Shown one piece after another: positions 1-64,000 of a stretch of 64,000 nt of DNA. The position numbers and the translations under genes were made by a program. Location: assembly GCF_044324875.1 (NCBI RefSeq), contig NZ_CP172185.1; one strand, given 5' to 3'. The stretch comes from Escherichia coli. GTDB lineage: Bacteria; Pseudomonadota; Gammaproteobacteria; Enterobacterales; Enterobacteriaceae. The notes under the pieces are model-generated. The model did no database searches. It was given only the letters and a program-made list of their open reading frames with translations, and was not told the origin of the DNA. Within the stretch, counting starts at the first letter, position 1, and every line of letters starts with the position of its first letter.

Positions 1-547
1 GGATCCACATTGGATTGTTTTCCCGCCACTGCCAGGACTGACGGAATAACTCCACCAGCATGCTGTTATGCGTTGCTTCGGCAATGGCGAGATGGAACTG
101 CATATCACCGCTTTCGCTGCTACCCGGCGCGCTGGAAGCCAGTTCACGCTCTTCCAGTTGCAATGCCTGACGCATTTTGACGATATCTTCGCGGGTAGCC
201 TGCAAAGCGGCAAATTCCGCGATGTTACTTTCCAGTAACTGACGCGCCTGTAACAGCTCAAAAGGACCGGCATCATTACAGACGTTGGCATCCGGACTGT
301 CTGTGTTCTGGCTGTCTGAGCTATCAAGAACATAAATACCGGCACCCCGGCGCACTTCCACCAGCCCTTTGATCTCCAGCATGATCAGCGCTTCACGTAC
401 CACCGTCCGCGTGACATCAAGCATTTCTGCAATTTCACGCTCCGGCGGCAGCCGTTCGCCAGGATTGTACGGTGTCTTTATGATCAGATCGCGGATCATC
501 GCCCCGACTTCCTGGTAAGGTCTTTGCGCAGAGGTGGCAGATTTCAT
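1..547 (-). CDS. uxuR: UxuR, GntR-family transcriptional repressor of hexuronate utilisation; 3' end cut by window edge
   Basis: Reverse-strand ATG at 545-547 gives MKSATSAQRPYQEV...; recognised as E. coli UxuR N-terminus with HTH; lies downstream of uxuB as expected. Confidence 0.85.
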   Translation of the reverse strand, partial: MKSATSAQRPYQEVGAMIRDLIIKTPYNPGERLPPEREIAEMLDVTRTVVREALIMLEIKGLVEVRRGAGIYVLDSSDSQNTDSPDANVCNDAGPFELLQARQLLESNIAEFAALQATREDIVKMRQALQLEERELASSAPGSSESGDMQFHLAIAEATHNSMLVELFRQSWQWRENNPMWI

Positions 548-761
548 GGTGTTGTGTCCGTTAGGTGCGGTTAATCAAATTTTTGCCGGATGCGGCGTGA
601 ACGCCTTATACGGCCTACAACGGGCAATTTTATGGCACCCGTTAATCTCAAACTATACCATTAGCACTGGAAGTTGGCACGTACAGGTGGGCAAAAAAAC
701 GAAAACTGGTCAACCAAATATGCGTTTGATTGACCAGTAAGTCTGTAGGGTAATCAGTTAG

Positions 762-2222
762 TTACAGCGCAGCCACACACTCGCGCGCACCGCGTTCGCA
801 CAGCTGCTGATATGCCGCCGTCACCGCGCCAACAAAGTCAGCATTCTGCGGCAGATCATCGGCAAAGATACCGCTCAGGCCCAGCAGCGCTTTCACGCGG
901 TCTGCGCCCTGATACTGCGCGTTGATCTTCTGGAACTCCGCCAGCATCGGGTCAACCACGTCAATAGCATTACCCTGCTCATCCACGCCCTGGGTGTAAC
1001 GCATCCAGCCAGCCACGCCCAGCGCCAGGTGACGCCAGCTACCGCCGTTTTGCAGATGCAGACGCACCGGATCCAGCAGACGCTGCGGTAACTTCTGGCT
1101 GCCGTCCATAGCAATCTGCCAGGTACGGTGACGCAGAGACGGGTTGCTGAAACGCTCGATCAGCAGCGTCGCATAGGCGTTCAGGTCTGTACCTTCCGGC
1201 ATCGACAGCGTTGGCGCTTGTTCCTGCATCATCAGGGCAAAGGCCGCTTTGCGATAATCCGGATTAGTCATGGTGTCGGCAATAGTTTCATAGCCACCGA
1301 GGTAACCGAGGTACGCCAGGAAAGAGTGGCTGCCGTTCAGCATACGCAGCTTCATCATTTCGAACGGTACAACATCCGCAACAAACTGCGCGCCGACTTT
1401 ATCCCAGTCCGGACGACCATTAACGAAGTTATCTTCAATTACCCACTGACGGAACGGTTCGCAGGCAATGGCGCATGGGTCGTAAACACCCAGCTGGTCA
1501 GCAATTTCCTGTAAGGTTTCTGGCGTCGCCGCCGGAACGATGCGGTCAACCATGGTGCACGGGAAGGTGACGTTCTCTTCAATCCATGCCGCCAGCTGTG
1601 GATCACGCGCCTGAGCCAGCCCCAGAACCGCGACCTTCGCCACATGACCGTTTTCACGCACGTTGTCGCAGGACATCACCGTAAACGCTTTCAACCCTTT
1701 TTCACGACGCAGACGCAAGGCTTCGACGATGTAACCAATCGCGGACTTCGGCGCAGTCGGATTTTCCAGATCGTGCTTGATCAGCGGGTTATTGAGATCC
1801 AGCTGACCGCTTGCCGCATCGGCGCAATAACCTTTCTCTGTGACCGTCAGGGAGACAATCGCCGTCTGCGGACGCGCCATCGCGTTGAGAATACCTTCAC
1901 AACCGTCGATTTCCGGATGCAGGGCTTCTTTCATCGAACCGATAATTTTCAGCTCGGTGCTTTCTGCGCCTTTTTCCGCCACGGTGTACAGCAGTTGCTG
2001 TTTTTTCAAGTTTTCGATCAGCACGCGGTCGTTACCTGGCATCAGGTTAACTTCGCAGATACCCCAGTCGCTGTCGGTGCTTTCCAGCAGATGATGGGTA
2101 TACAGCGCCTGGTGCGCGCGGTGAAACGCCCCGCAACCGAGATGCACAATGCGTGATTCCAGACGAGAATGATCCCATGACGGGCGGGCAACCGGCAGAT
2201 TGCTGTCAACAATAGTAGTCAT
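762..2222 (-). CDS. uxuB: D-mannonate oxidoreductase (fructuronate reductase)
   Basis: 486-aa ORF recognised as UxuB; synteny with uxuA and uxuR. Confidence 0.9.
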   Translation of the reverse strand: MTTIVDSNLPVARPSWDHSRLESRIVHLGCGAFHRAHQALYTHHLLESTDSDWGICEVNLMPGNDRVLIENLKKQQLLYTVAEKGAESTELKIIGSMKEALHPEIDGCEGILNAMARPQTAIVSLTVTEKGYCADAASGQLDLNNPLIKHDLENPTAPKSAIGYIVEALRLRREKGLKAFTVMSCDNVRENGHVAKVAVLGLAQARDPQLAAWIEENVTFPCTMVDRIVPAATPETLQEIADQLGVYDPCAIACEPFRQWVIEDNFVNGRPDWDKVGAQFVADVVPFEMMKLRMLNGSHSFLAYLGYLGGYETIADTMTNPDYRKAAFALMMQEQAPTLSMPEGTDLNAYATLLIERFSNPSLRHRTWQIAMDGSQKLPQRLLDPVRLHLQNGGSWRHLALGVAGWMRYTQGVDEQGNAIDVVDPMLAEFQKINAQYQGADRVKALLGLSGIFADDLPQNADFVGAVTAAYQQLCERGARECVAAL

Positions 2223-2302
2223 CGTAAACTCCAGAATCCGTCTTCAGAGAGTGACGGCAAGGAAGAAGGAACCGGCACGGCGCGCAGCCATGCCGGTGGA
2301 TA

Positions 2303-3487
2303 TTAACGGCTAAAGAAAGCGCGCTGGATCGCCAGTTCGACACCGCGAACTTCGGCCAGGCCTTTCAGACGACCAATTGCGGAGTAACCTGGGTTGGTTT
2401 TCTTCTTCAGGTCGTCCAGCATCTGATGACCGTGGTCCGGACGCATCGGGATCAGGTCTTCTTTGCCTTCCGCTTTACGACGGTGTTCTTCTTCAACAAT
2501 CGCTTTCACCACTTCGTACATATCAACGTCACCGTTCAGGTGCGCCGCTTCGTGGAAGGTTTTCGGGTTATCTTCACGCATGGTGGAGCGCAGGTGGGTG
2601 AAGTAAATACGCGGACCGAACTGCTTGATCATATCAACCAGATCGTTGTCAGCACGCACGCCGTAGGAACCTGTGCACATGGTAAAACCGTTCGCCATGC
2701 TGTTTACGGTATCAACCATCCACTGCATATCTTCAATGGTGGAAACAATGCGCGGCAGGCCGAGGATCGGGCGCGGCGGATCGTCCGGGTGAACAGCCAT
2801 ACGCACGCCGACTTCTTCGGCAACCGGAATAATCGCTTTCAGGAAGACAGCGAAGTTTTCGCGCAGTTTGGCTTTGTCGATATCTTTGTACAGCTCCAGG
2901 TGCTTACGGAACTGGTCGAGGGTATACCCTTCTTCCGCGCCCGGCAGACCGGCAATGATGTTACGGGTCAGACGCGCTTTGTCTTCGTCGCTCATAGTCG
3001 CGAAGCGTTCAGCTGCCTGAGCAATTTCTTCTTCGGTGTAATCCGCTTCCGCGCCTGGACGTTTCAGGATATGCATTTCGAATGCAGCGAATTCGATCTG
3101 GTCGAAGCGCAGAGCTTTGGAGCCGTCTGGCAGCACGTATTCGAGGTCAGTACGGGTCCAGTCGAGCACCGGCATGAAGTTGTAGCACACGGTGCGAATG
3201 CCGCACTGCGCCAGGTTGCGCAGAGTCTGCTGATAGTTAGCGATCCACTGCTCGTAGTTGCCAGTGTGGGTTTTGATATCTTCGTGAATTGGCACGCTTT
3301 CTACGACAGACCACACCAGGCCTGCATCTTCAACGATCGCCTTGCGTTTGAGGATCTCTTCTACGGACCATACTTCGCCGTTCGGGATATGGTGCAGCGC
3401 GGTAACCACGCCAGTTGCGCCCGCCTGACGGACATCAGCTAAAGAAACCGGATCGTTTGGGCCGTACCAGCGCCAGGTCTGTTCCAT
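2303..3487 (-). CDS. uxuA: D-mannonate dehydratase
   Basis: ORF 2303-3523; start taken at internal Met ([14 protein letters not shown]) giving 394 aa; recognised as UxuA. Confidence 0.9.
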
Positions 3488-3648
3488 GATTTTTCCTCTT
3501 TCACATAGTGGGTTCCACAGCAAAGAGACGTGGAGCCCCGGAGTTGTTTAGGTATCCGGATGAACAACCAGACCGCAGCCGTGGCGTTGCATCGGATGAG
3601 ATGGCGTATAAGTTCTACCTTTTGGTAAGACATGTCAACCCGAATTCT

Positions 3649-3773
3649 AAAATTGGTTAACCACATCACAAGAATTTCACTCTCTTGGTTGTTGCTGCAA
3701 ATTGCAGCAAAGGGTAATCGATGGTTATTGATCAGAGGATGTGACATTCATCGCAACAATGGTTGACCAATTT
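3649..3773. promoter_or_regulatory. Divergent uxuA/gntP control region with two palindromic GntR-family (UxuR/ExuR-type) operator-like sites
   Basis: aaattggttaaccaca at 3649-3664 and aatggttgaccaattt at 3758-3773 resemble the TTGGT-n-ACCAA hexuronate regulon operator. Confidence 0.4.
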
Positions 3774-3826
3774 ACATAACATGTCGCCCAAAATAACAAC
3801 GGTTCAACCAGGTAAGGTAAAACGTT

Positions 3827-5170
3827 ATGCATGTGCTTAACATTCTTTGGGTGGTATTCGGCATTGGCCTGATGCTGGTACTGAATTTGAAGTTCAAAAT
3901 CAATTCAATGGTGGCTTTGTTGGTGGCGGCGCTGTCCGTCGGGATGCTGGCGGGCATGGATTTGATGTCGCTGCTGCACACCATGAAAGCGGGCTTCGGC
4001 AACACGCTGGGGGAACTGGCTATCATCGTGGTGTTCGGTGCGGTCATCGGTAAATTGATGGTCGACTCCGGCGCGGCTCACCAGATAGCACATACGCTGC
4101 TGGCGCGTCTCGGTCTGCGCTATGTACAGCTGTCGGTGATTATCATCGGCCTGATTTTCGGTCTGGCGATGTTCTATGAAGTGGCCTTTATCATGTTAGC
4201 GCCGCTGGTTATTGTTATTGCCGCCGAAGCTAAAATTCCGTTCCTGAAACTGGCGATCCCGGCAGTAGCAGCTGCCACTACCGCACATTCACTGTTCCCA
4301 CCGCAGCCGGGTCCGGTGGCGCTGGTGAATGCTTATGGCGCAGATATGGGGATGGTTTATATCTATGGCGTACTGGTGACGATCCCAAGTGTCATCTGCG
4401 CAGGTCTGATCCTGCCGAAGTTCCTCGGCAATCTTGAGCGCCCAACGCCATCATTCCTGAAAGCAGATCAACCGGTTGATATGAATAATCTGCCCTCTTT
4501 CGGCGTTTCGATTCTGGTGCCGCTGATCCCAGCGATCATTATGATCTCCACCACCATCGCCAATATCTGGCTGGTAAAAGATACCCCTGCCTGGGAAGTG
4601 GTTAACTTTATTGGTTCCTCGCCGATTGCGATGTTTATTGCGATGGTGGTTGCATTCGTACTCTTTGGCACCGCGCGTGGTCATGACATGCAGTGGGTGA
4701 TGAACGCTTTTGAAAGCGCGGTGAAGAGTATTGCAATGGTGATTCTGATCATCGGTGCGGGTGGCGTGCTGAAGCAGACCATCATCGACACCGGCATTGG
4801 CGACACCATCGGCATGTTGATGTCCCACGGCAATATCTCGCCCTACATCATGGCATGGCTGATCACTGTGCTAATTCGTCTGGCGACGGGTCAGGGTGTG
4901 GTTTCGGCGATGACCGCCGCCGGGATTATCAGTGCTGCAATCCTTGATCCAGCAACCGGTCAGCTGGTTGGCGTGAATCCGGCGCTGCTGGTACTGGCGA
5001 CGGCTGCGGGTTCCAACACCCTCACCCACATTAACGATGCCTCATTCTGGTTGTTCAAAGGTTACTTTGACCTGTCAGTAAAAGACACGTTGAAAACCTG
5101 GGGTCTGCTGGAGCTGGTCAACTCCGTGGTTGGGCTGATTATTGTGCTGATTATTAGCATGGTAGCGTAA
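3827..5170 (+). CDS. gntP: GntP-family gluconate/fructuronate permease
   Basis: 447-aa highly hydrophobic ORF recognised as GntP; conserved position between uxuA and fimH. Confidence 0.9.
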
Positions 5171-5293
5171 AAGAACACCAGAGCCTGCCATTGGCAGGCT
5201 CAGACTGATGACTAAAGTCTAAAAATGTGCCCGGACAGTCCCCTCGCCCCTCCGGGGAGAGGGTTAGGGTGAGGGGAACAGACCAGCAAAGTG

Positions 5294-5340
5294 CGCTTTG
5301 TGTATGCCAGATGCGACGCTGACGCGTCTTATCTGGCCTA
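5294..5340. repeat. REP (repetitive extragenic palindrome) downstream of gntP, preceded by a GC-rich palindromic element
   Basis: gccagatgcgacgctgacgcgtcttatctggcctaca matches the E. coli REP consensus; ccctcgcccctccggggagagggttagggtgagggg lies at about 5238-5275. Confidence 0.5.
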
Positions 5341-5413
5341 CAAAGGGCTAACGTGCAGGTTTTTAGCTTCAGGTAATATTGCGTACCTGCATTAGCAATG
5401 CCCTGTGATTTCT

Positions 5414-6316
5414 TTATTGATAAACAAAAGTCACGCCAATAATCGATTGCACATTCCCTGCAGTCACCTGCCCTCCGGTACGTGCGTAATTTGCCGTTAA
5501 TCCCAGACTTACCGCCGAAGTCCCTACTGCTCCTAACGATACCGTGTTATTCGCTGGAATAATCGTACCGTTGCGCGTCAACTGTACGCCGACGCCCTGC
5601 GCTGGTGAAAACGACGCGGTATTGGTGAAAATCGAGTTGCCCGCATCTGCGGTTGTGCCGGAGAGGTAAAACCCCAGGTTTTGGCTTTTCGCACAATAAA
5701 CGGTAAGAGGAATCGGCACCGAACCGGGATAGTCCGGCAGAGTAACGGTGACATCACGAGCAGAAACATCGCAGCCGCCAGTAGGCACCACCACATCATT
5801 ATTGGCGTAAATATTCCACACAAACTGGAAATCATCGCTGTCATAGTTGTTGGTCTGTCGCAAAATAAGCACGGCAATTAATGAGCCAGCTTTAATCGCC
5901 ACCCCGCCAGCACTGCTCACAGGCGTCAAATAAAGCGCCACCGGCCACGGCTTATCCGTTCTCGAATTATAAACAACCCGCGGCGTTTCGCTGGTGGTAG
6001 GAAATGGATAGCTACTGCCACTATATTTTACGGTCCCGGAAAAATTAGATAACACGCCGCCATAAGCCGAGCCTCGTTGCAGTGTGACATAGTCTGTAAT
6101 GGTTTCCGGGTAATCGTTATGGCAAAAGATTTGCGTCGAAAGATCTACGACCAGGTTTTGCCCCACATTCACGGCGGGCGCAAGGTTTACATAAACATTG
6201 GCGCTGCCACCGCCAATAGGGATAGCGGTACCATTGGCGGTTTTACAGGCGAATGACCAGGCATTTACCGACCAGCCCATCAGCAGTACAGCAAACAGGG
6301 TAATAACTCGTTTCAT
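5414..6316 (-). CDS. fimH: Type 1 fimbrial adhesin FimH (mannose-binding tip adhesin)
   Basis: ORF 5414-6325; start at MKRVITLFAVLLMGWSVNAWS signal peptide; recognised FimH sequence. Confidence 0.9.
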   Translation of the reverse strand: MKRVITLFAVLLMGWSVNAWSFACKTANGTAIPIGGGSANVYVNLAPAVNVGQNLVVDLSTQIFCHNDYPETITDYVTLQRGSAYGGVLSNFSGTVKYSGSSYPFPTTSETPRVVYNSRTDKPWPVALYLTPVSSAGGVAIKAGSLIAVLILRQTNNYDSDDFQFVWNIYANNDVVVPTGGCDVSARDVTVTLPDYPGSVPIPLTVYCAKSQNLGFYLSGTTADAGNSIFTNTASFSPAQGVGVQLTRNGTIIPANNTVSLGAVGTSAVSLGLTANYARTGGQVTAGNVQSIIGVTFVYQ

Positions 6317-6335
6317 TACAATCATCTCTTCGGGT

Positions 6336-6839
6336 TCAGCTGTAGGTATAGGTGATGCTAATCACTGCCTGAATGGTTCCCTGAGTGGCTCCGCCATTTA
6401 CCGTCAATGCTCTGACCTGTAACGGGAAGTGCGCTGATTGTGAGGAATCATCCACCTGAACTGTTTTGGTTGCGCCACTATTCAATGTGTTGCCACTGTC
6501 ATCCTGTAGCTCTAACTGGATGTTTTGCGCGGTCCCCTGGTTTTTATAATATCCGGTACTGTCGGCTGCCCCGCTGAAGCTGGCGGTGACCCTCGACGTT
6601 CCCACCGGACAATTAGTCAACTCAAGCGCAACATCATGCCAGGCCGATGCCGCCCCGGCAGACATCAGACTGAAAGAATAAAGATCGCCGAGATCTACCG
6701 TGGCATTGGTGGTGGAAACCGTGCACGGTTTGGCGACGACCTTACCGTTCACCGTGATGGTGACATCGGCTGCCTGTATCGTCGCACTTGCGAGCGCCAA
6801 CATTGCCGCCAATAAATACCCACGTTTGCGCCATTTCAT
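6336..6839 (-). CDS. fimG: Type 1 fimbrial minor subunit FimG
   Basis: Start at MKWRKRGYLL; 167 aa; fim operon synteny. Confidence 0.9.
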   Translation of the reverse strand: MKWRKRGYLLAAMLALASATIQAADVTITVNGKVVAKPCTVSTTNATVDLGDLYSFSLMSAGAASAWHDVALELTNCPVGTSRVTASFSGAADSTGYYKNQGTAQNIQLELQDDSGNTLNSGATKTVQVDDSSQSAHFPLQVRALTVNGGATQGTIQAVISITYTYS

Positions 6840-6851
6840 GAGCATCTCCAG

Positions 6852-7382
6852 TTACTGATATTCAAGAGTGAAGGTAGCCGTGGCATTGATATGCCCCGCA
6901 GTGACAGGCACCTGTGTCGCCATTAACCGGGCGTAAAAATTCAGCGTATTTGGTTTACCCGGCGTCAGGGTCGTCCACGAAATCGCGGACGATGGGGCAT
7001 TAAGGGGTATCTGATTTTGTTGCTCATTCAGAAGCTGTATTCCCAGTCCCGCAGCCGCTGACACCGTATTTTCAAGTGCAAGCAGGTTGGCATTGTGGCT
7101 ATCTGCAACACCGGTAAACCCAACTTTTACGGCAGAAACGGCATTACCACAGGGTGACAGCAAAATACGAAATGGAACGACAGGAGTCGTCGCGCCAATG
7201 TTGTTAAATTGCTTCGCCGCGTTTTCCATCAGATCAACAGTAAAATTGGTTGATTCAGCGGCCACACTACAGCCGTTATCTCTGACATAGCCGCGGATAG
7301 TAATCGTGCTATCCGCAGCCAAAGCGTGACTTACCGCCAGCCACAAAAAAGCGCACAGAAGATAAAAAGGTTTGTTTCTCAT
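6852..7382 (-). CDS. fimF: Type 1 fimbrial minor subunit FimF
   Basis: [22 protein letters not shown] signal peptide; pilin-like; second Met chosen as start. Confidence 0.85.
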
Positions 7383-7391
7383 CACGCCCCC

Positions 7392-10028
7392 TTAACGACA
7401 TTCAGCTGATAGCTGGGTTAATAACTGCTGCTGACTCTCTGGTGGCAGTTGATAATTGGCGACACAGTGAGCATTTTCCTCTTCTCCCCATTTCACCTGA
7501 ACTTTTCCCGCTAAAGGCATTCCGCTGAGGTAAACCTGACCATTATCCGCAACAATGCCGCTACTCTGGCTACTCTCTGATGTCACCATCGCCCCAAACG
7601 GCAGCGGCTTATTATTGTGGGTTAGCGTCATGAGCAGTTTTATCCCAACGCGCGCTTTAAACTCTGCTCGCACGATCGCCCCACGGGTGGGAACAACGTT
7701 AGCGACCGCGTTATCTAAATCGACGTTATCAGCCAGGGTATTGGTATCCAGCGCTACTCTGTTTTCCCGATACTCAGTGGCATAAGGCAGCACGGCATAA
7801 CCACGCCAGTCGGTACGCACCCCCGTCTGGTTTTCGACTTTTGCATCTTTTGCGCCAGGCGCTTTAACAAGCACCACCGTATCGTTTAACGGCTGCCCCA
7901 GCGTTACGCCATTGGCATGAGCCAGTACCCCACCGCTGACTCCGTAATAGAGCTGCTTAATATCATCGCTATGGCTGTAACCGATATTGGCATTGCCGTA
8001 ACCACCGCGATAATTCAGCGTGGCGTAGCCTGTACTTCCGCTATTACCATCGCCTCCCCCGGCATAGCCGGTTTGCACGCTATAGCTGAGGTTGTTGTCT
8101 TCCAGCAACGTACCGTATACGCCAGCCAGATTGGTCATCCGACCGTTGAGATCGTGTGACATGCTGTAGCTGGCACTGGCATGTCGCCACTGAGATTTAC
8201 TGTCAGAACGCAGCCAGTGGCTGAAAGGAATATTGACGTTAAGCGCTAACATCTGATCCCGTCCTTTTTGCCAGGCGTTTTTCGTCAGGCTATAGCTGAG
8301 CGTCCAGTTGATATCTTCGAATGCAGTATTTAAACCAGCCTGGAATTGCTCATCGACATTACTCGTTCCCCAATAAGTTTGATGGCTACCACTCAAATAC
8401 AGTGTTGATGTGCGCCCGAGTTGCTGAGTAACGGTGAGTTGTAATTTCCCGCGTTTGTTATAAGCGAGATTGTAATAGTCGGTGAATTTCGGCTTAACCT
8501 GAATAACACCATCCTGTGTTTCGATGTTGTAGCCATTCATTCGACTGTATGTTGTATCAGCGAAATTAAAATACCCACTGGTCGAATAACGGTAACCCAC
8601 TAACTGAATATTCGTGCCTGATTCATTGAGCGATTTGTTATAGAGAAAACGCACCGATTGTCCGTCATGCTGACTGTCATCGGGAAGTGTGGAATTAGCC
8701 TGCGTCATATCCACAGACAGAGCGCCCAGTGCCCCCATGTTTTTCCCGATACCGAAATTAAAAGCACGATAACGATCCGCCAGTTGCGTTCCACCATATA
8801 TTGTCCAGCCAGCCGGAAGGCCGTGGAGTAATGTACTCTGGAAAAAGCGGGGTTTTTCCTGCTGCGCATTTCCACTGCGGTATTCTCCTGCCGTAATGGA
8901 ATAACGAGTATGCCCTTCACGTTGCAAAAGCGGGACTGACGAATAGGGTACGGTAAAGATCTGCGTGCTGCCGTCAGCCTCTTTAATCGTTACCTGCAAG
9001 TCACCACTATTACCTGCGGCATAGATATCGTTGATGGTAAAAGGCCCCGGCGGCACCGTACTATTATAAATGTCATACCCATTTTGTTTAATAGTGACCT
9101 GTGCAGTACCACGAGCAATACCGTGGATCACCGGGGCAAATCCTCTTTGGCTATCGGGTAACATATTGTCATCTGAGGCCAATTGTGCGCCGCGAAAGTT
9201 AATACCATCGAAAATATCGCCCTGGGTATAACCATCACCCAGCGTCAGCCGGGAACGTAACGGAATTATGTCTCGCTCAAGCCAGGTATTGATATGCTGC
9301 CATTTATTTTTGCTACCTGATGAACTGTCGCTACTGTTATAACTCCAGGTGGTATTGTCGCGTAAACGCCACGCACCAATATTTAGCCCACTCTGTAGGT
9401 TTAAATAAGCATAATGGCTGTTACTACCAATCCGATTCTGTACACTATTTCCGCTGAAATTATAATTGAGCAATCCGGCATTAATACCGGGATCCCACAA
9501 CTCAGGAGGAATATATCCACGCGCGCGATTACTCATAAATGCCTGAGGGATCGTCAGGTTGAGTCGCTGCTGACCAACATCCAGATGCGCAGTAGCGTCA
9601 TGGATCATTGAGGTTAATGGCACGCAGGCATCATCCGCCAGCAAATTCATACCGGAGACAGAAGCCGTATTCAGCCCCATACCGGCAAGTTGCGCGCGTG
9701 TCAGGCAGGGAACAATCCCTTGTTCACTATCGCCCGTATTAAATGTGACATCACGCGTTGCCATATAACCATTATTCAAATAGATATCGACACGATACGT
9801 CCCTGGCGGTAATTCTTGCCCATTCTCAAAACGCGATAAATCAGCCACAGCCTGGGGATCATCCGCTAAAAAAAGCGGGTTAAAATAGAGTTCGGCAGAT
9901 GACAAAGGTGCCTGTGCGGCAAAAGCACAAGCAATAAAGAACCGGACAAAAAAACCAGCCAAACGATGCTTACGAATATGCAAGCATTGTGTGTTTCGCT
10001 GGTAAAGTCTTAAATTCAGATATGACAT
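7392..10028 (-). CDS. fimD: Type 1 fimbrial outer-membrane usher FimD
   Basis: 878-aa ORF recognised as chaperone-usher pathway usher. Confidence 0.9.
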   Translation of the reverse strand: MSYLNLRLYQRNTQCLHIRKHRLAGFFVRFFIACAFAAQAPLSSAELYFNPLFLADDPQAVADLSRFENGQELPPGTYRVDIYLNNGYMATRDVTFNTGDSEQGIVPCLTRAQLAGMGLNTASVSGMNLLADDACVPLTSMIHDATAHLDVGQQRLNLTIPQAFMSNRARGYIPPELWDPGINAGLLNYNFSGNSVQNRIGSNSHYAYLNLQSGLNIGAWRLRDNTTWSYNSSDSSSGSKNKWQHINTWLERDIIPLRSRLTLGDGYTQGDIFDGINFRGAQLASDDNMLPDSQRGFAPVIHGIARGTAQVTIKQNGYDIYNSTVPPGPFTINDIYAAGNSGDLQVTIKEADGSTQIFTVPYSSVPLLQREGHTRYSITAGEYRSGNAQQEKPRFFQSTLLHGLPAGWTIYGGTQLADRYRAFNFGIGKNMGALGALSVDMTQANSTLPDDSQHDGQSVRFLYNKSLNESGTNIQLVGYRYSTSGYFNFADTTYSRMNGYNIETQDGVIQVKPKFTDYYNLAYNKRGKLQLTVTQQLGRTSTLYLSGSHQTYWGTSNVDEQFQAGLNTAFEDINWTLSYSLTKNAWQKGRDQMLALNVNIPFSHWLRSDSKSQWRHASASYSMSHDLNGRMTNLAGVYGTLLEDNNLSYSVQTGYAGGGDGNSGSTGYATLNYRGGYGNANIGYSHSDDIKQLYYGVSGGVLAHANGVTLGQPLNDTVVLVKAPGAKDAKVENQTGVRTDWRGYAVLPYATEYRENRVALDTNTLADNVDLDNAVANVVPTRGAIVRAEFKARVGIKLLMTLTHNNKPLPFGAMVTSESSQSSGIVADNGQVYLSGMPLAGKVQVKWGEEENAHCVANYQLPPESQQQLLTQLSAECR

Positions 10029-10094
10029 TATTCCTCCGGTTTAAAATCACCCGGCAGTCAATTCTTTCTATTCAGGCGAAAAATTCCCCCTGCG

Positions 10095-10820
10095 TTATTC
10101 CATTACGCCCGTCATTTTGGGGGTAAGTGCGCCATAATCATTTATTGTTCGGTAAGTAATATTGCTTCCTGCATCAGAAGGCAATTTAACCGTGCTTTCG
10201 CCCATTGGAGGCACCAATGCATTTTCAAGAACCCGGGTTCCGGCATTCAACTCTGTTACCGTCAGGTAATAGGGTGTCGGGTTAATCAGCGTCAGAGAAT
10301 TCGCGCTACGACGAAATCTTAATTTTTCTGCGGCCTGATCGGGTGGCAACGCTAATTTAGCCGGGCGATAGTACAGTTTAATGCGGCTGATAATTGCGAG
10401 CTGTAGCGTATTCTCAGTCAATTTTGATTTATCCATTGACGGAATCGCTTTAACGTTCATCCAGAATAAACTTTCCCGATCCTGTGGCAATTGGTTATTT
10501 GTTGCATCAAGAATACGCAAGGTATTCTCTTTTTTTCCCTTCATCGCAAACAGAGGAGGCGTCACGATAAAACGACCATCCTTTACACCATCGGCATTTT
10601 CCACCCATGATTGAATTAAATAGGTGCTATTTTCATCATTATTTGTCACGGCAAGTTGCACTTGTTTTTGCCCTGCCGGATAAATTACGCGAGTCGCACC
10701 TAAGGCCACTCCCGCTTCAGCGCGTCCGGCAACCATCATTGCCATGAACATCAGGATACCTGCCAGCAAGCAGAATGTTATTTCCTGCGATTTCCTTACA
10801 TTGACGTTTTTATTACTCAC
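10095..10820 (-). CDS. fimC: Type 1 fimbrial periplasmic chaperone FimC
   Basis: 241-aa ORF, PapD-like chaperone, recognised as FimC. Confidence 0.9.
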   Translation of the reverse strand: MSNKNVNVRKSQEITFCLLAGILMFMAMMVAGRAEAGVALGATRVIYPAGQKQVQLAVTNNDENSTYLIQSWVENADGVKDGRFIVTPPLFAMKGKKENTLRILDATNNQLPQDRESLFWMNVKAIPSMDKSKLTENTLQLAIISRIKLYYRPAKLALPPDQAAEKLRFRRSANSLTLINPTPYYLTVTELNAGTRVLENALVPPMGESTVKLPSDAGSNITYRTINDYGALTPKMTGVME

Positions 10821-10856
10821 TGTCCTGTTCCTGTTATCACATTATCTGCTGAACAA

Positions 10857-11396
10857 TTACTGATAGGTTAAAGAGAACCAGGCCTGGGCATTGGCGATGC
10901 CGCCAGTAACCCGACGCCCGGTAGCACGATATTTGGCGATGAAATGTAGCGAAGTAGAGCCTGAGTAAAGCCGTTTCCAGTTTGCTGGAGGACGATTAAT
11001 CGGTACGAGGTTTCCTTCATCATCAAATAACGCTACGCCAATATTTGTGGCTATCCCTGGCCCCTCTCCCACGGAAAGCACATCCGGATTTTTACCATCC
11101 GCGACACCGTGAAACGCCACACCCACACGTTCACTCACCACCGTGCTACATTCCCGTAAATGAATAACAAAAGGCACCGGTGCGCTATCTTCCCCTACCG
11201 CATGAAACCGGTTACTGCTGATTTGCCCCATATTGACCGTCATTTGTTTATCACCAGCTTCAACTCGGCAAGTTTCCGCAATAATGACGCCCTGAAATTG
11301 CATATTTCCGCCGGGCAGCGTGGTATTCCATTTATTTCCGGCCAGAGCAAACATTGGCAGCAACGACGCTAATAGAAATAATCTCTTCCTTTTCAT
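10857..11396 (-). CDS. fimI: Fimbrin-like protein FimI
   Basis: ORF 10857-11528; start chosen at [19 protein letters not shown] (179 aa); longer upstream extension possible. Confidence 0.8.
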
Positions 11397-11460
11397 CGTT
11401 ATTTTTATCGCACAAGGGTGGGCATCCCTGCCCGTAATGACGTCCCTGAACCTGGGTAGG

Positions 11461-12009
11461 TTATTGATACTGAACCTTGAAGGTCGCATCCGCATTAGCT
11501 GCGCCAGGGGTTGCGGCACCGGTTGCAAAATAACGCGCCTGGAACGGAATGGTGTTGGTTCCGTTATTCAGGGTTGTTTGTGCACTAAATGTCGCACCGT
11601 CCAGCGCCAGCGCAGCACCCGTTCTGTCCAGGATCTGCACACCAACTTTTGTTGCGCTACCCGCAGCTGAACTCTGCAAAGCTAATACGTTAGGATGAGT
11701 TCCATCAATTGCGGTACCAAGGAAGGCAATAGCAGCTTTATCTGCAACAGTAGTGTCACAATCGTTCAGTTGAATGTTAAAACCGACAGCAGAACTGGTT
11801 GCTCCTTCTTGTGCCAGCGATGCGGTACGAACCTGCCCTAACTGAACGGTTTGATCAGCAGAGCCTGCATCAACTGCGCAAGCGGCGTTAACAACTTCCC
11901 CTTTAAAGTGAACGGTCCCACCATTTACCGTCGTAGTATCAGCCAGAGCCGCTGCGGAACTGAGGGACAGAGCCGACAGAACAACGATTGCCAGAGTTTT
12001 AATTTTCAT
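11461..12009 (-). CDS. fimA: Type 1 fimbrial major subunit FimA
   Basis: Start at [23 protein letters not shown]; 182 aa; recognised as FimA. Confidence 0.9.
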
Positions 12010-12128
12010 GCTGCTTTCCTTTAAAAAAACTATTTCTAAATCGACATGGGCAGTCGTTCTGTACACTTTGTTTTGTCAACGAGTTTGACTGCCAACACTG
12101 CACAGTTTTCCCCCAAAAGATGAAACAT

Positions 12129-12442
12129 TTGGGGCCATTTTGACTCATAGAGGAAAGCATCGCGCACAAACTTTTTCAGTTTATTTGTTGGCTTAATATT
12201 CTATTGTTATCTTTATTTATAGATTTTTATATTGCATGAGGTGGTTTTTGGAGAGAAGAATGAGGAAGATGCGTCGAGCCACAGAAACGTTAGCTTTACA
12301 TTTGGCGGAGGTGATGTGAAATTAATTTACAAGAGAAATAATTTACATATCAAACAGTTAGATGCTTTTTATCGTTTTTTAATATTTTTATGCTTGAGAA
12401 AAAATACGTAACTTATTTATGATATGGACAGTTTGGCCCCAA
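12129..12442. promoter_or_regulatory. fimS: fimS invertible element (fim switch), 314 bp, bounded by 9-bp inverted repeats TTGGGGCCA; appears to be in phase-OFF orientation
   Basis: ttggggcca at 12129-12137 and its inverted copy tggccccaa at 12434-12442; the internal sigma70 promoter reads on the + strand, away from fimA. Confidence 0.8.
12394..12423 (+). promoter_or_regulatory. fimA sigma70 promoter inside fimS (-35 TTGAGA, 18-bp spacer, -10 TATGAT), pointing toward fimE
   Basis: ttgaga at 12394-12399 and tatgat at 12418-12423 on the + strand; fimA is on the - strand at lower coordinates. Confidence 0.7.
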
Positions 12443-12489
12443 TTGTCTTGTATTTATTTGTTTTTTAACTTTATTATCAATAAGTTAAA

Positions 12490-13086
12490 TCAAACCTCTT
12501 CTCTTTTTAATTTTTCGTTTATGAGATTATTTCTTTCCCATAATCCGGCAAAACGAGCAGCATTACTGGCGGTATAACGTACAGTATGGCGAATATTTCG
12601 ATGCCCGAGATAATCCTGAATTAAACGGGTATCGGCACCACGCTCCGCCAGTTCATAACCGCAAGCATGCCTTAACATATGAGGATGAGTCTGCGTTACG
12701 GTTCCAGCTTCAATACCTGCATCGCGAATAATGCGATAGGCCTGCTGGCGAGAAAGCCGACTCCCGCGGCGAGAAATAAATATAGCGTCGGTCCGGTCAG
12801 CGCCTTTCCAGTTAGCACGTTCCTGGGTCCAGCGTTCCACGGCTTCACGCTCATCAAAACGTAACGGGTGAACGGTAGAAAATCCGTTCTTCAGTCGGCG
12901 AATATTTATTCGACCTTCATTAAGGTCAAGATCCTGATAATGCAGATCAAGCAGTTCACTAATACGCATCCCATGCCGATATGCCAACAGAATAAGACAA
13001 TAATCTCTGGCTCCCGTTGCCCCGTAACAAACCGCCTGCATCATGGCCTGAACTTCTTTACCGGTAAGATAACGACGTTTACTCAC
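12490..13086 (-). CDS. fimE: Tyrosine recombinase FimE (fim switch ON-to-OFF recombinase)
   Basis: 198-aa ORF with tyrosine recombinase motifs (HxLRH, RHTVRYT); position next to fimS. Confidence 0.9.
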   Translation of the reverse strand: MSKRRYLTGKEVQAMMQAVCYGATGARDYCLILLAYRHGMRISELLDLHYQDLDLNEGRINIRRLKNGFSTVHPLRFDEREAVERWTQERANWKGADRTDAIFISRRGSRLSRQQAYRIIRDAGIEAGTVTQTHPHMLRHACGYELAERGADTRLIQDYLGHRNIRHTVRYTASNAARFAGLWERNNLINEKLKREEV

Positions 13087-13563
13087 AATAGTAGTACTCC
13101 TGACTGAGATATATTTGAATGAATACCTATAGGAAACCTCAATCGGTCAAAATTAGCCCAATAGATAAAAAGATAACCACACACGAAGTGATGTGGCTAT
13201 CAGTCAATTACATTAAATATCATACAAAAATAAAATATCACTGATGTGACAACATCTATTTTCATTGATTTGATTCAATATAACAATAGATTGCAGAAGA
13301 TTAACTTCCAGTTGCTTAAAAAATAAAGAAAAAAGTGTGGAAACAGGAGAATTTAAGTGATGTGTAAATTTATGAATGATTTTGTTTATTTATTTTGAAG
13401 AACATAAACCATTGGATTTTGTATGGGTATGGTTAACTTAATGTTTATTATGATAATTAAGAATCACACTTACAATAACATCAATTAATAAATGGTTAAT
13501 CATTTTTGATATATCGTAAGAATAATGTAGTTTTTAACACCATCCCTGGTATCTCAACTATCT

Positions 13564-14166
13564 CTATAAAACAGCGTGACGCTGTCGTCCTCTGGCTCTA
13601 TCCCAGATGCCGTAAAAACGCCCTGCATTACTGGCGGTATACCAGACAGTATGACGAATATTGCGATGCCCAAGATAATCCTGGATAAGTCGCGTATCTA
13701 TTCCCATATTCGCCAAAGCAAAACCACACGAATGGCGTAACATGTGCGGATGAATCTCCAGTGACAACCCGGCATTACCACCAGAAGTCGAGATAATATG
13801 GTAAAACTGTTGCCGAGAAAGCGGATTCCCCTTACGTGATAAAAATACCCACTCGCTCTCAGCATGCGGGTACGAAGTACGGATACTCAACCAGTTTTTT
13901 AAAGCCTGAACTTCTTTGTTCAATAGCGGGTGCGTTGTTGAAAAGCCTTTTTTTAATCGATGGATATATATACACTTTGCCTTAAGATCAATATCCGAAA
14001 TCCTCAATCGACAAATTTCACTCGCCCGGAAACCATGAATAAAACAAAGCAAAGTCAGACAATAATTACGTGCTGCATGAGGCCCGGTATTTGCTGCTTT
14101 AAGGAGTGACTCGATTTCACTATGGGTAAGGAAGTTCCTTTTTTTGTTATCAGCCTTATTCTTCAT
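13564..14166 (-). CDS. fimB: Tyrosine recombinase FimB (bidirectional fim switch recombinase)
   Basis: 200-aa ORF, paralogue of FimE with the same recombinase motifs. Confidence 0.9.
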   Translation of the reverse strand: MKNKADNKKRNFLTHSEIESLLKAANTGPHAARNYCLTLLCFIHGFRASEICRLRISDIDLKAKCIYIHRLKKGFSTTHPLLNKEVQALKNWLSIRTSYPHAESEWVFLSRKGNPLSRQQFYHIISTSGGNAGLSLEIHPHMLRHSCGFALANMGIDTRLIQDYLGHRNIRHTVWYTASNAGRFYGIWDRARGRQRHAVL

Positions 14167-15179
14167 CGTTTTCCCTTATAATTACAGACGCGCACTAGCT
14201 GTGCTGGGTTAGCAATAATCCAACATTTTAATCCTGATTATGTTTATAAAAGCGAACGTTTGCTTAATAACTAACGTAAGTGGACCAGTTCTTCTGAGCG
14301 AACTTAAATGGAGTAGCGATAGTTACTTATAATAACTTTGCCATACAAACGCCATGCTCTTGCATGCTATGTACCTTTATATATTTATCAATCTGGTACG
14401 AATCTAATAATAACCCTCATCATTAATGCAACTAATCTTATCTATATATCATGTGATATGTTCTGTAACAAGTAAAATCAACATAAAAAATTCAGCAAAA
14501 TTTAATATTCGTTCAACTAGCCGTCTCACATATGACATTATTAGTCAACTCCACTTGCCACAAAATGGCTATTTCATGGAACGCAGTAATTTCTTAGTGG
14601 CTATTATCAAGCTAATTCTTAGGTCCCTAGCGATTATTCCTGGCTGGTTCGTCAGTTTAGGTCATGAGATTGTTACATTCCTTTTTATCCTGGAGATATG
14701 GGGGAACGCAGGCGACGCTTTTTCATCTACATCCGTTGGTAAATATGGCTTTGGTCACTACGACTTAAACCTTCCTCAATCACAGCTATTCGCCGGGCGA
14801 TACGGCAAACAAACTAAGTGAAACATCATCCTGAAAACGCCAACATCAACAAGCCTCTCCAGATCGACATCAGGAGTGACCAGTTACAAGCCACAAACCA
14901 AGAAACATATTTCATGATGAGAATTATGCTCAGCCTGATGGCGGGTAAACCCTTATTTTCACCAAGCTCACTGAGTTAGCTTGCAAAGCTTCCTTTGTTT
15001 AGATTCTAAATAAATTATTTATAAAACATATAGTTAAAAGAAAATCTTTAGTTTTTGAAGACCACCGCAATTGTTCGTCTGGCTTCACATGGCATCTGCC
15101 TCTTAGAAAAAGATCGACATATTTTGTGACACGAATTGCAAATCTGGTTTTGTTGTATGGATTGCGTGATTTTTGATCT

Positions 15180-15194
15180 GGTATAACAGGTATA
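15180..15194. promoter_or_regulatory. NanR-type operator (tandem GGTATA repeats) in the fimB-nanC intergenic region
   Basis: ggtataacaggtata read directly; GGTATA repeats are the known NanR recognition unit; about 420 bp upstream of nanC. Confidence 0.5.
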
Positions 15195-15617
15195 AAGGTG
15201 CACCACGATAGTCAATGAAACTGGGCATCTCGCAATCTATGGCAAACATCACTTCAGTTCTTTCTCATCGGGTGATGAAAACGCACTTCAGTCTGAAAGG
15301 AATATGAAAATGAGATCAACAGACACTCTATTTTATGACTCTGGGTAAAATGGATTGAGTAAGTGATATAGCTTACGAACATTCAAATCAATTAAACATC
15401 AGAAGAGATTTTATACTCAGGTATTTAATCTGGTTCTCTGTTTATTTAAATAATGTGGAAAGAGAATTTTCACAGGAGACCTTATACAAAAAATATAAAA
15501 TAAGCTACCCGTTGCCAAAGACACTATAAGCCTGGCAAAAAATATTACACAACATAAATGCTAATTGTTTATGCGGGCTTTGTATTGCTTTCTGTATCCT
15601 ACAAATGAGTGAAATTT

Positions 15618-16334
15618 ATGAAAAAGGCTAAAATACTTTCTGGCGTATTATTACTGTGCTTTTCGTCACCATTAATTTCTCAGGCTGCGACACTGGACGT
15701 ACGTGGTGGATATCGTAGCGGAAGCCATGCCTATGAGACTCGACTCAAAGTCAGTGAGGGATGGCAAAATGGATGGTGGGCAAGCATGGAAAGTAATACC
15801 TGGAATACCATTCATGATAATAAAAAGGAAAATGCCGCACTCAATGATGTTCAGGTTGAAGTTAATTACGCGATTAAACTTGATGATCAATGGACGGTGC
15901 GCCCGGGAATGTTAACGCATTTTAGCAGCAACGGCACACGCTACGGACCCTACGTAAAACTGTCCTGGGACGCGACAAAAGATCTTAATTTTGGCATTCG
16001 CTATCGTTACGACTGGAAAGCTTACCGACAACAAGACTTATCCGGTGATATGTCTCGTGATAACGTTCATCGTTGGGATGGATATGTCACTTACCATATT
16101 AATAGTGATTTCACCTTCGCATGGCAAACGACGCTATACAGCAAACAGAATGATTATCGCTATGCAAACCACAAGAAATGGGCGACGGAAAATGCCTTTG
16201 TTCTACAATACCATATGACGCCCGATATTACGCCATACATAGAATATGACTACCTTGACCGCCAGGGTGTTTACAACGGCAGAGATAATTTATCGGAAAA
16301 CAGTTATCGCATTGGTGTGTCATTTAAACTGTAG
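15618..16334 (+). CDS. nanC: N-acetylneuraminic acid outer-membrane channel NanC (KdgM-family porin)
   Basis: Start at MKKAKILSGVLLLCFSSPLISQA signal peptide; 238 aa; ends in aromatic residue typical of beta-barrel proteins. Confidence 0.9.
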   Translation: MKKAKILSGVLLLCFSSPLISQAATLDVRGGYRSGSHAYETRLKVSEGWQNGWWASMESNTWNTIHDNKKENAALNDVQVEVNYAIKLDDQWTVRPGMLTHFSSNGTRYGPYVKLSWDATKDLNFGIRYRYDWKAYRQQDLSGDMSRDNVHRWDGYVTYHINSDFTFAWQTTLYSKQNDYRYANHKKWATENAFVLQYHMTPDITPYIEYDYLDRQGVYNGRDNLSENSYRIGVSFKL

Positions 16335-16353
16335 TAGACAGGAGACAGTCACA

Positions 16354-17460
16354 ATGAATAAAACAATAACGGCGCTTACTATCATAATGGCTTCATTTGC
16401 CGCAAACGCGTCTGTATTACCGGAAACTCCTGTGCCATTTAAAAGTGGTACTGGAGCAATTGATAACGACACTGTCTACATTGGTTTAGGTAGCGCAGGT
16501 ACGGCATGGTACAAGCTGGATACACAGGCCAAAAATAAAAGCTGGACAGCGTTAGCTGCATTCCCTGGCGGACCGAGAGATCAAGCAACCTCGGCATTTA
16601 TTGATGGCAATCTGTATGTGTTTGGCGGCATTGGCAAAAACAGCGAGGGCTTGACTCAGGTATTTAATGACGTACACAAATACAACCCCAAAACCAATAG
16701 CTGGGTTAAATTGATGTCGCACGCGCCGATGGGCATGGCGGGCCATGTGACTTTTGTACACAACGGCAAGGCTTATGTTACTGGCGGTGTTAACCAGAAT
16801 ATCTTCAATGGCTATTTTGAAGATCTCAACGAGGCAGGAAAAGATTCAACCGCTATAGATAAAATCAACGCCCACTATTTTGACAAAAAAGCAGAAGATT
16901 ATTTCTTCAATAAGTTTCTGTTGTCTTTTGATCCCTCAACACAGCAATGGAGTTACGCTGGCGAATCTCCCTGGTACGGGACGGCTGGTGCGGCGGTTGT
17001 GAATAAGGGTGATAAAACCTGGCTTATTAATGGCGAAGCCAAACCAGGATTGCGAACGGATGCCGTATTTGAACTTGATTTCACCGGTAATAATTTAAAA
17101 TGGAATAAGCTTGCTCCCGTCTCATCACCAGATGGCGTCGCTGGCGGTTTTGCAGGCATGAGCAATGACTCACTGATATTTGCCGGAGGGGCCGGATTCA
17201 AAGGTTCACGGGAAAATTACCAAAACGGTAAGAACTATGCGCATGAAGGCCTGAAAAAATCATATAGCGCTGATATTCATCTTTGGCATAACGGGAAATG
17301 GGATAAATCGGGCGAATTATCGCAAGGTCGGGCCTACGGAGTATCATTGCCCTGGAATAATAGTTTATTAATTATTGGCGGTGAAACTGCAGGCGGCAAA
17401 GCAGTGACGGATTCAGTTTTGATCTCTGTGAAGGATAATAAAGTCACAGTACAAAACTAA
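16354..17460 (+). CDS. nanM: N-acetylneuraminate mutarotase NanM (Kelch-repeat beta-propeller)
   Basis: Start at MNKTITALTIIMASFAANA with GGAG ribosome-binding site at 16341-16344; 368 aa. Confidence 0.9.
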   Translation: MNKTITALTIIMASFAANASVLPETPVPFKSGTGAIDNDTVYIGLGSAGTAWYKLDTQAKNKSWTALAAFPGGPRDQATSAFIDGNLYVFGGIGKNSEGLTQVFNDVHKYNPKTNSWVKLMSHAPMGMAGHVTFVHNGKAYVTGGVNQNIFNGYFEDLNEAGKDSTAIDKINAHYFDKKAEDYFFNKFLLSFDPSTQQWSYAGESPWYGTAGAAVVNKGDKTWLINGEAKPGLRTDAVFELDFTGNNLKWNKLAPVSSPDGVAGGFAGMSNDSLIFAGGAGFKGSRENYQNGKNYAHEGLKKSYSADIHLWHNGKWDKSGELSQGRAYGVSLPWNNSLLIIGGETAGGKAVTDSVLISVKDNKVTVQN

Positions 17461-17524
17461 TGCTTCAGGGCCCCAGTAAAGGGGCCCTGCTATCAATTTA
17501 TCATTTCAATTACGCGAAAATTAT

Positions 17525-18511
17525 ATGAACGCAATAATATCGCCCGATTATTACTATGTTCTTACCGTTGCTGGTCAGTCTAATGCCATGGCGTATGGCG
17601 AAGGACTGCCATTACCGGACAGGGAAGATGCGCCTCATCCCAGAATTAAACAATTAGCGAGATTTGCGCATACGCATCCCGGAGGCCCGTCATGTCACTT
17701 TAACGACATTATTCCACTGACTCACTGCCCACACGATGTTCAGGATATGCAGGGTTATCACCATCCTCTGGCAACGAATCATCAAACACAGTACGGCACC
17801 GTTGGCCAGGCACTGCATATTGCACGGAAATTACTGCCCTTCATTCCTGATAATGCAGGGGTTCTCATCGTTCCATGTTGTCGTGGCGGCTCGGCTTTTA
17901 TCGCAGGCAGCGAAGGGACATATTCAGAACGGCACGGAGCCAGCCATGATGCTTGTCGTTGGGGATCGGATACTCCGCTATACCAGGATTTAGTCAGCAG
18001 AACGCGAGCCGCACTGGCAAAAAATCCGCAGAACAAATTCCTCGGCGTATGCTGGATGCAAGGCGAATTTGACTTAATGACCAGTGACTACTCGTCACAC
18101 CCTCAACACTTTAATCATATGGTTGAAGCCTTTCGTAGGGAGCTAAAACAATACCATTCTCAGCTTAATAATATTACTGACGCACCGTGGTTTTGCGGCG
18201 ATACCACCTGGTACTGGAAAGAAAATTTCCCTCATGCGTATGAAGCGATTTATGGCAATTATCAAAATAATGTTTTAGCCAATATTATTTTCGTCGACTT
18301 CCAGCAACAAGGTGAAAGAGGACTGACGAACGCGCCTGATGAAGATCCGGACGATTTAAGCACGGGATATTACGGTTCAGCGTACCGGTCACCGGAGAAC
18401 TGGACGACGGCACTGCGAAGTAGTCATTTCAGCGCGGCAGCCCGTCGGGGAATTATTTCTGACAGGTTTGTAGAAGCAATTTTGCGTTTGTCACATTTTC
18501 ACAAAGAATAG
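17525..18511 (+). CDS. nanS: 9-O-acetyl-N-acetylneuraminate esterase NanS
   Basis: 328-aa ORF recognised as NanS/YjhS; nanCMS synteny. Confidence 0.9.
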   Translation: MNAIISPDYYYVLTVAGQSNAMAYGEGLPLPDREDAPHPRIKQLARFAHTHPGGPSCHFNDIIPLTHCPHDVQDMQGYHHPLATNHQTQYGTVGQALHIARKLLPFIPDNAGVLIVPCCRGGSAFIAGSEGTYSERHGASHDACRWGSDTPLYQDLVSRTRAALAKNPQNKFLGVCWMQGEFDLMTSDYSSHPQHFNHMVEAFRRELKQYHSQLNNITDAPWFCGDTTWYWKENFPHAYEAIYGNYQNNVLANIIFVDFQQQGERGLTNAPDEDPDDLSTGYYGSAYRSPENWTTALRSSHFSAAARRGIISDRFVEAILRLSHFHKE

Positions 18512-18559
18512 TACACGCTATTCCTTGTGCAATCAGGCCAACTCGCAATAAAGGCAGCA

Positions 18560-19255
18560 ACTATGCTTGAAGCCCCTTCCCCGCCGGATAAATAATATCC
18601 TTACGGCAATTGGTAACCGTATAAAAGGCCTGATGTTTTGAACTGCCGTTGACGGAGATGAAGTAATCTGCTTTTTTGGCAGCATCCAATAACGCATCAA
18701 TGGCAACGCGATCATTGTTGAGCTCAATTCATAGCGCCGGATACAATTTCAATAAGGCGTCTTTACCACGTTGCGTGGCATTTTTGTAATACTGTAAAAC
18801 ACCCGCTTTTTCCCGCGGAGATTCCGATACAACGGAGACGTTACGCTTGCTGGTATGGTTTCTGTCGGGAGGGTACTACCGATATCCTTACAAGCGTAGA
18901 GCTGTTCCATCATGCGTGCCAACAACAACATACGGATATCCAACCGTTCCCAGCGACGTAGGAACATCTCGCGAATGTTAATCCAGTACTGTAGTCGGCG
19001 ATCGCTATCACCAGATTCACAATCATAAAGAACCTCTGCAATATCAATAGTATACTTGAGAATTTGTTTCGATTCATTTTTCGTGCACAACATTTCGATA
19101 GCTTCGAGGGCATCATGGTATTCTTTGTGACTGAAGGTCCATGAAAGTAACGTATCGAGAATAATCCCTGTAGTTGCCAAAATGAGTTGATAACTACACA
19201 ATGATTTGTTTGTACAGAAGGAACGATTATTATATGGTCTTGTAGGGCAGAGCAC
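18560..19255 (-). pseudogene. Frameshifted gene remnant of unknown function at the left boundary of the island
   Basis: 168-aa ORF 18749-19255 continues in a different frame to about 18560 (ELNNDRVAIDALLDAAKKADYFISVNGSS...); no intact long ORF; no recognisable domain. Confidence 0.25.
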
Positions 19256-19372
19256 GTTGCTACCGTAACAGCGTTGAAGATAATTTGGTCGAGACTGTAG
19301 TGGACCAGTTTAAAATGTAGCAGAATTTTAAAAGTGTCAGGTGCATAGAATTAAAAAAATGGAACTATAAAA

Positions 19373-21106
19373 ATGGAAATCATGTTACCAAAAAACACCT
19401 TATATGATAGAGAGCAAAATATCTTTTTTGAAAAGGTTACGGCCTTAATTGGAGAAAATGGTGCTGGTAAATCCTCGATTTTACAATCCGTATTTATTAA
19501 CTGTTTAACAAAAAAATATCTACCAGAAACAAAGGTTGTTTGTTTTTCTTCTGGACAAAATGAGAAATACTCAACGTACTTCTCTGATTATCTTTCTCAT
19601 GAAAGGCAAGCAAATAGAGGTCTTAGCTTAGATTGTTGTTATTACGATAAATCATGGTCAAAGTTACTAATATTCATATCCACAATTTGTAAATCAAATG
19701 GTCTTGTTAGAAATTTTTTATGTGAGAAAGGCTATATTGATGTATCAGATGATAAAAATGATGATATATCAAGCAAGCTTACATTGACGGTCCGAGTAAA
19801 TTCGGCTTACGTTAATCGAGTAAAAATGGCATTAGCACAAGAAGAACAAGGTATTGAAAATACTTTAAGGTATTCAGCTTATCATAGGACTTTAGAAAGT
19901 TTCATTAATAATATTGTTAATGCTGATTATGATTTCGAGTCTCCACTTGAAGCTCAAGAGATCTTGCTAACTCATTCAAATTTTTTCAATCCATCATTTG
20001 AGGAAGGAGAAGATTCCTTTTTTGATCCTATCATAACATTTTTCACTCAAGCAGCAGATAATGATTACTTTATAATAAAACCATCATTACAGCTAGAGTT
20101 TAAAAATAATATCGAACTGAATGATATTAGTGATGGGGAATATCAAGTACTCTTTTTATACTCTTTGCTTGATATTTTTGATAGTCCTAATACTTTATTC
20201 TTATTAGATGAGATAGATTCCCATTTACATTACAAGAATATTGAGCTCTTATGGCATCGACTACATAGTATTAATGGTTATGCGATAACAACCACCCATC
20301 TATTAGACTCAATTACAGCTACTGATAATGATTTTAAAAACTTAAAGATTGTTGATAAAGGAAAAATAAAAGAAGATGATAAAATAAAAACTATAATAGA
20401 ACGTTTATCTGTCTTGACAAGAATATCAGACGTACAGTTCGAAGTGTGTCGTAAACTAGAAAACATTGTATTGATGGATGATTATAATGATTGGACTATT
20501 TTTTATGCCTTAGCAAAGAAAAAAGGACTTGATGTATCAAAGTTAGATGGCCTCCATGCAATAAAACAGTCCTCTGGTTACGATAATTTAAATCAAGAGT
20601 TCGCAAAACCAAAAATAGAGTGGATTAATTCGCTTTTAAATGTAAATACTGATAAAAAAGTCAAAAAAATATTCATGATCTGCGACAAAGATGAGGCTCC
20701 AATTACCTATCAGAAAGATGGAGTTCAAGTCAATGGAAGTGAATGTTCAAAACATATAGCGAAGTTAGAAAATAAAAACAAAAATAAAATATATCTCCTT
20801 GTCTGGAAAAGAAGAGAAATAAAAAACTACTTATTATCTTATACGGCATTGTCTCATCATGGATTTATCGGGCAAATAAACAATGGTGATCTGCCGGCTA
20901 ACAGTTATTTAAAAGAAAACGATCCTGGAGATAATTCAGCAATTAGCCGGCTTAACGTAAAACATTGCATCACAAAAATAATTGATTCTGATGGTATAGG
21001 ATTAGATATATCAAAACTTTACTCATATATAGAACTTATACCACCTGCTGAGATCAGTGAAGATATAGTGAATATGTACAATTTTTTGGTGGAGAAATTA
21101 AAATGA
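19373..21106 (+). CDS. OLD-family-like ABC ATPase with C-terminal Toprim-like region (putative nuclease/ATPase component)
   Basis: Walker A GENGAGKSS, ABC-signature-like ISDGEYQ, Walker B LFLLDEIDSHLH, H-loop TTTH; C-terminal DxD-type motif FMICDKDE; about 28% GC. Confidence 0.75.
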   Translation: MEIMLPKNTLYDREQNIFFEKVTALIGENGAGKSSILQSVFINCLTKKYLPETKVVCFSSGQNEKYSTYFSDYLSHERQANRGLSLDCCYYDKSWSKLLIFISTICKSNGLVRNFLCEKGYIDVSDDKNDDISSKLTLTVRVNSAYVNRVKMALAQEEQGIENTLRYSAYHRTLESFINNIVNADYDFESPLEAQEILLTHSNFFNPSFEEGEDSFFDPIITFFTQAADNDYFIIKPSLQLEFKNNIELNDISDGEYQVLFLYSLLDIFDSPNTLFLLDEIDSHLHYKNIELLWHRLHSINGYAITTTHLLDSITATDNDFKNLKIVDKGKIKEDDKIKTIIERLSVLTRISDVQFEVCRKLENIVLMDDYNDWTIFYALAKKKGLDVSKLDGLHAIKQSSGYDNLNQEFAKPKIEWINSLLNVNTDKKVKKIFMICDKDEAPITYQKDGVQVNGSECSKHIAKLENKNKNKIYLLVWKRREIKNYLLSYTALSHHGFIGQINNGDLPANSYLKENDPGDNSAISRLNVKHCITKIIDSDGIGLDISKLYSYIELIPPAEISEDIVNMYNFLVEKLK

Positions 21107-23004
21107 ACACCTCTTTATTTGAAGATCTACTTACACTAATCAAGAAAAAGAGTTCGATAAGAAATACAGAACAAGCAGTAGAGCTAATTTCATTATTTAT
21201 TTTTTTACATTATATAAAATTATATTTTTATGAAAATGATAAAAGATTCTCAGATATAAAAAACATATCAAGCAACAACATTAATGAAATTAAATATTAT
21301 TACCAGCAACTATATGAAAGCTTTATTTTATCGATAGATATAAAAAATATAAACCACGACATGCTTGAAAATCTCAGGAGCAAGATAGGTTTTTTAATTA
21401 ATAACATCAATAACCATGAAATAATCAAATATATAGATTATTCTCTTTCGCATATACATTCACTTACAGAGTTCTATCAATATGCAAATTCTTATCAATC
21501 TTTAATTCTTAGGATGGTTAATGAATCGGGTCGTTCAGGGGAATATGTTACTCCATCTGCTTTAGTTCAGCTCATGGTTGAAATGTTATCACCTACAGAT
21601 GGCACATCAATCTACGACCCAGCATGTGGAACTGGGGGTTTATTAATAGAGTCAGCACGATATATTAAAGGCAACAGTTTAAACAAAAACTTTAATTATT
21701 CCCTTATTGGTAATGACACATCATCATTTGCCTGTCTAATCTCAATTGTTAACCTTTTAATCAATAAAGAATTTAACTTTGAAATAATACTAAAAGATAG
21801 CTTAGATATAAATTATAAGAATAAAAAATATGACTTTGTTTTAACTAACCCACCATTTGGGAAAAAGAGCGGTTGGGATAATATTCATATTGACACACAT
21901 TATAAAGGACCTAATCTAGACTATTACTTCCTGGAGCATGTTATTGACTCTCTCGCTGTTAATGGCAAAGCAGCCATAATATTACCAGAGCGTTTTTTAT
22001 ATGATGTGAGTAAAGAGTGCATCACTCTTAAAGATAAGATCTTCCAAAATTATAATTTAGATTGTATTTTATCTATACCGTCAGGTGCATTGCTTCCTTA
22101 CACTGCAGTAAAATTATGTATTCTTTTTATAAGTAATTCTGGCCCAACAGATAGAATATTTTTCTACAATTTAAATAATGGTAAAAAATACTCACGTACA
22201 AATACTATAAAATTCGATGATTTTATAGATTTTTTAGAGTCAGCAAAAAATAGAACAATAACTGAACACTCCTGGATTATCAATATTAGTGATACACCTT
22301 CATCTTATAACTTACTCTTAAAAGATAAAGAGCGAAACTCATATGAGTTTCTTAGTGATTCTATAGTTAACATTGAACAGACAATACGTAATAATGAATT
22401 GTTACTAACCGAGTTGTCTTTATTAAGAGAAAAAATAGAGATCTTAGAGTCAACAATAAAAAATCATTCGCATGAATATGAATTTGAGAGACTTAAAGTT
22501 GGAAATATTGCATTAGTAAAATCCGGAAATTTATTACAAAAAAATAGACTATTATCCACTGGGCCAATTCCTGTATATGGTGGGAATGGAGTTATTGGAT
22601 ATAATTATGAGGCAATGGAAAATGGTGAAAATATTATTATTGGTAAGGTCGGAGCTCTTTGCGGAAACGTTCGGTATGTTCAAGGTGATATTTGGGTGAC
22701 AAATAACTCATTAATTATTAAGAATTATTTACCAAATAAAGTTTTAACACCCTACCTTGCAAAGTTATTATCTACTTTAAACTTAAGAAAGCTCGCCGTT
22801 GGTACCGCTCAACAATATTTAACCACAACACAAATAAAAAATGTAGAAATTAACATTCCACCTTTAACGACCCAGCATAAATTAAATATGTGGCTTGATG
22901 AGTTAGATAATACCCTTGAACAATATAATAAGCTCATTGAAAAAATAATGAATGATAAGCGAGAACTTAAAGAGAATTTGTATAAAGGTCTTTTAATAGA
23001 ATAG
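21103..23004 (+). CDS. N6-adenine DNA methyltransferase fused to a single HsdS-like target-recognition domain (M-S fusion)
   Basis: Motif I IYDPACGTGGLL, motif IV NPPFG, C-terminal TRD-like region; start ATG overlaps upstream stop (ATGA at 21103-21106); GGAG ribosome-binding site at 21091-21094. Confidence 0.8.
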   Translation: MNTSLFEDLLTLIKKKSSIRNTEQAVELISLFIFLHYIKLYFYENDKRFSDIKNISSNNINEIKYYYQQLYESFILSIDIKNINHDMLENLRSKIGFLINNINNHEIIKYIDYSLSHIHSLTEFYQYANSYQSLILRMVNESGRSGEYVTPSALVQLMVEMLSPTDGTSIYDPACGTGGLLIESARYIKGNSLNKNFNYSLIGNDTSSFACLISIVNLLINKEFNFEIILKDSLDINYKNKKYDFVLTNPPFGKKSGWDNIHIDTHYKGPNLDYYFLEHVIDSLAVNGKAAIILPERFLYDVSKECITLKDKIFQNYNLDCILSIPSGALLPYTAVKLCILFISNSGPTDRIFFYNLNNGKKYSRTNTIKFDDFIDFLESAKNRTITEHSWIINISDTPSSYNLLLKDKERNSYEFLSDSIVNIEQTIRNNELLLTELSLLREKIEILESTIKNHSHEYEFERLKVGNIALVKSGNLLQKNRLLSTGPIPVYGGNGVIGYNYEAMENGENIIIGKVGALCGNVRYVQGDIWVTNNSLIIKNYLPNKVLTPYLAKLLSTLNLRKLAVGTAQQYLTTTQIKNVEINIPPLTTQHKLNMWLDELDNTLEQYNKLIEKIMNDKRELKENLYKGLLIE

Positions 23005-23012
23005 ATCACAAT

Positions 23013-23040
23013 AGCAGGGTGTCCATAAAACACCCTGCTA
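23013..23040. terminator. Hairpin between the convergent methyltransferase and hsdR genes (likely bidirectional terminator)
   Basis: agcagggtg / caccctgct inverted repeat with a 9-nt loop. Confidence 0.5.
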
Positions 23041-23084
23041 CTGGTTGCAAGTAAGTTGCAATATCTGTACTGCTGAAGCTACTA

Positions 23085-26000
23085 TTAATAATGCTCCTCA
23101 ATATACCCATACGCCTTCTGGAACAACTCTTTATCTTTCCCTAGTCCAAACTGGGCCAAGGTCAGTAAAAGCGCCTTTTGGATTTCGCGCGGGCCACTGT
23201 TGGAATTTTGCCAGCCATCAAAGCGGGTAGCTTTCACAATTTTATCAATTTGCTCTACAACATCACCGATTAACTTAGGGGTAGTTTCCGGACGTGTTTC
23301 GAGGAAAAGCTTAGTCAACGCCTGTTTATTATCAGCTTCAGTTACTGGGCGCTCGCCCGTTTCGCGCTCGGCTTGAACGGTATCTTTCGCTGCATCCAAC
23401 AGGCCTTTCAACCAGTCAATGGCCTTGATAACACCAGCTTCATAGTCCTGACGCAGTTTTTCAAGGCGCTCGCCCAATGCCACAAATTTAGGATCATGAC
23501 TGCCGCGCAAACGTCCCATAAGATCAATCTCCAGGCGTTTGGCACGTTGTTCCTGCTCTTTAGCGGTCAGGGTAAAAATAGCGTGCTCGTCCATAACCAA
23601 CTCGTCAATATCATCGCGAATACGATTGATATCAGTATGCTCATGGATCATCTTGATTGTTTCGGGGCCAAGGGCAGCCCAAACAAGCGCACCTGTCTGC
23701 CCTACCGGACGCACCGATTCATAAATTTGCGCCAGCCATTTATAGTCCTGACGATAAGAGGTCAAAAAAGGATCTGGGTTGATAGCTGACCATAACTTGG
23801 ATAACACACCAAAGCTGGCAGCGAATTCATCGCGTTTCTCGTTGGTCGGCAGGCATTCCTGCGCGGCCATAATACCTTCAAAACCAGCTATGGACCGATC
23901 CACACCAGGGAAGAAGGACAAACATTTATTCAGTTGTAACGGCAATAGCTCTTTAAATGCCTCAATTCCCTCTACAACTCCTTCAATTTCTTCAGGGTTA
24001 TAGGCCAGAGCGGTACGCAGATTTTCGAAAACGCCGAGGTAGTCGATAATTAATCCCATGTCCTTGCGTACAGTATCGGTTTCGTACAACCGGTTGGTTC
24101 GGCACATGGCCTGAAGAAGAGTATGATCGCGTAGAGGCTTATCGAGGTACATGCAGTAGCAAATCGGGGCATCAAAGCCCGTAAGCAGCTTGGCGGTTAC
24201 GATAATAAGCTGTAATGGATGTTCAGGATCTTTAAAGCATTCAATCAGATCCTTTTGCACCTGTTCTTCGGCATCAATGTGCTGCCAGCGTTCAAAATCG
24301 ACTTGTTTGACTGGCAGCTCCAACTCATCATGCCATTTAAGCCAATCCTTGTTGAGCTTGTCTTTTTTGCCACCCTCTTCAACTTTAACCGGAGCCTGGT
24401 CAACGTTCATAACCACTTCAACCGCATCAAAACCAAGCTTTTCACCGAGCAAATAATACATCTGCACACAGGCTTCGCGATCGTATACCACAACCATGCC
24501 TTTCATCTTTTTCGGCATAACATGGTTGGTAAAATGCTCAGCAATATCATTACTCACCGCAGCCATACGCCTAGGGGATTTCAGCATGATTGCCAGCTTG
24601 CCTGCACGCCTGGACAATGCTGCTTTTTCTTCTTCATCCAGGTTGTTTTCGGTAGCCAGTTGCTCGAACTCTTCATTGATGGCATCACGATCCACTCGGA
24701 GTTCAGCCAGCCGAGGTTCGAACTTCACCGGGTTAGTTGCGCCATCCCGGATCGACTGCTTATAGCTATAGCGGCTCATATAGCGACCCGGATCTTCTTC
24801 GGCACCGAACAATTTGAACGTATTACGATCAATGCCAGAAATCGGAGTACCTGTCAGGCCATAGAAGTGGGCATTGGGCAACGCCCAGCGCATTTTCTCG
24901 CCTAATCCCCCTTCCTGTGTACGGTGAGCTTCGTCAACCAACACAATGATATTGTCACGGTTGTTCAGGCCATTAGGGTTGCTATCGTCAATTTCGATAT
25001 CTTTAAATTTAAAGATGGTGGTGATTAAAATGCCACGGCTGTCTTGTTCAATGTATTCACCCAGCTTTTTGCAGCTTTGCACTTTAATCAGATTCTTAAC
25101 GTCGGCTCCACCAAAGGTCTCGTTAATTTGGCTGTCCAGATCTCGCCGGTCCACAACGATAAGTACCGTCGGGTTTTTTAACGCATTATCGGCACGTAGC
25201 ATTTTGGCGGCGTAAAGCATCAACAAGGATTTACCCGATCCCTGGAAATGCCAAATAAGACCTTTTTTTGGATAGCCTCTGCGAACACGCTCAACGATTT
25301 GTTTTGCTGCTTCAAATTGCGGATAACGCGGCAAGATTTTAACGCGTTTAGGTGGAGTATTTTTGCCCGTTTTGACGGTTGAAAATAATGCGAAAGATTC
25401 CAGTAACTGCAATAAGGTTTGCGGATTTAACAAACTCTCACAGCTATTGAGTACCGATGCTAATCCCGGCAGAATCTCATCACGAAGCTCAGTATTATGC
25501 CAGGGTCCCCAGTCTTTAACTCGGGCATTAATGGCACCATAGGCAAAGGTTTTTCCTTCGCTGGCAAAGCACAGCAAGTTAGGTACAAAGAAAGATTCAA
25601 CATTTTTCCAGTAGTACTTTTTGCCACCCATGAAATCGGCAGCACCGTCTTGCCAGGTCACGCTGGGGCGTGTTGCGGTTTTAACTTCGCCCACTACTAG
25701 CGGTATGCCGTTCACATAAAGAACAATATCAAAATAGACTTCAGTGGCCGCGATATAGCGAACCTGCTGCGCCACCACAAAGTGGTTGTTCTCTATATTG
25801 TCAAAATCAATCAGATTGATGGTGATATGGTCGCCATTCTTACCAAAAGGCAAGGTTTTGTCGGCCATCAACCATTCCTGGAAGTTTTCATTGGCCTTTA
25901 CCAAGCCGGTATGGCGGGCTTCTAAAACCACTCCTCGCAGTTTGTAAATGACCTCATCGGCATAGTCAGGCTGTCTGCCGATATCAGGGTTTAACGAACA

Positions 26001-26147
26001 AAGCGCGTCTTTTAGCCACTCATCAACGAAGATATCCTGCGCTTGTTTAGGCAGGTTTTCACCGTGGCAGTAAGTCCACTTGACTCCGCTTAAACCTTTT
26101 AAACGGTCGATAATTCCATTTTCTGTGACGGTTTGTTCGTTAAACAT
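23085..26147 (-). CDS. hsdR: Type I restriction enzyme R subunit (HsdR)
   Basis: 1020 aa; PD-(D/E)xK-like DIVLYVNGIPLVVGEVK, Walker A QGSGKS, DEAH box VDEAHRTQ, GLTGTP. Confidence 0.9.
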   Translation of the reverse strand: MFNEQTVTENGIIDRLKGLSGVKWTYCHGENLPKQAQDIFVDEWLKDALCSLNPDIGRQPDYADEVIYKLRGVVLEARHTGLVKANENFQEWLMADKTLPFGKNGDHITINLIDFDNIENNHFVVAQQVRYIAATEVYFDIVLYVNGIPLVVGEVKTATRPSVTWQDGAADFMGGKKYYWKNVESFFVPNLLCFASEGKTFAYGAINARVKDWGPWHNTELRDEILPGLASVLNSCESLLNPQTLLQLLESFALFSTVKTGKNTPPKRVKILPRYPQFEAAKQIVERVRRGYPKKGLIWHFQGSGKSLLMLYAAKMLRADNALKNPTVLIVVDRRDLDSQINETFGGADVKNLIKVQSCKKLGEYIEQDSRGILITTIFKFKDIEIDDSNPNGLNNRDNIIVLVDEAHRTQEGGLGEKMRWALPNAHFYGLTGTPISGIDRNTFKLFGAEEDPGRYMSRYSYKQSIRDGATNPVKFEPRLAELRVDRDAINEEFEQLATENNLDEEEKAALSRRAGKLAIMLKSPRRMAAVSNDIAEHFTNHVMPKKMKGMVVVYDREACVQMYYLLGEKLGFDAVEVVMNVDQAPVKVEEGGKKDKLNKDWLKWHDELELPVKQVDFERWQHIDAEEQVQKDLIECFKDPEHPLQLIIVTAKLLTGFDAPICYCMYLDKPLRDHTLLQAMCRTNRLYETDTVRKDMGLIIDYLGVFENLRTALAYNPEEIEGVVEGIEAFKELLPLQLNKCLSFFPGVDRSIAGFEGIMAAQECLPTNEKRDEFAASFGVLSKLWSAINPDPFLTSYRQDYKWLAQIYESVRPVGQTGALVWAALGPETIKMIHEHTDINRIRDDIDELVMDEHAIFTLTAKEQEQRAKRLEIDLMGRLRGSHDPKFVALGERLEKLRQDYEAGVIKAIDWLKGLLDAAKDTVQAERETGERPVTEADNKQALTKLFLETRPETTPKLIGDVVEQIDKIVKATRFDGWQNSNSGPREIQKALLLTLAQFGLGKDKELFQKAYGYIEEHY

Positions 26148-26151
26148 ATAG

Positions 26152-27306
26152 TCAAACTCCTAGAAGCTCATATATTAATGCTTGTCTAAGATTAAAATAA
26201 TGTTCTTTTTTATCTCTCAGCACCTTCAATATTTTCTCGAGCGATTCCAATTTTTTTACTAAAATATCTGAGTCAGTAAATAATTTATTATGAATGAAGA
26301 TATCATCAAAAACTCTTACTGTTACTCTTTGCCTACCTGAAGTGCCTTCCATGTGATGAAGAGCATAATGCCTAAATTTCTTTGTTTTGATTATGTAATA
26401 ACCAAGTTTCTTTAGAAAATGATCTTCAAATTTTGATCTCATCACTATAAACTCAGTGGATCCCACAGCTATACTCTCTTCTGCAAGAAAATCAACAAAT
26501 GCTGCCTTACCATTTTCAAAACAAGGTGTGATTCTAGCCAAAAGGATATCATCTTTTCTAAATTTCATACCAGAAGATTTTCCTGACTTAGTTTCTCCTT
26601 TATAGTCTATATATGGAAGTTCAACATCTAAAGATGCCATATCAACATATGGTATTATTTCATCCACTGACCCAATCTTTGGATTAATTAAAAAAGAATC
26701 ACTTAATGAACTCCAGTCATTCTTTTTCCCAGCTGATGTTGTCGCCAGATAAATACCTACTTCAGCATCTATAACATCCTGATATAACTTTCTTACCGAT
26801 AATATAGTTTCATTAAGATGCATATAGCATTCATGGAATTTGTCAAGAATAACTAAGGCACTATTTTGTTTTTCTCTATCGAGAATATTAAATTTAAAGC
26901 TTACAACATCCTTCCATCTAATATGCTTATTAGTTGAACCAATAGTATTTTTTAACGTATGCTCAGCAAAACTTTCAGATTGAAAGATATATGGAAGCAA
27001 TCGACTTTCAAAACCATGATATTGCTTTGGCGTACATACAATAACCTTCTCACCACAATATCCTTCTCTATCAGCTATCGCGACTTTTCTTAACTGCGGA
27101 TTTCTAGTTAGATAAAGTATGTCTCCTGGGCTAAATTTCTTCCCAAAAGTTGGCCCCATATCATCAGGGGCGATTCCGTAGCGAGAGAAAAATATTTCAC
27201 AATTATCAAAGTCTTCTCCTCTTACACAATATTTAACATTAGGATCTAAATTATTCTTCTCCCATATGTTTTTTTCTTTTACTAAGTCAGAAAGAGTAAT
27301 CTTCAT
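26152..27306 (-). CDS. hsdS: Type I restriction-modification specificity subunit (HsdS), two TRDs
   Basis: 384 aa with two TRD-like halves and conserved HsdS segments; overlaps hsdM stop by 4 bp; very AT-rich. Confidence 0.85.
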   Translation of the reverse strand: MKITLSDLVKEKNIWEKNNLDPNVKYCVRGEDFDNCEIFFSRYGIAPDDMGPTFGKKFSPGDILYLTRNPQLRKVAIADREGYCGEKVIVCTPKQYHGFESRLLPYIFQSESFAEHTLKNTIGSTNKHIRWKDVVSFKFNILDREKQNSALVILDKFHECYMHLNETILSVRKLYQDVIDAEVGIYLATTSAGKKNDWSSLSDSFLINPKIGSVDEIIPYVDMASLDVELPYIDYKGETKSGKSSGMKFRKDDILLARITPCFENGKAAFVDFLAEESIAVGSTEFIVMRSKFEDHFLKKLGYYIIKTKKFRHYALHHMEGTSGRQRVTVRVFDDIFIHNKLFTDSDILVKKLESLEKILKVLRDKKEHYFNLRQALIYELLGV

Positions 27307-28766
27307 ATCTTTCCTCCATTAAAAAAGTAAGAAGAGTTCATATTCAATTCTTTTCTAAACGATTGCCATTTACTTATCTCCCTTGAGAGATTTAAATCTT
27401 TAAATTCTTTTTCTATATACACAGGAACATTTAGATTAAAATCGTTATCTTCGACTTCCTCGATAGAGGCTATATACGTAGTAATATTAGAGACATCCTT
27501 CAAACTAATGTAAGAGTTATAGATATTCATTATATTAATATCATTTAAATAAGCATGATTCCTAGTGGTAATAAGTTCATCATAGGCATTTATAAATAAT
27601 ATTTTCCCTTTTAGCTCAGTTCGTTTATTGCAATTCAACAAAATAATACATGCCGGCATAGGTGAATTATAAAACAATCCAGGGCCAAGACTAATTACAC
27701 ATTCAATAATATCTGTTTGAATAATTTTTTCTCTGAGCTGTTTCTCACTTTCTCTGAAGAGAACTCCATTTGGCCAGAGCATAGCTGCGCGACCAGTATC
27801 AGGCTTCAGGCTTTTAATTATATGGGTATAAAACGCATAATCAGCACAGCCCTGCGGTGGTACACCATAAAGATTACGACCATACGGATCAGCGGCAAAC
27901 TTGTCACGATTCCATTTCTTAATGGAGTACGGTGGGTTAGCAAAAATCACATCAAACTGCTTGAGCCGATCGTTTTCAATAAACTTTGGTTCAGCCAGAG
28001 TATCACCGCGCAGCACATCAAATTCTTCAATATCGTGCAGGAACATATTCATACGAGCAATAGCGGAAGTCAGCAGGTTCACTTCCTGGCCATAAAGGTG
28101 CACAGAGCGCCACTCTTCTCCTCTTGCACGAAGATCCATCACTGCATTTAGCAACATCCCTCCAGTGCCACACGTTGGATCATAGGCTGTTTCACCCGGT
28201 TTTAAGCCCATAATGCGCGTCATTAAATGCACGACTGTTCGGTTGGTGTAGAACTCTGCTGCCGTATGACCGGAATCATCAGCGAACTTTTTAATCAGGT
28301 ATTCGTAGGCTTCACCAAGATCATCCTGGGCGACAGATTTAATGCCGAGCGGAATTTTACTGAAATGTTCAATCAGATCAGCCAGCAGATGATCGGGAAG
28401 GCGCTCTTTATTGGTCCACTGTGCATCACCGAAGACGCCATGTAAACGCGGGTTATTGGCTTCAATTAGTCGAAGCGCATTCTGGATCGCTTCACCAATG
28501 TTTTTACTGGTATTGCGTACCTTTTCCCAACTGGCTTCAGAGGGAATATTGAAACGGTGAAACATCGGCATGGCGGCATATTCAGCATCACCTTCATGGA
28601 GTTCCAGCGCTTCGTTATATTCTTCCAGATAGACATCTGACAGGCGTTTGTAAAACAGCAACGGGAAGATATACTGCTTGTAGTCTGATGCGTCAATTTG
28701 GCCACGAAGAAATTCGGCGGCTCCCCAGAGCAGCTCTTCCAGCTTTTTATTACTCATAGTACTCAT
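27303..28766 (-). CDS. hsdM: Type I N6-adenine methyltransferase subunit, paralogue 2 (HsdM)
   Basis: 487 aa; motif I YDPTCGTGGML, motif IV NPPY; start overlaps upstream hsdM stop (ATGA at 28763-28766); 3' third of the gene is markedly AT-rich. Confidence 0.9.
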   Translation of the reverse strand: MSTMSNKKLEELLWGAAEFLRGQIDASDYKQYIFPLLFYKRLSDVYLEEYNEALELHEGDAEYAAMPMFHRFNIPSEASWEKVRNTSKNIGEAIQNALRLIEANNPRLHGVFGDAQWTNKERLPDHLLADLIEHFSKIPLGIKSVAQDDLGEAYEYLIKKFADDSGHTAAEFYTNRTVVHLMTRIMGLKPGETAYDPTCGTGGMLLNAVMDLRARGEEWRSVHLYGQEVNLLTSAIARMNMFLHDIEEFDVLRGDTLAEPKFIENDRLKQFDVIFANPPYSIKKWNRDKFAADPYGRNLYGVPPQGCADYAFYTHIIKSLKPDTGRAAMLWPNGVLFRESEKQLREKIIQTDIIECVISLGPGLFYNSPMPACIILLNCNKRTELKGKILFINAYDELITTRNHAYLNDINIMNIYNSYISLKDVSNITTYIASIEEVEDNDFNLNVPVYIEKEFKDLNLSREISKWQSFRKELNMNSSYFFNGGKI

Positions 28767-30262
28767 ACCTCGAACCCTTCTTTGATAAGCAGGGCCTCCA
28801 GCTCCTCTTCTGCTTTTTCCAGCTCAGCCAGCTTCCGTTGAAAATCTTTGAGCGCTTCTTCCACAGTAATGGTTTCTTCTTCGAGTGGCTTTTGCACATA
28901 ACGAGCAATATTTAGATTGAAGTCATTTTCTTCAATCTCCTTCAGAGGAACCCAGCGTGCAACGCCTTCGATTTCTTTTGCATCTGGCCCTTGTTGCGCC
29001 TGGTCATGATAGATTTGGTATATTTCATCGGCCTGCTTGTTGGACAGCGTATTCTGCGCACGCCCCTTGGTATAGATTTCTTCAGCATTGATGATCAATA
29101 CATGATCTTTATGCGCTGCCGGACGTGATTTACGCAACACCAAAATACACGCAGGAATCCCAGTCCCATAGAACAGGTTGGAAGCAACACCAATAATCGC
29201 CACAATGCGATTCTCTTGCAGTAATTTGGTTCGAATTGCCCCCTCTGCGCCGCCACGAAACAGCACACCATGAGGTAATACGACAGCCATACGTCCATTG
29301 TCGTTAAGTGAAGCAAACATATGCTGCACCCAGGCAAAATCACCATTTGTTTTAGGCGCCAGGCCATATCGCTTACGGCCATAGGGATCGTTCGACCACA
29401 GATCGTATCCCCATTCTTTCAAGCTAAACGGTGGGTTGGCAACAACGCAGTCAAAGGTTTCTAAACGATCGCTTTTTAAAAATTTAGGTTCGCGTAACGT
29501 ATCCCCTCGGACAATATCGAAATCTTCCTGTCCATGCAGGAACAGATTCATACGCGCAATAGCTTCCGTCGTTAAGTTCTTTTCCTGACCCTTGATTTTT
29601 AGTAAACGCGGATCACCACCATTTTCTTTTACATGGTGGATGGTCTCAAGCAGCATACCACCGGTACCACAGGCGGGATCGTAGACACTCTCACCGGCTT
29701 TTGGATCAAGAATGTTAACCATCAAACGAACGATAGTTCGTGGGGTATAGAACTCACCGGCTTTCTTATTGGCTTTGTCTGCAAAGCGTTTGATCAGATA
29801 CTCGTATGCGCGCCCCATATCATCGTCACGGACACTAGAAACGCCAAGGTTCACCTTATTGAAGTGATTGAGTAACGTAGCCAGTAACTCATCAGAAAGG
29901 CGTTCTTTATTGGTCCAGCTGGCATCGCCAAAAATGCCATGCAGTTTAGGGTTTGCCAGTTCTATACCACGGAAGGACTCTTTTAAAGCCTGACCGATGT
30001 CCTTGGTCTCAGCGAAAACATCGCGCCAGTGGCAATTTTCAGGTATCTGAATACGGTGAAACATCTTGCCCTTGGCAAGCTCTGCATCCCCAATGCTCTC
30101 CATCGCATCGGCAAATTCTTCGTCATACACGTCACAAATGCGCTTGAAGAACAGGATGGGGAAAATGTACGTTTTGTAATCTGACGCATCAATGGGCCCT
30201 GTAATAATATGGGCTGCATGCCATAGATGGGCCTCGAGATCTTTTAGGTTAATCAGTGTCAT
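28763..30262 (-). CDS. hsdM: Type I N6-adenine methyltransferase subunit, paralogue 1 (HsdM)
   Basis: Start chosen at MTLINLKDLEAHLW (ATG 30260-30262); GEFYTPRTIV, YDPACGTGGML, NPPF motifs; 499 aa. Confidence 0.9.
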   Translation of the reverse strand: MTLINLKDLEAHLWHAAHIITGPIDASDYKTYIFPILFFKRICDVYDEEFADAMESIGDAELAKGKMFHRIQIPENCHWRDVFAETKDIGQALKESFRGIELANPKLHGIFGDASWTNKERLSDELLATLLNHFNKVNLGVSSVRDDDMGRAYEYLIKRFADKANKKAGEFYTPRTIVRLMVNILDPKAGESVYDPACGTGGMLLETIHHVKENGGDPRLLKIKGQEKNLTTEAIARMNLFLHGQEDFDIVRGDTLREPKFLKSDRLETFDCVVANPPFSLKEWGYDLWSNDPYGRKRYGLAPKTNGDFAWVQHMFASLNDNGRMAVVLPHGVLFRGGAEGAIRTKLLQENRIVAIIGVASNLFYGTGIPACILVLRKSRPAAHKDHVLIINAEEIYTKGRAQNTLSNKQADEIYQIYHDQAQQGPDAKEIEGVARWVPLKEIEENDFNLNIARYVQKPLEEETITVEEALKDFQRKLAELEKAEEELEALLIKEGFEV

Positions 30263-30505
30263 TGTTGTCTCTTTTCGATCCTGCAGTGCTTGAACTCTCA
30301 GCAACTCATGGATTTCACAGTAAAAAAGCAAGTAAAGCGATTCCACAACCACCTGAGCGTTCAATATGTATGACGCCTTTACCCAAGTTGCTTAAATCAA
30401 GGAAATTGCCTGAGATAATACTCTGGCATCAGAATGATACCAAGTTGAAGGGCTGATTTCCGCATCAATACCTTGTGGTAATAGGGGATTACTCTTTTAC
30501 CCTTA

Positions 30506-31156
30506 TTGGCGCAAAATGGCGGCATTTCCTCATTTCTCCTTCGGAGCATCTTACGCGCTATAACCACTCTCGTTTTTTCCTATTCCCATGCAGATGAAGC
30601 ACTACGCAATGAACTTGAGAAGCATCTCTCCCCGCTGAAGCGAACCGGGAAGATCACAACATGGCACGATCGCCGCATCGTTCCTGGTCAGGAGTTCGAA
30701 CGTCAGATCGACCACTATTTTTCGCAAGCAGATATCATCCTGATCCTGATCAGCAGTGACTTTATTGCTTCTGATTACTGCTATCAGGTAGAGATGAAAA
30801 ACGCACTGGAACGGCATGACCGGGGCGAGGCGGTGGTCATTCCGGTAATTTTAAGAAACTGTGCATGGCATCAGTTAGAATTCGGCAGCATTATGGCGGC
30901 GACTATCGACGGTAAACCCATCACTAAGTTTGCCACCCACGATGAAGGCTACGTTCAGGTCGTCGAGGCTGTCTCGCGTGCCATTGCCCGGATGGAAGCC
31001 AAAAAACCACAGCAAACCATACATATCCCTTCACCGGCTCCGGCGAATCCGATCTTTCAGGGAGTAGATTCCGTTTTTACACCGTGTTCAAGCAACCTTA
31101 TTCTATCTGTTATAGCCAGGATAATGTTGTTCGAAACAGTATTAACGAAACTCTAA
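30506..31156 (+). CDS. TIR-domain protein (ThsB-like, single-domain); start codon uncertain (TTG)
   Basis: LVFSYSHADE...ADIILILISSDFIASDYCYQVEMKNAL matches bacterial TIR core motifs; no in-frame ATG upstream of the TIR beta-strand, and no clear ribosome-binding site. Confidence 0.6.
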   Translation: MAQNGGISSFLLRSILRAITTLVFSYSHADEALRNELEKHLSPLKRTGKITTWHDRRIVPGQEFERQIDHYFSQADIILILISSDFIASDYCYQVEMKNALERHDRGEAVVIPVILRNCAWHQLEFGSIMAATIDGKPITKFATHDEGYVQVVEAVSRAIARMEAKKPQQTIHIPSPAPANPIFQGVDSVFTPCSSNLILSVIARIMLFETVLTKL

Positions 31157-32231
31157 GCCTTGCTGATAACAGCCAGACTCTTGGTTTTCGTGCTCTGATG
31201 GGAGGCTTCAGTCGTGGAACTTCACGAGACGAACTATTGACCAATGAAGGTATGTCGGAACATCTCTGGGAAATGTTCTTCGGGCTAATCAAGCAAAGAA
31301 TGTCCCGATAATTTGCCATATCACAGTCGGGCATACTGCCCGATTTTTGTGCTGTCATTATTGGCAATATCTCAATAGGCGTTGAGAAATGGTGCAATTT
31401 AATCTTGCCAGAGCGCTGTTACTTGGGGACGAAATTAATGGGCTCCTGCTGTAGTTACATCAACGCCTGTCTATACAAAAACAGGCGTAGCAAATTCATG
31501 CAGGCAAATACGTTTTCTTAAGCGGCACCAATAGCTTAGTCTCTATATCCACTTGCTCATAGTTTTCCACTAACGCGCGTACCAAATCATCCAGCGTCCA
31601 TAGCGTCAACGGGATTGTAGAACGATCGGCCTCATAACGCGCATCCTTGCTGAATCCGCCGGTACTAACATACAGCCCGCGATCGTCTTTATGGCGGCCA
31701 CCGATAAAGCTACGGATTTGCTGGCTGCTCATCTGTTCCCGCCGGTGCTTCACCTCAACAATAATGCGCGGATTTTCAAACCCAAATCCGTCAGGGGAAG
31801 CAATGATATCTTTCCCACGGTCAGCACCCGCAGGCGATACCTGAGTTTTATATCCCATGCTACGTAATACGCCAGCGACCAGATTCTGCATCTCATCCCA
31901 GTCGAGACGGTTGATACGATCCTTGATGCCTTCAAAAGCAATCATTTCCATGTCGCGCAGAGGATTAGAAACAACCTCATCCTCTTCACCTGAAACAGGT
32001 ACTTCCGGCACGACATCTGAGACAGGCTTTTTGCCCTGCACTAATTCATTCACGGCAAAATCAGGCACCTGAAAAACTGTCAGCGTTGAGCCAAGGGTGT
32101 TTCTGGTTGCATCACTCAGACTATCGCGCTTAATCTCTTCCGTATTCCACTTCACTTTACGGGCGATGCCCATGCCATCTTCAAGCCACTCGGCATGAAA
32201 CTCAAAATCTGAGGCAATTTTCCCTATTAAA

Positions 32232-33515
<1,284 letters not shown>

Positions 33516-33893
33516 TCCGATTAGAAGGTGAATAAGTGATAGCCCAATCGCCTTTCTGCATTTCATTCACAAAGCGCCAAACCTGAGAAGCACCAGAGCG
33601 AACTGTGCCTGGCTTAGTCTGTGGCTCAAGCTCCTGATACCGGATAAACAACTGCTCTCTTGAGCATCCAGGTTTCACATAGGGAGCGAGCTGCGACCAA
33701 CCAATTGCAACAACCTGTTTGTCTCTGAAGTCGTCGTACAATTTTCCGCCATCACCGCGGATCATCCACATCTTAGTCGCCACAATAATTCCTTCTGAAA
33801 ATACTTCATCGTTATACCGGGACGTGATCATTCCATTCAGCCACCTTATCCAGGGGAAAAACACCGATAAGATGGCTAATCAAAATGTCTGTT

Positions 33894-36800
33894 CTAAACC
33901 TGACGCCTATCAAGACTATTATAAATAGCCTCAATCTCACCTTTCAGGTTATCACCAGAGTAAACCATCGATGTATCGTATCGTTCATATCGCGCTTCCC
34001 GTGTCGCACTAAACCAGTTGAACGATCCCACGCATAGCAAACCATCATCACCAATAACAATTTTGCTATGAACACGGTTTACCAGCTTTGTAGCAATACC
34101 CAGCGCATTCAGTTTCTCCAGCGCCGCTTTAAGGTTCTGCTGCTTCTCTTTTCGCTTCTCAAAATCTTTATGTTCAGTGTTATAGCTTCTGTCAGTGACT
34201 ATCGTGACGTTAATTCCACGTGAACACGCCGCAATCATGGAATCAAGAAAACCCGTTTGCTCCAGCTTTTGCCAGGTCAGCCATGGAGAAACTATCGTGA
34301 TGTGTTTATCGGTATTTTCAAACGTCTGATTCAGGAAATTATCATGCTGCTCCACACCATGGAGTGTGTAGATTTTGGTCTCGGAAGTTTTTAAATCCTT
34401 ACGCTCTTTATAATCAAAAGAGAGCGCATTCTTCTCGGACTCAAAGAGATATTTTGCCAGTAATCCCCGCGGAGATGAGGCTGGCTGGATCTCAAACAGG
34501 TCCATATCGCCGAAGACCAGGAAACTGTCCTTCGCACGGGAGACAGCAACGTTCAGCATGCTGTTATCGCTATCAATAAACCCGCCATCCTCATGCTTTG
34601 AATAGACTGGCGAGAATATAACAATCGCTCTTTCCGCCCCCTGAAGAGAATGCACGGTGCCCACGGTGAGCGACGTTTCATTCGCGCCTGTACTGATGCC
34701 TTGTTTACCCAGCGCCTGTTTGATAGTCGATACCTGCGCGCTAAAAGGCGTCACGATACCGACAACTTCATGAAGCGATTTGCCGTAATGCGCTTCAATA
34801 TCTTGCTGGTTATCTGTCAGCCAGGCAGCTATCGTTTCAGCCTCAAGCAAATTATATCGACTTCCGCTACTTGCCAGCGCTCCTTTACCATCAATATGGA
34901 GATAACCCATTGCGGGCATTAAATTGCTCTCTTCACGCCCTCTTTTAGGCAACAACTTACCGTGATAGCAGAGCGTATTACAGTATCCAATAATATTATC
35001 GAAGCACCGGCGGTGTTCATATAGGTACATACCACGAGCCAGTTCGGGATCATATTGATAGCGCGAAGCAAACTGAGCTATTTTCATAACGCTGCCAGAT
35101 GCGGCACTTTTACCAAGGTCTGCGATTGCCGTATATTTCTCGGTAATCTCTTCTTGCGTACTGCCAGACAGAATTTTTTCCGCCAGCATGTTACCGATAT
35201 CAATCGCAGGAGCAATACTCCATATTGGCGGGATCTGCTCCGTATCGCCAATCACTAATGCCTTCTTAGCTAATGCAAACGAGGCAGCAGCCACTTCAGG
35301 AAGCACCTGTCCGGCTTCATCGACAATGAGTAAATCGGCAAAATCATACAAATAACTTTTCTCGAATTTACGTTGTCCTTTGTGCTCACTTATCTGCATA
35401 TTGCCGGGCAGCATATAGCATGTCATCACCACACATGGAATGAGTTTCATTCGACGTTGCCAACGGGCAGTTACTCCTTTAGCGCCTTTTTTCTTCTTCT
35501 CTTCCTGCAGATCATCAATTCTGGCCATATCCATCAGCCAACGACCTTCCCAGTAGTGAGTCGTCAGTAAAAATGCAGGGAAGCGAATCTGCGTATCAGC
35601 CAGTTCATCGGCCTGTGAGAAGCTCAGTTCCTCGTCGCCCTCATACCCTAAATCAAGTGTCAGCCTCTGCCACTCCTGAACCGCCTGCTGTTCTTTAAGA
35701 ACGATTTCATGGGCGGAGTCAATCTGCTTCCGGTATGTTGTTTGCTCGCGTTCAGCGGAATTGAGCAGCCCATCAATATTACGTTCGATAGTTTCAGGAT
35801 CAGACCACTGATTTCCTGCAATCAGCGCGCCTAATTTATCTTCGAGAAACAGCTGTATTTGGTACTGTCGCTTATTGCGAACCGCCGGGAGCCAGGAAAA
35901 TAATGAATAGATCAGTGATTCACCGGCGCGATATTTTTTCCATTCCGTTTTAGCACTCTTCAGTAGAGTAACTTTTTGTTCTTGCCCGGAGAGTAATTTA
36001 TTTAAATTATCGAGATATTGCTCAATGTTATCAGCAATAAGCTCACGCGCCGCCCGAACCTGGCTTAACGTTTGCCATGTTGCGTTCAGTCTTATCAGTT
36101 GCTCGGATTTTGCTGCCAACTGACCATGCAGGAGTTCAATGACCTTTTCAGGGGATGAACACTCTTTTTCAGGAAAGGCTGCCTTAGCCTTCTCCAGATA
36201 AAACAGCAGTGCATCCTCTACATACTCTTTTGACTCAACCTGGTTGAAGAAATCTTCAGTTTGATATTTTTTGGCGGCCTCAGCTTTACGAGTGCTTGAG
36301 GGAAAATAAGCGCCGAAGCTTTTCAGCTCTGGCAACCATCGTCCGGCCATCGCACCGGTGCCCTGGGAAAAATCTTTCCCGAACGCCTCGATAATGTTCG
36401 TGACAGCCTGGTTATTCGTTGAGGTCGCGATAATGACCGGAGGCTCAGATTTTTCGAGAGCCGCTCGGGCCCACTGCGTGGCGATGATAGAAAGCACCAG
36501 CGTGGTTTTTCCGGTTCCCGGAGGGCCATTAACAGCAAGGATATCGCCATGTCTGGCATCCAGAAAATGGCTTAAGGCATCGCGCTGAGCCTTTGCCAGC
36601 GGAAACTTATCTCCGGAGTGTCCAAGCCTGTCGCTGAATTTTGCTCCTGGGGCCAGCAAAGACTCTGCAGCATGAACCTCTCGCGAGGCGAAGCGATTGA
36701 AGAGTGGCACATCCTTCTTGCAAACAAGCAGGTGATCATAAAGCGAAAGGATATGGAAACTGGCACCGCCAGATTGCGCCGTTTTAACAATATAACCGTG

Positions 36801-37409
36801 CTCAGCGAGTTCATATTGCTCAGGATTTTTAATCCAGTCGCCGGCAACGTTCTTCAGCAGCCTCTCTGAATCATCCAGATATTGACGCCAATCCTGCTGC
36901 AAGGCTGCATATCGTGCTTCCCGTTCTTCATCCGTTTCGGCAGTGTTATCAACGCTGTCATCAAACTTGATAGAGAATGACGTATGTGTCGTTTTATATT
37001 TGTCATACTGCTCAATCTCACCAATCGAAAATGCCCCTTTTGGCAAAGGTTCAAGCAGGTCTCTGGGAATGGAGGTCGCTGGCGTCGGGTATAAAAAACC
37101 CTCACGGCTTAGCAAGGCTGGCGTCACTAGCGGGGTAACAATATCAGGCACGCCTGCGGAACGGTCCTTACCATGCTGCAGTAACCGAAAATAAACTTTT
37201 GGGCGCAAGACGACATCGACCGTTTCGACATCGTCTTTTTCTCCCTCAAAAAATTTACTGACAATCGCTTCGTCAAGACGTCCCGCCGCTATCCCATGCC
37301 AGTGAGTGAAATTTTGGGCGTCTTTCCGTTCAAAGCTGCCCTTTCCTGACTCAGCATCCGCAAGCGAGTTGCGCCAGTATGAGGCAAACCCTAAAGCATT
37401 TTCATCCAT
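33894..37409 (-). CDS. SF1 (Upf1/DNA2-like) helicase fused to a C-terminal PLD-family (HKD) nuclease domain; Mokosh type II-like single-protein defence candidate
   Basis: 1171 aa; Walker [11 protein letters not shown], Walker [10 protein letters not shown], motif [19 protein letters not shown]; C-terminal [19 protein letters not shown] (HxK-x4-D-x6-GSxN). Confidence 0.8.
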
Positions 37410-37734
37410 TACCAGTCCTATGACTCAATGAAATCCATTGATTTATCGAATATAAAATCACCGTATGGATAACTATTGTCCACGTTGAAAGGCTGGCTGC
37501 AATGTTTTGTTCACGCTTCGATACAAATACTCAGGTTATACGGAGTTCAGAAAACGACCATATCATGCTGCATGGCACATAAAAGCTTTATAACCGAAGC
37601 AGCAAAGGATTACCGGCTGCGCAGCACGCCACGAAAGCCCGTGAGCTCTACTGGACAGCGTTCAGTGCAATATTGGAGTCTGTAAGTCCAGAAAATATCA
37701 CTGTCGAAGATGGTTCTGTATGTAGGTGCGCCAG

Positions 37735-38112
37735 CTATTGTTTTGTCCGATGCTTGCGAATAAAAGCATTCAAAATGTCGCCTTCACCATGCATGACAGA
37801 AAAAGAATATTCACATTCTTTCTTTATCAAGATTCCACATAATTCCTTGTGCAAATCTACATTAACTCCCTTTCCTTTCTGTGCTTTCTTCACACCGAGC
37901 TCACATGAACTGATTAATTCAACGTTACAGGGTTTCTTCAAATAATTCACACCATCAATTAAGCCCTGGAGAATGCATCTATTTGCGGTCGTATTACTGT
38001 AGGAGAAGGTCAGATATTTTATTTTCCCTTCACATTCCAGCACAACTTCCGCCGAACCTTCACGTGTTGCAGCATCACAACTTCCTGTTGAATATATTTT
38101 CACCATCTTCAT
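37735..38112 (-). CDS. Small RNase H-like fold protein with apparently substituted catalytic residues
   Basis: 125 aa; VKIYSTGSC, NRCILQG, VNVDLHKEL align by eye to the RNase HI blocks FTDGSC, NRMELMA, KNVDLWQRL, but the D10/E48/D70 positions read T/I-C/S. Confidence 0.45.
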   Translation of the reverse strand: MKMVKIYSTGSCDAATREGSAEVVLECEGKIKYLTFSYSNTTANRCILQGLIDGVNYLKKPCNVELISSCELGVKKAQKGKGVNVDLHKELCGILIKKECEYSFSVMHGEGDILNAFIRKHRTKQ

Positions 38113-38180
38113 TTTGTACCTTTCCCCTTACCAAACGAATCATGACATCCTATATCAAAGGCATTCTCGTCAAAACTTTA

Positions 38181-38960
38181 CTATCTCAGTAAATTCTCCC
38201 GATGCCACTCCAGATAACAATACGATTCAACAGAAAACGCCTTTATTTTCTCCGGCAACAAACATTGCTCTTTAACGCTAATATCCAGCTCCTTACTAAT
38301 TAATAAATGCCCATCGTTCTCAAACGAAATCCATCCCTGATCGAATAGAATATCAATATGCGCAGCCAATATAATTCCATTAAAAGGATCAAGACGTTCA
38401 TTTCCATTCTCGCAGGCAGCCCACGGCTTTATATGGCTGGCACGCAGTAAAGGTGCAAAAGTCGTTCCCGTAACAGGGCATGCCGGATACAACATGAGAC
38501 AATTTTTCCGAAAGGTACCTTGCCCCAGCCGTGCCGCAATCAGCTGCTCGCGTACGGTATCTTCAATACTTTTATCCTGCTGAATAGCAAGACAGTCACG
38601 TTGTGCCTGTTCATCTCTATCAGTCGATATTAACGAAAGAACGCGCTGCTCAATTGCACTATCAGAAAGCACACTCAATCGCTGATGAACACGCTGCGCT
38701 GAATGAGAAAGCGCAGCAGGAGCACCCTGCTCGTCACGCCAACCGACACGCACATCACTAAGCCAGGAATCAAAACGGTCACGACTATTTTTCAGACTAT
38801 TGTGAAACTCGCTGGCAGTTTTGCCCGCTCCAAATCGAGGATAAAACAAGGCAAAAGCCTCTTTCCATTTCTGAACACCCAGTCCTGCGGGTGGTTGAGA
38901 GTTACCATACTTCGACAAATACCACGCCACTTCAAGCAAATCGTCTTCAGAGCTATTCAA
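38181..38960 (-). CDS. HNH-family nuclease with N-terminal domain of unknown function
   Basis: 259 aa; C-terminal CPVTG...LLRASHIKPW...NERLDPFNGIILAAHIDILFDQG resembles the HNH_2-type endonuclease motif. Confidence 0.7.
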   Translation of the reverse strand: MNSSEDDLLEVAWYLSKYGNSQPPAGLGVQKWKEAFALFYPRFGAGKTASEFHNSLKNSRDRFDSWLSDVRVGWRDEQGAPAALSHSAQRVHQRLSVLSDSAIEQRVLSLISTDRDEQAQRDCLAIQQDKSIEDTVREQLIAARLGQGTFRKNCLMLYPACPVTGTTFAPLLRASHIKPWAACENGNERLDPFNGIILAAHIDILFDQGWISFENDGHLLISKELDISVKEQCLLPEKIKAFSVESYCYLEWHRENLLR

Positions 38961-39323
38961 TATTACGTCCTGTTTTTGCAGAGTAAATTATCACCAGATT
39001 ATATCTGAAAAAATCATTTACTAAACTGATCTGCTTACCTGCAAAACGGTACTGCAAACGCTAATACTCAGAACCATTAAAAGGAACAAGCAGGTGCATA
39101 CCGCTGCCATCGGTCAGTTTGTACTGCTTATCCGTTGGCCTGGCTGTTCTGACCTTGATATCTGTTAACGCCATGCTTATCCCCTCCCTGTTGGTACAAG
39201 CATTATCGAACCGGAAATACCATCATCTGTACCAACATGTGTTGGTAGATGTACGTTGATATCGGTTGACCTTGAGAGAGTTAATATAGCGAAAAAGGTA
39301 GGTAACTGCTGGATTTCAGGCAT

Positions 39324-39347
39324 AAAAAAAGACCTCAGTTGAGGTCT
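39324..39347 (-). terminator. Rho-independent terminator directly downstream of leuX
   Basis: On the - strand: stem agacctca-act-gaggtct followed by a T-run. Confidence 0.5.
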
Positions 39348-39360
39348 ATTTACATACTTT

Positions 39361-39445
39361 TGGTGCCGAAGGCCGGACTCGAACCGGCACGTATTTCTAC
39401 GGTTGATTTTGAATCAACTGCGTCTACCGATTTCGCCACTTCGGC
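39361..39445 (-). tRNA. leuX: tRNA-Leu (anticodon CAA), leuX
   Basis: 85-nt sequence GCCGAAGTGGCGAAATCGG...ATTCAAAAT...GGTTCGAGTCCGGCCTTCGGCACCA on the - strand; anticodon loop contains CAA; encoded CCA end. Confidence 0.9.
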
Positions 39446-39640
39446 ACTGAAGAGGTATGCGGAAAACGTTGTGGATTATACCTGTCGCACGCCACCATGC
39501 AAGCGCCAGCTTGCTCGCACCTCGCTAAGTGCTGAAATTTTCAGCATTGCATACAGCGATGTGTAACCTTTGTCACACTCCAGGCACCCCGCCCTGCCAT
39601 GCTCTACACTTCCCAGACAACACCAGAGAAGGACTAAAAA

Positions 39641-40660
39641 ATGTCGATGATAAAAAGCTATGCCGCAAAAGAAGCGGGCGGCGAACTGGAACTTTATGAG
39701 TACGATCCCGGTGAATTGAAGCCACAAGATGTTGAAGTGCAGGTGGATTACTGCGGGATCTGCCATTCCGATCTGTCGATGATCGACAACGAATGGGGAT
39801 TTTCACAATATCCGCTGGTTGCCGGGCATGAGGTGATTGGGCGCGTGGTGGCGCTCGGGAGCGCCGCGCAGGATAAAGGTTTGCAGGTCGGTCAGCGTGT
39901 CGGGATTGGCTGGACGGCACGCAGCTGCGGGCATTGCGATGCCTGTATTAGCGGTAATCAGATCAACTGCGAGCAAGGTGCGGTGCCAACAATTATGAAT
40001 CGCGGCGGTTTTGCCGAGAAGTTGCGTGCGGACTGGCAATGGGTGATTCCGCTGCCAGAAAATATTGATATCGAGTCTGCCGGGCCGCTGTTGTGCGGCG
40101 GTATCACGGTCTTTAAACCACTGTTGATGCACCATATCACTGCCACCAGCCGCGTTGGGGTAATTGGTATTGGCGGGCTGGGGCATATCGCTATAAAACT
40201 TCTGCACGCAATGGGATGCGAGGTGACAGCCTTTAGTTCGAATCCGGCGAAAGAGCAGGAAGTGCTGGCGATGGGTGCCGATAAAGTGGTGAATAGCCGC
40301 GATCCGCAGGCACTGAGTGCCCTGGCAGGGCAGTTCGATCTCATTATCAACACCGTCAACGTCAGCCTCGACTGGCAGCCTTATTTTGAGGCGCTGACGT
40401 ATGGCGGTAATTTCCACACCGTCGGTGCGGTTCTCACGCCGCTGTCTGTTCCGGCCTTTACGTTAATTGCGGGCGATCGCAGTGTCTCAGGTTCGGCAAC
40501 CGGTACGCCTTATGAGCTGCGTAAGCTGATGCGCTTTGCCGCCCGCAGCAAGGTTGCGCCGACTACCGAACTGTTCCCGATGTCGAAAATTAACGACGCT
40601 ATCCAGCATGTACGCGATGGTAAAGCGCGCTACCGCGTGGTTCTGAAAGCCGACTTCTGA
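39641..40660 (+). CDS. ahr: NADPH-dependent aldehyde reductase Ahr (YjgB), zinc-dependent medium-chain dehydrogenase
   Basis: 339 aa; GHEVIGRV zinc-binding motif, GIGGLGH Rossmann motif; recognised as Ahr/YjgB. Confidence 0.9.
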
Positions 40661-40789
40661 TCCCTTTGCCGGGTGCCTGTCGCCCGGCGTTTAAATCTCT
40701 TTGGAAGGCGTCTCGCAATCTGCTGAATTTAGCGGTGAAGAGTGCGCAGCCGTTGCCTATACTCCAGGCAGGAAACTGGAGGATATCTC

Positions 40790-42292
40790 ATGAGCGAACC
40801 CCTGTTAATTGCCCGCACGTCGGACACAGAACTGTTTTTATTGCCGGGAATGGCGAATCGTCACGGGCTGATTACTGGCGCAACGGGGACGGGTAAAACC
40901 GTTACGCTGCAAAAGCTGGCGGAGTCATTGTCGGAAATCGGTGTTCCGGTGTTTATGGCTGATGTGAAAGGTGATTTAACGGGAGTTGCGGAGGAAGGTA
41001 CATCTTCGGAAAAACTGCTCGCAAGGCTTAAAAATATCGGCGTAAATGACTGGCAACCTCATGCTAATCCGGTGGTGGTGTGGGATATCTTTGGCGAGAA
41101 AGGCCACCCAGTGCGGGCGACGGTTTCGGATTTGGGGCCTCTGTTGCTGGCGCGACTGTTGAATCTCAACGATGTGCAATCTGGCGTGCTGAATATTATC
41201 TTCCGCATTGCGGACGATCAGGGATTGTTGCTGCTCGACTTTAAAGATTTGCGGGCGATTACCCAGTACATCGGCGATAACGCCAAATCCTTCCAGAATC
41301 AGTACGGTAATATCAGTAGCGCATCGGTTGGTGCCATCCAGCGCGGGCTGTTATCGCTGGAACAGCAAGGCGCAGCACACTTCTTTGGTGAGCCGATGCT
41401 GGATATCAAAGACTGGATGCGTACCGATACCAACGGTAAAGGCGTTATCAATATCCTCAGCGCCGAGAAGCTTTATCAGATGCCGAAACTGTACGCCGCC
41501 AGCCTGCTGTGGATGCTTTCAGAATTGTATGAACAATTGCCTGAAGCGGGCGATCTGGAGAAACCTAAACTGGTGTTTTTCTTCGACGAAGCACATCTGC
41601 TGTTTAACGATGCGCCACAGGTACTACTGGATAAGATTGAGCAGGTGATAAGGCTTATTCGCTCAAAAGGCGTGGGCGTCTGGTTCGTTTCGCAAAACCC
41701 GTCAGATATTCCGGATAATGTGCTCGGGCAGCTAGGTAATCGCGTTCAACACGCTTTACGGGCTTTTACGCCCAAAGATCAGAAAGCAGTAAAAGCTGCG
41801 GCGCAAACCATGCGGGCCAATCCGGCGTTTGATACCGAAAAGGCAATCCAGGAACTGGGGACCGGCGAGGCGTTAATCTCGTTTCTCGATGCGAAAGGAA
41901 GCCCTTCAGTGGTGGAACGGGCGATGGTGATTGCCCCCTGTTCACGAATGGGGCCGGTGACGGAAGATGAGCGTAATGGCTTGATTAATCACTCTCCAGT
42001 GTATGGTAAGTACGAGGATGACGTGGACCGGGAATCCGCCTATGAGATGTTGCAAAAAGGCTTTCAGGCCAGTACCGAGCAGCAAAATAATCCTCCCGCG
42101 AAAGGGAAAGAGGTGGCGGTGGATGACGGTATTCTCGGTGGATTGAAGGATATTTTGTTTGGCACTACCGGACCACGCGGCGGGAAGAAAGATGGTGTGG
42201 TGCAAACAATGGCGAAAAGCGCCGCCCGCCAGGTGACGAATCAGATTGTGCGTGGGATGTTGGGGAGTTTGCTGGGGGGGAGAAAAAGGTAA
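40790..42292 (+). CDS. yjgR: P-loop ATPase YjgR (DUF853, HerA/FtsK-like)
   Basis: Start at [12 protein letters not shown]; Walker A GATGTGKT; 500 aa. Confidence 0.85.
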
Positions 42293-42311
42293 GTCAGGTG
42301 CGATTTGTCTT

Positions 42312-42348
42312 TGCCTGATGCGACGCTGGCGCGCTTTATCATGCCTAC
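42312..42348. repeat. REP element downstream of yjgR
   Basis: gcctgatgcgacgctggcgcgctttatcatgcctaca matches the REP consensus. Confidence 0.5.
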
Positions 42349-42452
42349 ACTACTGCAATATATTGAATTTTCATGATTTTTCAGGCATGAACGAAGCACA
42401 CTTTGCTAACAATAATAAAGGGAGCTTTCGCTCCCTTTATTCGTTCATCAGG

Positions 42453-43535
42453 TTACGATTTTCTCATTAACAGCCACAGGCTGATTAAGAAGAAGCTGGC
42501 GCTTGGCAGCAACGCGCCGATAATCGGCGGGATGCCGTAAACCAACGTCAGCGGGCCGAAGATCTGGTCCAGTACGTAGAAGACAAAACCGAAGCTGATA
42601 CCGGTGACCACACGCACGCCCATCGGTACGCTACGCAGTGGGCCAAAGATAAACGACAGCGCCATCAGCATCATCACCGCCACGGATAGCGGCTGGAAGA
42701 TTTTGCTCCACATGTTGAGCTGATAACGTCCGGCATCCTGACCGCTCGACTTCAGATACTTCACATAGTTGTGCAAACCACTGATGGAGAGTGCATCCGG
42801 GTCCAGCGCCACCACGCCCAGTTTGTCTGGCGTGAGGTTGGTTTTCCAGGTGCCGCTCACCGTCTGCGAACCGGTGATCTGTTTCGGATTGGTCAGATCA
42901 GATTCATCAACCTGCGACAGACGCCAGACTTTATGTTCCGGGTCAAACTTCGCGGTAGCGGCATAGCGTACGGATTGCAGACGACGATTCTCGTTAAAGG
43001 CATAGATACTGATGCCACCTAACTCTTCGTCACCTTTAACCCGCTCAATGTAGACAAAGTTGTTGCCATCTTTCGCCCATAAGCCTTGCTGGGTAGAGAG
43101 CAACGAGCCGCCGTACATCGCCTGCGCACGGTAGTTACGCGCCATCTGCTCGCCCTGCGGCGCGACCCATTCGCCAATCGCCATCGTCAGCAAGACCAGC
43201 GGAATGGCGGTTTTCATCACCGACAGCGCTACCTGCATACGGGTAAAACCAGAAGCCTGCATCACCACCAGTTCGCTGCGCTGCGCCAGCATCCCAAGAC
43301 CAAGCAACGCCCCAAGCAGAGCCGCCATCGGGAAGAAGATTTGCACATCTTTCGGCACGCTCAGCAAGGTATACATTCCTGCGCCTAACGCGTCGTAACT
43401 CCCCTGCCCGGCTTTTTTCAGCTGATCGACAAACTTGATAATGCCCGACAGCGACACCAGCATGAACAGCGTCATCATGATGGTGGTAAAAATAGTTTTA
43501 CCGATATAGCGGTCAAGTACGCCAAAAGGTTGCAT
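42453..43535 (-). CDS. lptG: LPS export ABC transporter permease LptG
   Basis: 360 aa from MQPFGVLDRYIGK; start overlaps lptF stop. Confidence 0.9.
   Translation of the reverse strand: MQPFGVLDRYIGKTIFTTIMMTLFMLVSLSGIIKFVDQLKKAGQGSYDALGAGMYTLLSVPKDVQIFFPMAALLGALLGLGMLAQRSELVVMQASGFTRMQVALSVMKTAIPLVLLTMAIGEWVAPQGEQMARNYRAQAMYGGSLLSTQQGLWAKDGNNFVYIERVKGDEELGGISIYAFNENRRLQSVRYAATAKFDPEHKVWRLSQVDESDLTNPKQITGSQTVSGTWKTNLTPDKLGVVALDPDALSISGLHNYVKYLKSSGQDAGRYQLNMWSKIFQPLSVAVMMLMALSFIFGPLRSVPMGVRVVTGISFGFVFYVLDQIFGPLTLVYGIPPIIGALLPSASFFLISLWLLMRKS

Positions 43536-64000: not shown

Follow-up and report, generated by a model that had tools for sequence, protein, structure and literature searches.

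Does an HNH nuclease gene followed on the same strand by a gene for a small, catalytically degenerate RNase H-like protein make up a two-gene system, or are the two separable neighbours? The question was raised by a sequence-only reading of a 64,000-nucleotide stretch of Escherichia coli DNA (RefSeq assembly GCF_044324875.1, contig NZ_CP172185.1; the whole stretch is called the window here), in which such a pair had been interpreted as an operon. The locus is the leuX defence island of E. coli, and the pair lies there upstream of the Mokosh type II gene mkoC.

Locus layout

The HNH endonuclease gene was placed at 38181..38960 (minus strand; 259 aa, TTG start) and the small RNase HI-like gene at 37735..38112 (minus strand; 125 aa, ATG start), with a 68-bp spacer between them at 38113..38180 (minus strand). 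The positions, shared orientation and gap reported earlier agreed exactly with the open reading frames. Both coding sequences are also present in RefSeq, the first as 'HNH endonuclease' and the second as 'hypothetical protein' or 'ribonuclease H family protein'. Beyond the small gene lie a 325-bp intergenic region (37410..37734, minus strand) and mkoC (33894..37409, minus strand; 1171 aa), the Mokosh type II helicase and PLD nuclease, which was matched over its full length by the PADLOC model MkoC PDLC03924 (E 0, 1688 bits). Its dN/dS was about 0.1, and it stands next to the pair as a defence gene in its own right. On the other side, leuX (tRNA-Leu(CAA)), the island attachment site, was located at 39361..39445 (minus strand) using ARAGORN. 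The Rfam search gave the tRNA (59.4 bits) as its sole match and none in the spacer. No intact island gene lies between leuX and the HNH gene, and the leuX/HNH layout is identical in RefSeq strain LWY24.

A promoter and terminator scan of the minus strand of the spacer found no terminator-like and no sigma-70-like site, a scan of this kind giving no information on transcription units. Since neither a terminator nor a recognisable promoter separates the two genes, they may be carried on one transcript.

The HNH nuclease

The C-terminal part of the protein (residues 123-258, about 38187-38594) is a beta-beta-alpha-Me HNH_2 nuclease domain with intact H-N-H motifs (H176, N194, H201). The protein was matched by Pfam PF13391 (HNH_2; E 4.3e-12) and, over residues 123-258, by PDB 6yex (E 1.5e-28), with SH176IKPW, N194G and H201 conserved. 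This structure is that of VcaM4I, an EVE-HNH modification-dependent (type IV) restriction endonuclease (PMC7897488). Besides the clearly homologous HNH domain, the two have in common a one-polypeptide plan of sensor domain plus HNH_2 and occurrence as a single gene in defence islands. The N-terminal part (residues ~1-120, about 38601-38960) is a helical domain of unclassified fold, in which no known sensor class (PUA/EVE/SRA, SBD, winged helix, DUF3427) was found. From the architecture of the VcaM4I-type family we infer the target of the protein and any dependence on DNA modification.

The same nuclease domain is shuffled among several N-terminal domains (PF26340 SBD_ScoMcrA, PF12102 and PF26345), and a weak match to an NCBIfam 'PT-DNA restriction' family covered the HNH part of the 259-aa protein. 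In the phosphorothioate-sensing, ScoMcrA-type group the HNH domain of the window protein is 55-60% identical to that of Enterobacter SBD(PF26340)+HNH_2 proteins, from which it differs in lacking the SBD domain. No RNase H-like gene was present in the Enterobacter SBD-HNH locus examined.

The small protein

The small protein was matched partially by Pfam RNase_H (PF00075; E 4.4e-5, residues 3-76) and by the NCBIfam RNase HI family NF001236 over residues 1-69 only (E 2.3e-11), its 43.5 bits falling below the whole-protein cut-off of 160 bits. Its AF2 model was compact and of high confidence (pLDDT 95.5), with the element order E-E-E-H-E-H-H-E-H. All of the top 50 Foldseek matches in the PDB were RNases HI, the best being E. 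coli RNase HI (RnhA; PDB 1wsj, 2rn2; E 2.3e-11, TM 0.76, 25% identity), with which homology extends over the first 70 residues. The non-catalytic RNase H fold suspected from the letters alone was thereby borne out, as was the reading of the catalytic acids as T, I/C and S. In the alignment to the E. coli enzyme D10 is replaced by T9 (codon 38086-38088), E48 by I47 (codon 37972-37974) and D70 by S69 (codon 37906-37908; all minus strand), and D112 stands at the place of D134 in the family alignment, where it may be the equivalent residue.

What has been kept is the remainder of the groove. The protein retains its basic charge, the GSC loop, a TTxN(R) motif and an N-V-D-L motif (the N100 equivalent); T42, N44, N84 and D112 are conserved, the first three corresponding to T43, N45 and N100 of the E. 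coli enzyme. In active RNases H, the GSC loop and these three residues line the groove and hold the substrate. The second difference from the 155-aa E. coli enzyme is the loss of its basic protrusion, seen as a 16-residue gap against both E. coli and phage RNases HI. That protrusion helps real RNases HI to grip their substrate, and its absence is an observation that speaks against binding. In short, the fold is truly that of RNase H, and the catalytic carboxylates are gone. Its residues rule the small protein out as a two-metal RNase H, and it is predicted not to cleave the RNA strand of RNA:DNA hybrids because those carboxylates are missing. PADLOC had no model that matched it, and in PHROGs it was assigned only to a generic RNase H family.

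The pseudo-RNase H family

Searches recovered 470 family representatives (clusters at 50% identity) at E<=1e-3 and 131 at E<=1e-10. The D-E-D triad was kept in none of 93 full domains, and an acidic residue at any of the three positions was present in only 3; G10, G19, N44, G50, G73 and N84 were near-invariant. The median pI was 9.06. Two members with apparent frameshifts (P0005 and P0009) were left out as they came from an error-rich contig (L024).

Carriers were plasmids, ICEs, genomic islands and, for distant members, some phage-like contigs. Near relatives on Pantoea, Klebsiella and Enterobacteriaceae plasmids lie beside RepA/RepB, UmuDC, SRAP, Pol III theta-like and TraX genes, and many members stand alone, beside rep genes, toxin-antitoxin modules or retron-like reverse transcriptases, or in phage-like contigs. 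Relatives were also found repeatedly 40-70 bp 3' of nuclease-like genes (PLD, DUF1173, HNH): on Enterobacteriaceae/Klebsiella plasmids the family gene follows a PLD gene by 40 bp, and elsewhere a DUF1173 gene by 41 bp. Members are often duplicated, also in tandem, or joined to other domains. Fusions to GIY-YIG, DUF559, hybrid-binding (HBD) and DnaG zinc ribbon domains were seen, and in one protein (P0185) an RNase H1 hybrid-binding domain is joined to two dead RNase H domains.

A search of 50,697 deposited phage genomes returned only canonical active RNases HI and no member of the family, and none was found in IMG/VR viral contigs searched with near-clade patterns. A scan of genome contigs with a narrow alignment (A1) gave 2 loci only, and a further protein search with the family profile turned up neither anything new nor an informative name. 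When a GIY-YIG fusion (P0138) was searched by sequence against the PDB, only RNase HI and UPF0213 GIY-YIG proteins were returned. CMoRE, a GIY-YIG protein with an unknown C-domain, was considered as a solved relative of these fusions and rejected, its paper describing no RNase H fold (PMC12923530). A possible analogy with the RnlB antitoxin and RNase HI-dependent regulation of RnlA had no sequence support. The literature on inactive RNases H in defence or plasmid contexts, and on Mokosh with RNase H, held nothing relevant. No source gives the family a functional name or goes beyond 'hypothetical protein' or, at most, 'ribonuclease H family protein', and no paper on it was found.

Association of the two genes

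The window was compared with related loci using blastn. Against an ICE copy of the HNH gene (L004) homology ran from 39037 to 38171, where that of the HNH module stops; against Klebsiella loci (L008-L013) it ran from 38153 to 33513, the module of the small gene and mkoC beginning at 38153. Judged by these breakpoints, a recombination junction of two mobile modules falls within the 68-bp spacer.

Away from this island the pair was largely absent, and both genes were mostly found apart. Full-length HNH orthologues occur as single genes with no dedicated partner in Salmonella, Yersinia and Kosakonia, at 59-65% amino-acid identity, and in E. coli ICEs, at 92% nucleotide identity. When 13 HNH-only loci and 2 mkoC-only loci were searched with the family HMM, none contained an RNase H-like ORF. 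The small gene, for its part, is found with no HNH gene in Klebsiella, Pseudomonas and Pantoea and on enterobacterial plasmids. At the loci examined, diverged orthologues of either gene lacked the pair, which is kept only within a subclade of at least 80% identity consisting of the E. coli island and a remnant at locus L023. At L023 the junction of HNH 3' end, spacer and small gene recurs at 80% nucleotide identity, so the adjacency predates the E. coli island. The upstream gene there encodes an IS-disrupted ScoMcrA-SBD-type protein, a further link to that group. The operon with a partner for the HNH nuclease that had been proposed from the letters is thus left weakly supported: co-orientation, the lack of a terminator and the recurring junction agree with it, and the solitary orthologues and spacer breakpoints do not.

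Within E. coli, at a threshold of at least 95% identity, both genes were present in 141 genomes, a full-length HNH gene alone in 3 and the small gene alone in 1. This near-perfect co-occurrence reflects one island lineage. The small gene was intact wherever the HNH gene was intact and was also broken in 3 of the 4 lineages that had lost the HNH gene, by a TGA at codon 10 (Klebsiella), a 1-nt deletion (L023) and an IS600 truncation (strain CFSAN004176); in the fourth (L046) it was intact beside an HNH gene reduced to about 35 codons. With n=4 lineages, the co-decay of the two genes is suggestive. A type II toxin-antitoxin pair was considered and rejected, the HNH gene standing alone at 92% nucleotide identity and in distant orthologues; the small protein is not an antitoxin, because the HNH gene is viable alone.

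Comparison with other inactive RNase H folds

RNase H cores that lack the catalytic carboxylates and are re-used for binding or as scaffolds are known from the connection domain of retroviral reverse transcriptases and the RNase H-like domain of Prp8, both within large viral or eukaryotic proteins. The small-protein family differs from these in being free-standing, bacterial and borne on mobile genetic elements (MGEs), and is much closer in sequence to bacterial RNase HI.

The SPARHA systems are short prokaryotic Argonaute plus HNH effector systems (PMC12738770). The likeness is conceptual: in both cases a nucleic-acid binder with a catalytically inactive RNase H fold would be encoded together with a nuclease effector of the HNH type. 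The small protein differs in being of RNase HI type and 125 aa long, with no MID/PIWI architecture, no APAZ-type partner and no conserved pairing, and the comparison amounts to resemblance only, with no membership.

Proposed explanation and alternatives

The reading that we hold to be probable, if by a modest measure, is that the two genes are separable cargo modules of the leuX island, adjacent by chance and probably co-transcribed: a solitary VcaM4I-family HNH nuclease and a maintained, nucleic-acid-binding pseudo-RNase H that would serve as a dispensable accessory, with no obligate two-gene system. The helical N-domain of the HNH protein would recognise some feature of foreign DNA, and the C-terminal HNH domain would cut the DNA so recognised. 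As the small protein has kept the core fold, basic charge and groove and has lost the carboxylates and protrusion, it most likely binds nucleic acid without cleaving it, an RNA:DNA hybrid being the obvious candidate. Its part at this locus would be a dispensable one, as accessory or modulator and neither as antitoxin nor as essential subunit.

A real two-gene unit is the likeliest alternative, although we regard it as doubtful. The dead RNase H would then work in trans as a sensor or adaptor, for instance of R-loops or RNA:DNA hybrids in incoming DNA, and would recruit, license or restrain the nuclease. The shared strand, the short spacer free of terminators, the 80%-identity junction behind a different HNH-type gene and the pattern of co-decay all fit such a unit, and the PLD and DUF1173 genes ahead of family members, together with the GIY-YIG, DUF559 and HBD fusions, hint at a general role as a partner of nucleases. 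Against it, HNH orthologues of 59-92% identity were single genes in all other contexts examined, many family members occur on their own, the small gene of L046 outlived its HNH neighbour, and only a handful of independent contexts was sampled, so that adjacency to nucleases could be chance in defence and cargo hotspots. A wider form of the same thought, which we consider unlikely, would make the dead RNase HI family a portable sensor of RNA:DNA hybrids or R-loops, placed beside or fused to interchangeable nucleases (HNH, PLD, GIY-YIG, DUF559/Vsr-like, DUF1173). It would be an unrecognised modular class of MGE-borne defence or inter-MGE competition, and the window pair would be one instance. 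Decidedly improbable to us is that the family is an establishment or counter-defence factor of MGEs, an RNase H mimic that, cutting nothing itself, would protect RNA:DNA hybrids (replication primers, R-loops) or compete against host RNase HI or hybrid-dependent defences, the island copy being incidental cargo. The plasmid-borne relatives beside RepA/RepB, UmuDC and the other genes named above, the distant members in phage-like contigs, the fusions to DnaG zinc ribbon and hybrid-binding domains and the basic pI would suit that role, but the absence from the phage and viral collections searched, the position of the E. coli copy inside a chromosomal defence island, off any MGE backbone, and a literature search that gave no experimental or published support argue the other way.

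Two further readings were largely or wholly refuted. An accessory or regulatory role of the small gene for mkoC is very hard to credit. The two are co-inherited in E. coli and Klebsiella at 93% identity and a constant spacing of ~325 bp, and what precedes the small gene varies in Klebsiella while the link to mkoC stays. Mokosh type II, however, is a single-gene system, and a query spanning mkoC matched ~905 of 5426 complete E. coli genomes, only 141 of which carry the small gene; in the mkoC-only genomes homology ends 100-146 bp upstream of mkoC (about 37511-37555; query position 3618-3662). A widespread Klebsiella allele has its nonsense codon at position 10 beside an intact mkoC, and relatives at 50% identity have no mkoC close by. 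The small ORF might, lastly, be a decaying rnhA-like pseudogene, as had been entertained earlier given its catalytic residues, and broken copies do exist in Klebsiella, L023, L057/58 and L073. For the window copy the family analysis disposes of this, and we give it next to no credence: the degeneracy of the site goes back to the ancestor of a large family with a distinct, family-wide motif set and D-E-D in no member, the predicted fold is compact and of high confidence, dN/dS was 0.30 against L002 and 0.12 against L023, and the gene is unbroken in all 141 carrier E. coli genomes and in all metagenome copies linked to an intact HNH gene.

Significance

The pair of HNH and small genes is not a new defence system. 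The near-perfect co-occurrence in one species (141 of 142 E. coli genomes) shows that such a pattern can be pure linkage in a single island lineage. The HNH protein adds an unclassified helical N-domain to the sensor repertoire of VcaM4I/ScoMcrA-type nucleases, which could make the enzyme specific for a new feature of DNA and so of use as a reagent. The relatives of the small protein form a sizeable bacterial family of pseudo-enzymes derived from RNase HI, in which the active site is uniformly lost and the substrate groove conserved; if the family does bind hybrids and leave them uncut, this would bear on the use of R-loops by mobile elements or by the defences directed against them.

Organization of the leuX region

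The leuX region of the window is a classical defence island. Leftward from tRNA-Leu(CAA) (39361..39445), after which come ahr and yjgR, lie an integrase remnant, the gene for a 259-aa HNH endonuclease (38181..38960), a small gene with a 125-aa product (37735..38112) and mkoC, whose 1171-aa product matched the PADLOC MkoC model of Mokosh type II over its full length (E 0, 1688 bits). To the left of mkoC, the island continues with a restriction gene of the Mrr type, a gene for a TIR-domain protein and a type I R-M system. The HNH gene and the small gene, separated by a 68-bp spacer (38113..38180), both lie on the minus strand and had been placed exactly by the sequence-only reading.

The integrase remnant (approximately 39064-39174, from 13465-13575 of comparison locus L001), situated between the HNH gene and tRNA-Leu, corresponds to an integrase N-terminus and is a pseudogene in RefSeq ('DUF4102 / Arm DNA-binding domain'). 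In strain M7424, an inserted P4-like satellite with integrase, primase-helicase, psu and gop/beta separates this remnant from the tRNA; the satellite is absent from the window. Just downstream of mkoC, the Mrr_cat-type restriction endonuclease gene is split into fragments (33418..33864 and 31496..32173) by an IS110-family element of approximately 1.28 kb (approximately 32235-33512), the transposase ORF of which (32340..33320, minus strand, 326 aa) matched NCBIfam 'IS110 family RNA-guided transposase' at E 6e-76. The insertion was absent from related strains (L001, L002 and Klebsiella); the element is one that we take to resemble IS621 in element size and protein length.

Small protein and its family

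Weak but significant similarity to RNase HI was detected over the first ~70 residues of the small protein using NCBIfam (E 2.3e-11, 43.5 bits; cut-off 160), Pfam RNase H (E 4.4e-5) and a PDB profile search (RNase HI at E 3e-7). An AlphaFold2 model was built from 53 family sequences (pLDDT 95.5) and compared with the PDB using Foldseek, a check that the sequence-only reading had proposed; the best 50 matches were all RNases HI, the top one at E 2.3e-11, TM 0.76 and ~25% identity. Residues T9, I47 and S69 align with catalytic D10, E48 and D70 of RNase HI, and the basic protrusion of the enzyme is represented by a 16-residue gap. The earlier description of a catalytically degenerate RNase H-like protein is therefore borne out in every detail.

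A profile search, exhaustive over 1.84 billion cluster representatives, returned 470 family members at E <= 1e-3; tightening the limit to 1e-10 left 131, and to 1e-30 left 19. The D-E-D triad was kept in none of 93 full-length domains, and an acidic residue occupied any one of the three positions in only 3. Position 9 is T, V, R, I or L, position 47 is I, M, A, L or V, and position 69 is A, S, H or P; about half of the domains have E or D at position 112. High conservation is seen at G10, S11, C12, G19, T42, N44, G50, P61, G73, K81, G82 and N84. Going by published structures of RNases H with substrate, we take T42 and N84 (equivalent to E. coli T43 and N100) to correspond to the DNA phosphate-binding pocket, and the equivalents of the GSC loop and N44 to touch the RNA strand; what the family conserves would then seem to be the former substrate groove without the metal ligands. 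The family as a whole is basic, with a median pI of 9.06.

The dN/dS of the small gene was 0.30 in comparison with another E. coli allele and 0.12 in comparison with an 80%-identical copy, and wherever a copy is linked to an intact HNH gene, that copy is itself intact. The suggestion of a decaying gene was not borne out by these values or by the loss of the triad throughout the family; the family analysis rules out simple decay. Searches of PADLOC, PHROGs, NCBIfam names, source annotations and the literature accessible outside subscription journals turned up no description of the family.

Contexts and architectures of the family

On Pantoea plasmids the family gene lies a few hundred bp from RepB/RepA, with UmuDC and ParA near. 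Klebsiella/Enterobacteriaceae plasmids carry a 160-175-aa PLD (DrmC/Nuc-like) gene, the RNase H-like gene 40 bp further on and then SRAP, with traX near; a second plasmid-like type has DUF1173 and, after 41 bp, the RNase H-like gene. In three such loci on Enterobacterial plasmids (L027 6433-7372, L028 6478-7369, L034 4661-6378) the RNase H-like gene is 40-41 bp downstream of a PLD gene or a 432-aa DUF1173 gene, SRAP (DUF159) or a 185-aa unannotated gene is next, and traX is a few kb off; plasmids of this type may have a variable-gene slot ahead of a constant small gene. The Pseudomonas member stands alone, flanked by a retron-like RT pair and a resolvase. Other members adjoin a Fic/Phd module, come after a UvrD-like helicase on a contig of low GC content, or occur in phage-like contigs. 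The near clade was not found in 50,697 deposited phage genomes, where the matches were ordinary active RNases HI, or in IMG/VR using near-clade patterns.

Tandem duplication was seen at least 13 times among multidomain members, and there are fusions to GIY-YIG (2-3), DUF559 (1), a DnaG zinc ribbon (1), the GreA/B C-terminal domain (2-3) and MutS_I (1). P0185 (389 aa) has an RNase H1 hybrid-binding domain (Pfam Cauli_VI) ahead of two dead RNase H domains. A separate subfamily of 365-397 aa (P0156, P0166, P0178, P0184, P0224; L072 3971-5134) joins an N-terminal dead RNase H domain to a conserved ~250-aa C-terminal region without a Pfam, PADLOC or PHROGs match. A distant 149-aa member lies in a tight three-gene cluster kept in two unrelated samples (L080 4672-6644, L081 699-2623), between genes for 107 aa (91 aa in L081) and 382 aa, all unannotated.

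HNH endonuclease

HNH_2 was located at residues 161-214 (Pfam, E 4.3e-12), and generic 'HNH' models matched in PADLOC. The sole solved relative is VcaM4I (PDB 6yex; E 1.5e-28, residues 123-258), with which the SH176IKPW, N194G and H201 motifs are shared; VcaM4I is an EVE-HNH modification-dependent endonuclease (PMC7897488). Paralogues have the same nuclease domain behind PF26340 (SBD of ScoMcrA), PF12102 or PF26345 N-domains, a modular 'sensor + HNH' architecture as in type IV-like enzymes. The gene is under clear purifying selection (dN/dS 0.12-0.20).

Relationship of the small gene to mkoC

When the stretch from mkoC through the small gene to the HNH gene was used as one query, approximately 905 of 5426 complete E. 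coli genomes gave matches, only 141 of which had the small gene. In those lacking it, homology ended 100-146 bp upstream of the mkoC start; in examples such as ST131, IAI39 and UM146, mkoC lay beside an integrase at tRNA-Phe. A MkoC/Mokosh partner role for the small gene is excluded by these mkoC-only genomes. One mkoC allele (at least 95% nucleotide identity; window 33894-37409; loci L032, L033) occupies two tRNA-linked E. coli islands, at leuX in the window and at tRNA-Phe with an integrase and pap operon in ST131/IAI39.

In an allele of the small gene that is widespread in Klebsiella, codon 10 has changed from GGA to TGA, while the mkoC beside it is intact (L008-L013, L055; about L008:9950-9962; 514 blocks of the assembly collection); gene callers therefore begin at an internal GTG and give a 102-aa ORF. 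Apart from this codon the gene is 97.6% identical to that of the window and the adjacent mkoC only 93.6%, which suggests a mosaic history. A second, unrelated island with an HNH_2-type enzyme and Mokosh II, without an RNase H-like gene, was seen in Enterobacter asburiae (L031 7022-10538), where an SBD(ScoMcrA)-HNH gene is convergent with a MkoC-like gene that looks split, probably by frameshift, into 985-aa and 223-aa ORFs.

Relationship of the small gene to the HNH gene

The sequence-only reading had suggested an operon, with the small protein as a possible non-catalytic partner. The genes look inseparable within E. coli, but the pair dissolves outside one island lineage of that species. Of 5426 complete E. 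coli genomes, 142 had the small gene, 160 the HNH gene (full length in 144) and 141 had both; since all carriers of the pair are one island at >= 95% identity, this co-occurrence is linkage. Elsewhere, HNH copies at 92% nucleotide identity stand alone at the end of PFL_4669/STY4528-type ICEs, adjoining a Dcm-linked system. In Salmonella, Yersinia (where a DISARM-like cluster precedes the gene) and Kosakonia, orthologues with 59-65% identity are solitary, the genes downstream being convergent or unrelated, and the Enterobacter SBD-HNH is likewise alone. The family HMM detected no RNase H-like ORF in any of 13 HNH-only loci. Conversely, the Klebsiella small gene lies upstream of mkoC behind variable genes, never an HNH. 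In blastn comparisons the HNH module ended at 38171 and the small gene-mkoC module at 38153, both inside the spacer. The solitary HNH copies rule out an antitoxin role for the small protein.

A functional link of nuclease and dead RNase H has a low but appreciable probability, and several observations speak for it. Nothing terminator-like or promoter-like lies between the two genes. Locus L023, at 80% nucleotide identity, retains the final 22 bp of the HNH gene together with the spacer and the small gene, the junction sitting behind an IS-disrupted ScoMcrA-SBD-type gene. Of four lineages that lost the HNH gene, three also have an inactivated small gene, through a nonsense codon in Klebsiella, the deletion of 1 nt in L023 and truncation by IS600 in CFSAN004176; in the fourth, L046, it is intact. 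Family members also repeatedly have nuclease genes or domains beside them. The sample behind these points is small, and cargo hotspots are nuclease-rich anyway.

The most economical account is of two juxtaposed modules, an HNH endonuclease and a pseudo-RNase HI family member. The former is a solitary VcaM4I-like enzyme with a novel N-domain; the latter belongs to an uncharacterised family and probably binds nucleic acid without being able to cut it.
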